A DNA stretch of 61,661 nucleotides, counting the filler. It is 7 parts of 7 records of this genome, joined end to end, with 100 filler letters (N's around TTAATTAATTAA, not from the genome) between each part and the next. Parts side by side here need not be neighbours in the genome. Positions count along the whole stretch, not along the records: positions 1 to 11,837 come from SRR31156797_22015; 6 more parts are not named here. One strand, written 5' to 3'. A program made the position numbers and the translations under genes. A model generated the notes under the pieces. The model had not been told where the DNA came from. It worked only from the letters and a program-made list of their open reading frames with translations, and searched no databases. Below, one piece after another: positions 1 through 61,661 of this stretch (its first letter is position 1; each line of letters starts with the position of its first letter).

Positions 1-573
1 CCCCAGGAGAAACAGCATGCCGTGCTTGTGGAAGTCTTCGGCATGGGAGTCCTTATCAAGGGGGAGAGCGGCGTCGGCAAGAGCGAAACGGCGCTGGAGC
101 TTTTGGAACGGGGCCATCGCTTGATATCTGATGATTCGGTCCTGCTGAAGTGTTTCAGCGGAAAGATCATCATGGGCTTCAGCGACGATCGCGTACTCGG
201 TCATCATATGGAGATACGAGGATTGGGGATTATCAATGTTTCCCAGATTTTCGGTGTACGGGGGATCCGGGATAAGAAGCAGGTACAGATGGTTATCAAT
301 CTTGAAGAGTGGGACTCTTCGAAGAACTATGACCGACTGGGAACCGTTGACGAGACCACGGATATTCTCGGGGTTAAAATTCCGATCTTCGATATCCCCG
401 TGAAACCGGGGCGGAATATCCCGGTAATTATTGAGACAGCCGCCTTGAATGAACGACTGAAGCAGAAGGGGCACTACGCGGCCAAGGAATTTAATAAGAA
501 TCTGATACAGCAGCTGGAAAGTGAAACCGCCAGAAAGATGTATCAGGATAACTATTTGAACGCACAGGAATAA
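1..573 (+). CDS. hprK: HPr kinase/phosphorylase, C-terminal part (5'-truncated at window edge)
   Basis: Frame open from base 1; HAVLVEVFGMGVLIKGESGVGKSE Walker A, LISDD, HHMEIRGLGII and VKPGRN motifs; followed by HPr. Confidence 0.96.
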   Translation, partial: PQEKQHAVLVEVFGMGVLIKGESGVGKSETALELLERGHRLISDDSVLLKCFSGKIIMGFSDDRVLGHHMEIRGLGIINVSQIFGVRGIRDKKQVQMVINLEEWDSSKNYDRLGTVDETTDILGVKIPIFDIPVKPGRNIPVIIETAALNERLKQKGHYAAKEFNKNLIQQLESETARKMYQDNYLNAQE

Positions 574-576
574 TTG

Positions 577-843
577 ATGATTCAGAAGAATACAAAAGTT
601 AAAAACAGAGCGGGACTGCATGCCAGGCCGGCGGCGATGATTGTTCAGACGGCCTCGCAGTTTGAATCGATCATCATGATAGAAAAGGGTACGGAGAGGA
701 TTAACGCCAAGTCTATTATGGGAATCCTCACCATGGGAGCCGGCTACGATACCGAACTTGTTCTGAGTGCCGACGGTCCTGATGAGCAGGGGGCTCTGGA
801 TGCCATGTTCACTCTCTTTGAAAACCGTTTTGAGGAAGATTGA
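577..843 (+). CDS. ptsH: Phosphocarrier protein HPr
   Basis: GLHARPAA (His15) and NAKSIM (Ser46) motifs; 88 aa from ATG 577. Confidence 0.95.
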   Translation: MIQKNTKVKNRAGLHARPAAMIVQTASQFESIIMIEKGTERINAKSIMGILTMGAGYDTELVLSADGPDEQGALDAMFTLFENRFEED

Positions 844-1375
844 AGCTCTCAGCTATATTCTTTTCTTTCTGCTGACAGTTTCCCCCCGGGCTGCCGAGGC
901 GGCCCGTTCGTATTATGAAGAGGGGGAGGACGGAATCCTTCAGCTGCAGATTCAGCCCTCTTTCGTTTCCGAATCGCTTATCAGACACAACATAGAAGAA
1001 GGACACAGGTCCGAGCTTTTTTTCACCCTCCGCATCCGTATCAGCAGGGGAGGTTTTTTTTCCATGGGAGGAGAGTACCGTGAGATAAAGATTAGAAGGA
1101 CCGGTTTCCGGGACCGCATTACCGGTGATTATATCCTGTTGATGAACGACAGAGAGATCGCCGTCTTCCGAGACTGGGCCTCTTTCTTCAGGCTTTTTGC
1201 GGCTCCTTTCTCCTACGGGACGGGGATAGAGTGGGATGCAAGCACAAGTGTCAGGATGCGGGAGGCCCTTATATACAAGAAACTGGTCCCCCCTTTTAAC
1301 ATTCTTTACCTCCTGCCGGGCCGCTATATCAGACAGGGGCCCTGGGAGGATCTCAACATGAGAGGGGAATCATGA
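830..1375 (+). CDS. Exported protein upstream of NtrY-like kinase, probably DUF4390-like
   Basis: Likely TTG start at 830 gives a signal-peptide-like N-terminus (LSYILFFLLTVSPRAAEA); stop overlaps the kinase ATG; position matches DUF4390-ntrY-ntrX clusters; family call and start are inferred. Confidence 0.6.
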   Translation: MRKIEALSYILFFLLTVSPRAAEAARSYYEEGEDGILQLQIQPSFVSESLIRHNIEEGHRSELFFTLRIRISRGGFFSMGGEYREIKIRRTGFRDRITGDYILLMNDREIAVFRDWASFFRLFAAPFSYGTGIEWDASTSVRMREALIYKKLVPPFNILYLLPGRYIRQGPWEDLNMRGES

Positions 1376-3150
1376 ACTTCAGACGCCTGACCGAGTTCCT
1401 TCAGAACAGCGTTATCACGGTTATCCTTCTTTATTTGATGGTCATCGTGCTTATCCTCGTCTTCGCCTACAGCCTTCTGGGGGGGATGGATCAAAATACG
1501 ATAGGGGAGAGCGGCTTCCAGCTGGTACTGCTGATGGTCATTCCCCTTATTCTGATCGTCGCTCTGGTCTACAGCCTCGTTTATGTCTGGCGGAAGCTCA
1601 GGGCCCGCCACTCGCGCTACCGCTTCCGACTGAGGTTGATCTCCCTGATCTTTCTGATGATTGTCCTGATCTCCCTGCCCCAGACCATCCTTTCCCTCCG
1701 TTATGTGAATATGATCTATGACCGCTGGTTCGGTCAGGATGTGGAGCAGGCCCTGGACAGCGGTCTGGAGATCGCCCTTGAGTATTACTTTGACCTGAAC
1801 AAGAGCCTTGAAGAGATAGGCTCCAGCCCCTATTTCGATCTGACCGTCAGCAGGACTGAGCAGTCTCCCGAACAGGTGTGGAAAACCCTGAAGGCCCAGT
1901 ACCCTCCCTTGGAGGGGATGCAGATCCTCTCCCGGAGCGAGGAGTATGTATTCGGTGATCCCAGGCTGAGCTATCCCCGAAGCGAGGCCCTGAATATAGA
2001 GGAGGGCCTGATTCCCAAAAGGACTCTGGCCGAATTCAGTATCCTGGGCTTCCTCAAGAATTTTCAGATACGGGGAAAGCCCTATAAAGTCATCATCTAC
2101 AGGACCATTCCCAGGACTTTTGACGAGGATGCCAGAACGATTACCCGGGTATTGGAGAAGTTCAAGCAGTATTCCGATTACGAGGCCCTTTTCCGAATAG
2201 GGGTATTCCTCTTCTATGCGATCTTTCTCGTTCCCATGCTCTTCCTCGGTTTCGTCCTTGCCCTGGTGATCAGTCAGAGGCTGATGCGGCCTTTCCTGAA
2301 TCTGGAGGATGCTACCCTGCGGATCGCTCAGGGCGACTACGGTTACAGGCTCCTGAACAAGGAGAATGACGATTTCTCCTTTCTGACCGATTCCTTCAAT
2401 ACCATGGTCAAGGAACTTGAGGTTTCCAGGCAGGAGACCCTGCAGACCGAGAAGGTCTCGGCATGGCAGGACATCGCCCAGAGGCTGGCCCATGAGATTC
2501 GCAATCCGCTGACGCCCATACGCCTTTATGCCCAGAGGGTTCTGGCCCGACTGGGGGATGACGAGGTTCCCGAGGAGATTATCCGGAAGGGGATGGACCG
2601 CATCCTCAGGGAGGTGGATAATCTGAACAGCCTGCTGACCGAATTCAGGGACTTCGCCAGGCAGAGACCTCCCCAGCCGGAAGAGATCTCTCTCTCTGAA
2701 TTCCTGCATTCCATAATCGAGGTTATGGAGGAGTCGAATCCGGGAATCACATTCCATTGCGAGGATCTGCAGGGGGATCTGAAACTGCCGGCGGATCCGG
2801 GACAGCTGAGGCAGGTGTTTTCCAACCTTCTGTCCAACGCGGTACATGCTGTGGACGGAGAGGGCGTGATCATCCTGAGATCCGACCTTGTGAAAAAGGG
2901 TTATTCTGTTTACTGTAGGGTACAGCTATCCGATTCGGGTCCGGGAATCGCGGAAGAGAATCTGGAACGGGTTTTCAATCCCTATTTTACCACAAGAGAT
3001 GAGGGAACGGGTCTGGGACTCTCTATCGTGGAGAGGATTATCCATGACCATAAGGGAAGGATCTGGGTAGAATCGTCCCCTGGAGAGGGCGCGACCTTCT
3101 ACATTGATCTGCCCTATGAGGAGTCCTATGGAAAAGATACTGATCATTGA
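1372..3150 (+). CDS. NtrY-like membrane sensor histidine kinase (TM, HAMP, HisKA, HATPase)
   Basis: AWQDIAQRLAHEIRNPLTPI H-box, QVFSNLLSNA N-box, DSGPG, FNPYFTT, GTGLGL; several N-terminal TM segments. Confidence 0.93.
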   Translation: MNFRRLTEFLQNSVITVILLYLMVIVLILVFAYSLLGGMDQNTIGESGFQLVLLMVIPLILIVALVYSLVYVWRKLRARHSRYRFRLRLISLIFLMIVLISLPQTILSLRYVNMIYDRWFGQDVEQALDSGLEIALEYYFDLNKSLEEIGSSPYFDLTVSRTEQSPEQVWKTLKAQYPPLEGMQILSRSEEYVFGDPRLSYPRSEALNIEEGLIPKRTLAEFSILGFLKNFQIRGKPYKVIIYRTIPRTFDEDARTITRVLEKFKQYSDYEALFRIGVFLFYAIFLVPMLFLGFVLALVISQRLMRPFLNLEDATLRIAQGDYGYRLLNKENDDFSFLTDSFNTMVKELEVSRQETLQTEKVSAWQDIAQRLAHEIRNPLTPIRLYAQRVLARLGDDEVPEEIIRKGMDRILREVDNLNSLLTEFRDFARQRPPQPEEISLSEFLHSIIEVMEESNPGITFHCEDLQGDLKLPADPGQLRQVFSNLLSNAVHAVDGEGVIILRSDLVKKGYSVYCRVQLSDSGPGIAEENLERVFNPYFTTRDEGTGLGLSIVERIIHDHKGRIWVESSPGEGATFYIDLPYEESYGKDTDH

Positions 3151-4489
3151 TGACGAAGCCTCCGTACGGGAGGTATTGAAGGATATCCTGTCTGACGAGG
3201 GCTATGAGGTTCTCGAGGCTCCCGACGGAGTGGAAGGCCTCAGGATGATGAAGACCGAGCCGGTAGACCTTGTCTTCCTCGACATCTGGCTGCCCCGCAT
3301 GGGCGGCATCGATGTGCTCAAGCTTATCAGGGAGGAGTATCCCGTGGTTTCCACTATCATTATCTCAGGGCATGCCAATGTGGACCTTGCGGTGAAAGCC
3401 ATAAAGATAGGGGCATTTGACTTCCTGGAGAAACCCCTTGATATGACGCGCGTGCAAACCCTGACCCGCAACGCCCTGGAGCTGGAAAAGCTTCGCAAGG
3501 AAAACCGCTCCCTGAAGACCATCACCGTGTCCGACGACCGCATGGTGGGGGAGAGCCCCGGGATCCAGCAGATTCGGGATATCATCAGGCAGAGCGCCGA
3601 TTCGGAGGCCCGGGTCCTTATCCTGGGAGAGAACGGCACCGGAAAAGAACTGGTTGCCAGAGCACTCCATAACAACAGCTCCAGAAGGAACGCCCCCTTT
3701 GTGGAGGTTAACTGCGCCGCCATTCCTGAAAACCTGATCGAAAGCGAGCTGTTCGGCCATGAACGCGGCGCCTTTACGGGAGCCGCCCGCCAGAAAAAGG
3801 GAAAGTTCGAGCAGGCCGACGGAGGAACGCTTTTTCTGGACGAGGTTGCCGATATGTCCCTCAGCGCTCAGGCCAAGGTTCTGAGGGCCGTTCAGGAGAT
3901 GAAGTTCGACAGGATCGGAGGGACCGAGCCCATTTCCGTGGATGTCCGGGTGATCTCGGCCACGAATAAGAACATACAGAGAGAGATAGAAGCGGGTAGG
4001 TTCAGGGAGGACCTCTATTTCAGACTGAACGTCGTTCCCATCCATGTGCCTTCCCTGAACGAGAGGATAGAGGACCTGCCCTTGCTTGTGGAGCATTTCA
4101 TGCGGATCTTCTCCAGTTCCGCTGACAAGATCCGGACCATATGCAGCGACGGGCTGGCGGAAATGGCCAGATATCCCTGGAGCGGGAATATACGGGAATT
4201 GAAAAATTTCGTGGAAAGAATTAATATCATGTCAGAAGGGGATGAAATATCCCTTGAAACGGTTATTGAATTTCTCGGAGAACAGAAGGTCGTCCGTAAA
4301 TCTTCCCTTCTCGAGAAATTCGGCGGAATGAAGCTGGGTGAAGCCCGGGATGAGTTTGAGCGGATTCTGTTGCAGGATCGTCTGGAAGATCATGGTTTCA
4401 ATGTCTCCAGGACGGCGCAGAATCTGGGAATCTATCCTAGTAATCTTCACAGCAAGATTAAGAAATACGGTCTGGAAAAAAAGAAATGA
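3128..4489 (+). CDS. NtrX/NtrC-family sigma54-dependent response regulator
   Basis: REC domain (ILIIDDE, FLDIWLP), GENGTGKE Walker A, intact GAFTGA, FLDEV, C-terminal Fis-type HTH; GAGGAG RBS before ATG 3128. Confidence 0.94.
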   Translation: MEKILIIDDEASVREVLKDILSDEGYEVLEAPDGVEGLRMMKTEPVDLVFLDIWLPRMGGIDVLKLIREEYPVVSTIIISGHANVDLAVKAIKIGAFDFLEKPLDMTRVQTLTRNALELEKLRKENRSLKTITVSDDRMVGESPGIQQIRDIIRQSADSEARVLILGENGTGKELVARALHNNSSRRNAPFVEVNCAAIPENLIESELFGHERGAFTGAARQKKGKFEQADGGTLFLDEVADMSLSAQAKVLRAVQEMKFDRIGGTEPISVDVRVISATNKNIQREIEAGRFREDLYFRLNVVPIHVPSLNERIEDLPLLVEHFMRIFSSSADKIRTICSDGLAEMARYPWSGNIRELKNFVERINIMSEGDEISLETVIEFLGEQKVVRKSSLLEKFGGMKLGEARDEFERILLQDRLEDHGFNVSRTAQNLGIYPSNLHSKIKKYGLEKKK

Positions 4490-5088
4490 AAGCTTTGACA
4501 AAACGACAGGGGGAGATCCTGGATTTTATCCGCTCCTACATACAGGATAATCAGTATCCGCCCTCCATCCGGGAGATAGGCCGTTACTTCAGCATCTCCG
4601 TCAAAGGGGCCTACGATCATGTGAAGGCCCTGGAAAAGAAAGAGGTTATCAGCGTCAGCCACAACAAGTCCAGAGCCATCACCCTCGTACCCGAAGAGGA
4701 TGGCGCCGAAGAGACGAGAAAGATCCCCATACTCGGGCATGTGGCCGCCGGTCTTCCCCTTTTTGCCGAGGAAAACCATGACGGTTCCATCACCCTGCCG
4801 GGAGATCTAATCCGCCAGGGGAATCTGTTCGCTCTGAGGGTTCAGGGGGAGAGTATGACAGGCGCCGGCATCTTCGACGGAGACCTGGCTGTTTTTCTGC
4901 ATCAACCTCTTGCGGAGAACGGGGAGATCGTAGTGGCCATGGTGGATGACGCGGTTACGCTGAAGCGCTTTTTCCGCGAGAAGAACCGTATCCGCCTCCA
5001 GGCCGAGAATCCCGCATTTCCCGCTATCTTCACCCAGGATGTGAAAATCCTGGGAAAACTCATAACCATTATCAGGCAATATGGCTGA
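4486..5088 (+). CDS. lexA: SOS repressor LexA
   Basis: LTKRQ..ILDFI..PPSIREI winged helix, VAAG cleavage site, GESM (Ser) and TLKRF (Lys) dyad. Confidence 0.95.
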   Translation: MKALTKRQGEILDFIRSYIQDNQYPPSIREIGRYFSISVKGAYDHVKALEKKEVISVSHNKSRAITLVPEEDGAEETRKIPILGHVAAGLPLFAEENHDGSITLPGDLIRQGNLFALRVQGESMTGAGIFDGDLAVFLHQPLAENGEIVVAMVDDAVTLKRFFREKNRIRLQAENPAFPAIFTQDVKILGKLITIIRQYG

Positions 5089-6052
5089 GAAACAGCTTCA
5101 CATGCTCCTGGGTCCCGAGAAGGGACAGAAAGACCAGTACCTCGGGAACCTCAGGAAATCCCTTAAAAAGCGCTACGGTGAGGATCCCGAGTATCATCGA
5201 TTCTATCCCTTCGATACAGAAACCTCCCAGATCCTCTCCATACTCCGGAACGGTTCCCTCTTCTCCGCCTCCAAACTGGCGGTTGTGCTGAACAGCGAAG
5301 AGCTTAAGAAGGCGGCCGATATCAAGATGCTGGCCGAGTTCTGCAAGAACATGCCCGACGACGTCACCCTGGTTTTCATCAGCGATTCGGTTTCCGTCGA
5401 CAAGCGCCTGAGCGCCCTGGTCCCCTCTCCCCAGAGGAAGATCTTCTGGGAGATGTTTGATAACCAGAAGAAGGGCTGGGTGCAGAAGTACTTCTCCGAT
5501 CAGGGCCTGAAGATTGAAGCCAAGGCCGTGAATATGCTGCTGGAAATGGTGGAGAACAACACCGCCGATATGAAGGAGGCCTGTCAGAAGCTCTCTTTCT
5601 ATTTCAGCATAGGCGATGTTATCCGGGAAGAGGACATCGACAACTTCGTCTATCACAGCAAGGAAGAAAACGTGTTCACCCTCTTCGAAAAGATGCTGCT
5701 CAAGGACCTCTCCGGAGCCCTGGAGGTATTTTCGAAGATCACCCTGTCAGGTGATACCGATCTGATCTATCTGCTGTCGGGCCTTATGCGTCAGGTCCGC
5801 CGGCTATTGAAGGTGAAGACCGCCATCGCCGAGGGCGAGACCATTCAGACCGCTTTTCAGGCCTATGACGTCAGGGGGAAAAAGAACCAGAAGGTGACAG
5901 GCGACGGACTGAGGAAATTCGGGCTCAAGGAGCTGGAACTGCTTCAAAGACGTACGGAAGATCTCGACCGTTCCATGCGCGATCTGAAGAAGGAGATGCA
6001 GGTCATCTCCTTCCAGCTCTTCCTGGTTCGCGCGTTGAAAGGGGTTGACTGA
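5081..6052 (+). CDS. holA: DNA polymerase III delta subunit
   Basis: LLGPE N-terminus, SLF motif, 323 aa, ENVFTL collar-region motif; lexA-holA order typical of spirochaetes. Confidence 0.85.
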   Translation: MAEKQLHMLLGPEKGQKDQYLGNLRKSLKKRYGEDPEYHRFYPFDTETSQILSILRNGSLFSASKLAVVLNSEELKKAADIKMLAEFCKNMPDDVTLVFISDSVSVDKRLSALVPSPQRKIFWEMFDNQKKGWVQKYFSDQGLKIEAKAVNMLLEMVENNTADMKEACQKLSFYFSIGDVIREEDIDNFVYHSKEENVFTLFEKMLLKDLSGALEVFSKITLSGDTDLIYLLSGLMRQVRRLLKVKTAIAEGETIQTAFQAYDVRGKKNQKVTGDGLRKFGLKELELLQRRTEDLDRSMRDLKKEMQVISFQLFLVRALKGVD

Positions 6053-6157
6053 CCTTTTGTTTTTTTTGAAACAGCCGGCATTCCTTCTAGGCAGGTTAAC
6101 TATATATACATATAATTTGACTGTTTTCTTCCGTTAGAAAACGGTTAGAAGTAAAAA

Positions 6158-7669
6158 ATGTTTAAATCAATATTCAGGCCTCTGGCCATAGCCGTACATA
6201 TTCTGGCAATGATCCTCCTCCTCTCCCTGGTGCAGCATTCCCCTTCAGAACAGTCGCACTCTGTACTTGAGGTCCTGCTGGTTCTGATCATCGCCCTGCC
6301 CTCTCTGGGCTTTATGCTGAACAGGCCTTCCGGCGACGAGGAGAGGCTGATCGAGAAGATCTATTTCGATAACCGGACGGGTCTCCCCAACCGGGAAAAG
6401 CTGCGCCTGGACGCCATACAGCATGATTCGATTCTCTTCCTTCTCAATATCGACTCCTTCAAGGAGGTGAACGATCTCTACGGCAATCCCATGGGGGATG
6501 AGGTTATCCAGTCCCTGTCCCGTCGTCTTCAGGAGATCCTTCACGGCAATTATTCCCGCCTCTTTGAGGGGGGGGAGCTCTATAAGCTGGAGATCGACGA
6601 GTTTGCCTTCCTGTTTAATTTCGAGATGGAAGATTCCAGGGTTCGTCGTACGGCGGAGGTCATACTGGCGCATGTGAACGATCATCCCTTCCTTGTGGAG
6701 GATACGGAGATCACCATTACCATAACCCTGGGTGTCGCCAGCATGTCCAAGGAGTTCTTTCCTCTTCAGCCGGCCGCGAGAACCCCCGGCATCCTCGCCC
6801 AGGCCGATATGGCGATGAAAAGGGCCAAGGAAAGGAGACTTCCTTTTCTGGTGTACACCCACACCATGAACATCCCCCTTGAGTACGAGGAAAATATCCG
6901 CTGGACCCACCAGGTGAAGCAGTCAATTCGAAACGATCAGGTCGTTCCCTTCTATCAGCCCATATTCAATAATGCAAGCGGTGAGGTTGAAAAGTTCGAA
7001 TGCCTGATGAGGATCGTGGATGATGATGAGAACATTATCTATCCCGAGCAGTTTCTGAAGATTTCAAAGCGTTCCAGGCAGTATCCCATGCTAACCAGGA
7101 TTATGCTGCGAAAGATTATCCGGGAGATGAAAACGACCGATTTCTCCTATACCTTCAACATCTCCGTGGAGGATATGCAGAACCGCGGAACCGTAGGATT
7201 TATCCGTACCATATTGGGCGGACATCCCGAAGAGGCGAAGCGCATCACCTTTGAGATTCTGGAGAGTGAGAACATAGAGGGGGTGCCAGAGGTCTCGGAG
7301 TTCGTAAGGATGGTTAAGGAGTTCGGGTCGTCCATCGCCCTGGATGATTTCGGAACGGGTTATTCAAACTTCAGTTATATCTTGAGCCTGGATGTGGATT
7401 ACATCAAGATAGACGCCTCCATCATCAGGAACCTGGACAGGGATGAGAACGCCGTGGCCATAGCGGAGACGATCACCGGATTCGCGAAGAGGACCGGCAA
7501 AAAGACCATCGCCGAGTTCGTTCATTCCGAGGCTGTTCACGGTCTTGTCAAAGAGATGGGAGTGGATTACTCCCAAGGCTTTTATCTTGGCAGACCGGGG
7601 AGCAGCTCAGTCAGGCTTGCTGAGCTGAACGCCGGGGAACGGGACGGGCTCCCGTCCGAATTAGGATAA
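6158..7669 (+). CDS. Membrane-anchored degenerate-GGDEF/EAL protein, probable c-di-GMP phosphodiesterase
   Basis: Two N-terminal TM helices; TGLPNR and IDSFKEVND.YG..GD; signature replaced by EIDEF; EAL domain with ECLMR, DDFGTGYS, IKID, AEFV. Confidence 0.9.
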   Translation: MFKSIFRPLAIAVHILAMILLLSLVQHSPSEQSHSVLEVLLVLIIALPSLGFMLNRPSGDEERLIEKIYFDNRTGLPNREKLRLDAIQHDSILFLLNIDSFKEVNDLYGNPMGDEVIQSLSRRLQEILHGNYSRLFEGGELYKLEIDEFAFLFNFEMEDSRVRRTAEVILAHVNDHPFLVEDTEITITITLGVASMSKEFFPLQPAARTPGILAQADMAMKRAKERRLPFLVYTHTMNIPLEYEENIRWTHQVKQSIRNDQVVPFYQPIFNNASGEVEKFECLMRIVDDDENIIYPEQFLKISKRSRQYPMLTRIMLRKIIREMKTTDFSYTFNISVEDMQNRGTVGFIRTILGGHPEEAKRITFEILESENIEGVPEVSEFVRMVKEFGSSIALDDFGTGYSNFSYILSLDVDYIKIDASIIRNLDRDENAVAIAETITGFAKRTGKKTIAEFVHSEAVHGLVKEMGVDYSQGFYLGRPGSSSVRLAELNAGERDGLPSELG

Positions 7670-8290
7670 AGCTCCGTCCTCAGCGCCCTCTGGGGCTTGA
7701 TCGTTCCTGCCCAGGCCTATCAGGTAGTATTCCATGGACTCCTTCCTTACGGCCTTTGGCTTCAGTTTTTTTACCTGTTTGAACTCCCCCTTCATTCGAT
7801 CGAGGATTTCCGTCTCGTCCCCTCCCTGAAAGACCTTTATCGTGAAGTTTCCTCCCGGTTTGAGCCAGATCAGGGCGAAGTTCAGTATCTGCTCCACCAG
7901 ATTGTAGGAGCGGCGCGTATCCATAAGGCGATTTCCTGTGGTAGAGGGGGCGGCGTCGCTGATTATCACATCGAATGGGCCCAGAGCCGAAAGCTCGTCC
8001 CTCACATCCTCGGAGAAAACGTCTCCCTGGATGAAGTGGAGCTCTCCCCTGGCCTTGAATTTGCCCAGGGGCTTCAGGTCCGCCCCGACCACCACTCCCT
8101 TTCCCTTGAGAAGGCGAAGGCAGTACTGGGTCCAGCTGCCCGGCGAGGCGCCCACGTCGAGCACCCTGTCGCCCGGCTTGATCAGTTTGCTCTTGTTCTG
8201 GATCTCCTCCAGCTTATAGACGGAGCGGGCCATATAGCCCTCTTTTTTTGCCTTCTGTGTGTAGAAATCGGGACGGCTCCTGTTGGACAT
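7661..8290 (-). CDS. rlmE: 23S rRNA Um2552 methyltransferase RlmE/FtsJ
   Basis: ARSVYKLEEI, VLDVGASPGSW, SDAAP, K-D-K-E catalytic pattern; AAGGAG RBS before ATG 8290. Confidence 0.93.
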   Translation of the reverse strand: MSNRSRPDFYTQKAKKEGYMARSVYKLEEIQNKSKLIKPGDRVLDVGASPGSWTQYCLRLLKGKGVVVGADLKPLGKFKARGELHFIQGDVFSEDVRDELSALGPFDVIISDAAPSTTGNRLMDTRRSYNLVEQILNFALIWLKPGGNFTIKVFQGGDETEILDRMKGEFKQVKKLKPKAVRKESMEYYLIGLGRNDQAPEGAEDGALS

Positions 8291-8311
8291 AGGGGGAACT
8301 CCTTCTATAAT
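8283..8311 (+). promoter_or_regulatory. sigma70-type promoter (TTGGAC-17 bp-TATAAT)
   Basis: Perfect -10 TATAAT at 8306-8311, -35-like TTGGAC at 8283-8288, 17-bp spacer; predicted start falls at the 5' end of the structured element. Confidence 0.6.
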
Positions 8312-8315
8312 ATTC

Positions 8316-8512
8316 ATAAAAAACGGCACTTTTCTTCATGCTCTGCGTTACCGCAATGCCTGGTCGCAAGCTGGCGCTTGTTGATTCGGGATCGTTCTCG
8401 GGTCGAAGCCCTGGGGTACGAATCTGCTTTCGGTCATGCGAACCGGTGTCATTTACTATCGTAAATTCAGCTTTCGGTGGTCCAGTCATGAAGGAAATCC
8501 CCCGTTTTTTAT
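8316..8512 (+). ncRNA. Candidate structured non-coding RNA (~195 nt), family unassigned; 6S-like size
   Basis: Ends pair (8316-8326 with 8502-8512; 8330-8340 with 8487-8497); nested internal stems; G-U wobbles favour the + strand; promoter upstream and U6 tract at the 3' end. Confidence 0.6.
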
Positions 8513-8537
8513 ATCAAGCAACCCGGGGAGTGGAATT

Positions 8538-9590
8538 ATGGATCAGTATAGTGAGAGACTGGGAAAAATTGAAGAGGCCCTGGAGGCCCTGATGCCCGAG
8601 CGGGCGACAGGAGACTGGCTCTCCTCTATGACAGATGCCCTTTCGAGTCCCGTTCCCTCGTCCATGATCGATCGCTTCCATGCGCCAGGAAGGGAGCTGC
8701 TGGTCCGGGGCGGGAAGCGCTGGCGCCCCCTGGTGATGGTTCTCTGCTGCGAGGCCGCCGGGGGAGATCCCAAGACGGCCTATCCCTTCACTCCCATGGT
8801 GGAGATGCCCCATAACGGCAGCCTGATCATCGATGATATCGAAGACAAGTCGGTGGAGCGACGGGGGAAGCCGGCGGTTCACCTTCTCCACGGCGACGAT
8901 ATCTCCATCAACGCCGGAAACCTGATGTACTTCAACGCCACCGCCCTGGCAGGGCGCGACTCGGGGATTGATGACGGGCTGAGGCTGAGGCTGCTGGACG
9001 CCTACTGCGACAGTCTGAGGCGCCTTCATTTCGGACAGGGACTGGACATACAGTGGCACAACGACCATTCCTCCGTTCCCGAGGTCCCCGTCTATCTGCA
9101 GATGTGCCGCTTCAAGACCGGCGCCCTGGCCCGTTTCGCCGCGACGGCGGGAACCATGCTGGGCGGTGGAGACGACAGGCTCTGCGCCCTGGCCGCCGAA
9201 AGCTGGGAGAAAGCGGGCGTCGGCTTTCAGATCCTGGATGATGTGAAGAACCTGACCACCGGAAATCCTGGCAAGGACAGGGGCGACGATATGGTTGAGG
9301 GGAAGAAAAGCCTTCCCGTTATCCTCTACTACCGGGACAATCCCGGGAGAGCCGGCGAGCTGGCCGCCTTTATGGAGAAGGCCGGAAAGCTGGGTGTAAA
9401 GGAGGGGCGGGACGCCGTGGAGGGCGCTATCGCCCTGATGGAGAACGCCGGAACCATCCGCGAGGCCGGGGAAACGGCCCGTCTTATGCTCGAGGACTCT
9501 CTGAAAGAGATCCGGGAGATTTTCCCCGCTCATCCCGCAGCGGAACTGCAGTGCGGGATCATAGAGTCCTTTATCAAGAAAATGCTATGA
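8538..9590 (+). CDS. Polyprenyl diphosphate synthase (IspA/IspB/GGPPS family)
   Basis: GGKRWRP, FARM IDDIED..RRG, GQGLD, KTG, FQILDD; GGGGAG RBS before ATG 8538. Confidence 0.93.
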   Translation: MDQYSERLGKIEEALEALMPERATGDWLSSMTDALSSPVPSSMIDRFHAPGRELLVRGGKRWRPLVMVLCCEAAGGDPKTAYPFTPMVEMPHNGSLIIDDIEDKSVERRGKPAVHLLHGDDISINAGNLMYFNATALAGRDSGIDDGLRLRLLDAYCDSLRRLHFGQGLDIQWHNDHSSVPEVPVYLQMCRFKTGALARFAATAGTMLGGGDDRLCALAAESWEKAGVGFQILDDVKNLTTGNPGKDRGDDMVEGKKSLPVILYYRDNPGRAGELAAFMEKAGKLGVKEGRDAVEGAIALMENAGTIREAGETARLMLEDSLKEIREIFPAHPAAELQCGIIESFIKKML

Positions 9591-9619
9591 CGTTCATTTT
9601 ATTCGGGGTATGATGGGAT

Positions 9620-11161
9620 ATGGCAGTTAAAACCTTGTGGCAAAAGGTCTACGGGAATCTGGACATCTCCAGAGAGGACCGTTCGGGCGGACAGAAGCTC
9701 TTCCGTGAGTTTACCCATCAGGGCTCTCTCCGCATCACACCGGCACAGCGGATCGCCCTTTCTCCGGGGGCGGTCGTGGATTTTTACCGACGCCTCTCCC
9801 TTGTCAGAACTCCCTCGGGGCCGGTCATCCGGAAACAGGATGACCGCTGGCTCAGGAGTATGGATTTCCAGTTTGTCGATATGAGGGACTACGGAACCTA
9901 CTTCCGTGTCCTGATGGATCTGCCCCGCTTCAGAGCGGACGGTATTATCTTCCTGCCCCTGACGGAGGGGGAGAGCCCCTTCTATTCCCGCAGCCATTCC
10001 CAGCTGAACCGCCGTTATTCCGATCCCTATCTGGAGAGCCGCGGCTTCGGTCCAGAGGATCAGCTCCGTCTCCTGGTGGAGGCGGTTCATCTAAGCGGTA
10101 AAACAGCTGGTTACTACATGTCCCCCCTTATCGATTCCGTCTCGGCGGTCATTTACAGAAAGCCCGAATTCTTCGCCTGGAGATCGGTCACCGAACCGGA
10201 ACTGGGACGGGACAGGATGCTTGAGAAGGTGAATGCTGTGGTCCGGAAGGAATTCGAGCTGACCGGCGGCTATGATTACGTCCATCTCAAGACCGCTCTT
10301 CGCCGCGAGGGCCTCTATACGGAGGAGGGGGATCAGCCCGTAGGGTTCGATTTCGACGATGAAGGGGCCCTGAACTACTTCTCCCGCATATTCCTCTCCC
10401 TCCAGGGCAGCTACGGCTTCGACTTCTTCTATCTGGACTTCCCAGAGGAGATGGAGGATGGTCTTGTGGCCCGGGTCTATCGCAGCCTGAGAAAGGATAG
10501 CGGCTGCAAGCGCTATACGGGCTGGGCCGTGGCGCTTCACAGCGATCGGAGCCCTCCCTCCGAGCCCAGGGAGCCGGTGGTGCTGGTCCATGAGAAGAGG
10601 GAGAACATCTCCCTGGACGAGGCCTCCATCCATGACTGGTTTCATCAGCTGGGCCGTTTGTTCGAGAAGAACCGGGGACTCAGGATTCCCGTAACCCAGG
10701 GAGTGCGGCTGGGGGATGTAAAAGATGTGGGAGAGGCGGAGTTCCTGCGCCGCCTGTTCCTGGCACGGTTCAGCGGCATAAAACTCTTCCGCCGCTCCCT
10801 TGTCTTCGAGGGCGACGTCTGCGCCATCAGCAATAGGATGGAGGACGTCTACCACCGTTACAAGGCTCTTCTGGAGGGGGGACGGCTCCTTCAGGTCGTG
10901 GCCGACGAGGGCTACGCCTGGTGGATCATCAGCGACAGGGGCCGTCTGCTCATACCCCTGTTGGCCCTGGATACGGGGGACGGGAAGAAGCCCGGCCCTG
11001 TGCGCATCGATTACAGCAGCATCACGGGCAGGAACAAGATCCTCTCTGTAGTGGACTACGACTTCAGCTCCTCCAAGGGAAGCCTCTTCCTGTCGGCGGA
11101 CAACTCCCTTGTGGTCAGCGATCTGAAGCCCGGGACCTTCCGGCTCTTTTCTCTGCAGTAA
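9620..11161 (+). CDS. Hypothetical protein with remote alpha-amylase (GH13)-like features
   Basis: DGIIFLPL..SPFY, QLRLLVEAVHLSGK and YGFDFFYLD resemble GH13 barrel segments; clean 513-aa ORF in line with its neighbours. Confidence 0.5.
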   Translation: MAVKTLWQKVYGNLDISREDRSGGQKLFREFTHQGSLRITPAQRIALSPGAVVDFYRRLSLVRTPSGPVIRKQDDRWLRSMDFQFVDMRDYGTYFRVLMDLPRFRADGIIFLPLTEGESPFYSRSHSQLNRRYSDPYLESRGFGPEDQLRLLVEAVHLSGKTAGYYMSPLIDSVSAVIYRKPEFFAWRSVTEPELGRDRMLEKVNAVVRKEFELTGGYDYVHLKTALRREGLYTEEGDQPVGFDFDDEGALNYFSRIFLSLQGSYGFDFFYLDFPEEMEDGLVARVYRSLRKDSGCKRYTGWAVALHSDRSPPSEPREPVVLVHEKRENISLDEASIHDWFHQLGRLFEKNRGLRIPVTQGVRLGDVKDVGEAEFLRRLFLARFSGIKLFRRSLVFEGDVCAISNRMEDVYHRYKALLEGGRLLQVVADEGYAWWIISDRGRLLIPLLALDTGDGKKPGPVRIDYSSITGRNKILSVVDYDFSSSKGSLFLSADNSLVVSDLKPGTFRLFSLQ

Positions 11162-11199
11162 AATTTGATATTTTCTCCGGAGATGGATACTTTATAATC

Positions 11200-11837
11200 A
11201 TGAGTAACAGATCCAAGGGGATACGCAAGCCCTATCCCTACACATTCAGAAACCTCTCATTGATCCTGATCGGGATCAATATTACCGTCTTCTTTCTGAC
11301 CATGATGTCGCCCAACCTGAGGCTCTATCTCTCGCTGAATCCCGTGCTCTTCGTGCGGGATCGCTTTTACTGGTCTATCCTGAGCTATATGTTCGTTCAC
11401 TCCAATATGAACCATATTCTCTTCAATATGCTGGGACTCTTCTTTTTCGGCCCCCAGCTTGAGGAGAGGATGGGAAGCTGGGAGTTCCTGAGCTACTACC
11501 TGGGAACGGGCCTTCTTTCCGGCGGTTTCTCCCTCCTGGTCTATCTCTTTACCGGGACCTATCAGGTCTTTCTGATGGGGGCTTCAGGAGCGATCTTCGC
11601 CCTTCTTCTGGCCTTTGCGGTCTACTTCCCGTTCTCCAGAATCTATCTCTTCGGGATCATTCCCATACAGTCCACCATGCTGGTGATGCTCTACGCGGGA
11701 ATCGAGATCTTCTCCCTGGTAACGGGCCGGGCCGGGAATGTGGCCCATATGACCCACCTGGCCGGTCTGCTTTTCGGTTATCTCTACTTCCGCATACGCC
11801 TGGGACTGGATCCCGTCCGGGTCTTCAAGGACTCGCG
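11200..11837 (+). CDS. Rhomboid intramembrane serine protease (3'-truncated)
   Basis: SYMFVH..HILFNM, GASGA (Ser), AHMTHLAG (His), multiple TM helices. Confidence 0.93.
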
Positions 11838-11937
11838 NNNNNNNNNNNNNNNNNNNNNNNNNNNNNNNNNNNNNNNNNNNNTTAATTAATTAANNNNNNN
11901 NNNNNNNNNNNNNNNNNNNNNNNNNNNNNNNNNNNNN
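11838..11937. other. Synthetic contig spacer
   Basis: 44 N + TTAATTAATTAA + 44 N; composition changes across it. Confidence 0.99.
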
Positions 11938-12038
11938 ATTTTAACGCTCACAACGAAGTTCTAATACTTAATGTGAGTTTGATTCATAGAATAAGTTGAT
12001 TTATCTTTTTTAGATTTGATACTGGAAAGATGAGAAAC

Positions 12039-12068
12039 AAAAAAAGGAGCCTGAAGCAGACTCCTTTT
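12039..12068 (-). terminator. Intrinsic terminator of dpp7
   Basis: AAAAGGAGCCTG-AAG-CAGACTCCTTTT hairpin with A/T tracts just past the stop. Confidence 0.75.
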
Positions 12069-12089
12069 AATATATAATTCAAATAGAAT

Positions 12090-14243
12090 TTACTTCACTA
12101 AGGTCATTTCATTGATAAGATTTGTTGCTCCTGCATATTTGTCAATGATAAACAAAACATATCGGATGTCAACATTGATACATTTTTGAAGTTCTGTTTC
12201 AAAAGCAATGTCTCCGCTCATAGCTTCCCAATTACCATCAAAAGCAAGGCCAAATAGTTCACCATTCGCATTAATTACCGGACTACCAGAGTTACCTCCA
12301 GTAATATCATTATTTGTAGTAAAACATACGTGTAATGAACCATCAGCATCAGCATATTGTCCGTAGTCCTTGTTATTGTATAAGCTAATTAATTTCTCAG
12401 GAACTTCGAATTCGTAATTACCTGGCTCATATTTTTCAATTACACCTTCGAGAGTAGTGAAATGCTTATAAATAACAGCATCTTTGGGTTCGTAATTCCC
12501 AACTTTTCCATAGCTTAATCGCATAGTAAAATTAGCATCTGGATAAAATACTTTTTCAGGCTGCATTTCCATTAGTCCTTTAATAAAAAGACGATTGTTT
12601 TTAGATTCAGCATCTTTTAAGGCACTATAACCACTATAAAGTGAGCGATAAGTTTTCATAACGGATTTAGCTGCAATAAATACAGGATCTTTCGTTAAGA
12701 CTTTTAATTTAGGTTCTTGTAAAAACGCAGTTAATTTTTCCTGATCTACGAAAATTGATTTTTTAAATACATCATCACTGTACTTTTTAAAGTCACCTTT
12801 GTATTTTTTAATGATCACTTCATCCATAAAAGAAGGATGGTGTTCTGCCGGAATTTTATCGTAATATAATTCAAGCATTGCTCCAAATACTTTGTGGTCG
12901 GTAGATTTACTATAGTCTTTATAAAAGGCATCAAGAGAATGAAGAACACGTTCAGTTATTTCTTTTATCTTTTCTTCATTTTCTTCCTCTAAAGCTTCTT
13001 CCAGTTTTATTGTTTTAATTCCTTGTGCTATGATTTCTGTTCCTCTGATGGCACACTCTACAATATAATTTAAAGCCTTTGCTTCTCCTTTACGCTCTGT
13101 ATAAACCTTTTCAAGCTGATTTAATACATCTCCGTATATTTCCTCTCTTTTAGCATCTTCTTTAACCCATGCTTCGAACTGTTTCTCCAATTCTCTTTTC
13201 TGACCAAGAACATCTAATTTTTCCAGTCCACGGTTCATTCCAATACTATTTTTCCAATAGTTTGAGCTGCGACTAAATTTTGATGCATATTGAATATTTA
13301 CTTTTTCATCAGCAAGCATATCTTTTTTCCAGATATCCTGCTTAACACCTCTTGGTACAATTCGAGCATCATTAATAACATCCATTCTTTCTGTAATTCC
13401 CCATGACGTTAGGTAACGACTTGTGCTTCCTGGAAAACCGATTGTCATAGCAAAATCTTCAGGATTAACTCCTTTTAAAGATACAGGTAGGTGATGTTCA
13501 GGTTTTAACGGTACATTATCTTCTGAATATTCAGCGGGTTTACCATCTTTATCAGCATATACTCTAAACATACTAAAGTCGCCGGTATGTCTTGGCCACA
13601 TCCAGTTATCTGTATCAAATCCAAATTTACCAATAGATGAAGGCGGAGCACCTACAAAACGAACATCAGTAAATTCTTCGTAAGCAATTAAGAAATATTG
13701 GTTTCCTTCAAAGTAGTTTTTAACAAAAATAGAGTAATCATTTCCTTCAGATGCTTCTTCCCTGATGGCTTTCTGGTTTTTAAGAATAGCTTCGGTTCTT
13801 TCTTCCTCAGTCATGTCTTCTGTAACGCCCTCTAAAATTTCGGTTGTCACATCTTTCATATACTTTAAAAATGTTACAGATAATCCCTCTGCTGGCAATT
13901 CTTCTTTTAATGATTTTGCCCAAAAACCATCTTTCAAGTAATTATGCTCTACCGAACTTAGTTTTTGGATATCACCGTAACCACAGTGATGGTTAGTTAA
14001 TATCAAACCTTGATCAGATATTAATTCACCCGTACATCCTCTTCCGAAGATGACAACAGCATCTTTTAAACTGGATTGGTTAATGCTATAAATATCTTCT
14101 GCAGAAAGTTGTAATCCCATTTCGGACATTTTATCCATATTTAGCTTCGATAATAATGGTAGAAGCCACATCCCCTCATCTGCTTTTATGCTTCCGGAAA
14201 AACCAATAACAAAAGCAAGAATTAAAATTGTTAATTTCTTCAT
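12090..14243 (-). CDS. dpp7: S46 dipeptidyl peptidase, DPP7 type
   Basis: Signal peptide then ADEGMW, TNHHC, TGGNSGSPV; FDGNWE S1 motif (Gly as in DPP7, not Arg as in DPP11). Confidence 0.92.
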   Translation of the reverse strand: MKKLTILILAFVIGFSGSIKADEGMWLLPLLSKLNMDKMSEMGLQLSAEDIYSINQSSLKDAVVIFGRGCTGELISDQGLILTNHHCGYGDIQKLSSVEHNYLKDGFWAKSLKEELPAEGLSVTFLKYMKDVTTEILEGVTEDMTEEERTEAILKNQKAIREEASEGNDYSIFVKNYFEGNQYFLIAYEEFTDVRFVGAPPSSIGKFGFDTDNWMWPRHTGDFSMFRVYADKDGKPAEYSEDNVPLKPEHHLPVSLKGVNPEDFAMTIGFPGSTSRYLTSWGITERMDVINDARIVPRGVKQDIWKKDMLADEKVNIQYASKFSRSSNYWKNSIGMNRGLEKLDVLGQKRELEKQFEAWVKEDAKREEIYGDVLNQLEKVYTERKGEAKALNYIVECAIRGTEIIAQGIKTIKLEEALEEENEEKIKEITERVLHSLDAFYKDYSKSTDHKVFGAMLELYYDKIPAEHHPSFMDEVIIKKYKGDFKKYSDDVFKKSIFVDQEKLTAFLQEPKLKVLTKDPVFIAAKSVMKTYRSLYSGYSALKDAESKNNRLFIKGLMEMQPEKVFYPDANFTMRLSYGKVGNYEPKDAVIYKHFTTLEGVIEKYEPGNYEFEVPEKLISLYNNKDYGQYADADGSLHVCFTTNNDITGGNSGSPVINANGELFGLAFDGNWEAMSGDIAFETELQKCINVDIRYVLFIIDKYAGATNLINEMTLVK

Positions 14244-14418
14244 TCTTTAAATAAATAAGTTTCACGGTTAAGAGATTCATTATGACAATGAGAATTTAAT
14301 GAATCAGTACCGTATGTTAATTGTTTAATAAAACAAAAGGTTCAAACTAAGACTTGCACAATAAAAGAAGATATTCAATCAAAAACAATGATAATTATTA
14401 CATTGATACCTCTTCAAA

Positions 14419-15027
14419 TTATAGGTTGAGTTTAAGTTGCGTATCGAATAATTTAAAAGATTGTCGGTGATAAGGGGTTGTTCCCAACTTTTCAATTGCT
14501 GCACGGTGCGCTTTGGTTGGGTACCCTTTATTCTTTTTCCAATCATATCCCGGATGCTCAATATCTAAATTTTCCATTAACTCATCGCGATGAGTTTTAG
14601 CTAATATACTGGCAGCCGCAATAGACATGTACTTACTATCTCCTTTAACAATACAAGTATGCGGAATGTTTTTATAAGGTTTAAATTTATTGCCATCAAT
14701 GAGTAAATGCTGCGGTGTTGTATGTAGTTGTTCAACTGCTCTTTGCATTCCGATAATGGATGCGTTAAGAATGTTTATTTCATCAATCTCATTATTACTA
14801 ACAATGGCTACACCCCAGGCAATGGCTTTCTCTTCTATTATTGGTCTTAGTAAATTACGTTGCTTTTCTGTTAGCTGTTTTGAATCGTTTAAGAAAGGAT
14901 GATCAAAATCGTTAGGCAAAATAACAGCCGCAGCCACTACCGGGCCTGCCAAACACCCTCTTCCTGCTTCATCGCATCCTGCTTCAATAGTATTTTTATT
15001 CAGAAATCGTTCTAAAGTATTATTCAT
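14419..15027 (-). CDS. rnhB: Ribonuclease HII
   Basis: [42 protein letters not shown]. Confidence 0.96.
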
Positions 15028-15058
15028 GGTGTTGGCATTTTGCGAACGTACTTATATT

Positions 15059-16048
15059 CTATTTTTCGTTATAGATTACTTCTAATATGGTTTGTCCGAC
15101 TGCTTTCAGTGTATTTTTGTCAATTACATCCATGTTATCTTTGTGCGTATGCCAGTAAGCACCAAAATGAGATTCTGTAGAAGGATCGTGTTGAATAATA
15201 TCAATACAAGGAATGTTTAAATACTTATTTACATAAACGTGGTCGTCAGTTATTGGTCCCCAGCTATCATATATAAAATATTGACCATAGCCCAGATCGT
15301 TGGCTTTATCCCAAACCTTTTTGACCACTCTTTTTGCCATTTGAAGAGATCCAGCCTCCTGATAGAATTTAGCATTAGATGCTCCAACCATATCTAATAA
15401 AATCCCATAGCGGGCATAATAATTATTTACATGAGGGTTTTTGCCCCAATATTGAGATCCTAAACACCATGTGTCTGGTTTGTAGTTTTGGGTTTTAATA
15501 TGATCCGGAGTACCGTAATCTTCTGCATCGAAGAAAATAATATCTACACCTATGTGAAGAGGTTGCTTTTGTAATTGGCGGGCAATTTCTAATAATACGC
15601 CAACGCCGCTACCTCCGTCATTCGCTCCTAAAATAGGTTCGTTTTGTCTTGAAGGATCATCACAATGGTCAGCAAATGGTCTGGAATCCCAATGGGCAAA
15701 TAACAAAATACGATCATTTAATTCAGGTTTATATTGGCCTATAATGTTTTTGGCTTTTAAAAGCGTGTTATCAAAAGCTCTTACTTCAGCATCCTGAATT
15801 ATTACATTAGCTCCTAATTTTTCTAGTTTATTACTGAGATAACTGGCGCACTTTAAATGTGCCTCAGTATTGGGTACTCTTGGACCAAAATCAACTTGCT
15901 TTTGGATATAATGATAAGCAGAATCAGAATTAAATGTAGGCACAACTACTTGGACTTTGTCTTTTTGTTTAGAAGAAGTGCTGCTAGTTGAACGCTGATT
16001 GCAGCTTGATGCAAAAACGATAATAGCAAGGGTTATATATTTAATCAT
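15059..16048 (-). CDS. M28-family lipoprotein, probable animal-type glutaminyl cyclase
   Basis: Lipobox FASSC; AHWDSR, GANDGGSG, FFDAEDYG, CLGSQYW, LLDMVG, TDDH, YWHT motifs. Confidence 0.8.
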   Translation of the reverse strand: MIKYITLAIIVFASSCNQRSTSSTSSKQKDKVQVVVPTFNSDSAYHYIQKQVDFGPRVPNTEAHLKCASYLSNKLEKLGANVIIQDAEVRAFDNTLLKAKNIIGQYKPELNDRILLFAHWDSRPFADHCDDPSRQNEPILGANDGGSGVGVLLEIARQLQKQPLHIGVDIIFFDAEDYGTPDHIKTQNYKPDTWCLGSQYWGKNPHVNNYYARYGILLDMVGASNAKFYQEAGSLQMAKRVVKKVWDKANDLGYGQYFIYDSWGPITDDHVYVNKYLNIPCIDIIQHDPSTESHFGAYWHTHKDNMDVIDKNTLKAVGQTILEVIYNEK

Positions 16049-16092
16049 TATATCCGTTTTTTTTAGTATTTAAATTTGAGTAAATGTTTTGT

Positions 16093-17565
16093 TTATTTTA
16101 GTTCCCAGCTTGCACCCTCCGCACCATCTTTAATTACAAAACCTAAGTTTTGAAGTTCGTCTCTAATTTTATCCGCAGTAGCCCAATCTTTATTTTGTTT
16201 AGCTTCGGTTCGCATGTTAAGCAGAAGTTGCATTACATCGTCCATTTTTGAGTTTGAATCCTCACTTTTATCGCTATTTAAACTTAAACCCAAAATATCT
16301 TCAACATAAACATGCATGATATTTTTAAGTTCAGCCAAACCTTCTTCGTCTATACTAATTTTTCCATCGAGCAAACTATTGATCGTTTTTACAGCATCAA
16401 ATAAGTGTGCAATTAAAATGGGGCTGTTTAAATCATCAGCAATGGCAGAATAACATTTATCTTTTAATGAAATAACATCGACGTCAGAAGTATTGGAAGC
16501 AACAATATTCTCCATGTTTTCCATTGCCTCACTTAATCGATTAAGACCTTTTTCTGCAGCTTGAAGGGCATCATTACCAAAATCCAGGGTGCTTCTGTAA
16601 TGGGCCTGTAAAATGAAAAATCGAATTGTCATGGGACTATATTCCTTTTCAAGTTTCTCGTGCTGACCCGTAAAGAATTGCTCCAGAGTGATAAAATTAC
16701 CCAATGACTTACCCATCTTTTGACCACCAATAGTAATCATGTTATTGTGCATCCAATATTTAGCAGGAATTTTACCGTTATCAACAGTACTTTGTGCTAT
16801 TTCACATTCGTGATGAGGGAATAATAAATCCATTCCACCGCCATGAATATCGAATTGTTCACCCAGATATTTCTTACTCATAGCAGAACATTCAAGGTGC
16901 CAACCAGGAAACCCATCGCTCCATTCGGAAGGCCATCGCATGATATGCTCAGGTGAAGCTTTTTTCCAAAGTGCAAAATCTAGTGAATCTCTTTTCTCAC
17001 TTTGTCCATCAAGCTCTCTGGTGTTGTTTATAAGATCTTCGATCTTACGGCCAGAAAGAATGCCATAAGGATGATCTTCATTGTATTTTTTTACATTAAA
17101 ATATACAGAGCCATTGCTTTCGTATGCATAGCCTTTTTCTAAAATTGATTTAATTACCTGAATCTGCTCAATAATATGTCCTGATGCACGTGGTTCAATA
17201 CTAGGACTTTTTACGTTAAGCATTTTCATGTAATCATGGTATCGTTCTGTATAATACTGAACAACCTCCATCGGTTCCAATTCTTCAAGCTTGGCTTTTT
17301 TTGCAATTTTATCTTCACCTTCATCAGCATCATTCTCTAAATGGCCAACGTCAGTAATGTTTCTTACATATCTAACTTTGTACCCTGCGTAACTTAAAAA
17401 GCGGGATAATAAATCAAATGTTATAGCAGGTCTGGCATGACCTAGATGAGGATCGCCATATACTGTTGGGCCACAAACGTATAAACCAACTCGTCCCGGT
17501 GTTAAAGGTTCAAACGCTTCCTTTTGTCTGCTAAGTGTATTGTAAATATGTAGTTTTTGCTCCAT
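16093..17565 (-). CDS. cysS: Cysteine--tRNA ligase
   Basis: [32 protein letters not shown]; start taken at [11 protein letters not shown]. Confidence 0.97.
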
Positions 17566-17592
17566 TTTATTATCGATAATTATACAGGAGGT

Positions 17593-17600
17593 CAAAATTA
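17593..17600 (-). promoter_or_regulatory. Bacteroidota -7 promoter element (TAATTTTG) for cysS
   Basis: Matches the TAnnTTTG consensus about 28 nt upstream of the cysS start. Confidence 0.5.
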
Positions 17601-17742
17601 CAAAAAAGATACAATTCACAGTCAGTATCTATTGATTATCGCTATGTTGAAATATCATGCTTTATGATATTCAGTTAATTAAGAATGAATCCAGATAGCT
17701 AAAGACGGGAGGTGAATTTATTCATTCGAGTAGTTTATTGGT

Positions 17743-19161
17743 ATGCTGATCAAAAAAGAGCATTCATTCATGAACGTTTTTTCTTTTTTTGAGTACACAA
17801 AGGAAATTATTGGAGAGTTTATGTCAACAAACAAAGATCGGGAGTTGCTGTCAAAACAGTTAAATGTAAAAGGAGATTGGGAATCGTGTGTTTATGATTT
17901 ATTTAATCCAAGAAACCCTCTCAAAGGTGAAGCTTTCTTTAAGGATACTATTTTAAAGTTGTGCAAATATCTGGATGCAGATTATGTTTTTGTAGCTAAA
18001 TTAAATGGTAACGACAGGGAGCTTGATGCTGTTGCATATTGTGATAAAGATGAGTTATTGCCATCGTTTAAATTTGAATATGATGGAACTCCATGTGAGA
18101 ATGTACTGTCTCAAAATAGTATTACCTATAAAAGTTCTGTTCAAGTAAAATTTCCAGAAGACCTACGCCTAAAAAAGATGTCAATTGAAGCCTATAGTGG
18201 TGTGCCATTAATAGGTTCTGCTAAAGAGCCAATTGGTGTATTAACAGCTTTATTTTGTAAACCAATTGAGGATGCAAAAAGAGTAGAGGCCTTAATGTAT
18301 ATGTTTTCTTCACGATTAGCTTTAGAGCTGGAACATCTTGAAGAGCAGAGAGAATTAAAAAGGCGAAATCTTGAATTATTGGTTTTTAAAGAAGAGTTAA
18401 TACGCAAGAATCGCGAATTAGATGAAATGAATCAGGAGCTCAAAAAAGCCAATTTAAAAGCTAAAGAAAGTGCTAAGCTTAAATCTTCTTTTCTTGCCAA
18501 TTTGAGTCATGAGATACGAACTCCAATGAATGCCATTATTGGATTTACTGAATTATTGAGATCTAATGATTTAAACAAAGATGAGCGTCAGGAATATTTA
18601 AATATAATTTATCAGAATGGAAATCAGCTAATGCGTGTGATGGATGCGCTAATTGATATTTCCAAATTACAAGCAAAAGTTTATATCGATAAGAAGGAGA
18701 AAGTTCACGTAAATAAGATCCTAAGCGATATTCATGAAAATTATTCTGAAGAACTCTCAGTTATACAAAAACCTGTAGAATTTAATCTGATTTTAGGAGA
18801 TAAGGATGGAAAAGATTTAATGTATGCCCATAAAGAAGCTTTATTAAAGGTTTTTGATCACTTGTTAAGTAATGCGTTTAAGTTTACAAAACAAGGTAAG
18901 GTATATATTGGTTACACCATTGAAGATGATTGTTTTGAGTTTTTTGTAAAAGATACAGGAATAGGTATTCCAAGTGGCTTTGAAGATTATATTTTTGATT
19001 TATTTCGTCAGGCAGAAATCGAAAATTCACGCGAATTTGGAGGAAATGGTATAGGTTTATCCATTGTGAAAAAATATGTGGAGATCATGGGTGGAGAAGT
19101 TTGGGCGGAACCTGATCAAAAGGAAGGTGCACTTCTGAAATTTACAGTTCCTACAAGTTAA
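17743..19161 (+). CDS. Soluble GAF-domain sensor histidine kinase (start uncertain, 17743-17821)
   Basis: GTPCENV GAF motif, coiled coil, FLANLSHEIRTPMNAIIGF H-box, DTGIGI, GNGIGL; no receiver domain. Confidence 0.9.
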   Translation: MLIKKEHSFMNVFSFFEYTKEIIGEFMSTNKDRELLSKQLNVKGDWESCVYDLFNPRNPLKGEAFFKDTILKLCKYLDADYVFVAKLNGNDRELDAVAYCDKDELLPSFKFEYDGTPCENVLSQNSITYKSSVQVKFPEDLRLKKMSIEAYSGVPLIGSAKEPIGVLTALFCKPIEDAKRVEALMYMFSSRLALELEHLEEQRELKRRNLELLVFKEELIRKNRELDEMNQELKKANLKAKESAKLKSSFLANLSHEIRTPMNAIIGFTELLRSNDLNKDERQEYLNIIYQNGNQLMRVMDALIDISKLQAKVYIDKKEKVHVNKILSDIHENYSEELSVIQKPVEFNLILGDKDGKDLMYAHKEALLKVFDHLLSNAFKFTKQGKVYIGYTIEDDCFEFFVKDTGIGIPSGFEDYIFDLFRQAEIENSREFGGNGIGLSIVKKYVEIMGGEVWAEPDQKEGALLKFTVPTS

Positions 19162-19204
19162 TCCATCGTAAAAACATAAGGCAGAGTAAACGAGACAAAG
19201 GTTA

Positions 19205-19223
19205 GCAACAAGTTACTTGTTGT
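19205..19223. terminator. Hairpin between convergent kinase and ald genes
   Basis: GCAACAAG-TTA-CTTGTTGT inverted repeat; weak U-tracts. Confidence 0.4.
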
Positions 19224-19229
19224 GATTGC

Positions 19230-20450
19230 TTATATGGCAGCCATCAATAAACCAATATCCTTAGATGGAATAGAAAAGGTTTCTCCAATATAATGATTCG
19301 TAAGAATACCTCTATAAATATATAAGCCATTCCTGAATCCGGGATCGTCCTTAATCATCTTATTAACATTGCCATTTTCAGCCAATTGCATTAAAATTGG
19401 TGTAAAAATATTACTTAGTGCAATAGTAGCAGTTCGAGCCACATGCGATGCCACATTAGGAACACAATAATGAATTACATTGTGCTTAATAAATACAGGG
19501 TGGGCAAAATCTGTACAAATCGAAGTTTCAAAACATCCACCTTGTCCCATACTTAAATCAATAAGTATTGAACCTTGCTTCATTTGAGCAACTTGATCTT
19601 CAGTTACCATATAACTTAATCCGGATTGCAGGTATCTTAAGTTACCAATAACTGCATCTGCAGATTTTAATGCTTTTGTTAATGCTTTAGGATGTAAAAC
19701 AGAAGTAAATAGGCGTTGTCCGATATTGAGTTCAAGTTCTCTCAGATTTTTAAAAGAATTGTCAAAAACTTTTACAGTTGCACCTAACCCTAGTGCCGCC
19801 TTAGCAGCACTTTCTCCTGCAGTACCAGCTCCTAATATCACAACTTCTGATGGAGAAATGCCTGTTATTCCACCAAGTAAAACACCTTTCCCATTATGAG
19901 CTTTGCTTAGATACTCACTAGCTACCATGATGGAAGCAGCTCCTTCTATTTCACTCATACTGCGAGTTACCGGGAAACAACCATTTTCATCTTTTAAGAG
20001 TTCAAAGGCTATGGCATTCACCCTTTTACTCATGATTTTTTTGATAAGTTCCTTGGATTGCTGGTGAAGTTGAACTAAGGAAATGATAGTTTGATCTGCT
20101 TTTAAAAGAGCAATTTCTTCTTCCTTAAATGGGGATATTTTAAGAACAATTTCGGCTTTAAAAACTTCGTTGGCTGAATTAACTATTGTAGCTCCACACT
20201 CAGCAAAGTCTTTATCAAAGTAATTAGCAGGTTCACCGGCTCCTGTTTCAAATAAAACGGTGTGTCCATTTTCAACAAGTAACTCAATGCCTTGAGGAGT
20301 TAAAGCAATACGGTTTTCAAATTTTGACTTTTCCTTAGGGATACCAATCGTAAGTTTTTTACCCGATCTTTTAACCTCAAGCATCTCTTCCTGAGGTAGT
20401 AATCCTGTATTGTATAAAGGAAAGTTAGATTTGTCAATTATTCCAGCCAT
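19230..20450 (-). CDS. ald: Alanine dehydrogenase-family protein (Bacteroidota long form)
   Basis: IGIPKE..ENRIALTP, GVLLGG, ILGAGTAG, QGGCFET, HYCVPN; some catalytic positions look diverged. Confidence 0.8.
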   Translation of the reverse strand: MAGIIDKSNFPLYNTGLLPQEEMLEVKRSGKKLTIGIPKEKSKFENRIALTPQGIELLVENGHTVLFETGAGEPANYFDKDFAECGATIVNSANEVFKAEIVLKISPFKEEEIALLKADQTIISLVQLHQQSKELIKKIMSKRVNAIAFELLKDENGCFPVTRSMSEIEGAASIMVASEYLSKAHNGKGVLLGGITGISPSEVVILGAGTAGESAAKAALGLGATVKVFDNSFKNLRELELNIGQRLFTSVLHPKALTKALKSADAVIGNLRYLQSGLSYMVTEDQVAQMKQGSILIDLSMGQGGCFETSICTDFAHPVFIKHNVIHYCVPNVASHVARTATIALSNIFTPILMQLAENGNVNKMIKDDPGFRNGLYIYRGILTNHYIGETFSIPSKDIGLLMAAI

Positions 20451-20558
20451 TTACAACTAATATTCAATTCAGATCAACAAATATTCGGAAAGTTAATAAT
20501 TATTTCTAATAACTAATACCAAATAGTTGTTGTCTGAGTGAAATTATTGTGAAATATT

Positions 20559-20816
20559 TTACAGTGCTCCTTTTGTACTTGGAAGAGTATTGTTAAAAAC
20601 GTCTTTTCTGATGGCCATTTTAATAGCTTTTGCCAGTGCTTTAAAAATACCTTCTATTTTATGATGCTCGTTATCTCCCGATGCTTGTATTTGCAAGTTA
20701 CTTAATGATGCATCTGAAAAGCTTTTAAAGAAATGCAGAAACATTTCTGTTGGCATGTCGCCGACTTTTTCACGTTTAAAATCAGCTTCCCAAACCAACC
20801 AGGGTCTTCCTCCAAA
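20559..20816 (-). CDS. hisB: Imidazoleglycerol-phosphate dehydratase, C-terminal fragment
   Basis: [29 protein letters not shown]; 5'-truncated by the spacer. Confidence 0.93.
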
Positions 20817-20916
20817 NNNNNNNNNNNNNNNNNNNNNNNNNNNNNNNNNNNNNNNNNNNNTTAATTAATTAANNNNNNNNNNNNNNNNNNNNNNNNNNNN
20901 NNNNNNNNNNNNNNNN
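20817..20916. other. Synthetic contig spacer
   Basis: 44 N + TTAATTAATTAA + 44 N. Confidence 0.99.
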
Positions 20917-20942
20917 GGGTTCGAATCCCTCCTGGCCTGCCA
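20917..20942 (+). tRNA. 3' end of a tRNA (T-arm, acceptor strand, CCA), probably tRNA-Trp
   Basis: GGGTTCGAATCCCTCCTGGCCTGCCA; identity inferred only from its position before secE because the anticodon is cut off. Confidence 0.8.
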
Positions 20943-20989
20943 TTTTGTTGTCAGTAGTATCAATTTAGATAACTCATCCCTCAGAGATA

Positions 20990-21262
20990 ATGACAGCTAA
21001 GAAAAAGTCCCGGGGCAGTAAGGCGAAACCAGTCAGTAAAAAAGAATCTGGTAAGTCTGAAAAGAAATCCAATTTTTCGCCTTCAGCTATCCGGTCCTTC
21101 ATTCAAGAAGTGCAGGTCGAGTTTAACAAAGTTGCTTGGCCTCAAAAGAAAGTAACGGTTGGCCTTACAGGGTTTGTTATTGTCCTGGTCGTTGTTATCT
21201 CGCTTTATCTTGGAATGGTTGATCTGTTGTTAGGCAAGTTCGTTTCCACTCTCCTCAATTAA
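20990..21262 (+). CDS. secE: Preprotein translocase subunit SecE
   Basis: EFNKVAWP motif plus single TM helix; precedes nusG. Confidence 0.95.
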   Translation: MTAKKKSRGSKAKPVSKKESGKSEKKSNFSPSAIRSFIQEVQVEFNKVAWPQKKVTVGLTGFVIVLVVVISLYLGMVDLLLGKFVSTLLN

Positions 21263-21284
21263 CTCTCCGCCCCCTCATAAGTAT

Positions 21285-21848
21285 ATGGCAAAGCACTGGT
21301 ATATCGTCCACACTCACACCGGTTTTGAAAATAAGGTTAAAGCCACCCTTGAAGAGCGTATTAAAAACGCTGATCAGGGTGAGTTGTTTGGTGAAGTGCT
21401 TGTGCCTACAGAACAGGTAGTAGAGATGGTTAAAGGTGCAAGAAAAACCTCAGAACGTAAGTTCTTTCCGGGGTACATTCTTGTGAGCATGGAGATGAAT
21501 GAGCAGACCTGGCATACAGTGCAGGAGACGCCACGCGTAACAGGGTTTGTTGGTGTTAATGCCAATCAGGCAATTGCTGGCGATGAACTTTTTAAACGGA
21601 TTCCTTCTCTGACAGAAAAAGAAGCGATGAAGATAATTGGGCGAATAGCCGAGGGAGCAAGTAAGCCTAAGCCTAAGGTTATTTTTGCCGAAGGTGATAC
21701 GGTTCGTGTTGTTGATGGTCCTTTCGCAAATTTTCAAGGCGTTATAGAGGAAGTTTATCCTGATAAGGGACGCGTTAAAGTAATGGTGTCTATATTTGGG
21801 CGATCAACCCCTGTAGAGCTTGAATATATACAGGTAAGTAATAACTAG
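21285..21848 (+). CDS. nusG: Transcription factor NusG
   Basis: WYIVHT..GFENKV, FFPGYI, KOW GPFANFQG, SIFGRSTPVEL. Confidence 0.97.
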   Translation: MAKHWYIVHTHTGFENKVKATLEERIKNADQGELFGEVLVPTEQVVEMVKGARKTSERKFFPGYILVSMEMNEQTWHTVQETPRVTGFVGVNANQAIAGDELFKRIPSLTEKEAMKIIGRIAEGASKPKPKVIFAEGDTVRVVDGPFANFQGVIEEVYPDKGRVKVMVSIFGRSTPVELEYIQVSNN

Positions 21849-21877
21849 GCATGTCGAGTTTAGTGTAGGAGTATATT

Positions 21878-22300
21878 ATGGCAAAAAAAATACAATCATA
21901 TATTAAGTTGCAGATCCCCGCCGGTAAGGCGAATCCTTCTCCGCCTGTTGGGCCAGCACTCGGTCAGCATGGCGTAAATATTATGGATTTCTGTAAAGCC
22001 TTTAATGCGAAAACCCAGGCTTCAGGGGACACCATTATTCCGGTTGTTATAACCGTGTATAACGATCGGTCATTTAGTTTTATTACTAAAACACCGCCAG
22101 CTTCAGTTTTGCTGCTTAAGGCAGCAGGCCTCGATAAGGGTTCAAGTAATCCAAAGCGTGAACGTGTTGCTGAGCTGTCTAGGGACCAGATCAAAGAGAT
22201 TGCAGAAATTAAAATGCCTGATCTTAACGCTTTTACTATTGAGCAGGCAATTCGTATTGTAGAGGGAACTGCCAGAAGTTGTGGTATTACGGTTGTTTAA
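21878..22300 (+). CDS. rplK: 50S ribosomal protein L11
   Basis: [18 protein letters not shown]. Confidence 0.98.
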
Positions 22301-22371
22301 AGTTTTCAACCGGTTCGTCTAACCTGCACAGTTCACCTTGTGACAGGGAGAATTCAATTAGGGTGAGTAAA

Positions 22372-23082
22372 ATGCCAAAGCGCGGAAAAAATTACAAAAA
22401 TAGTATTGAGAGCAGAGACCCTCTCAATTTATATGATCTTGACGAAGCCATTGATTTGATGCTCAAGGCTAAGTACGCTAAATTTGATGAGTCCATTGAA
22501 ATTGCGGTACGCCTTGGTGTTGATCCTCGGCATGCTGACCAGATGGTTCGCTCAAGTGTTATTCTTCCTCATGGAACGGGGAAGGAAGTTAGAGTATTGG
22601 TCTTTGCAAAAGGCGAAAAAGAGGCAGAGGCGTTAGCTGCCGGAGCTGATTTCGCTGGAAGCACTGAGCTTGTTGAGAAAATTAAAGAAGGTTGGCTTGA
22701 ATTTGACAAGACCATTGCCACCCCTGATATGATGGGGGAAGTCGGAAAAATTGGTCGAGTTCTTGGACCTAGAAATCTGATGCCGAATGCGAAGCTTGGT
22801 ACTGTTACTTTCGATATCGACCGTGTTGTCAAAGAAGTGAAGATGGGTAAGGTTGATTTTAGGGTTGATAAAGCCGGTGTTGTACATGCTGCTTTAGGTA
22901 AGGCCTCTTTTGGGGTTGAAAAGCTGAGTGAAAATATCGCTAGTTTTATTGATAAACTTGTCCAACTCAAACCTTCCTCTAGTAAAGGGATTTACCTTAA
23001 AACAATCAGCTTGTCCAGTACCATGGGTCCTGGGTTTAAAGTTGACCCGTTGCAGGTACGATCCTTAATTAAAGGTTCTTAA
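22372..23082 (+). CDS. rplA: 50S ribosomal protein L1
   Basis: [28 protein letters not shown]; start at MPKRGK. Confidence 0.97.
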
Positions 23083-23181
23083 TGCTTCCTGCTCCACTGT
23101 TATCACGTGGAATAGGTTGGATTTTTTTTACTAGGTGAAGGGTGCATATTTTTCGCCTTAGTATTGGTTTTAAACCAGGGA

Positions 23182-23244
23182 TGGTCAGAGACAGCAGGTA
23201 CGGATGTTTAATAGCTCGTTTTTATGAGTTACCTGCCGAGGCCA
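23182..23244 (+). promoter_or_regulatory. L10 leader (ribosomal protein autoregulatory RNA)
   Basis: AGACAGCAGG...TTAA...CCTGCCGAGG signature upstream of rplJ. Confidence 0.8.
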
Positions 23245-23333
23245 AAGTCGATACATACGTATCGTAAAGATTGTCTTGTCATTTCCTCTATCTGTAACTT
23301 TGACAATCCCGTGACACTTAGGAGGTAATTACG

Positions 23334-23852
23334 TTGGATCGCAATGAAAAGACCGGTTTGGTCGGTGAGCTCAACGAAACCTTTTCCAAAGCAAAATTCG
23401 CAGTAGTAACAGACTACCGAGGATTGAAGGTTACGGAACTGGAGAAGTTGCGCCACGTACTGCGTGAGAATGATGCGCAGTTCCAGATTGCAAAAAATAC
23501 TTTACTGCGACTTGCTGTAAAAGGCACAGAGTACGAAGGACTTACAGAATCCTTTACAGGGACAACAGCGATTGCTTTTAGTTTTGAAGAGCCTGTTGGT
23601 CCGGCGAAAGCCCTTGCTGCTTTTAGTAAGGAATTTGAAGCTTTAGAAATTCGTTCTGCGGCTCTGGAAGGAAGTATATTGAGTGCTGCTGATGTCGTTG
23701 CACTTTCCAAGCTGCCAAGCAAAGATGAACTGCTTGGTAAATTGCTTGGCACAATGGCTGCTGTGCCTACAGGTTTTGTACGTGTACTTAATGGTATACC
23801 TGAGAAACTCGTTTACGGCCTGCAAGCTATCAAAGAGCAGAAAGAAAACTAA
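23334..23852 (+). CDS. rplJ: 50S ribosomal protein L10 (TTG start)
   Basis: DYRGL, KNTL, LPSKDEL; AGGAGG RBS. Confidence 0.96.
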   Translation: MDRNEKTGLVGELNETFSKAKFAVVTDYRGLKVTELEKLRHVLRENDAQFQIAKNTLLRLAVKGTEYEGLTESFTGTTAIAFSFEEPVGPAKALAAFSKEFEALEIRSAALEGSILSAADVVALSKLPSKDELLGKLLGTMAAVPTGFVRVLNGIPEKLVYGLQAIKEQKEN

Positions 23853-23920
23853 TTGTAGTCTGTTAATCATGTGGTAACGGATTATTTTAACTATACGAAG
23901 ATTTGTCCGGAGGAAAGACA

Positions 23921-24304
23921 ATGGCTGTAACTAAAGAAGATGTAATTGAGTTTATTTCCAATATGACCGTTCTGGAGCTTTCTGAGCTCATTACAGAACT
24001 TGAAGAGAAGTTTGGTGTATCTGCTGCAGCACCAGTTGCTGTCGCAGCTGTTGGAGCTGCTGGTGGTGATGCTGGTGGTGCTGCCGAAGAGCAGACAGAG
24101 TTTGATGCAGTATTGACTGCAGCAGGCGATCAAAAAATTAAGGTTATTAAAGAGGTACGCGCTATCACCTCTCTCGGGTTGAAAGAAGCTAAAGCTTTGG
24201 TTGAGGGTGCACCTGCACCTATTAAAGAAGGTGTAACCAAAGAAGAAGCAGAAGAAATCAAGTCTCAACTCGAAGGCGTTGGTGGCGCAGTCGAAATAAA
24301 ATAA
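23921..24304 (+). CDS. rplL: 50S ribosomal protein L7/L12
   Basis: [34 protein letters not shown] before ATG 23921. Confidence 0.98.
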
Positions 24305-24362
24305 AAGTATATTTATTCGTGTTGAACGGGATTTATCCCGTCAGCAAGCTTACATCGCTGGC

Positions 24363-24393
24363 AACGCTACAGGGTTAATCATCCTGTAGCGTT
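24363..24393 (+). terminator. rplL-rpoB intergenic hairpin (attenuator/terminator-like)
   Basis: AACGCTACAGG-9 nt-CCTGTAGCGTT perfect 11-bp stem; a second hairpin ACGGGAT/ATCCCGT lies just upstream. Confidence 0.55.
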
Positions 24394-24505
24394 CTTGCGT
24401 TTGCAGATAGAAGTTTAGACACGGGGAAATATATTCGTAATATCAGGCACTTAGTAGACAGTTTCTTTGCTAAGGCTAGGTTTAGCGGAAATTTCGAGGA
24501 AAACG

Positions 24506-27500
24506 ATGAAAAGAGTACGTAAAAGTTTTGCCAAAACAAGCCACGTTGTTGAGCCGCCGCACCTGATTGCAATGCAGCGAGAATCTTATGAGCATTTTTT
24601 GCAAAGGGATATTGCACCCGATCAGCGACAACTTCATGGCTTGCAGGCGATTTTTCAAGATATATTCCCCATAACTGATTTTAACGGACTCTGCTCACTT
24701 GAGTTTGTTCGATACTCGTTTGGTGAATCCAAGTATACCGTCGATGAATGCGTCGAAAGAGGGATGACCTACGAAGTTCCTGTCAAAATTACTGTCAGAC
24801 TTATAACATTTGATGTGGACGAAGAAACAGGCGTCCAGTCGGTCCGTGATATTAAGGAACAGGAAATTTTTCTCGGTGCATTACCACTTATGACCCAGGA
24901 TGGGGTTTTTGTGGTGAATGGTACAGAAAGAGTGATTGTTAACCAGCTGCAGAGATCCCCTGGGCTTTTCTTTACCCATGATAATGGGAAATCCCACTCA
25001 TCTGGGAAACGACTTTATTCTGCACGGATTATCCCTGTTCGCGGTTCCTGGCTTGATTTTGAGTTCGATATTAAAGATGTACTATATGTAAGAATAGACA
25101 GACGTAGAAAACTTCCTGTAACCGTACTTCTCAAAGCATTGGGATACGATGATGTAAGTCTTTTACAGGAATTTTATCACTCAGATACTGTTTATAATAA
25201 AGAAGGTCAATTTAGTATCAAGTTCAATCCAGAGACCTTCACGGGGCAGAGACTCAACACTGATCTCATCAGCCCTTTAGATGGGTCGGTTATTGGAAAG
25301 AAAGGGCGTAAAGTTTCCAAGGCGCTATCCAAAAGAATAATTGAGGCAGGGATTGAAGAGGTAGCTGTTGAGCCTGATCGCTTACTTGAAAGGTTCTTTG
25401 CAAATGATATTATCGACAACGCAACCGGCGAGGTAGTAGCTAAATGCAACGAGCCTGTCACAGAAGCCTTTTTAGAATCTCTTGCAGAAAGCAATGTTAA
25501 TAGCTTTGATCTGCTTTTTATAGATGGTGTTAGTGTAAGTGAATCCTTTCGTAAAACTCTCTTTGTAGACAAAGTGAGAGATACCGAAGAGGCTCTCATA
25601 GAAATTTACCGGAGGCTGCGGCCATCAAGTCCCCCAACCCCTGAAGTAGCTCAAACCTTTTTTGAAAATTTATTTTTTAATGCCGGAACATATGATTTGT
25701 CAGAGGTGGGTAGGTATAAAATAAATACCAAATTAGGCCTGCACACTCCTATTGAAGATCGTACATTGACCAAAGAAGATATTCTCAAAGGTGTTCAGCA
25801 CCTGGTTCGTATTAAAGACGAATCTAGAGATGGTGACGATATTGACCATCTCGGTAACAGGCGAGTTAGGACAGTTGGAGAATTGTGTGAGAATCAGTAT
25901 CGCATGGGGCTCGTCCGTATGGAACGCGCTACCAAAGAACGGATGACCTTACAGGAGATCGAGACGCTTATGCCTCACGATCTCGTAAATCCAAAACCCG
26001 TTACGTCTGCTATTAAGGAGTTCTTTGGTACTTCTCAACTTTCACAGTTCATGGATCAGACTAACCCTCTGTCTGAAGTAACACATAAGAGAAGGCTCTC
26101 AGCACTTGGGCCCGGCGGTCTTTCTCGTGAACGTGCCGGTTTTGAGGTACGTGATGTTCATACCACTCATTATGGTAGAATTTGTCCTGTTGAAACACCT
26201 GAAGGTCCCAATATTGGCCTCATTGTTTCACTGGCTACTTATGCTAAGGTAAACCCTTACGGGTTTATTGAGACCCCATACCGTTACGTTCAGGAACGTC
26301 TTGTTTCAGATGAATACAAGTACCTGTCTGCCATACAGGAAGAAAAACACACCATTGCACCTGCTAAGGTTGAAATGGATGGCAACGTGATCTCTACTGA
26401 TTATTTGATCGCGCGTCATGCGTATGAAGTTACCATGGTACCCGCTGATGATATTTCAATGATGGATGTTGCCCCTAATCAATTGGTTTCTGTAGCAGCA
26501 TCGCTTGTACCTTTTCTTGAAAATGATGATGCTAACCGCGCATTGATGGGATCCAACATGCAGCGTCAAGCTGTTCCGCTTTTGCAACCTAGCTCGCCTC
26601 TTGTTGGCACCGGTGTCGAAAAATATGTAGCAAGAGACTCTGGGGCCTGCCTTCTTGCTGGCGGAGATGGTGTAGTTGAAGAGGTTGACTCCTGTAGAAT
26701 AGTTGTTCGATATGATGAACCTGGAGTCGATGGATTCGACACAGGAATTGGTGTTTATAGGCTATCTAAGTATAAAAAGTCCAATCAAAACACCTGCTTT
26801 AACCAAAAGCCTTTGGTCCTTCCCGGCGAAAGGGTAGTTAAAGGGTCTGTTCTTGCCGATGGTCCATCTTGTGAGATTGGTGAACTTGCCCTTGGTAAAA
26901 ATGTAACAATCGCCTTTATGCCGTGGCGAGGTTACAACTTCGAGGATTCTATCCTCATCAATGAAAGACTGCTTCGCGAAGACACCTTTACCTCGGTCCA
27001 TATAGAAATTTTTGAAACTATGGCTCGTGACACTAAACTTGGTAAGGAAGAAATTACACGCGACATCCCCAACGTAGGGGAGGAAGGGTTACGCAATCTA
27101 GATGAGTCTGGAATTGTCCGGGTTGGTGCTGAAGTCGGGCCAGGAGATATGCTGGTTGGTAAAGTGACGCCTAAAGGCGAAAGCATGCTCTCGCCTGAAG
27201 AGAAACTTTTACGTGCTATTTTTGGTGAAAAAGCCGGAGATGTCAAAGATTCCTCTCTTCGTGTTCCACCAGGGGTTGAAGGTGTCGTTATTGATGCTAA
27301 GGTTTTCTCTCGAAAAGGTGTTGATAAAGATGAGCGGACCCTCATGATTGAGGAAACTGAGATCGAACGCCTTAACCGCGATATGGAAGATGAGCTGAAA
27401 AGTCTCAAAAAAGGCGTACGCAACTCACTGTCTACTTTCTTAGTTGGGCGAACAGCTAAAGCCGATATCGTTGACAAATCTGGCAGGGTTGTATTGCCGT

Positions 27501-28579
27501 TAGGCAAACAGCTTACAGAGAAAGCTCTTGAACAGGTCAAGTTTGCTGAACTTCCAATGCTTGATTTTGCAGAAAAGGCGAAATACAGCGAGCAAATCGA
27601 AAATGTTTTCTCCAATTATAATAGCCAGGCCGCCATTGTCCGATCCAGGTATGAAGGGATCGCTGAACGAATGGAAAAAGGTGATGATCTTCCCCCAGGT
27701 GTTGTGAAGATGGTCAAAGTTTATGTGGCTACCAAACGTAAACTTGCTGTTGGTGATAAAATGGCAGGCCGTCATGGCAACAAAGGTGTTGTTTCCAGAT
27801 TGCTTCCTGAAGAAGACATGCCTTATTTTGCTGATGGCACAACCGTAGACATTGTACTGAACCCGTTGGGTGTTCCATCTCGTATGAACGTTGGTCAGGT
27901 ACTTGAGTGTCATCTTGGTTTTGCAGCTAAAAGACTTGGTGAAAAACTTTATAATTTTTCCAGAAATTATGAAGTTGAAATGGTGAGGGAGCAGCTACAG
28001 AAGATCTATTCTGCAGATGAATACGAAGCACTCACACAAGGGCTTGACGATGATCAGTTGCTCAACCTGGCGAGGAAAAGCCGAAGAGGACTTCATATGG
28101 CAACGCCTGTATTTGATGGTGCTTCTGAATCTGAAATTCGCCAATTACTTGTAGAAGCAGGTGTTGATGAGGTCGGTCAGTCGACTCTTTATGACGGGCT
28201 GACTGGTGATGCGTTTGATAATCAAGTCACTGTTGGTGTTATGTATATGTTAAAACTGCACCACCTTGTTGATAATAAAATTCATGCCAGGTCCACAGGT
28301 CCATACTCGTTGGTTACTCAACAACCCTTAGGCGGGAAGGCCCAGTTTGGCGGGCAGCGTCTTGGAGAGATGGAAGTGTGGGCAATGGAGGCCTATGGTG
28401 CTGCATACACTCTGAAGGAATTTTTGACCGTCAAATCCGATGATGTAGAAGGGCGAACAACCATGTATGAGAAAATTGTAAAAGGTAATAATTTTCTTGA
28501 AACCGGTCTCCCTGAATCCTTTCATGTTCTTGTAAAAGAATTAAAAGGACTCTGTCTTGATGTAGAGCTGCAGGAATAA
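24506..28579 (+). CDS. rpoB: RNA polymerase beta subunit
   Basis: [57 protein letters not shown] before ATG 24506 (ORF track start 24467). Confidence 0.99.
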
Positions 28580-28658
28580 CGCACTAACGATACATGAAAG
28601 AGAATAAAATGCGCGTTTCTACCGTCAATGACTTTTTTGAAAATATATAGGTGATTTC

Positions 28659-31600
28659 GTGGAAGAACTGTTCAGCTTCTTTGCAAAACCCAAAGGTCCC
28701 GTCAGCTTTAGTAAAGTAAAAATATCCTTAGCATCTCCAGAAAAGATCAGAGAATGGTCCCATGGAGAGGTTAAAAAGCCTGAGACAATAAACTATCGAA
28801 CGTTCAAGCCTGAACGTGACGGGCTTTTTTGTGCAAAGATCTTTGGCCCAGTTAAAGATTATGAGTGCAATTGCGGTAAGTATAAACGTATGAAACATCG
28901 CGGCGTCGTCTGCGAAAAATGCGGTGTTGAGGTAATTCAGTCAAAAGTACGTCGTGAGCGACTGGGGCACATAGAATTGGCAGCGCCTGTCGCGCATATT
29001 TGGTTTCTGAAAAGTCTCCCGTCCAAAATAGGTGCTATCCTTGATATGACGCTCAAACAGCTTGAGCGTATTCTTTATTTTGAATCTTATGCAGTTGTGA
29101 CCTCTACAGTTGAAGAGATGCCTGTAGCGACACTTCTTAATGAAGAACAATATCGGTCTGCTCTTGAAAATCACCCAGGCGCATTTCGAGTTGGTATTGG
29201 GGCAGAGGCTATTCGCGAGATGCTTATGGGACTTGATCTCGTTGAGCTCTCTGAAACTCTTCGGCGCGAGATGAAGGAAACCGGGTCAGCGACCAAACGT
29301 GCCAAATATGGGAAGCGACTCAATGTAGTAGAGGCCTTTCGTGATTCTGGTAATAAACCCGAATGGATGATTCTTGAGGTTATTCCAGTTCTGCCGCCAG
29401 ATTTACGTCCTCTTGTACCGTTAGAGGGCGGGCGATTCGCTACTTCTGATCTTAATGATCTTTACCGAAGGGTTATTAATAGAAACAATCGTCTGAAGAG
29501 ACTGCTTGAGCTCGATGCCCCTGATATTATCATTCGGAATGAAAAACGAATGCTTCAGGAAGCGGTTGACGTTCTTTTTGATAATGGAAGGCGCGGTAGA
29601 ACTATTACCGGTCCTAATAAGCGGCCTCTCAAATCGCTTTCCGATATGCTGAAAGGGAAGCAAGGGCGTTTTCGTCAGAACCTGCTTGGTAAGCGTGTCG
29701 ATTATTCCGGCCGTTCAGTCATCGTTGTAGGTCCTCATCTGCGGCTCCATCAGTGCGGTCTTCCCAAAAAAATGGCCCTTGAACTGTTTAAGCCATTTAT
29801 TTACAACCGGCTTGAACAGAAAGGGTACGTGACCACCATTAAGAGCGCCAGAAAGATGGTGGAAAAAGGTGCTAAAGAGGTTTGGGATGTATTGGATGAT
29901 ATTGTTCGTGAATATCCCGTTATACTCAACCGTGCACCGACGCTTCATCGTCTGGGTATGCAAGCCTTTGAAGTAGTGTTGATCGAAGGAAAGGCTATTC
30001 AGTTGCACCCGCTTGTCTGTGCTGCATTTAACGCTGACTTTGATGGAGATCAGATGGCAGTGCATGTGCCGCTGTCCGTAGAGGCTCAGGTTGAAGCCAG
30101 GGTTCTCATGATGTCAACTAACAACATCTTGTCTCCCGCAAACGGTGGGCCGATTATTATTCCGAGCCAGGATATTGTCCTTGGGTTGTATTATATGACG
30201 AGGGATAGGTTTGGTGTGATTGGGGAAGGTGCTGTTTACAGCTCTCCTGTGGAAGCAAGAATGGCATACGATCACGGCGCTGCTCATTTGCAGGCCAGGG
30301 TTAAGACTCGTATTAAGGGCAAATTGGTTCAGACAACCATTGGCAGGATGATTGTGGGCGAACTGCTGCCTGATCCGGTTCCTTTTTCACTCGTCAACAA
30401 AGAGCTTTCTAAGAAAGAACTTGCCTTCCTTATTGATTATACCTATCGCCATGCTGGTACAAAAGATACTGTTATCCTTGCTGACCGACTAAAGGACATG
30501 GGGTATGAGTATGCTACAAAGGCCGGTATTTCGATCTGCATCAACGACATGATGATTCCGGTTAAAAAGGAAGAATTTGTTGAGGAAGCTGAAACGGAAG
30601 CTGCTGAAGTTGATCAGCAATATACAGATGGCCTCATTACAGATGGCGAGAAGTATAATAAAATTATCGATATTTGGTCGAAGGCCACCGACAAGATCAC
30701 CAAAGAAATGATGGATGAATTGGCGGTTGAATATGCTCCCGATCTCTCAGGGAAAGTTCAAGAAATTAAGAGTTTCAATGCTGTATACATAATGGCTGAT
30801 TCCGGCGCCAGAGGGTCCAAAGACCAGATCCGTCAGCTCGCTGGGATGCGTGGTTTGATGGCCAAGCCATCTGGTGAAATCCTTGAGACACCGATTAAAG
30901 CTAACTTCCGGGAAGGTTTGAATGTCCTTGAGTACTTTATTTCTACGCATGGTGCTCGTAAGGGTCTGGCAGATACTGCGCTTAAAACAGCGAACTCCGG
31001 TTATCTCACAAGGCGCCTGGTTGATGTAGCTCAAGATTCAACCATTGTTATCAAAGATTGCGCCACAATGCGCGGTGTGCAGGCTGAACCGTTGATCGAA
31101 GGTGGTGAGGTTATAGTCCGTATCGGAGAGCGGATTCTCGGGCGAGTAGCACTTGATGACATTGTGGATCCGCACACCGGTGAGGTCCTGGTTGAAATGG
31201 ACGAGGAAATTACTGAGGAGAAAGTTGAGGCAATAGAAGCCGCAGGTGTTGATAGAGTCATGATTCGTTCCGTATTAACCTGTGAGGCCAAACGAGGTGT
31301 TTGTGCTATGTGTTACGGGCGAGATCTGGGCCGTGGGCATATGGTTAATATTGGTGAGGCTGTTGGAATCATTGCCGCTCAGTCCATTGGTGAGCCTGGT
31401 ACTCAGCTTACCATGCGTACATTCCACATCGGCGGTACAGCTAGTAGAGCGGTCGAACAGGCTGAAGTACGTAGCCAGCGTGGTGGCAAGATTCAATACA
31501 AAGAATTGCACTCAGTTAGAAACGACGAAGGGTTCCTTGTTGTCATGACTCGTAACGCTGAAGTCACAGTATTGGATGATCAAGGTGTTGACCGCGAACG

Positions 31601-32720
31601 TTTTCCAATACCTTACGGTGCAGTAATTCGCGTTGAAGAAGACAGCAATGTCGATCCTGGAACTATTATTGCTGACTGGGACGCCTTTTCTATTCCTATT
31701 GTTACAGAAGTTGGAGGAAAGATTAAATACGGCGATGTGGTTGAAGGCGATACAATGCAGGAGCGTGTTGACCAGATTACAGGTAAAGCTAGTAAAGTTA
31801 TTACCCCTGGTTCTTCTTCTAAGCAGATGAATCCTCGTATTTCAATCAAAGATGAACGAGGTCGAACTTCGAAACTCCCAGCAGGTGATTTGGCAGCCCG
31901 ATACCCCTTACCAGTTGGTTCGGTTATCACCGTCAACGAATTAGATGAAATCACCCCAGGTACGGTAATCGCTAAAATTCCTCGTGAAACAACAAAGACC
32001 AAAGATATTACTGGTGGTCTTCCGAGGGTAGCCGAACTTTTTGAAGTCCGGAAACCAAAAGAACAGGCAGTAATTACTGAAATCGACGGTCGAGTGACGT
32101 TTGGCAAAGATCTCAAAGGGAAAAGAAGGGTTGTTGTTACTCCGGAAACAGGAGAACCTAAAGAATATCTTGTCCCAAAAGTCAAACATATTACCGCTCA
32201 TGAAGGTGATCACGTTAAAGCAGGTGAGCGCCTTATGGAGGGATCGGTCCTTCCTAATGATATCCTACGTGTTCTGGGAGCAGAAGAACTCGCGAAATTT
32301 TTGGTCAACGAGATTCAAGAAGTTTATCGTTTGCAGGGTGTTAAGATTAACGATAAACACATTGAGACAATAGTTCGCCAAATGCTCAAGCGTGTTCGGA
32401 TAACCGACCCTGGTGATTCTATTTTCATGCTGGACCAACAGGTTGAGTGGTGGAAATTTCAGGAAGAAAATGAAAGGTTACTCAAAGAAGGGATTCAACC
32501 TGCCTCTGCAGAGCCCCTCTTGTTAGGAGTTACAAAGGCTTCGTTGTCTACTGATTCTTTCATTTCTGCTGCTTCTTTCCAGGAAACAACCAAGGTCCTG
32601 ACCAATGCTGCAATGGCTGGAAAGATTGATGATTTGTCAGGGCTTAAAGAAAATGTAATTATGGGTCGCTTAATTTCAGCAGGAACAGGACTCGATCGCT
32701 ATCGAGTGAAGGCCAATTAA
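28659..32720 (+). CDS. rpoC: RNA polymerase beta' subunit (GTG start)
   Basis: NADFDGDQM catalytic motif, N-terminal Zn finger, TQLTMRTFH. Confidence 0.99.
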
Positions 32721-32820
32721 TTGAAGAATAAACTTGACCTTTAGTTCTGTTTCGTTTATATATCCAACCTTTCGTGTCCAATTGATGGTTATGAAGCTTA
32801 TTTTTAAAGGAGTGGTTTGA

Positions 32821-33192
32821 ATGCCCACAATAAATCAACTTGTCAGGAAGAGACGCAAAAAAACCACCAAGAGGTCTAATACTCCTGCCTTGCAGAGTTG
32901 CCCGCAGAAACGTGGTGTATGCGTCCGTGTCTATACCACGACACCTAAGAAGCCTAACTCTGCTTTGCGAAAAGTCGCTAGGGTGAGATTGACTAATGGT
33001 ATAGAAGTCACATCTTATATACCTGGTATCGGACATAACCTGCAGGAGCACTCCGTTGTTCTTATTCGAGGCGGACGTGTAAAGGATTTGCCAGGTGTTC
33101 GTTATCATGTGGTCCGAGGCACCTTGGACACCCTTGGTGTTAGTGATCGTCGTCAAGGTCGGTCTAAGTATGGAGCTAAGCGACCTAAGTGA
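32821..33192 (+). CDS. rpsL: 30S ribosomal protein S12
   Basis: [31 protein letters not shown]. Confidence 0.99.
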
Positions 33193-33221
33193 GGTTGCTG
33201 TAAGGTATAGCAGGGGATGAA

Positions 33222-33695
33222 ATGCCTAGAAAAAAATTATTAGATAAACGCCCGGTTGCTCCGGATCCAAGGTTTAACTCGGTGCTTGTGTCCAAGTTTA
33301 CCAACGGTTTGATGCAGGACGGTAAGAAAAGTACTGCTCGTAGAATATTTTACGATGCTATGGACATAGTAGACCAGAAGGTCGCTGACGAAGAACCGCT
33401 TGTTATTTTTGAAGAGGCGATGGAGAATGTGCGTCCCCGTATCGAGGTGAAAAGTCGCCGGGTCGGTGGTGCAACTTATCAGGTGCCGATCGAGGTTCGT
33501 CCAGAGCGTCGCAATGCATTAGCTATAAGATGGATTGTTGGGTTTGCTAAAAACAGGTCTGGTCAGTCGATGGCTCAAAAGCTTGCAGCTGAAATTCTCG
33601 ACGCCTATGGAAGTCGTGGCGGGTCTGTGAAGAAGAAAGATGATACCCATAAGATGGCGGAAGCAAACAAAGCCTTTGCTCACTATCGCTGGTAG
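33222..33695 (+). CDS. rpsG: 30S ribosomal protein S7
   Basis: [25 protein letters not shown]. Confidence 0.99.
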
Positions 33696-33809
33696 ATTTT
33701 TTTTCAGCATTGAAAACGGTTGACAGAAAGTTGTAACTGCTGTAAACAGTTTTCATTTTTTTGAATCTAATTAATCAGAAAATGATTAGAAAGAATACAG
33801 GTGTAAAAC

Positions 33810-33977
33810 GTGGCAGGATCACCTTCGTTGTCAAAGGTGCGCAATATAGGCATTATGGCCCATATAGACGCGGGAAAAACGACCACCACTGAACGTATTC
33901 TTTTTTATACCGGTAAGTCGCATAAGTTGGGCGAGGTGCATGACGGAAATGCTGTCATGGACTGGATGGAGCAGGAG
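33810..33977 (+). CDS. fusA: Elongation factor G, N-terminal fragment
   Basis: [28 protein letters not shown]; 3'-truncated. Confidence 0.96.
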
Positions 33978-34077
33978 NNNNNNNNNNNNNNNNNNNNNNN
34001 NNNNNNNNNNNNNNNNNNNNNTTAATTAATTAANNNNNNNNNNNNNNNNNNNNNNNNNNNNNNNNNNNNNNNNNNNN
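33978..34077. other. Synthetic contig spacer
   Basis: 44 N + TTAATTAATTAA + 44 N. Confidence 0.99.
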
Positions 34078-34260
34078 CAATTGAACAGAGATATTATAAT
34101 TTTGTGCAGTAATTTTATCTACAGCACAGAGGCTGACAATCAGAAAAGTAAGAGATGTGAAAATATGTTTCATTATAAAATTGCAATTGATAAGCATAAT
34201 ATTCCGGGGAAATTACAAAACTTTTTTGAATTACACTCTTCTCTTAACGATTCCCTAACA

Positions 34261-34291
34261 AAAGAAAAGGCTGCCAGAATTGACAGCCTCC
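34261..34291 (-). terminator. Intrinsic terminator of the peroxiredoxin gene
   Basis: AGGCTG..CAGCCT stem with A-tract on the left (U-tract on the minus strand). Confidence 0.7.
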
Positions 34292-34296
34292 TAAAA

Positions 34297-35031
34297 TTAA
34301 TGAGCTACAGGTTCTTTTTTTAATATTGTATTGAGAATATCTTCTTTACTTAGTTTTTTAGTGCAGAAGAACCATTCGTAACAGTGTACATCTTCATCGG
34401 CATTTTCCATTCTGGTTTTGGCAACACCACATGAACCTGCAGGTGGAACAATTACCTCTTCACCTGGTTGCCAGTCGGCTGGAGTAGCTACCGAGAATTT
34501 ATCTGCAGTTTGCAAAGCAATTAATACTCTGTAAATCTCATCGAAGTTTCTACCTAAACTTAAAGGATAATAGATAATGGTTCTTATAATACCGTGAGGA
34601 TCTATAAAAAATACGGCTCTTACTGCTTTTGTACTGTCTTCGCCAGGTTGTATCATTCCATATTTATTGGCAACATCCATTTTAATGTCTTCGATTAAAG
34701 GGAATTCAACCTCAATATCTTTCATCCCTTTGTATTCTATCTTTTCCTTAATAGTTCTTAGCCAAGCTATATGACTGTACAGACCATCTACTGATAATCC
34801 AACCAATTCACAATTAGCTTCATTAAATTGATTTTCCATTTTTGAGAAGGTCATAAATTCAGAAGTACAAACTGGTGTAAAATCTGCAGGATGACTGAAA
34901 AGAATAACCCACCTTCCTCGATAATCATTTGGGAAATGAATGTCACCTTGAGTGGTTATGGCTCTAAATTCCGGAGCTTTATCTCCAATTCTAGGCATAG
35001 AAACTTTACTTAGTTCTCTGTTTTCTTCCAT
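34297..35031 (-). CDS. Peroxiredoxin, Prx6/archaeal-type
   Basis: SHPADFTPVCTSE peroxidatic motif, GRNFDEI, TPADW, C-terminal SCG and CYEWFFC cysteines. Confidence 0.94.
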   Translation of the reverse strand: MEENRELSKVSMPRIGDKAPEFRAITTQGDIHFPNDYRGRWVILFSHPADFTPVCTSEFMTFSKMENQFNEANCELVGLSVDGLYSHIAWLRTIKEKIEYKGMKDIEVEFPLIEDIKMDVANKYGMIQPGEDSTKAVRAVFFIDPHGIIRTIIYYPLSLGRNFDEIYRVLIALQTADKFSVATPADWQPGEEVIVPPAGSCGVAKTRMENADEDVHCYEWFFCTKKLSKEDILNTILKKEPVAH

Positions 35032-35248
35032 GGCTTAAAGTTTGTGTTTATTGATTATTCTTGATTTTGGGATCAGGTTTGGATTCAGAGAAATCCAATT
35101 GTCAGGTTTCATTTGTTGAAACCAAAGGGAGTACAGATGCTATTTATCTGCCGAAGTATATTAAAGTTACTTCTTTGACGCACCTATGTCAAGCAAAAAA
35201 TACTGAAAAACTTTATTTTAAATGAGTTTTATTAAAGAGTAGTGCAGA

Positions 35249-35632
35249 TTACTGTTTAGTAACTGACACAGGATTAATATCAAGCCATTGATAAGCTTCG
35301 TTTTCGGAATGGAATACTTTGGCATTTTGGATTCTTACTTGAATTTCAAAAAGCATTGCCATTGGCGTATCATACGATTCACTAACAATGATTGCACATT
35401 TGTTTAAAATAGGACTGTACTTCTCGTACTCGTCAATATAATCATTCAGATCTTTAATATTTAGAAGGACTTTTGCCTGTGTGAAGTTAGAGATAACATT
35501 GAAGGTTTCATCAAATAGCTGATCATTCCTGGTACTCAAGGTGTGCTGAATCAGATCATTCCATTTGAAATAACCATAGTAATATTCCTTGATTAATTTA
35601 AGTTCTGGTATAATTTTGTATTTGAACTTCAT
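35249..35632 (-). CDS. Hypothetical protein (SpoIIAA/STAS-SEC14-like)
   Basis: 127 aa; KCAIIV and KVFHSENEAYQWL C-terminus typical of that fold; family call is an inference. Confidence 0.55.
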   Translation of the reverse strand: MKFKYKIIPELKLIKEYYYGYFKWNDLIQHTLSTRNDQLFDETFNVISNFTQAKVLLNIKDLNDYIDEYEKYSPILNKCAIIVSESYDTPMAMLFEIQVRIQNAKVFHSENEAYQWLDINPVSVTKQ

Positions 35633-35685
35633 ATGGTGGCTTTTAAATAAATATATGAAGATCAGTTAAATCGAACAAAAAAGTT

Positions 35686-36519
35686 TTACCGATGATTGGT
35701 TTTAGTATTTAAAACATTCTTTGTTTTAATATCCTTTGGAGAGTAATGTCTTGTCAACCACTTGCTTAATCCATCCATTCCCGGGAAGAGCACTCTTTCG
35801 TTGATATTAACCTGATCCAGCTTATCACGAATTTCCCACTTCATTTCTGCTGGAATTCGTATTCTAAAATAGAGTTCAGGTTTATCCACCAACCAATCAT
35901 TTAAAATGGCATAGGAGTGAGACATGAAAGTAAAAATTGCATATTGGTTTACAATTCTATCATCAAGAGAAGGAGGTTCAAAGGCAACTACAAAATCACT
36001 TCGCTCTTTTGAAAGTTCGGTGATGTTTTGATAGGTTTCCTTCAACATATCAATGGTAAAACTGTTCGATCCTATTTCATTTAACTTTTCCTGAAGATTA
36101 TTTGGTAAATACTCTTTTAATCTCTCGTAGTTTAATGCCCAAATTACTCCATCGTGATGGTATTTATCGATCTCGTTGGTTGCAAAGTGTAAGGCAACAT
36201 ATGGAGAATAAGTCCAATCCAATAACCTGGTTGGCAAACCATGGTGTTGCGCCAATGCTAACCATTCCCAATCCGATTTGTTGTTAATATCGGGGCGGGA
36301 AGAGTACTTCTTAAAATTTCTTAGCAAATGAAATTCCAGATTTTGATAAGGTCCATTTAATCGAATTAGGGAAGTTTTTAACTGATAGTGGAATTTGGAA
36401 AGACCCCTGTAGATGTATGGCGATCTTGTACGATTGATATCTGTATTGTACGAATCCGTAAACAAAAGTTCCTGTAGTTCGGACCAGTTGGCGGGTACTA
36501 TTTCTTGTTTCAATTCCAT
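35686..36519 (-). CDS. FRG domain protein
   Basis: YIYRG, AQHHGLPTRLLDWT.SPYVAL.FA, RIVNQ, LFPGMDG; start taken at MELKQ. Confidence 0.9.
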   Translation of the reverse strand: MELKQEIVPANWSELQELLFTDSYNTDINRTRSPYIYRGLSKFHYQLKTSLIRLNGPYQNLEFHLLRNFKKYSSRPDINNKSDWEWLALAQHHGLPTRLLDWTYSPYVALHFATNEIDKYHHDGVIWALNYERLKEYLPNNLQEKLNEIGSNSFTIDMLKETYQNITELSKERSDFVVAFEPPSLDDRIVNQYAIFTFMSHSYAILNDWLVDKPELYFRIRIPAEMKWEIRDKLDQVNINERVLFPGMDGLSKWLTRHYSPKDIKTKNVLNTKTNHR

Positions 36520-36599
36520 TTTACTATAGATAGGTTTGCAATAATAAAGTTGCAAATAATCTTCTAATTAAATGTTTACTTTAGCTTAATTTTTTGCAC

Positions 36600-36628
36600 A
36601 AAAAAAGCTGCTCCATTGGAACAGCTTA
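36600..36628 (-). terminator. Intrinsic terminator after the DUF4382 gene
   Basis: AAGCTG-CTCCATTGGAA-CAGCTT with A7 tract. Confidence 0.65.
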
Positions 36629-36647
36629 AAAGTATTTTTCTTTGCAA

Positions 36648-37445
36648 CTAATTAACAACCGTTTCGATATCAATTGTTCCGGCATCGGTAATGTTTTCGA
36701 TACTCACCGTAATATCTTCCACTTCTTTTTCAAGATATCCATCAACTGGTTCAATCGCCAATTTATAAGTTCCGGCATTTAATCCTTTAATCAAGAAATT
36801 GCCATTTTCTTCTGCTATTGTTGATATGGTATCCGTACCCATTACAGCATGAATTACAGGTAGGGCTTCTGCTGGAGAAATAATACCAGAGATAGCTCCT
36901 GTTGTAGCTTCATTAAATGTTCTGATAACAGGCTTTAATTTGTAATTGCCATTTCCAGTTTCAACAATAGATCGTGCAGCATCAAAATCAATCCAAAGCT
37001 TGTATTCTATACCAGCAAGAAAATCATCATGAATTTGAAACTTAAGACCCGATGTTTGAGCTGATGGTGTATCTAAATCATAACTCACACCATCAATAAC
37101 AACAGTATTGTTTTCACCAAGAATCAAACGCATTTGAGAGACATTACCACTTGGCAATTCCTGATCAACCAAAAGTGTATCTATGCCATTATTGAATTGT
37201 AATAGATCATAAACTCCTGGATTAATTAAATTCATTTCTTTCCATCCATTTTCTTCGTTTTCATTATTTGAGGAATGAAACTGAATTTGCTGGATATCGA
37301 TATTGACTTTATCGTATTGAGCAGGAGCATCAGTCAATCGTATCTTTACAGGAGTAGTTAATTTTACGTCATCATCGGAGCATTGAATAAATGCAAATGC
37401 CAAAATCAAAAGGGTAAGAAAACCTAACGGTCTTAAATTTTTCAT
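36648..37445 (-). CDS. DUF4382 lipoprotein with carboxypeptidase-regulatory-like C-terminal domain
   Basis: Lipobox FIQC; LTDAP, QMRLILG, TPSAQTSGLK, DFDAARSIV, LKPVIR. Confidence 0.88.
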   Translation of the reverse strand: MKNLRPLGFLTLLILAFAFIQCSDDDVKLTTPVKIRLTDAPAQYDKVNIDIQQIQFHSSNNENEENGWKEMNLINPGVYDLLQFNNGIDTLLVDQELPSGNVSQMRLILGENNTVVIDGVSYDLDTPSAQTSGLKFQIHDDFLAGIEYKLWIDFDAARSIVETGNGNYKLKPVIRTFNEATTGAISGIISPAEALPVIHAVMGTDTISTIAEENGNFLIKGLNAGTYKLAIEPVDGYLEKEVEDITVSIENITDAGTIDIETVVN

Positions 37446-37660
37446 AGTATGTAATTATTAATTGATAGTTGTATAACGACAAAAAATGATAAATGTTTTG
37501 TCATTTCGGAACATAGAATATCAATAAATATGCCATTGAAACAGGATGAATTTATAACTCGGTTTAAACCAGAAACTTTGATTAAAGAATAAAATAATTA
37601 CATGTTTCATGATAGGAATTTGTGAGTAAATATTCCACAATTGTTCTGATTTTTCCACAT

Positions 37661-37736
37661 AAAAGAGGGGCATTCCGTTACCTATGATTCAGTTGTAAGT
37701 AATGTATGTAGTAATTAAATCATATAGAATACCCCT
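37661..37736 (-). terminator. Unusually long terminator-like hairpin after the HMA gene
   Basis: AGGGGCATTC/GAATACCCCT outer stem, TATGATT/AATCATA inner stem, short U-tract on the minus strand. Confidence 0.5.
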
Positions 37737-37743
37737 AATTGCT

Positions 37744-38082
37744 TTATTTTCTTTCGTATTTACAGCAGGAATGAAGTTTGTTGTATACTTCATCATTTGC
37801 TTTTACCTTTTCAGTGTCATAACCAACTTTGGCAATAGCTTTATGAATTGCATCCAAGCTAGTTTTTTCAGTGTCAAAACTTACTTTCATGGCTTTGGTT
37901 TTTTTGTCCCAATCTGCCAATGTTACGCCTTCAACAGATTTAGCTGCAGTTTCTATTTTCTTTTCACACATGCCACAGTTTCCGAAAACTTTAAAACTTG
38001 CCTTTTTAGTTTCTGCTTGAGCAGAGTATGAAAGACTTAGCATTGAAACGATTCCTACTAGTAATAACAATTTCTTTTTCAT
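37744..38082 (-). CDS. Exported heavy-metal-associated (HMA) chaperone
   Basis: Signal peptide, GNCGMC metal motif, C-terminal CCKYER. Confidence 0.9.
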   Translation of the reverse strand: MKKKLLLLVGIVSMLSLSYSAQAETKKASFKVFGNCGMCEKKIETAAKSVEGVTLADWDKKTKAMKVSFDTEKTSLDAIHKAIAKVGYDTEKVKANDEVYNKLHSCCKYERK

Positions 38083-38117
38083 TTTGTTTTAATTTAATTT
38101 CGACTTGTTTATATGTT

Positions 38118-39893
38118 TTAATGTTGATGCCCCTGATGTACTGATTTTGGTTCTACTTTGACTAGGGTGTCCGTAACTTCACCGCAATGAAGCATCATAT
38201 CTCCGAAATAAGGGTTCATGATTTTATCTTCTAAACTTAGCCAATAGCCTCCAGTATCATTGTCAGCCATCGGACAATACTGTATATATACCTTCTCTTC
38301 TCCTGTTCCCAACGATTTCATACTGGAAATTAAAGTTTCATTAAAAGGTTTAAATGCTTTTCTCTGCAATTCCATATCACTGTTTTTTACAATGTCAGCA
38401 AGGTGAACATGAAGCATTTCGTACTTTTCTTTCCAAAATTTGAGTGTTTTCCCCTTTAAATCAACCTTTGATGGTTCCATTTGCATTAATGCCTTCATGA
38501 CAATTTTGGCTGCATCATTACTTTCCTTTGCCTTGGTTTCTACCATAATGTCTTTCATTTTTAGGTAGGAGTTCAGCAAAGCCTTCAAGTTGTCAGAGAA
38601 ATCCTCGGTAACATATTGTTGTAATTGTGGTGCTCCAGGCTCACTTCCCGGACGATTCATCATGCTGTATTTGTTATTCAATTGGGCAGCTGCATCTATT
38701 GTAAATGTACCTTTACTAACCACTTCTTCGCCTTCTTCAATTCCCTCTTTTAAGATGTAAGATTCACCTAAGGACTCACCCAGTTCAACTTCACGCATTT
38801 CAAACCCACCATCTACTTTTACATAGGCAATCGATCGCTTCCCTGTCCACATTACAGCAGTTTTAGGAATTACAAGAGACTCGTGAGCATGTTGCATGTC
38901 GGCATAAATAATTCCAGATGCAAACATCTCAGGTTTTAGTAAATTCTCTGTATTATTAGCCTCAGTTCTCAGTTTTACTACACGTTTTTTAGGATCAATT
39001 ATCGGATCGATATAAGTGATGGTTGAATTGAAGACCTGAGAAGGGAAAGATGAAACGGTGAACTCAATTTCATCACCTTTCTTAATGAATCCAAGATCTT
39101 TCTCGTAGGCATCAAATTCAATCCAAACTTTATTCAGGTCAGCTATTTCAAACAGAATACTACCTGCTTTAGCATACGCACCTTCTGCCACATTTCGTTT
39201 AATCACATAACCAGAGACATCTGCTTTTATTTCGAAATATTCGCTTGGTTTTCCATTCTCCTTTATTTGATTGATCTCATCATCAGTCAGCTTCCAGTAG
39301 TTTAATTTCTGCTCAGCAGCTTTTACCAACTCCGGATAAGTATCCTTAGTTTTTAATGCTTGCAATAATTCTTGCTGGGCGCTAATTAGTTTAGGTGCGT
39401 AAACTTTTGCCAAAGTCTGTCCTTTGTAAACTTTTTCACCTTCAAAATTGACCATAAGCTTTTCAATTCTACCATCGAAATGAATGGCTTGTGAACTAAT
39501 TTTACGTTCATCAATGGTCACCTTTCCATTTAGGATTATCTCCATACTGCTTTTGTCACTCTCAATTCTTGTAGTTTGAACATTGGCAAGTTTCATAGCT
39601 GTTTCATTCATTTCAATTACAGCAGGAGAGGAGCTTCCTGATGAATTGTCCAATGGAATTAAATCCATTCCACATATTGGGCAATCACCCTCATTCGGTT
39701 GTTGAATTTGCGGATGCATTGAACAAGTCCAAACACTTGCTTCTGCTGATTCTTTTTCATGATCATGTCCTTCATGCTGATGAGGAGCTTCGGAACTTCC
39801 TCCAAACAATAACCAGCCCAGCAATAATCCTACAATCAGTACGATTAGTTTTTGCTGCCAGTTTTCTGATATGTATTCTAATATGTTTTTCAT
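38118..39893 (-). CDS. CusB-like RND periplasmic adaptor with heavy-metal-binding domain and C-terminal DUF3347-like domain
   Basis: WTCSMHP..CPICGMDL, LKPEMF, C-terminal YCPMA..WLS..NPYFG..ML.CG; His-rich segments. Confidence 0.9.
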   Translation of the reverse strand: MKNILEYISENWQQKLIVLIVGLLLGWLLFGGSSEAPHQHEGHDHEKESAEASVWTCSMHPQIQQPNEGDCPICGMDLIPLDNSSGSSSPAVIEMNETAMKLANVQTTRIESDKSSMEIILNGKVTIDERKISSQAIHFDGRIEKLMVNFEGEKVYKGQTLAKVYAPKLISAQQELLQALKTKDTYPELVKAAEQKLNYWKLTDDEINQIKENGKPSEYFEIKADVSGYVIKRNVAEGAYAKAGSILFEIADLNKVWIEFDAYEKDLGFIKKGDEIEFTVSSFPSQVFNSTITYIDPIIDPKKRVVKLRTEANNTENLLKPEMFASGIIYADMQHAHESLVIPKTAVMWTGKRSIAYVKVDGGFEMREVELGESLGESYILKEGIEEGEEVVSKGTFTIDAAAQLNNKYSMMNRPGSEPGAPQLQQYVTEDFSDNLKALLNSYLKMKDIMVETKAKESNDAAKIVMKALMQMEPSKVDLKGKTLKFWKEKYEMLHVHLADIVKNSDMELQRKAFKPFNETLISSMKSLGTGEEKVYIQYCPMADNDTGGYWLSLEDKIMNPYFGDMMLHCGEVTDTLVKVEPKSVHQGHQH

Positions 39894-39910
39894 TTTTTAT
39901 ATTTTAAGTT

Positions 39911-39940
39911 TCAAGCCTCAAGCCTCAAGCCTCAAGCCTC
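39911..39940. repeat. Heptamer tandem repeat (TCAAGCC)n at contig end
   Basis: Four perfect copies plus TC, cut off by the spacer. Confidence 0.9.
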
Positions 39941-40040
39941 NNNNNNNNNNNNNNNNNNNNNNNNNNNNNNNNNNNNNNNNNNNNTTAATTAATTAANNNN
40001 NNNNNNNNNNNNNNNNNNNNNNNNNNNNNNNNNNNNNNNN
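39941..40040. other. Synthetic contig spacer
   Basis: 44 N + TTAATTAATTAA + 44 N. Confidence 0.99.
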
Positions 40041-40351
40041 TCTATAAAATATGGAAAGGTCAGTTCCATGTGAGCGGATTCCGCTTCCAGCCGCACCTTT
40101 ATTTCTTCCAGAATTTTTCCCAATTGCTGCGGGGATATGTCGTGCCTGTATTCGGACAGCACTTCGATGAAGCGGGACATGTGAGTGCCCTTGTGCTGAT
40201 GGGGCAGGTTTACGTACATGTTAACGCTGGCCACTGTGCGCTGGTGGCCGTTGGCCTTGTCCATGACGGTTATGGGGTATCGGATGTTTTTAACGCCGAC
40301 CTTGTCGATATCTATTCGCCGATCATCGGCCTGGCTTTGAACGTCTATCAT
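40041..40351 (-). CDS. folE2: GTP cyclohydrolase FolE2, N-terminal fragment
   Basis: DVQ..D.R.I.IDKVGV, KGTHMSRF, FPYF; 3'-truncated. Confidence 0.93.
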
Positions 40352-40455
40352 GATGCCTTACCGGGCGGATCAGATTGGGGGAAATCAGGCCCCCTGATCA
40401 GGGTATATTCCCTTGCCGGGAGTTTCATACTACAATATTGAAGTTTTGAAAAGCT

Positions 40456-40484
40456 AAAAGACCCGCCCTGAAACAGGACGGGTC
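40456..40484 (-). terminator. Intrinsic terminator of the nfn operon
   Basis: On the minus strand GACCCGTCCTG-TTT-CAGGGCGGGTC-TTTT. Confidence 0.75.
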
Positions 40485-40504
40485 GCGTTTTTAATAGGCT
40501 GTTT

Positions 40505-41902
40505 TTACCAGCCCCAGGTCAGGTATTCGTGGATTGAATCGGCTGACTGGCGTCCCGCGCCCATGGCCAGGATAACCGTGGCCTGTCCGGTGACTATGTC
40601 GCCGCCCGCCCAAACCTTGGGCTTCATTGTTTTTCCGGTGTCTTCCTGGGCGACAATATTGCCCCACTTGTTTGTATCCAGGCCCGGAGTGGTGCTGGTG
40701 ATCAACGGGTTGGCGCCCGCGCCCACGGCAATAACCACAAGGTCGGTTTCCAGTTCGAAATTGGAGCCTTCGATAGCCACCGGCCTGCGGCGTCCGGAAT
40801 CGTCGGGCTCGCCCAATTCCATCTTCAGGCATTCCATGGATGTGACGCGGCCGTTTTCGTCGCCATTGAAACGAACCGGGGCGGTCAGAAGGTAGAATTC
40901 AAGGCCCTCTTCTTCGCCATGGTGGATTTCTTCCGCCCTGGCAGGCATTTCTTCGCGGGACCGGCGGTAGACAATCCTGACTTTTTCCGCGCCCAGGCGC
41001 AGGGCTGTCCGGGCGGCGTCCATGGCCACGTTGCCGGCGCCCAATACCACCACGTTTTTACCGCGCACGATCGGCGTGTCGTATTCGGGGAACAGATAGG
41101 CTTTCATCAGGTTTGAACGGGTCAGGTATTCGTTGGCCGAGTAAATGCCGATGAGATTTTCGCCCGGCAGTTTCAGGAAGCTGGGCAGGCCTGCCCCCAC
41201 GGCCACAAAAACCGCATCGTATTCTTCGAGAAGTTCGTCCACTGTTTCCGTGCGGCCGACTATGGCATTGAGTTCGAATTTGACGCCAAGTTTGGCCAGG
41301 TAATCGACCTCGGCCTGGACAATGTCCTTGGGCAGCCTGAATTCGGGGATTCCGTAGACAAGAACGCCGCCGGCCTTATGAAAGGCTTCGAATACGGTGA
41401 CGTCATGGCCTTTTAGAATCAGGTCGCCGGCCACGGTCAGACCCGCGGGGCCTGAGCCGACAACGCCAATCTTCTTGCCTGTCTTTTCCGGCAGGGTCGG
41501 GATACTGACTTCGCCCTGGGCGCGTTCCCAGTCGGCGGCAAAGCGTTCGAGTCGGCCGACAGCCACGGGTTCGCCTTTTTTACCCACAATGCACTTGGCT
41601 TCGCATTGGATTTCCTGGGGACAGACTCGGCCGCAAACCGCGGGCAACGCGGTTTTTTCCTTCAACTTGGCGGCTGCCCCGGCAAAATCGCCGTCGGCTA
41701 TATATTTGATGAACCCGGGGATGTCAATTTCAACCGGACAGCCGGCTATGCAGGCCGGCTTTTTGCACTGAAGGCAACGGGTCGCTTCCAACTTGGCCGT
41801 CTCATCCGAATAACCAAGGGGCACTTCTTCAAAGTTTGTCCGCCTCGCTTCAGGCGTCTGTTCCGGCATTGGTTGACGGGGAGTTTTTTCTTTCTCTGCC
41901 AT
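40505..41902 (-). CDS. nfnB: NfnB/SudA (GltD-like) large subunit of electron-bifurcating NADH-dependent ferredoxin:NADP+ oxidoreductase
   Basis: RCLQC..C..GCP, CGRVCPQE.QCE, GSGPAG, YGIPEFRLPK, GAGNVAMD, GGDIVTG.ATVILAMGAG; paired with nfnA. Confidence 0.9.
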   Translation of the reverse strand: MAEKEKTPRQPMPEQTPEARRTNFEEVPLGYSDETAKLEATRCLQCKKPACIAGCPVEIDIPGFIKYIADGDFAGAAAKLKEKTALPAVCGRVCPQEIQCEAKCIVGKKGEPVAVGRLERFAADWERAQGEVSIPTLPEKTGKKIGVVGSGPAGLTVAGDLILKGHDVTVFEAFHKAGGVLVYGIPEFRLPKDIVQAEVDYLAKLGVKFELNAIVGRTETVDELLEEYDAVFVAVGAGLPSFLKLPGENLIGIYSANEYLTRSNLMKAYLFPEYDTPIVRGKNVVVLGAGNVAMDAARTALRLGAEKVRIVYRRSREEMPARAEEIHHGEEEGLEFYLLTAPVRFNGDENGRVTSMECLKMELGEPDDSGRRRPVAIEGSNFELETDLVVIAVGAGANPLITSTTPGLDTNKWGNIVAQEDTGKTMKPKVWAGGDIVTGQATVILAMGAGRQSADSIHEYLTWGW

Positions 41903-41913
41903 GTCTAATACCT

Positions 41914-42765
41914 CTACTTCTTATTATCCAAGCGGCACTTGTGCTCGAACATCTCCATGGACTGCTTTTCCATATCCGTATATGCGGCGAGTCTCTGGGT
42001 GAATTCATCCCAATCAACCTGGTGGGCGTCGAATTCAGGGCCGTCCACACAGGTGAACCGATTCTGCCCCTTGACGCCGACGCGGCAGCCGCCGCACATG
42101 CCTGTACCGTCGATCATAATCGAGTTTAGGCTGACCAGGGTGTGGACGCCGTATCCTTCGGTCATTTTTGATACGAACTTCATCATGGGCACCGGGCCGG
42201 CGGCAACCACCAGACCCACTTTTTCTTCGCCTTCCAGGTACTCTTTGAGTATGTCGGTCACAAACCCGTGATGGCCGTAAGATCCGTCATCGGTGCACAC
42301 TTTCAATTCGTGCGAAGCCTCCTTCATTTTGTCTTCCAAAATGAGCAGGTCCTTGTTGCGCGAGCCGATGATTGCTACAACCCGATTGTCGGCGTCTTTA
42401 AAACCGCGGGTAATGGGATGGACAACAGCCGTGCCTGTTCCGCCTCCCACACAGATGACAAGTCCGTCCACATTCTCGATATGAGTGGGCTGACCAAGCG
42501 GGCCGGCAACGTCCATGAATGCATCGCCGACTTTAAAGGTCTTGAAGAGAGCGGTGGATTTTCCTACCACCTGGTAAATAATTGTGATAGTCCCTTTATC
42601 CTTGTCGGTGTCAGCCATTGTTAAAGGGATGCGTTCGCCTTGCTCGTTCGCCCTAATGATTACAAACTGTCCGGGCTGAGCCTTGGCCGCGATTTTAGGC
42701 GCCTTTATGACGTTCATGACAACGGTGCCTTGCGCCATCTCCTCTCGTTCTAAGATCTCATACAT
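41914..42765 (-). CDS. nfnA: NfnA/SudB small FAD/[2Fe-2S] subunit
   Basis: GERIPLT, GPLG, GGGTG, GPVPMM, DGTGMCGGCR..CVDGPEF; GGAGG RBS before ATG 42765. Confidence 0.92.
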   Translation of the reverse strand: MYEILEREEMAQGTVVMNVIKAPKIAAKAQPGQFVIIRANEQGERIPLTMADTDKDKGTITIIYQVVGKSTALFKTFKVGDAFMDVAGPLGQPTHIENVDGLVICVGGGTGTAVVHPITRGFKDADNRVVAIIGSRNKDLLILEDKMKEASHELKVCTDDGSYGHHGFVTDILKEYLEGEEKVGLVVAAGPVPMMKFVSKMTEGYGVHTLVSLNSIMIDGTGMCGGCRVGVKGQNRFTCVDGPEFDAHQVDWDEFTQRLAAYTDMEKQSMEMFEHKCRLDNKK

Positions 42766-42939
42766 GAGAACCTCCGCTAATTTATGACGATACACGGCCG
42801 CACAGGAGTGCAACCATTTATAAAAGCGTACTTAAATACCATAAAAAGCATAATCATGTCAAAGGTTGAGAGAAGAATGTAGTCATGGTTTTATCTGGGG
42901 GGAATTTATGGAACGGCGACGCATTTCTCGACAAGGGCC

Positions 42940-42983
42940 TTGACAGCCATGGACTGTTGAACTATTTTAGTCATATGGTCATT
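42940..42983 (+). promoter_or_regulatory. sigma70 promoter of tetR with overlapping candidate operator
   Basis: TTGACA (42940)-17 bp-TATTTT (42963); imperfect palindrome TGAACTATTTTAGTCA over the -10 box. Confidence 0.6.
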
Positions 42984-43000
42984 AGGGAGGGATGAAAACC

Positions 43001-43597
43001 ATGATAAGGCATATTGAAACATCCAAGGATTTTTATGAAGGCATATTGAATGCCGCTAAAGAGTTGTTCATCCACTTCGGTTTCAAAAAGACTTCCGTCG
43101 ACGACGTCGCCCAAAAGGCCCGGGTGGCAAAGGGAACAATATATAATTATTTCAAAAGCAAGGAAGATTTGTTCCAAAAGGTGTTGCGCGAGGAGGGCGT
43201 AAAATTGGTCGCCCGGATTCGGGAAGCACTGAAAGTCCAGGCGACGCCGCAACAAAAAATCCGGGAACTGATCATTGTGAAGGTGAAGTATTACAGGGAA
43301 TTCTGTTTATTGCATGAGATAAGCCGACAGAAAGCCGAGGTGCTGCTGCCCTTTTTGGAGAAGCAAAGAGACGAGATCGCCAGACAGGAGATGAATATCA
43401 TCAAGGAGATTTTGGAGGAAGGGGTGGAGGCTCATATATTTCAGGTGAAAAACATTCCCGCGGCCGCCAGGGCTTTGACCGTGGCCATAAAAGGGCTTGA
43501 ATTCGGCTGGAGTATGGAAATGAATCTTGATGAAGCAACAGAGGAAATTGACGACCTGCTTCAGATACTTTTTCACGGCCTCGAAAGCCGCTCATAA
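43001..43597 (+). CDS. TetR/AcrR family regulator
   Basis: ILNAAKELF..GFKKTSVDDVA..A.VAKGTIYNYFKSKEDL; ATG 43001 fits the GGAGG RBS better than 42992. Confidence 0.94.
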   Translation: MIRHIETSKDFYEGILNAAKELFIHFGFKKTSVDDVAQKARVAKGTIYNYFKSKEDLFQKVLREEGVKLVARIREALKVQATPQQKIRELIIVKVKYYREFCLLHEISRQKAEVLLPFLEKQRDEIARQEMNIIKEILEEGVEAHIFQVKNIPAAARALTVAIKGLEFGWSMEMNLDEATEEIDDLLQILFHGLESRS

Positions 43598-43613
43598 CAG
43601 GAATAAAATTTTT

Positions 43614-43665
43614 TTGACTTAAAATGACCAATTGACCGAATCAGTCTAACGTTCTATGACTAAAA
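43614..43665 (+). promoter_or_regulatory. TGAC-rich candidate TetR operator/promoter region
   Basis: Four TGAC half-sites; TATGACTAAAA is the exact reverse complement of 42965-42975. Confidence 0.5.
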
Positions 43666-43676
43666 AGGATTAATCA

Positions 43677-44822
43677 ATGCTTTTTATTTGCTACTACTTC
43701 ACCATCTTTTCCGTTTTGGGGTGGATGCTTGAAGCAGTCTTCCGTTCGATCAGGGACGGACGAGCGGTCAATCCCGGATTCCATAAGGGCTTCTACCTGC
43801 CCATTTACGGCTTCGGAGCGCTCCTGATTTTAGGAGGCGACATCATACTCGGTCCTTATAATCCGGCTTTCCGAATTTGTTACTATTTTATTTCGCTGTC
43901 GGCTCTTGAATTAGTCACGGGATTAGCCATGGAAAGGATTTTTCATGTCCGTCTATGGAATTATAATGAACGTCTATTCAACATTCGGGGGCGCGTCTGT
44001 TTACTTTATTCGATTATCTGGACCTTGCTGGCGGTCGGCCTTGATTTTGGATTTGATTTCCTTATCCCTTGGGCGTTGCGGTATTACGAGCGGCTATCTC
44101 CAATAATTGACGTTGTTCTGGTCACGATAACCTTTTCAATTATTATTGAGTTCATCACGCGCGCAAGCAGGAGGCTGCCAAGGCGCGGCGGGCGGAAAGC
44201 CGAGGCCGCGGCGCGACTGAAATTTGACGAGGTTACCGGGCCGTTGCTTGAACACCCGAAGGTGTTAAGGCTCCAGGATTTTAACCATCACTTGGGCAAA
44301 ACCCGCCTCGATCATGTCCGGGAAGTCGCCTGGGGCTCTTTTCTGGTTGCCAGGAAATTATCCCTGGATTGCGAGGCCGCGGCCCGGGGCGCGCTTTTAC
44401 ATGATCTCTTTTATTACGACTGGCTGCATGGAGGACCCAGGTGGCACGGTTTTCGACACCCGAACATCGCTCTTAAAAATGCTCGCAGGGTAACTGATCT
44501 GTCAAAAAAAGAAGAAGACATCATAAAAAAGCACATGTGGCCCCTGACAGTGGTTCCGCCGAGTTACCCGGAATCGTTTGTTGTTTCCATGGTGGATAAA
44601 TATTTTTCCACCAGAGACTATATGAGCCTGAAGAAGCTACGAAAAAAAATGCAGAGACGGCCGCGTAAAGAATGCATCCGTGAAATGCTCGCCGACTACA
44701 AGCCTAAAAGTTTCTATGCTCATTCATCGACAACCAGGGACACAAGCCATGACCCACAATCAGGAGGCGAACAGATATGGGAGAAAAAGCGGGCGACATC
44801 TATTTCACCGGAATCGATATAG
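43677..44822 (+). CDS. Fusion of CmpB/TMEM229-like membrane domain and HD-family phosphohydrolase
   Basis: N-terminal SVLGWMLE..NPGF..G.YLPIYG.G..WNY..FNI.GRVCL with about 5 TM helices; C-terminal RLDH..V, LLHDLFYYDW, HGFRHP, HMWP, VDK. Confidence 0.85.
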   Translation: MLFICYYFTIFSVLGWMLEAVFRSIRDGRAVNPGFHKGFYLPIYGFGALLILGGDIILGPYNPAFRICYYFISLSALELVTGLAMERIFHVRLWNYNERLFNIRGRVCLLYSIIWTLLAVGLDFGFDFLIPWALRYYERLSPIIDVVLVTITFSIIIEFITRASRRLPRRGGRKAEAAARLKFDEVTGPLLEHPKVLRLQDFNHHLGKTRLDHVREVAWGSFLVARKLSLDCEAAARGALLHDLFYYDWLHGGPRWHGFRHPNIALKNARRVTDLSKKEEDIIKKHMWPLTVVPPSYPESFVVSMVDKYFSTRDYMSLKKLRKKMQRRPRKECIREMLADYKPKSFYAHSSTTRDTSHDPQSGGEQIWEKKRATSISPESI

Positions 44823-47800
44823 GTTCGACAACGGCCAAGGCGGCAATAGTCGATGACAAAGGCGGAGTTGTTTTTTCAAGATACCGTCGTCATCAGACTA
44901 AAACAATAGAAACAGTACATGAAATATTCAAAGAGGCTTTTGAGGAATTGGGAGACATACAACTCGATGCGGCGGTCACGGGATCGGCAGGTATGGGAGC
45001 AGCCGAGACGTTCCGGGCGCCGTTTGTTCAGGAAGTGGTTGCTTCGGCCCGCTACATCGAAAAGTACTTTCCCGAATCCAGGACGTTTATGGAGATCGGC
45101 GGGGAAGATTCCAAGATAATTTTCTTTGACGATCACTTCCGCCCCGACATCCGGATGAACGGCACGTGCGCCGGCGGAACCGGAGCCTTTATCGATCAAA
45201 TGGCCGTGTTGTTGGACGTGGAAATTTCGGAGTTGAATTCACTGGCTGAAAGCGCAAACAGCATTTATCCGATTGCCTCTCGATGCGGCGTTTTCGCCAA
45301 AACCGACATCCAGGCCTTGCTGAGCCGACATATCGCCCGGGAAGATATAGCCGCATCGATCTTTCATGCCGTGGCGGTCCAGGTTATCACCGCCTTGTCC
45401 AGGGGACGGGAAATAAAGAAAAAAATTCTTTTCGGAGGAGGCCCCTTGACTTTTTATCCGGGATTGCGAAAAGCCTTTGCAAACCTGCTGGGCATTGTGA
45501 AACCGGAAGATGAGTTGATCGTTCCGGATCGGGCTGAATTGCTGCCCGCCATGGGCGCGGCCATGGTTCGCAACGGCGATCCTTACCGCAATAGTCTAAG
45601 CGGTATTTTATCCATGCGGGCAAACCAAAGAGTTGAGATCAGGGAAGTGAAGGAAAGACTGCCTCCCTTATTCGCCGGCGGAACCGGGCGTCATCTCTGG
45701 ACGGAGAGGCATGCGGAGAATCGGGTCGCCAGGATTGATATTTCCCGGGCCGGTGAGAAAGGGCTTTTTCTGGGCGTCGATTCAGGGTCAACCACAACCA
45801 AGATTGTCGTGATGGACGATCGGGGGAGGCTGGTTGCCGGCGATTATCGGGCCAACAATGGAGATCCGATCCGGGCGGTAAAAGCCGGGTTGTCTGAAAT
45901 CAAGGACAGGTTTGATAAGGCCGGCTTTCGCCCGCGAATCATTCGTTCAGCCGCCACGGGCTATGGTGAAAGCATTGTAAGAGCAGCCTTCGGTTTGAAC
46001 GACGGTGTGGTTGAAACCATGTCACACTATCGCGCGGCCCGTTTTTTTGAACCTGATGTTTCTTTTATTCTGGACATCGGCGGGCAGGATATGAAAGCCG
46101 TTTTTATTCAGGATCAAACCATTTCGGAAATTCACCTCAATGAAGCTTGCTCGTCCGGATGCGGTTCCTTTATTGAAACCTTTGCCCGTTCACTGGGATA
46201 TGCTGTCGAGGATTTCGCCGAAATCGCATGCGACAGCAATTCCCCCTTTGACCTGGGAACCCGCTGCACGGTCTTCATGAATTCAAAAGTTAAGCAGGCG
46301 GTTCGTGAAGGCGCGACCGTTTCCGATATTTCAGCCGGCCTGGCGTATTCGGTTATCAAAAATGCACTATATAAAGTGCTGAAGCTAAAGGATGTCGACG
46401 TCCTTGGAAATAAAATTGTTGTTCAGGGCGGAACCTTTCGAAATCCGGCAATATTAAGGGCGTTTGAAATATTGCTTAACAAGGAAGTTGTAAGACCGGA
46501 TATTTCAGAGTTAATGGGCGCGTACGGCGCGGCCCTGACCGCCCTTTCAAATCATCGTAAAAATCCTGCCCAAATCGCGGCTCGACCCCGGGCGTCGCTC
46601 CAAAATCCACTTAAGGCAAAACGCTTGCAGGAGCCGCAATTTTTTTCATTCTCAACTTTAAAAAAAGGCGGCGATTTTTCAAAAAGGGAAATCCGTTGCC
46701 AGGGGTGCGAAAATGGGTGCACTGTTTTCAAGCTTACCTTCAAAAATGGAAATCATTTTTATACAGGGAACAGATGCGAAAGGCATTTCAGCAATAACCC
46801 GGATATACATCATAAGGGGATAAACCTGATCAACGAACAGTTGAGATTATTATTTGACCGAAACCCAAATCCGGAAGGCGAGCCCATTCTAACCTACGGC
46901 GTTCCCCGCTGTCTGAACATTTATGAAAACTATCCCTTTTGGTGCGCCTTTTTGACCAGGTGCGGATTCAGGGCGGTCATTTCTTCCGCGTCCAATTTCA
47001 AACTCTACGAAAAGGGAACTTCCACGGTTATGTCGGAAAGCATTTGCTTTCCAGCCAAGGTCGCCCATGGTCACATTTTCGACCTTGTTGAAAAGAAGGT
47101 CGATAGAATCTTTTACCCCATGGTGGTCTATGAACAAAAGGAATATAAAGACGCCTTGAATTCTTACAACTGCCCGGTGGTTACCGGTTGTCCCGACCTG
47201 CTGAAGAGCGCCGTCAATCCCGAGCGGAACTTTGGAATTCCCCTGGATAGCCCGGCTATAAGCTTTAAGGATTTTAATCTGCTTAAGGATCAGCTTTTTC
47301 TTTTCTTCAGACAGTTTGGCATCGACTACAGGACGGTGTCGGCCGGAGTGGAAAAAGGGCGTCAGGCGCAAAAGGAATACAGGAAAAAAACCAAATTGCA
47401 GGCGAAAGCGCTTATATCCGGGGCTGAAAAATCGGGAAAAACCGTGGTTGTTCTTGCCGGCCGGCCCTATCATTTGGATCCGTTTATCAACCATGGCATT
47501 CCCAATCTTCTGGCTGAACTGGGCGTGGATGTTATCAGTGAATCCGCCGTTCCCGTGAATTCCGACGACGCGTCCCTGGAAAGCATAAACGTTCTGACGC
47601 AGTGGAGTTATACCAACAGACTCTATGCCGCGGCCGAATGGGCTGCCCAAAATCGAAACGCCCAGTTGGTGCAAACCACCTCTTTCGGCTGCGGGCCGGA
47701 TGCTGTTTCCGCCGATGAGGTTAAAGACATTTTGCGTCGCGGAGGAAAGATCGCAACTTTGGTCAAGATGGATGAAATCGCCAACCTGGGAGCTGTCAGA

Positions 47801-49291
47801 ATCAGGCTGCGCACCATGATTGATGCGATGAAGGAAAATAAGGGAAAAAATGGACCCGCGGGAAAAGGCGGGAGGAAAGCAAATCAGGTATTCATGGACA
47901 AAGACAAAAAGAGAACCCTTATCGCCCCCTTCTTTTCCCCTTTCTATTCACCGCTTATTCCTTCAGCGTTCAGCCCCCTGGGCTACCGTGTTGAAGTCCT
48001 CCCTCCACAGGATATGGTATCGGTGGAGTTGGGACTAAGGAATATCAACAACGACATGTGCTACCCGGCTGTGCTTGTTGCCGGAGATATCATTAAAGCC
48101 TTTCAGTCAGGCGGATATGATCCCAAGAGAACCGCGGTGATTTTGACGCAGACCGGAGGCCAGTGCCGTGCATCTTCGTACGTATCTCTTATAAAAAAAG
48201 GGCTGTCCGACGCCAAATTGGACGGCGTTCCGGTTGTGGCCGTGTCCGATGAGGATATCAATTTCCAGCCCGGATTTGAATTAAACAAAAAAGAACTGTT
48301 AAAACGCTTGTCATTTGGAATTGCATTCTCCGACCCACTTGCGCAAATGCAACTGTCAATCATGGTCAGGGAAAAGGCGCCTGGCACATCGAAAAGAATG
48401 CATGCAAAATACCTTTCTTTAATGAAGAGCGGAATAGAGAACGCGGATTTTCAATATCTTCTTAAGCTTTTGAAGGAAGCTGTCGCAGATTTCAACGGAA
48501 TTGAGATCAATGATAAACCTGTTCCCAAAGTCGGAATAGTCGGCGAGATATTTGTCAAATACAACTTTTTTGCCGGCGGGAATATCATTGATTGGCTGTC
48601 CGCCCGGGGGGTGGAGGTGATCCTCCCTTCATTGCAGAGTTTTTTCGCCCAGGGTTTCATAAACGAAATCTACGCCCAGCAGGCTTCTTTTAAACGTTCT
48701 TTCGGCGACATCATAAAAAACAGGCTGCTGGAGATTTACTCCAGATGCCGGCTCGGCCAAATTGAAAGGGTAATGCAGGGATTTCGCTTTTATAAAAAGC
48801 AGCATGATTTGATAGAGCTTTCCGAAATAACCAGGGACGTTGTAGACATCGCCAACCAAGCCGGCGAGGGTTGGCTTCTGACCGCGGAAATGATCGCCCT
48901 GCTTATGGAAGGGGTTGGCAATATTGTCTGCCTACAGCCCTTCGGCTGTATTTCCAATCACATTACCGGCGTGGGGATGGAGAAGAAACTTAAGGAGATG
49001 TTTCCTCATTTGAATCTACTTCCTTTGGACATGGATGCGGGCGCCAGCGAGGTCAATATTTTAAACCGCCTGCACCTAATGGTCGCAGCGGCGCGGGAGC
49101 AAGAAGTTTTCGGGACGGAAATAAATCCCGGGAAATCTCTTCCTGAATTTGACACATTAAAATTGCGGGCTCCCGAACTGCTTGCCTTTGACAACTACTC
49201 ATCCCTGGAAAAAGAAAAATGGAAGGCCTGGGCGTCCAGCTTGAGACTGAAGGAAAAAGCAAGGGATATGAAATTCAAGGTTGGATTGTAA
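44777..49291 (+). CDS. Fused double-activase/reductase protein of the PlsA-PlsR / Ger (plasmalogen or ether-lipid synthase) architecture
   Basis: Two ASKHA activase modules (GIDIGSTT..CAGGTG..RCGVF; GVDSGSTT..CSSGCG..RCTVF), CQGCENGC..GNRCE, then ICFPAK, NCPVV, SFGCG, MCYPA, GGQCR, QPFGC motifs; AGGAGG RBS. Confidence 0.85.
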   Translation: MGEKAGDIYFTGIDIGSTTAKAAIVDDKGGVVFSRYRRHQTKTIETVHEIFKEAFEELGDIQLDAAVTGSAGMGAAETFRAPFVQEVVASARYIEKYFPESRTFMEIGGEDSKIIFFDDHFRPDIRMNGTCAGGTGAFIDQMAVLLDVEISELNSLAESANSIYPIASRCGVFAKTDIQALLSRHIAREDIAASIFHAVAVQVITALSRGREIKKKILFGGGPLTFYPGLRKAFANLLGIVKPEDELIVPDRAELLPAMGAAMVRNGDPYRNSLSGILSMRANQRVEIREVKERLPPLFAGGTGRHLWTERHAENRVARIDISRAGEKGLFLGVDSGSTTTKIVVMDDRGRLVAGDYRANNGDPIRAVKAGLSEIKDRFDKAGFRPRIIRSAATGYGESIVRAAFGLNDGVVETMSHYRAARFFEPDVSFILDIGGQDMKAVFIQDQTISEIHLNEACSSGCGSFIETFARSLGYAVEDFAEIACDSNSPFDLGTRCTVFMNSKVKQAVREGATVSDISAGLAYSVIKNALYKVLKLKDVDVLGNKIVVQGGTFRNPAILRAFEILLNKEVVRPDISELMGAYGAALTALSNHRKNPAQIAARPRASLQNPLKAKRLQEPQFFSFSTLKKGGDFSKREIRCQGCENGCTVFKLTFKNGNHFYTGNRCERHFSNNPDIHHKGINLINEQLRLLFDRNPNPEGEPILTYGVPRCLNIYENYPFWCAFLTRCGFRAVISSASNFKLYEKGTSTVMSESICFPAKVAHGHIFDLVEKKVDRIFYPMVVYEQKEYKDALNSYNCPVVTGCPDLLKSAVNPERNFGIPLDSPAISFKDFNLLKDQLFLFFRQFGIDYRTVSAGVEKGRQAQKEYRKKTKLQAKALISGAEKSGKTVVVLAGRPYHLDPFINHGIPNLLAELGVDVISESAVPVNSDDASLESINVLTQWSYTNRLYAAAEWAAQNRNAQLVQTTSFGCGPDAVSADEVKDILRRGGKIATLVKMDEIANLGAVRIRLRTMIDAMKENKGKNGPAGKGGRKANQVFMDKDKKRTLIAPFFSPFYSPLIPSAFSPLGYRVEVLPPQDMVSVELGLRNINNDMCYPAVLVAGDIIKAFQSGGYDPKRTAVILTQTGGQCRASSYVSLIKKGLSDAKLDGVPVVAVSDEDINFQPGFELNKKELLKRLSFGIAFSDPLAQMQLSIMVREKAPGTSKRMHAKYLSLMKSGIENADFQYLLKLLKEAVADFNGIEINDKPVPKVGIVGEIFVKYNFFAGGNIIDWLSARGVEVILPSLQSFFAQGFINEIYAQQASFKRSFGDIIKNRLLEIYSRCRLGQIERVMQGFRFYKKQHDLIELSEITRDVVDIANQAGEGWLLTAEMIALLMEGVGNIVCLQPFGCISNHITGVGMEKKLKEMFPHLNLLPLDMDAGASEVNILNRLHLMVAAAREQEVFGTEINPGKSLPEFDTLKLRAPELLAFDNYSSLEKEKWKAWASSLRLKEKARDMKFKVGL

Positions 49292-49915
49292 CCATCGACA
49301 TTCCTTAAGCAGCCGATATCGGGCGTTGTGAACTCCAGCCAATATTATCGCGGGCGGCCGACGGGTTTCATTCGGGTCATTTTCGGCGGAATGGAAATGA
49401 CTCCACCGGCCGCCCGCCCTCCCGCCGGTCTGCCGACCGACGCGTCTGTTTTCCGTATAGATATATGAATGGCCCCGGCGGCGGCGATCATAGGGCGGCT
49501 CCGGGGAAAGAAGCGACGGGCATTGAGCTTGCGGACCTTTCAACAATGTGGACAATACCTTTACGGGATGCGATAGATATGCGCCGGTCGTTGGATACTC
49601 GCAGGAATATCGTTTCCGGTCGATATAGAGTTTTGAGACGAAACTTGAAGGATTTTTTGTGAAAAAGCGAACTAAACAGCTTGACGCTACAGGGTTTTTA
49701 TGCTAACGAACAAATTTCACAAGCTTTTTTGGGTTAGGAATGTCAAAATTGGTTTTCCCGTCACACTCTAAAGCAAAGGCCGCATGACCACAATGCAAAG
49801 GTTGTGTACCGATACGTGCGTAATGCCCCCGATGAGGAAATTCCATACTTACCCGGGAAATCCGAGGGGCAAAATAAATCAGCAAAAGTAGTAGTCTTTT
49901 TAAGGAGGAATGATT

Positions 49916-50359
49916 ATGGCGTTAGACTGGCAAAAATTCATCGAAGCGGAAGATTATCAGATCGCTGAAGCCGCTGAGAAAGGCATGAGGAAGATAACGG
50001 ATCTTGCTGCGGATATGGGACTGCAGGATGAGGAGCTTCTCCCGCACGGTCACTATGTAGCCAAGATCGATTTCGCAAAAGTGCTCAAGAGACTGGACAA
50101 GAAACCGGACGGAAAGTACATCGACGTCACGGCCATCACCCCCACTCCTTTGGGCGAAGGAAAATCCACTTCAACCATGGGCCTGGTCGAAGGTCTTGGT
50201 ATGAGGGGCATGAACGTAAGCGCGGCCATCAGGCAGCCTTCCGGCGGCCCGACCATGAACATCAAGGGCAGCGCGGCCGGCGGCGGTATGGCCCAGTGCA
50301 TCCCGCTGACTCCTTTTTCATTGGGCCTGACCGGCGACATCAACGCCATCATGAACGCC
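49916..50359 (+). CDS. fhs: Formate--tetrahydrofolate ligase, N-terminal fragment
   Basis: [46 protein letters not shown]; 3'-truncated. Confidence 0.95.
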
Positions 50360-50459
50360 NNNNNNNNNNNNNNNNNNNNNNNNNNNNNNNNNNNNNNNNN
50401 NNNTTAATTAATTAANNNNNNNNNNNNNNNNNNNNNNNNNNNNNNNNNNNNNNNNNNNN
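50360..50459. other. Synthetic contig spacer
   Basis: 44 N + TTAATTAATTAA + 44 N. Confidence 0.99.
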
Positions 50460-50483
50460 AAAAGGGAGGCTCTCGAGCCTCCC
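50460..50483 (-). terminator. Intrinsic terminator of the cytochrome gene
   Basis: GGGAGGCT-CTCG-AGCCTCCC perfect stem with adjacent A-tract. Confidence 0.8.
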
Positions 50484-50505
50484 GTACATACAATTTACTA
50501 TGAGA

Positions 50506-52809
50506 TCAATTGAATTTTAAATATCTTCTTTCTCTATCACTTACATTCTCATCTTTATCAATGATCTTCATCAATTCCTTGATCGCTTTACTGTCACTCT
50601 TATGTTTGTAGATCGTCCCAAGCAGATAATAAATATCAAATGATGTAATATTCTCATTCAAGGCTTTCTGAAGCATAGCGATGGATTCATCAGATCTGCC
50701 ATTTTCACTTAGATAAAATGCGTAAGTGTATATGTATTTTGGATCATTGTTTTCAAGATCATACGCGATCTTTGCATATTCCAATGCTTTTTGAGGGATA
50801 TTATTCGTATAAAGCACTGCCAAATTGTACGCTGAAACTGCCGTTCTCTCACTATCAAATGATGTAATGAAGGCTACAATAGCATCTTGTTCATATCCCA
50901 GTTCAGCATAAAGCAATCCCAAATTCAAATTTGCTTCCGGGTGATCCGGTTCATGAATAACTGCATTTTGGAAATAAAATAAAGCTGAATCCACCATACC
51001 ATAACGATAATACAACATACCGAGATTTAGTGATGCCTCAGTTAACTCGGGTCGCAACATCAGTGCAGTCCGATAATTTTTGATGGCTTCCTCAAATTCA
51101 TTTCTGCTTTCATGGAAATGTCCCAGATTATAATGGGATGTTTCCTGATCAGGATAAGTGTTAAGACTATTCTTGTATTCATCAATGGCTTTTATGACCT
51201 GTTTGCGATATATCTCCGGAATATCGTTTTTCGGTAGGTCAAGAAGTTCTGCTGCTGCACGTACACGAACCAACCTGACAGGGTCTTGACAGGCATTGAA
51301 CAATGCTTTTTGTGCAATATCTTCATCATAATTACCCAATGTACCGGCAGCCGATGCGCGGACAAGTGCTGATTCATGCCCCATGAAGTAATAACATAAT
51401 GTCACTATACGGCCATCATGAACATTTTGCAGACTACGGATCAAAGCTGAAAGCGTGATCTCATCAATGGGACGGATAAGATCAGGTAAAATTTCGTCCA
51501 AGTTTTCGTCATTGCCTTTTCTTAACTGATCCAGGTAATCAGCCCAACGCATGACCTCATCTTGCCATTTGCCTGAAAAATGCTCTCTAATGAACGATTC
51601 CGACCATTCCGGACTCTCAGTCGTGTGACAGTCGTTGCAGGCGTTAGGGGATCCGTATGCGAGTGTGGTGGCAGGTATGGGGGGGCGCATGGAGTGGTCT
51701 GAGCGTTCCATGCGGGCAAATGTGGTTTTTGGCATGTGACAATTAATGCAAACATTGCCTGATGACGTGGGTTGATGCTTTGTATGCTCACTTGCATTCG
51801 CCACTCTTTCGGCATGACAAGGCAAACATGAGGTATTTGGATCATCTTTTTGTCTGAATCGTCCGCTTGAAGTATGGCAGTGTAAACAATCCATATCGCT
51901 GTTTTGCACACAGGGTGACATTAACCAGCTTGTATATGAATAATTTTCACCCAGATCCCTGCCATCGGGATAAAAATCGGGATGCTCCGGACCCACAAGG
52001 TCAAAGTGCTGGAAAAAATCTTCTCCCATCACATATTCTGATGTCAGGGGAATGGATTTTGCATGGCAGTAAGCACAGGTCGCATTAACTATATCTGCAG
52101 AGTATCCCCTTGACTGAGTAAATGTTCTCAAGTACATGGAATCCGGTGTCGTTCCATTTTTTGCGGCTTCCTTGAAAACCCGGTTATGTTTCTCTGCCGG
52201 ACCATGACAGGTTTCGCAGTTTATTCCGGGTTCCAGCCATGTTGTTTCGTAAGTATCATGCTGAACGTCGTAGTTGGTACTCAATTGACTCACATGGCAA
52301 GAGAAACAGGCAGTATTAAAAGTATAACGGCGATCGGTCCAGGGCAGAGCCTCATCAAGAATATCCTGATGAACTCGCACATTTGATGAGGTGATATCAA
52401 ACCATTCTTTTCGTTTAACATCGTAACCTAAAGGCAAGGTTTGAAGTTTGCCTTTTTCCATCGGAGTCAAAAAATAATAAATGTATTTACCGCCTAAAAC
52501 GTGACGAATGGGATATTCATGCTTGGATGAACGTTCAACCAAAACACCCTTGCCGCGTTTTAATTTATATTGGTATGCATCTTGTGCTACCGAAATGAAT
52601 TCATCGCAATCGCTAAGGTTCTTTTCAGCGAATTCTGCCGAGAAGTCCATCATCGCCCTGCCATGAAAGGATGATTCCCAAAGTTCATAGAAGCGTTCAT
52701 GACATTCACGGCAAGAACGCGAACCCATGTAGGAAATGTCTTCCTTTTTTGAACAGGAAGAAAAGATCGTGAGAACAATGATACTTAAAAGTAAAACGTT
52801 TTTATTCAT
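50506..52809 (-). CDS. Octaheme c-type cytochrome lipoprotein with HEAT and TPR repeats
   Basis: Lipobox FSSC; eight CxxCH motifs (CRECH, CFSCH, CETCH, CAYCH, CLHCH, CLPCH, CINCH, CNDCH); VRASAA/VRVRAA HEAT-like and YNLG/NLG TPR-like repeats. Confidence 0.9.
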   Translation of the reverse strand: MNKNVLLLSIIVLTIFSSCSKKEDISYMGSRSCRECHERFYELWESSFHGRAMMDFSAEFAEKNLSDCDEFISVAQDAYQYKLKRGKGVLVERSSKHEYPIRHVLGGKYIYYFLTPMEKGKLQTLPLGYDVKRKEWFDITSSNVRVHQDILDEALPWTDRRYTFNTACFSCHVSQLSTNYDVQHDTYETTWLEPGINCETCHGPAEKHNRVFKEAAKNGTTPDSMYLRTFTQSRGYSADIVNATCAYCHAKSIPLTSEYVMGEDFFQHFDLVGPEHPDFYPDGRDLGENYSYTSWLMSPCVQNSDMDCLHCHTSSGRFRQKDDPNTSCLPCHAERVANASEHTKHQPTSSGNVCINCHMPKTTFARMERSDHSMRPPIPATTLAYGSPNACNDCHTTESPEWSESFIREHFSGKWQDEVMRWADYLDQLRKGNDENLDEILPDLIRPIDEITLSALIRSLQNVHDGRIVTLCYYFMGHESALVRASAAGTLGNYDEDIAQKALFNACQDPVRLVRVRAAAELLDLPKNDIPEIYRKQVIKAIDEYKNSLNTYPDQETSHYNLGHFHESRNEFEEAIKNYRTALMLRPELTEASLNLGMLYYRYGMVDSALFYFQNAVIHEPDHPEANLNLGLLYAELGYEQDAIVAFITSFDSERTAVSAYNLAVLYTNNIPQKALEYAKIAYDLENNDPKYIYTYAFYLSENGRSDESIAMLQKALNENITSFDIYYLLGTIYKHKSDSKAIKELMKIIDKDENVSDRERRYLKFN

Positions 52810-52878
52810 ATTGTATTAAAATATGCGTGATAAATGACTTTATCAAGAAAAACGTAAGATATGAATAAGCGAATTATG

Positions 52879-52958
52879 GTAGAGGCGGAGCATTGCTCCG
52901 TCTTTCAAGCAAGAAGTAGGGGAGGTGCCTGTCCACCGAAGCTTTATGCGTAGGTGGA
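52879..52958. repeat. Two REP-like palindromes
   Basis: GTAG-AGGCGGAGCA-T-TGCTCCGTCT and TCCACC-GAA-GC-TTTAT-GC-GTA-GGTGGA. Confidence 0.55.
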
Positions 52959-52974
52959 TTCGATTATTCTTAAA

Positions 52975-53373
52975 TCAAATGGATCCTAAAGAAAGATTCC
53001 CAGTGATCTTCAAAACATTCCCGTCTCTCTCAACTTTTAATTCTTTTCCGGGAAAGGCATGGGGGAGGCGGGAGTTCAACTCTTCAACTACCTCGTCTTC
53101 AATCTTTTCGATCATGTTTTGTGGAACATTCTCAAGTGTTTTAAGATCGATGTCGACAATATAGCCTCTGCCTTTTTTTGAACCTAATCCCAGGGTAAAA
53201 TCACCCCGGATATCAAATAATCCGTCATGCGAACGGTTTAGGGTGCTTCCATGTCGTCTACGTGCGGGATGAAGGTCGTATTTATCGCCATAACGATCTT
53301 CAAGCAAGATATCGATCTCGTCCAGAACTGTTTTAAGTTTCTTTTCCCATTGGATCAGGTTCGGGTGGCGCAT
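52975..53373 (-). CDS. Hypothetical protein
   Basis: 132 aa; ATG overlaps the DUF1015 stop (TAATG coupling). Confidence 0.75.
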   Translation of the reverse strand: MRHPNLIQWEKKLKTVLDEIDILLEDRYGDKYDLHPARRRHGSTLNRSHDGLFDIRGDFTLGLGSKKGRGYIVDIDLKTLENVPQNMIEKIEDEVVEELNSRLPHAFPGKELKVERDGNVLKITGNLSLGSI

Positions 53374-54623
53374 TATTTATCCTCAAGGCTGTGGACAAAG
53401 AGTCCGCTCTGTAGTTTCGGTTCGAACCAGGTTGTCTTGGGCGGCATCAAGGCGTTGGAATCAGCCACATCCATCAATTGCTTGATAGTGATGGGATGTA
53501 GAGCAAATGCAAGTGCCATTTCACCTGCATTCACGCGGCCTTCAAGGGCTTCCATACCGCGGTTGCCACCGACAAAGTCGATGCGTTTGTCTTTACGTAT
53601 ATTTTCAATGCCGAGAATTGGTGTTAGGATCAACTCGGTAAGCAATGCCGAATCAAGACTGGTGACAGGATCGCTTAAATCAACAGAGTTTTCCTTAAGT
53701 ATCAGTTTGTACCACTTATCGAAAAGATACATGCCAAATTCATGTTCATGCTCAGGTTTTGCTTTTTCCGATGAGCTGATGGATTTTATCCTGAAGTGCT
53801 TCTCAAGCTTTTTCAAAAAGGTTTCTCTGCTCATGCCGTTCAGGTCCCTGACTACACGATTATAGTCTATGATCATCAAATCGCCGGCAGGGAAGAAGAC
53901 AGCAAGAAACCAGTTGTACTCTTCATTTCCCGTATGGTTCGGATTAGCGTTCCGGCGTTTTTCACCCACCATGGCGGATGCTTTTGAACGATGATGGCCA
54001 TCAGCTACGTAGACATATTCAATATTAGAGAATTTATCTTTAAGCAGATTAATGGTCTTTGGATCATTTAATAGCCAAAGTGTATGCTGAACACCATCCT
54101 TGGATTTGTAATCGTATTCGGGATTACCTTTTACAATACCGCAAATGATCTCATTTATCTCTTTATTATCGGCATAGGTATAAAAAACGGGACCGGTATG
54201 AGCATTTACTACATCAATATGAGTGATACGATCCTTTTCTTTGTCCTCGCGGGTGAGTTCATGGATCTTGACTTTGCCTTCCAGGTAATCATCAATGTGC
54301 TGAACTGCAATAAGCCCTGTTTGTGTACGGCCTTTCATGATCTGGCGATATACATACATGACGGGTTCGGGATCCTGGATCATCTTGTCTTTTCTCAAAT
54401 CTGCAAGATTATCATGAGCTTTCTGGTAAACGGCAGGATCGTAAATATCCACTTCGGGTGGTAGGTCAACTTCCGATTTGACCACATGAAGAAAAGATAA
54501 GGGTTCGATCTTTACCAACATGCGTGCTTCATTTGAATTGATCACGTCATAGGGCATTGATGCAATGCGTGATGCCAACTCTTTTTTGGGCCTGATACCC
54601 TTGAATCCCTTGATCCTGACCAT
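53373..54623 (-). CDS. DUF1015 family protein
   Basis: PYDVI, HELTR..KE.DR, YVADGHHR, MPPKTTWFEPKL; GGAG RBS before ATG 54623. Confidence 0.92.
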   Translation of the reverse strand: MVRIKGFKGIRPKKELASRIASMPYDVINSNEARMLVKIEPLSFLHVVKSEVDLPPEVDIYDPAVYQKAHDNLADLRKDKMIQDPEPVMYVYRQIMKGRTQTGLIAVQHIDDYLEGKVKIHELTREDKEKDRITHIDVVNAHTGPVFYTYADNKEINEIICGIVKGNPEYDYKSKDGVQHTLWLLNDPKTINLLKDKFSNIEYVYVADGHHRSKASAMVGEKRRNANPNHTGNEEYNWFLAVFFPAGDLMIIDYNRVVRDLNGMSRETFLKKLEKHFRIKSISSSEKAKPEHEHEFGMYLFDKWYKLILKENSVDLSDPVTSLDSALLTELILTPILGIENIRKDKRIDFVGGNRGMEALEGRVNAGEMALAFALHPITIKQLMDVADSNALMPPKTTWFEPKLQSGLFVHSLEDK

Positions 54624-54837
54624 TTGCTTTCTCCGTATCGTTTGTACAAAATGAAAATTAACGGTAAATAGAAATATAAACAACAATAATCATGTGAATA
54701 ACAGTGAATTATGAGGAATATTGACAATTAATAAAAACAAGAAAAACAAACAACGATTATCGGTGAAATTGATGATTTGCAAGGGGAATGTTTGTTTGAT
54801 TTGGGATTTTATTTGAAAATGACAAATTGAATTTATA

Positions 54838-55072
54838 TTACCCTGAGTTTATCGAAGGGTAAATCTATGTTGACTCGTGGTGCAACCCCGAGATAATGAT
54901 GAAAATATTATCCAACCTTGAGTCCCGACGCTTCGGGATCGAAAGGTTGACCAAATTCGATTATTCTCTAGGTCAACCCCTCCATGAAGTCGGGGTTGAT
55001 TTACTATGGTATCAAAAACCCCGGATTTCATCTGGGGTCATCCTCAATAAACCTCTCGATATCCTCGAGGTT
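54838..55072. repeat. Array of six hairpins, four sharing a stem-GA(G/C)..(C/G)GA-stem motif
   Basis: Hairpins at 54838-54862, 54874-54892, 54913-54949, 54973-54999, 55018-55038 and 55050-55072. Confidence 0.7.
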
Positions 55073-55082
55073 AAAATTAAAC

Positions 55083-55107
55083 AAAAAAGCCCCGATTACT
55101 CGGGGCC
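55083..55107 (-). terminator. Intrinsic terminator of the serA-like gene
   Basis: On the minus strand GCCCCGA-GTAA-TCGGGGC-TTTTTT. Confidence 0.85.
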
Positions 55108-55139
55108 GCATTATTCTATTTTCTAGCTTCTGGCTTTCG

Positions 55140-56030
55140 TTAGCCTTTCAGGGCCGCAACGATCTTCTCTGCGATCTCAGTACCAACTCGTTCCTGAGCT
55201 TCGGCAGTTGAAGCACCAACGTGAGGTGTTACAGATACATTGGGGTGAGAGACAAGTTCGATGTTGTTGGTGGGTTCTTCAAGGTAAACGTCGATACCTG
55301 CACCGGCAACTTTACCGCTGTTCAGAGCATCAAGTAGGGCAGCTTCATCGACAACACCCCCGCGTGCGCAGTTGATCAGGTATACACCATCTTTCATTTT
55401 TGCCAATTCGGCAGCACCGATCACTGGTTCGGCCTGTTTGGGAACGTGCAATGAAACAAAGTCGGCTTTTGCAAGAACATCATCCAATGAGACCATGTCA
55501 ATACCGTCAGCATCTTTGACGTAAGGGTCAAAACCAATGACTTTCATGCCCAGAGCATTTGCACGGCCTGCAGTCAATTGACCGATCTTTCCGCAACCTA
55601 CAAGTCCAAGGGTTTTGCCATTAAGCTCAATACCTTTATATTCTTTTTTATTCCATTTGCCGTCACGCATTGTAACATTGGATTTATGAAGAAAACGTGC
55701 AAGTGCGAACATGTGCGCTACAGCCAGTTCCGCAACGGATGCAGAGTTTGCCGCAGGTGTGTTCAAGGTAGGGATACCTTTAGTCTTTGCATACTGATGA
55801 TCGATATTGTCGATACCGGCACCGCCGCGTGCGATACATACGAGTTTTTCGCCTGCGTCGATGACTTCTTTAGGAACCTTAGTTGCTGAACGGACCAGAA
55901 TACATTCAAAATCTTTGATCTTTTCAACCAATTCTTCCGGTGAATAATGCTCATTTACACATTCAATTCCGGCACTCTCAAGGATCTCCTGACCTTTCTT
56001 GCTGAGTCCGTCAGAAATCAATACTTTCAT
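55140..56030 (-). CDS. serA: D-3-phosphoglycerate dehydrogenase, short form without ACT domain (D-2-hydroxyacid dehydrogenase family)
   Basis: VRSATKV, RGGAGIDNID, GCGKIG, INCARGG, TPHVGAST.EAQ; next to DUF1015. Confidence 0.82.
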   Translation of the reverse strand: MKVLISDGLSKKGQEILESAGIECVNEHYSPEELVEKIKDFECILVRSATKVPKEVIDAGEKLVCIARGGAGIDNIDHQYAKTKGIPTLNTPAANSASVAELAVAHMFALARFLHKSNVTMRDGKWNKKEYKGIELNGKTLGLVGCGKIGQLTAGRANALGMKVIGFDPYVKDADGIDMVSLDDVLAKADFVSLHVPKQAEPVIGAAELAKMKDGVYLINCARGGVVDEAALLDALNSGKVAGAGIDVYLEEPTNNIELVSHPNVSVTPHVGASTAEAQERVGTEIAEKIVAALKG

Positions 56031-56220
56031 CCTGTTCTCCTTTAAATATTAAGTGTTATGCGACAATATCCAATATATCGTCAAATATTGCCCGAATTTA
56101 TACAAAAATAATCAAAAATCCACTTTTATAATTTAATAAAAAAATGTAATATTTGGTCGATTTATTTTAAAAAATTCCAATAGGAGGGAATGTGAGTCAG
56201 AAAGAGATCCTGTTAATAAC

Positions 56221-56320
56221 NNNNNNNNNNNNNNNNNNNNNNNNNNNNNNNNNNNNNNNNNNNNTTAATTAATTAANNNNNNNNNNNNNNNNNNNNNNNN
56301 NNNNNNNNNNNNNNNNNNNN
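56221..56320. other. Synthetic contig spacer
   Basis: 44 N + TTAATTAATTAA + 44 N. Confidence 0.99.
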
Positions 56321-56491
56321 ATTATCATGAAAAGTAACCCAAACATCACAGTTGTCTTCAATACATGAAGTCATAGCTCCACTATTTGGCACGTGGGCTG
56401 TTATCTCTTCTCCGTTATCAAGAGTAATGTCAGCCAAAAATCTTTTATATCTTTTTATAAGTTTTCCATGTATTAATTCTTCAAATTTCAT
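56321..56491 (-). CDS. sfsA: SfsA nuclease-like protein, N-terminal fragment
   Basis: KRYKRFLAD..AHVPNSGAM; 3'-truncated. Confidence 0.92.
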
Positions 56492-56579
56492 AAAAGGCCT
56501 TTTTGTTTTTTGTATTTTATATAACTTGGCTTATTTTTATATAAAATCTACAATATAGAAAAAGTAGCTATAATTTCCC

Positions 56580-57065
56580 ATGGAAAAAATAAAAAAAGTT
56601 TTTGTAGATGGAAGTGTTAATCCAAAGAGTAAAGTTGGTATTGGTGCTTTTTATCTTTGTAATGAGATAGAAAATTTTGATGAAAATGAAATCAAGATAA
56701 AAAAGTTTGAGGATACATCTTCAACAAAATTAGAACTAGAGTGTTTACTTTGGGCTTTGAAAACTATTGATACTAAAGATAAACTTCTTATTTATACTGA
56801 TTGCCAAAATATCTTTTCTCTTTTAAATAGAGAAGAAAAATTAAAAAAGAATAACTACTTTACTTCAACAAATAAAAAAATCAAAAATCATCTACTATAT
56901 GAAGAGTTTTTTTATCTAAATGAAAAATATGATTTAGAGTTTGTGAAAGTAAAAGGTCATAAAAAAAGCTCATTAAAAGATGAAATAGATTTAATCTTTT
57001 CTAAAGTAGATAAAAAAGCAAGAAAAGAGCTTAGAAATATAACTTTAGATAGAATTTCAAAATGA
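56580..57065 (+). CDS. Ribonuclease HI-family protein
   Basis: FVDGS, LELE, YTDCQ, VKGH and C-terminal VDK.AR give the D-E-D-(H)-D pattern. Confidence 0.88.
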   Translation: MEKIKKVFVDGSVNPKSKVGIGAFYLCNEIENFDENEIKIKKFEDTSSTKLELECLLWALKTIDTKDKLLIYTDCQNIFSLLNREEKLKKNNYFTSTNKKIKNHLLYEEFFYLNEKYDLEFVKVKGHKKSSLKDEIDLIFSKVDKKARKELRNITLDRISK

Positions 57066-57541
57066 AAGAACTAATAACAGAAAAAGGCTACCAAAAGTTT
57101 GTAAGTGAATTTAATAAGCTTTTAAAAGTAGAAAAACCTCATTGGGTAAAAGAGAAAGAAATAGCAGCTCAATTTGGTGATAGAAGTGAAAATGCTGAGT
57201 ATATTTCTGCAAAAGAAATGATTAGGAATATTGATAAAAGACTTAGGTTTTTAGATAGAATTATTAAAAATAGTGATGTAATTGATATAAATAAAATTCC
57301 CCATGAAAAAGTAAACTTTGGCTCTTGTGTAAAGCTTCTAAATTTAGAAACAGAAGAAGAAAAAACTTTTTGTATAGTTGGAACATATGAAACTAATCCA
57401 AATAAAAATCTAATTTCAAATAAATCTCCCCTTGGTAGAGTACTTTTAGCAAAAGAGTTAAATGAAGAGTTTGAGTTTACAATAAATAATGAAACATATG
57501 AATATGAAGTAATAGAGATAAAAAAATATGAATATAAATGA
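57062..57541 (+). CDS. GreA/GreB family elongation factor (GreB-like)
   Basis: IT..G, GDRSENAEY, IDKRLRFL, VNFG, IS..SPLG. Confidence 0.9.
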   Translation: MKELITEKGYQKFVSEFNKLLKVEKPHWVKEKEIAAQFGDRSENAEYISAKEMIRNIDKRLRFLDRIIKNSDVIDINKIPHEKVNFGSCVKLLNLETEEEKTFCIVGTYETNPNKNLISNKSPLGRVLLAKELNEEFEFTINNETYEYEVIEIKKYEYK

Positions 57542-58439
57542 TTTAGAAAATACTCTAAAAGAGAATTTAAAAAATAAAACAAAAGAGTTTAAAAGAGTTT
57601 TTCATGGTAGGGGAAACTTCTATGAAAAATTTTCTTTTTTAACAATTGATAGCATAGATAATATACTATTTACTGTCTTTTTTGAAGAGATAGAAAAAGA
57701 AGTAGAAGAAGAGCTTTTAAAACTTTTAGAGTCAATTTATGAAGAGTATGACTTTGAGTGTTTAATTCTTCAAAGAAGATATTTAAATGGTGGAGAAAAT
57801 GAAGTTTTAAAAGGTATTTTACCAAAAGTGACACAAGCTATTGAACATGGTTTAAAATATCAACTAAACTTTTCAAATAAAAATATTGGGTACTTTGCAG
57901 ATATGAAAAAAGGACGAGAGTTTATCTCTTCAATTTGTGAAGATAAAAATGTCTTAAATCTATTTTCATATACATGTGCTTTTTCTGTAGCTTCTATAAA
58001 TGCAGGAGCAAAGCAAGTAGTAAATGTAGATATGGCTAAAAATGCTTTAAATACTGGGCGTGAGAATCATACAATAAATGCTTTGGATTTAAAAAAGGTC
58101 AAATTTTTACCTTTTAATATTTTAAAATCATGGAGTAAAATAAGAAAATTTGCACCCTATGATATTATAATTATAGACCCACCTTCTTTTCAAAAAGGAA
58201 GTTTTGCGGCAACAAAAGATTATAGAAAAATAATAAGAAAACTTGATGAATTAGCATCTGAAAAATGTGTTGTTTTATCATGTTTAAATGCTCCAGAACT
58301 AGACTCAAACTTTATAAAAGAGTTGTTTAAAGAAGAAGCTTCAAGTTTTAGATTTATAAGAAAAATTGATAATTTGAGTACATTTCCTACAGACAATGAA
58401 GAAAGAAGTTTAAAAAATTTGGTTTTTGAAAAAGCTTAA
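57528..58439 (+). CDS. Class I SAM methyltransferase, RlmI/RlmK-like
   Basis: RVFHGRG, VLNLFSYTC.FSV, IIDPPSFQK. Confidence 0.88.
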   Translation: MNINDLENTLKENLKNKTKEFKRVFHGRGNFYEKFSFLTIDSIDNILFTVFFEEIEKEVEEELLKLLESIYEEYDFECLILQRRYLNGGENEVLKGILPKVTQAIEHGLKYQLNFSNKNIGYFADMKKGREFISSICEDKNVLNLFSYTCAFSVASINAGAKQVVNVDMAKNALNTGRENHTINALDLKKVKFLPFNILKSWSKIRKFAPYDIIIIDPPSFQKGSFAATKDYRKIIRKLDELASEKCVVLSCLNAPELDSNFIKELFKEEASSFRFIRKIDNLSTFPTDNEERSLKNLVFEKA

Positions 58440-58485
58440 TATTTTTTTAGATAAAATCTGCCTACTTTAAGAACAGGGAAATCGC

Positions 58486-59727
58486 ATGGTTGAAAAAAAT
58501 CGTTGGTTAATGGCTTTAGCGGCAGTGGGTGTTCATATTTGTATTGGGTCTGTATATGCTTGGAGTGTATATGTAAACCCAATTCAAACACAAATGAACT
58601 GGACTTTGACAGATGTAACAATAGCATTTAGTATTGCTATTTTCTTCTTAGGATTAAGTGCAGCACTTATGGGAAAATTTGTTGAGAAAAATGGACCTAG
58701 AGTTTCTGCAATTATTTCTGCATCTTTATTTGCTTTAGGAACAGCTGGGTCTGGTTTAGCAATTTTGATGGAATCAAAAGCTCTATTATACTTCTTTTAT
58801 GGAGTATTAGGTGGATGTGGTTTAGGAATAGGGTATATTGCTCCTGTTTCAACTTTAGTAAAATGGTTCCCTGATAAAAGAGGAATGGCAACTGGACTTG
58901 CAATTATGGGATTTGGTTTTGCTTCAGCAGTTTGGGGACCAACAATTGAAATCTTAATTGAGAAAGTTGGAATTGCTTCAACATTCTTTATTTTAGGTGC
59001 TACATATTTTGTTGTTATGTTTTCATCTGCATTATATTTAGAGAAACCAGAAGAAGACTATTTACCTAAGAAGTTTAAAAAGAAACTAAAAGAGGGTAAA
59101 AAGAAATTAAAAAAAGACTTACAAACTTTAGGTTTAAATGAAGCTGTTAAAACACCTAGGTTTTATGGTCTTTGGGTAATGCTATTTATCAATGTTACTT
59201 GTGGTATTGCAATTATTGGTGTTGCTTCCCCACTTTTACAAGAAGTTATAGGAATCTCGGCAATAGCTGCTGCTGCAGCAGTTGGTTTAATGGGTATTTT
59301 TAATGGTGCAGGAAGAATATTCTGGGCTTCATTAAGTGATTATTTAACAAGACCAGTTGTTTATATTATCTTCTTTTTAACTCAAGCAATTGCTTTTTAT
59401 GTATTACCATCAATTACTGAGATTATGATTTTCCAAGTTGTTTTATACTTTATCATGACTTGTTATGGTGGTGGTTTTGCCTCTATTCCAGCATATATTG
59501 GTGATATTTTTGGAACAAAAGAGCTTGGAGCTATTCATGGGTATATTTTAACTGCATGGGCAGCAGCAGGTTTAGTTGGACCACTTATTATCTCTATTGT
59601 AAAAGATATGACAGGAAGTTATTCTCAAACACTATATGTATTTGCAGGGTTCTTTGTAATTGCTTTATTTGTATCAATTGCAATGTTAATAAATATAAAA
59701 TCAATTCAAAAAAAACAAAAACAATAA
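58486..59727 (+). CDS. OFA (oxalate/formate antiporter, monocarboxylate) family MFS transporter
   Basis: IGSVYAWS, KWFPDKRG.ATG, NG.GR..W...SD, YGGGF, FG...GAIHG; about 12 TM helices. Confidence 0.9.
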   Translation: MVEKNRWLMALAAVGVHICIGSVYAWSVYVNPIQTQMNWTLTDVTIAFSIAIFFLGLSAALMGKFVEKNGPRVSAIISASLFALGTAGSGLAILMESKALLYFFYGVLGGCGLGIGYIAPVSTLVKWFPDKRGMATGLAIMGFGFASAVWGPTIEILIEKVGIASTFFILGATYFVVMFSSALYLEKPEEDYLPKKFKKKLKEGKKKLKKDLQTLGLNEAVKTPRFYGLWVMLFINVTCGIAIIGVASPLLQEVIGISAIAAAAAVGLMGIFNGAGRIFWASLSDYLTRPVVYIIFFLTQAIAFYVLPSITEIMIFQVVLYFIMTCYGGGFASIPAYIGDIFGTKELGAIHGYILTAWAAAGLVGPLIISIVKDMTGSYSQTLYVFAGFFVIALFVSIAMLINIKSIQKKQKQ

Positions 59728-59776
59728 ACTAAATAGATTAAAAATAGACTCTATGATATAATCAAATATTATATTT

Positions 59777-60499
59777 ATGGAGTCTTTTTTTATGCCTTAT
59801 GAAATAATTATATTCGCTTTTCTTGCAGGTTCTACTGTTTTTATTGGTGGAATTCTTTCTTACTTCTTTGAAAAAACTGTTTTAAATAGAAAAATAAAAA
59901 TTGAAATAGTTCATTTTGCCACAGCTTTTGCAACAGGAATTATGCTTGCTGCTGTTGCTTTTGTATTGGTTCCTAAAGGAATGCATAGTTTAAGTATAGG
60001 TTTTAGTATTTTAATCTTTTTACTTGGAGCTATTGTTTTTTATTTTTTAGATGATTATATTCATAAAAATAAAACTTCAATTCCTCAGTTTCTTTCTATG
60101 CTTTTAGATTTTATTCCTGAATCAATTGCCTTAGGAGCAGTGTTTATTTATGATTATAATACGGGTATCTTATTAGCTATATTTATTGCTTGTCAAAATC
60201 TACCTGAAGCTTTTACTTCTTACATAGAGTTAAGGTCTTCTGCTTTTTCAAAGTCTAAAGCTTTAACTATGTTATTTGTACTAAGTTTTACTGGTGTAGT
60301 ATTCTCCTTAGTTGGTTTTTATCTTTTAAAGGACAATACAGAACTTACTTCTTCTTTGATGTTATTTGCAGCAGGTGGAATCTTATATTTAATCTTTGAA
60401 GATATAGCTCCATCAATGAAGTTAAAAAATAGTAGATTTATAGCTTTTGGAGTTAATTTAGGCTTTTTAGTGGGTATGTTAGGTGAAGCACTTTTATAG
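59777..60499 (+). CDS. ZIP-family divalent metal transporter
   Basis: GIMLAAV, DFIPESIALG, QNLPEAF, AAGGILY. Confidence 0.85.
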   Translation: MESFFMPYEIIIFAFLAGSTVFIGGILSYFFEKTVLNRKIKIEIVHFATAFATGIMLAAVAFVLVPKGMHSLSIGFSILIFLLGAIVFYFLDDYIHKNKTSIPQFLSMLLDFIPESIALGAVFIYDYNTGILLAIFIACQNLPEAFTSYIELRSSAFSKSKALTMLFVLSFTGVVFSLVGFYLLKDNTELTSSLMLFAAGGILYLIFEDIAPSMKLKNSRFIAFGVNLGFLVGMLGEALL

Positions 60500-60513
60500 T
60501 GCTTCAAATTGTT

Positions 60514-61661
60514 TTATCTAAGTGAAATGAACTCTTCAGAAGGTTTTCCAATATGATAACCTTGACAGTAATCTATATCTAGTTCATCTAAAGTTTCAAC
60601 TATCTCTTGACTTTCTACAAACTCTGCAATTGTTTGTACATTTAACTCTTTTGCTAGGGTAACAATAGAGTTAACAAAGGCTTTATCTTTTTCATCTTTA
60701 TTGATATTTATAATAAAATCACCATCAATTTTTAAATAATCAATAGGGAATTTCTTTATATAGTGGAATGATGAAAAACCAGAACCAAAGTCATCAATAG
60801 CAAACTTGAATCCTTCTAGTTTTAGGTTATGTACAAACTTTTCAAGTAAAGAGAAGTTTTTAACTGTTTCTCTCTCTGTAATTTCAAATACAATTTTTTC
60901 TTTGTCAATATTATATTTGTTTACTAAACTATTAATTTGATTTATAAAGTCATTTACTATTAGAGATTTAGGTGAAAGGTTGATAAATAAAACACCTTCA
61001 TATTTAGTTGTTTGTATTTTTTCAAAGGCTTTTTCTATAACCATTAAATCCATTTTATTGATTAAACCTCTAGCTTCAGCAATCTCAATAAACTCAAAGG
61101 CAGAGAATACTTTATCATCATGCTTGATTCTCATAAGAAGTTCATGAATAACAAGGTTGTTATCATTGCTTAGTCCTGGTTTAATAGGTTGGAAATATGG
61201 ATAGATTTCATTGTTTTCAATAGCAGAAATAAGCAGTGCTGATTTCTCTTGGTTTATTTTTAAAATTTCTGATACATTTTGTTTTGTAGGAAGTTTGATT
61301 GAGTTTTTACCTTCATCTTTTGCTTCATACATCATATGGTCAGCAATAATAAACATCTCTTTTTGAGACGTTGTATGCTCTGGATATACTGAAATACCAA
61401 TAGAAATTGTAATTCCTACATATGTATCATCTGGAGCAAGAAGTTTTTCATTTTCAATTCTTTGAGAAATTCTTTGGGCAACTGTGTGAGCACCGTTTGC
61501 ATCACACTCTGGTAAGATAATAGTAAATTCATCTCCACCATATCTTGCAACAATATCTTCATCTCTTTTTTCTTCTTCTAAGATATCAGCAATTGTTTGA
61601 AGGAATTTATCTCCAAATGCATGTCCAAAGTTATCATTTATAGGTTTAAAGTTATCACAAT
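60514..61661 (-). CDS. GGDEF-EAL protein (5'-truncated at window edge)
   Basis: Frame is open upstream of the ORF-track start 61356 and reads DNFKPINDNFGHAFGD..RDEDIVARYGGDEF; EAL domain with ELLMR, DDFGSGFSS, AEFVE. Confidence 0.93.
   Translation of the reverse strand, partial: CDNFKPINDNFGHAFGDKFLQTIADILEEEKRDEDIVARYGGDEFTIILPECDANGAHTVAQRISQRIENEKLLAPDDTYVGITISIGISVYPEHTTSQKEMFIIADHMMYEAKDEGKNSIKLPTKQNVSEILKINQEKSALLISAIENNEIYPYFQPIKPGLSNDNNLVIHELLMRIKHDDKVFSAFEFIEIAEARGLINKMDLMVIEKAFEKIQTTKYEGVLFINLSPKSLIVNDFINQINSLVNKYNIDKEKIVFEITERETVKNFSLLEKFVHNLKLEGFKFAIDDFGSGFSSFHYIKKFPIDYLKIDGDFIININKDEKDKAFVNSIVTLAKELNVQTIAEFVESQEIVETLDELDIDYCQGYHIGKPSEEFISLR

Follow-up and report, generated by a model that had tools for sequence, protein, structure and literature searches.

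A MITE-like palindromic element with RNA-type covariation in the 5′ leader of a spirochaete polyprenyl diphosphate synthase gene

The DNA between rlmE and a polyprenyl diphosphate synthase gene, at 8316-8512 on the + strand of the 61,661-nt window (the whole stretch of DNA that was analysed), holds a palindromic element inserted in the 5′ leader of the synthase gene. The element belongs to a repeat family dispersed in marine Spirochaetia and its helices covary across that family; the copy itself is constrained in sequence and is present in contigs from one RNA run and one probable RNA run. The most plausible reading, to which we assign a probability of roughly 0.6, is that a MITE-like family member was inserted in the synthase leader and is transcribed, folded, kept under selection and acting in cis. 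The initial annotation had described a discrete RNA of about 195 nt with a promoter of its own, and this tempting reading is corrected here: the apparent promoter-equipped novel RNA gene is a palindromic repeat in a gene leader.

The rlmE gene (7661-8290, - strand) encodes an FtsJ-type 23S rRNA methyltransferase, as identified by translation and by its Pfam FtsJ match (E = 2.8e-47), with an NCBIfam rrmJ score of 176.7 bits that is under the equivalog cut-off. It is divergent from the polyprenyl diphosphate synthase gene (8538-9590, + strand; translation; Pfam polyprenyl_synt, E = 1.7e-47), for which every NCBIfam match was under its cut-off and no chain length was assigned. The start codon of rlmE overlaps the −35 hexamer of a sigma-70-type promoter at 8284-8311 on the + strand (TGGACA at 8284-8289, a 16-nt spacer and TATAAT at 8306-8311), which gave 11/12 matches in a promoter scan. 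TTGGAC and TATAAT are retained in the loci of all eight close relatives inspected (L001-L008), seven of which are without the element, and in L002-L008 the synthase start codon is found 22-66 nt after this promoter. Since it is retained in relatives without the element, the promoter belongs to the prenyl synthase gene; the TTGGAC/TATAAT site reported earlier is present, but its assignment to the element as an own promoter is not upheld. Transcription is predicted to start at about 8318, inside the 5′ strand of the outermost helix. The Shine-Dalgarno region of the synthase gene (GGGGAGTGG, 8525-8533, + strand) is unpaired or weakly paired in the predicted fold, and is open in the minimum-energy folds of both orthologues. 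The synthase start codon is 25 nt from the end of the element, and this position in the 5′ leader agrees with the earlier suggestion of cis action on the prenyl synthase gene.

In 88 loci with divergent rlmE and synthase genes the spacer between them had a median of 53 nt, and it was at most 120 nt in 77 of these. When 100 related loci were scanned with model R2, the element was found in the sister locus L001 only and the other 99 were without it. The short median spacer and the single sister carrier among 100 loci identify the element as an insertion of about 197 nt into the 5′ leader. A metagenome scan with the synthase protein (54 loci, none closer than 72% identity) gave no more orthologous copies, and BLAST of the element against genomes G001-G006 and plasmids found the orthologue alone. 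A pattern scan of genome contigs (19 fixed bases, ~1.2e12 positions) returned the sister genome and three matches in unrelated bacteria, with about three chance matches estimated for such a scan. One copy of the element is present in the sister genome, G001, and one in the 61-kb window; more distant relatives were detected by covariance models and not by BLAST with the element.

As a whole the element is an outer rod of three helices around four hairpins, scoring 199.9-233 bits with the covariance model, and all its parts are given here on the + strand. Helix P1 is a perfect 11-bp complement of 8316-8326 and 8502-8512, the latter strand including a T6 run, and double changes were seen across the family in 7 of its 8 modelled pairs. 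Helix P2 joins 8330-8342 to 8484-8497 (fold, alignment and pairing check; double changes in 11/12 pairs across the family), and the long-range helix P3, identified by homologue comparison, joins 8349-8356 to 8472-8479, with double changes in 8/8 pairs across the family and one C-U mismatch in the window copy. Hairpin P4 (8359-8390, formed by 8359-8363/8386-8390 and 8366-8371/8376-8381 in alignment A6) is missing from short family members; the sequence of its apical stem differs in the homologues L134, L136 and L137, yet pairing persists. Hairpin P5 (8392-8421) is a slightly decayed copy of a widespread motif, GTTCCNCG-N(5-14)-TGNGGTAC, which the orthologue matches exactly and to which the window copy, minus one C, gives no exact match. 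The small hairpin P6 (8431-8445, pairing 8431-8434 with 8442-8445 in alignment A6) is limited to some long family members and has double changes in two of three modelled pairs. The stem of hairpin P7 (8451-8466, ATTTAC-TATC-GTAAAT; pairing check and homologues) covaries, reading TTGAC/GTCAA in L136 and TTTGG/CTAAA in L135.

All 61 base pairs named in the initial annotation are standard pairs in the window, seven of them G-U, and the 9-mer GCTTTCGGT occurs twice as reported, at 8426-8434 and 8470-8478. Its outer helices and its hairpin of 8451-8456 with 8461-8466 are backed by comparison, whereas its interior pairings (CTGG/CCAG, TCGC/GTGG, AAGCTG/CAGCTT and GCGCT/GGTGT) and its TGCG-TTAC-CGCA hairpin gained no comparative support. 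In the orthologue 15 of its pair cells are broken, with a compensatory change in just one pair, and the interior fold differs between the window copy and the orthologue. What comparison backs is the 8316-8326/8502-8512 and 8330-8342/8484-8497 helices, the hairpin around 8392-8421 and the 8349-8356/8472-8479 long-range helix, which the earlier fold had missed.

For 8310-8515 the folding energy is -69.8 kcal/mol on the + strand (z = -4.07 relative to 200 dinucleotide shuffles) and -57 kcal/mol on the - strand (z = -3.06, dinucleotide shuffles). The shuffle z-score drops to -0.05 once the 3′ flank is included. Stability alone is unremarkable because the element is only about 2.2 sd below expectation when compared, with GC regressed, to 3074 real 200-nt windows of the 61-kb window; it is outside the 15 most extreme of these. 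Among 15 family members, 88.5% of cells are paired compared to 68.8% when shuffled. Double changes occur in 33 of 56 pairs, a value reached by 0/500 shuffles and set against 9-17 in slid controls, in an alignment that was fitted to the model and in which many rows are paralogues. A MAFFT alignment of six members misplaced the outer helices and model-based alignments were used instead. The preference for G-U over A-C on the + strand noticed in the initial annotation was borne out across 20 kept family rows (73 versus 15 cells). Strong stem covariation together with this G-U excess points to folding that acts at the RNA level, and compensatory changes with a one-strand G-U excess give the family unusually clear RNA-type signatures.

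Although it was based on just two sequences, the window copy and L001, model R1 picked up full-length relatives at other places in G006 (E = 3e-10) and G030 (E = 1e-6). Of 38 genomes of the taxonomic family, 10 gave relatives with R2, at unrelated sites and with one to at least 62 copies each; an order-level search gave the same 38 genomes as the family-level search. The counts were 62 in G035 (66 candidates scored), seven in G038, six in G031, five in G032, four in G030 and one or two each in G006, G037, G001, G028 and G011, the single match in G011 being core-only and next to its 16S rRNA gene. When one G038 copy was used as a BLAST query, 51 matches were obtained in G038. Short forms were not scored significantly by R1 alone, and the window copy is linked to the multi-copy short forms transitively, via the G030 copies, which counts against the main reading. 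Sharp termini (GGAGyCTGTCGGAC...GTCCGACAGrCTCC) are shared by 18 aligned G035 copies; the window copy is without these outermost inverted termini of multi-copy members and has at its ends a different, perfect inverted repeat of 11 bp. The 2-nt flanks were identical in 12 of 29 copies (one locus entered twice) versus 19% for mismatched flanks, and the identical ones include the non-palindromic AA, CT and GA. Judged from these flanks, a 2-bp duplication, often TA, likely borders family members. The AT/AT flanks of the window copy are a possible duplication but are ambiguous, because AT/AT extends the palindrome. The initial annotation had named dispersed copies with target duplications as the mark of a MITE, and this description suits the family, whose copies number 62 or more in G035 and likely carry the 2-bp duplication, but not the window's lineage, with its single copy in the sister. 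That single copy and the missing outer termini of the window copy count against the main reading as far as mobility in this lineage is concerned. No Rfam family matches the element or its relatives; the initial annotation had seen no hallmark of tRNA, SRP, RNase P, tmRNA or the common riboswitches. Full-text literature searches on palindromic and miniature inverted-repeat sequences of spirochaetes gave nothing relevant, and the family in marine Spirochaetia appears to be undescribed so far.

Relatives were located behind a glucanotransferase gene, behind a GTPase gene, between ABC ATPase and peptidase genes and also between convergent genes. Members were co-oriented with the upstream gene in 11 of 16 cases by crude ORF calls, which is not significant, and the unknown proteins beside L134 and L135 are unrelated (best E = 0.1). 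Matches to DDE_3 (IS630-type) numbered ten in G035, three in G031, two in G030, one in G038 and none in G001, and none of six inspected DDE_3 loci was bracketed by the termini of the repeat family. A RAYT gene (Y1_Tnp, PF01797) had no match in the repeat-rich G038 and G030, and the Y1_Tnp matches in G001, G006 and G058 bear no relation to copy number. These transposase results, at six DDE_3 loci and in two repeat-rich genomes, likewise count against the main reading. Genes of PF05635 (23S_rRNA_IVP) exist in G038 and G031; none of six checked loci had the family's termini and one has the P5 motif, about 1.4 kb off. A palindrome of the rRNA intervening-sequence type with a PF05635 gene was rejected, since no such gene was found between the family's arms at six loci.

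Membership in a dispersed repeat family, loss of the family's outer termini, decay of the P5 motif by one base and a folding stability that is ordinary for the genome could all be explained if the window copy were an inert remnant of a mobile palindromic element, transcribed by virtue of its position at the promoter and without effect on the synthase gene. We consider this unlikely in view of the conservation of the copy. The element is 76% identical to its orthologue (arms 86-92%, interior 71%) as against 53.5% identity to the sister at 1255 four-fold degenerate sites, and in the orthologue the A-run and the T-run have shrunk in parallel. In P2 the strain variant 8484 A>G leaves its pair intact as U-G; a second variant, 8350 A>T, would break one P3 pair of the model and counts against the main reading. 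On the main reading, purifying selection has preserved the copy ever since the sister species and the window's organism parted.

The sole contigs in a 701-nt stretch covered 8339-8530 and 8324-8556 and came from one RNA-seq run and one run that is only guessed to be RNA; such Logan contigs do not show strand, ends or level, and no absence should be read from the uncovered parts of the stretch in runs X6, X8 and X9. Both contigs begin close to the predicted start site, either at it or slightly downstream, and extend past the 3′ arm, and one reaches 44 nt beyond the helix, into the coding region. That these short contigs do not reach beyond the element and its near flank, that the sequence is constrained and that long family members elsewhere are single-copy in varied contexts would suit a separate small RNA that acts in trans, about 195 nt long and running from the TATAAT promoter to the U-run, with the synthase gene expressed by read-through only. 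Such an RNA is nevertheless rather improbable, as element-free relatives show no promoter for the synthase gene other than this one and both contigs pass 8512. The T6 run is present at 8505-8510 as described, but a terminator was not called there; it belongs to the outer helix, where as 3′ strand it pairs with the A6 run across about 175 nt, and no G+C-rich hairpin precedes it. In addition, the long relatives in G006 and G030 are directly behind co-oriented genes and lack a promoter-like sequence immediately before them. What survives from the initial annotation is a structured element on the + strand that has no Rfam match and is covered by contigs from RNA-type runs, whereas the discrete transcript of about 195 nt closed by a U6 terminator is not upheld, given a contig that runs into the coding region.

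The sequence of the P5 motif is kept across genera, and the motif flanks rRNA genes. Structurally P5 is a sequence-conserved irregular helix, found also after the 16S and 23S genes. One 2.5-Mb genome has 411 occurrences of the motif, often in arrays with periods of 48-126 nt, and counts per region placed both orientations in both chromosome halves, with no replication-strand bias. CRISPR arrays were rejected for the 30-nt matches in G038, where whole units, including the 'spacers', are 98-100% identical. Each of three P5 copies around rRNA genes has a covarying lower stem of its own, which makes hairpins no less likely than a leader-trailer duplex around 16S. One may speculate that the family is an RNA module for the rRNA-processing machinery, that the leader mimics a pre-rRNA processing stem and that the core (P4-P7) is homologous to the long inverted repeat bracketing the 16S rRNA gene in these spirochaetes, although the odds are clearly against this proposal. 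If true, the fate of the prenyl synthase mRNA would be tied to an rRNA-maturation nuclease or binding protein, and many other transcripts in repeat-rich genomes would likewise be tied to rRNA maturation. The hairpin common to the element and the rRNA gene flanks is a testable lead on spirochaete rRNA processing signals.

A riboswitch that senses a ligand, or some other cis-regulator dedicated to isoprenoid synthesis, is suggested by the location in the 5′ leader shortly before the start codon and by a multi-helix junction with conserved unpaired stretches. It is very unlikely, seeing that relatives do not precede isoprenoid genes but occur between convergent genes, follow unrelated genes or number in the dozens, that 99 of 100 related synthase-gene loci scanned do without the element, that no terminator or Shine-Dalgarno-sequestering alternative was found, and that the two orthologues differ in interior fold. 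The divergent 6S RNA proposed earlier, which the element resembles in its length (6S RNA, RF00013, ~190 nt) and long closing helix, can practically be dismissed: 6S RNA has a closing stem, a single large central bubble and a terminal stem where the element has a three-helix rod around four hairpins, the element family is multi-copy in other genomes, RF00013 had no match on 8150-8650 at E <= 10 and none in the whole window at the gathering score (46.4 bits), and the sister genome has its canonical 6S RNA elsewhere (C2:3609650-3609835, 52.2 bits versus the cut-off of 46.4), far from the orthologous element.

According to the preferred reading, recruitment of an inserted palindromic element as leader, a lineage-specific insertion would have separated the conserved −10 box of the synthase gene from its ribosome-binding site, and the element would be transcribed from the synthase promoter as the first ~200 nt of the mRNA. 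The rod of three covarying helices may then bury the 5′ end of the transcript and enclose several hairpins, acting in cis as a 5′-terminal protective or processing structure by analogy with Correia and ERIC-type elements, and the stable folded leader could outlast the rest of the message. A 5′ leader copy that selection has preserved ever since two species parted would offer a clean natural case for how palindromic elements get recruited into gene control.

The closest parallels are found among known palindromic repeats. Correia repeat enclosed elements of Neisseria (CREE/NEMIS) are, like the element, non-coding palindromic repeats between genes, of about 100-160 nt, and they duplicate TA. Transcribed together with their neighbours, they fold into long RNA hairpins and change how the adjacent gene is expressed, an effect that may apply here too. 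There is no sequence relation between the two, and, unlike CREE, the window copy lacks the outer inverted termini of its family and occurs once in its lineage, while its family displays the compensatory changes and one-strand G-U excess described above. PMC2649163 describes CREE as able to create promoters and to bind IHF as well as RNase III, which can cleave or protect them; the promoter here, by contrast, predates the insertion. MITEs of the ERIC/IRU and RUP/BOX types (reviews PMC2229807 and PMC10969869) also resemble the element in that they are imperfect intergenic palindromes of about 100-130 nt that are transcribed with flanking genes and vary in copy number between species. They are known from enterobacteria and streptococci, whereas the element is from spirochaetes, and the main text of the 2024 MITE review has no mention of spirochaetes, Leptospira or Treponema (PMC10969869). 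RAYT-mobilised REP/REPIN sequences are short hairpin repeats, sometimes in tandem clusters, as with the P5 motif, but they differ in that the repeat-rich genomes G038 and G030 have no Y1_Tnp match and that P5 is kept in sequence across genera and flanks rRNA genes. The element is best read as a palindromic, MITE-like sequence that was taken over as a structured 5′ leader and whose function we infer.

The folded element at 8316-8512 (+) lies in a 247-nt spacer (8291-8537). Divergent genes stand on either side, one for an FtsJ/RlmE-type methyltransferase (7661-8290, minus strand) and the other for a polyprenyl synthase (8538-9590, plus strand). This divergent arrangement is widespread in Spirochaetia, with a median spacer of 53 nt and a spacer of 120 nt or less in 77 of the 88 loci (from 111 fetched) where both N-termini were seen. 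The closest genome found was an Oceanispirochaeta MAG (G001, locus L001), whose synthase and RlmE proteins are 91% and 95% identical to those encoded here. In the window and in L001 an additional stretch of approximately 197 nucleotides separates the -10 box from the ribosome-binding site, and a covariance model matched L001 alone among 100 such loci.

The initial annotation gave the element its own promoter. A TGGACA-16-TATAAT site is present in the window (11 of 12 matches), with TTGGAC overlapping the rlmE start codon. Both TTGGAC and TATAAT are kept in all eight closest loci (L001-L008), and the seven that lack the element have their synthase start codon 22-66 nt beyond the -10 box. Since the hexamers precede the synthase gene in these relatives, the promoter belongs to that gene, and the comparison of loci indicates that the element was inserted downstream of a pre-existing promoter. 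The rlmE start region (8280-8295, GGCTCCTGTTGGACAT on the + strand) matches the terminal repeat of the family described below (GGAGCCTGTCGGACTT) at 12 of 16 positions; as GGCTCCTGTTGGACAT is native coding and promoter sequence, also found in relatives without the element, this match may be coincidental or may hint at target choice. Small G+C-rich, mutually unrelated hairpins were seen in the short synthase leaders of three relatives without the element (L002:2925-2965, L003:2955-2975 and L004:2955-2975). Collinearity with the sister genome G001 stops at ~11.8 kb, and the remaining ~50 kb (11838-61661) has no match in 75 kb of G001 around the orthologous place.

BLAST found no second copy of the element in G001 and none in five related genomes. 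A covariance model from the window and L001 only (R1) found full-length relatives in G006 (50.8 bits, E = 3e-10), at a site unrelated to the rlmE-synthase locus, and in G030 (36.9 bits, E = 1e-6), also at an unrelated site, with weaker matches in G011 and G031. These relatives lie directly 3' of a glucanotransferase gene, 3' of a GTPase gene, and between ABC ATPase and peptidase genes; G006's own rlmE-synthase spacer (L008) is short. A second model, from five members (R2), matched 10 of the 38 genomes of the family and 7 of the 151 sampled from the class. Copies number at least 62 in G035 (of 66 candidates scored), 7 in G038, 6 in G031, 5 in G032, 4 in G030 and 1-2 each in G006, G037, G001, G028 and G011, the single G011 match being core-only and adjoining its 16S rRNA gene. 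BLAST with one G038 copy gave 51 matches in G038, 9 in G058 and 5 in G030.

The abundant form is ~163 nt long. It has the apical hairpin and all three outer helices in common with the element, and outside these a further, sharply ended inverted repeat, GGAGyCTGTCGGAC...GTCCGACAGrCTCC. Long forms, which have additional internal hairpins and no outer termini, are found in the window, at the orthologous locus and in G006. Of 29 copies (one locus being counted twice), 12 have the same 2 nt on both sides, versus 19% for mismatched flanks. Extension of the palindrome cannot account for AA, CT and GA, which are among these matching pairs, and this makes a 2-bp target duplication likely, though not proven. 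Neither a transposase with the family's ends (at six DDE_3 loci inspected) nor, in two repeat-rich genomes, a RAYT gene was found, and six loci of rRNA intervening-sequence genes showed no link to the family. In G038 a cluster of genes for PF05635, the 23S rRNA intervening-sequence protein (C1:1532522-1533667; L231, L237-L239), is followed by six N-terminal gene fragments, one per 141 nt. From the homology found by the models, the element belongs to a repeat family. The initial annotation had named dispersed copies with target duplications as the signs of a MITE; the family shows dispersed copies and a likely 2-bp duplication, whereas in the window's own lineage the sister genome has a single copy.

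All 61 pairs first proposed for the fold are standard in the window (7 being G-U), and the repeated 9-mer and the T6 run are both there. The proposed interior long-range pairings did not hold up in the orthologue, with 15 broken cells against one compensatory change, and comparison of homologues favours a different interior fold. Folding energies are -69.8 kcal/mol for the + strand (z = -4.07 versus shuffles) and -57 kcal/mol for the - strand (z = -3.06). The shuffle z-score overstates the signal, which vanishes once the 3' flank is included; among 3074 real 200-nt windows of the same DNA, GC-corrected, the element is ~2.2 sd below the expected energy and outside the top 15. The strongest-folding part of the window on both strands, GC-corrected, is a low-G+C region at 54761-55120 (z down to -3.9) holding an inverted repeat (54883-54898/54983-54998), and 57601-57800 (+), with a G+C of 0.26, also stands out.

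In 15 members of the family, standard pairs fill 88.5% of pair cells versus 68.8% with partners shuffled, and 33 of 56 pairs change on both sides (shuffled mean 17.7, none of 500 shuffles reaching 33; slid controls 9-17). The three outer helices covary in 26 of 28 pairs, and the outer helix stays paired across copies reading AAAAAACGG, CCTGAAC, CGGTTTTTG or CGATTTCTG, as would be expected of a structure rather than of a terminal repeat that binds protein. There are 73 G-U cells to 15 A-C cells in the 20 rows kept of 29, after omission of three duplicates, five tandem-array matches and one reverse-strand match. These patterns, drawn from alignments that were fitted to the model and in which many rows are paralogues, indicate that the fold is under selection, on one strand.

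The window copy itself is also constrained. Its identity to the orthologue is 76% (86-92% in the arms, 71% in the interior), compared with 53.5% at the 1255 four-fold degenerate sites of eight flanking genes. In the orthologue the outer helix has lost one base from its A-run and one from its T-run. Among strain variants, 8484 A>G leaves a U-G pair in place, those at 8403 and 8409 lie in an apical loop, and 8350 A>T would break one P3 pair in our model. That this copy is an inert remnant ranks second among the readings considered. Intergenic positions 574-766 form an ungapped match of 85% identity to the sister genome, versus 53.5% at four-fold sites, and may be a conserved regulatory region or RNA.

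On 8100-8800 the sole contig of metatranscriptomic run X8 covers 8339-8530 and that of run X6 (guessed to be RNA) 8324-8556. One DNA-type run covers all of these positions; a poly-A RNA run gave one piece only, inside the synthase gene. The left ends of both contigs lie at or just past the start expected from the -10 box (~8318). Both extend past the 3' arm. These extents fit + strand transcription into the synthase gene with a leader outlasting the message, a weak hint since contigs cannot show strand, ends or level. A separate small RNA, as first proposed, ranks third; the extension of both contigs past the 3' arm speaks against a discrete ~195-nt transcript. The suggested divergent 6S RNA is rejected, as RF00013 gave no match at the element and G001 has a canonical 6S elsewhere (52.2 bits). 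Rfam gave no match in the whole window at gathering scores and nothing beyond one meaningless lncRNA match at E <= 10; none of the G006 and G030 long relatives or the weaker G011 and G031 matches hit Rfam either. A riboswitch ranks fourth, behind the small RNA.

In its P5 hairpin the element carries a copy of a motif, GTTCCNCG-N(5-14)-TGNGGTAC, whose apical and lower stems covary around a fixed middle. The 2.5-Mb genome G038 has 411 occurrences, often arrayed in tandem with a period of 48-126 nt (e.g. L169:3627-4111, L170:2577-2779, L171:3128-3461); whole units are 98-100% identical, and CRISPR arrays were rejected on this ground. No link to a RAYT gene was found. Counts are 15 in G001, 9 in G030, 5 in G006 and 4 in G011 (reversed control 0-1). 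Twelve of the 15 G001 copies lie in its five rRNA operons: ~130 nt before the 16S gene (antisense), 57 nt after it (sense) and 30 nt after the 23S gene (antisense). A long inverted repeat with P5 and P7 hairpins encloses the 16S gene, the leader antisense resembling the spacer sense (L198, C2; L198:181-459 and 2003-2261, with the third P5 copy at 5196-5415), and a boxA-like GCTCTTTAACA stands at the start of the rRNA leader. When read antisense, the region 5' of the 16S gene aligns with the entire core of the element (model positions 39-158); the family core and this inverted repeat are therefore related, a relation that may matter more than the element itself.

MITE-like palindromes recruited into leaders are a kind already known. 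The repeat family itself seems undescribed; full-text searches yielded nothing on such repeats in spirochaetes, which are absent from the main text of a 2024 MITE review (PMC10969869). The transcript would start within the 5' strand of the outer helix, so that its 5' end would be base-paired, and predicted folds leave the Shine-Dalgarno region open. Stem-loops at the 5' terminus protect bacterial mRNAs. The Correia elements of Neisseria offer a precedent for a palindromic repeat co-transcribed with its neighbour; RNase III can cleave or protect them, and they can alter expression of the gene beside them (PMC2649163). Given the predicted pairing of the 5' end, stem-loop protection and the Correia precedent, a cis-acting stabilising or processing leader is the most likely role of the element.
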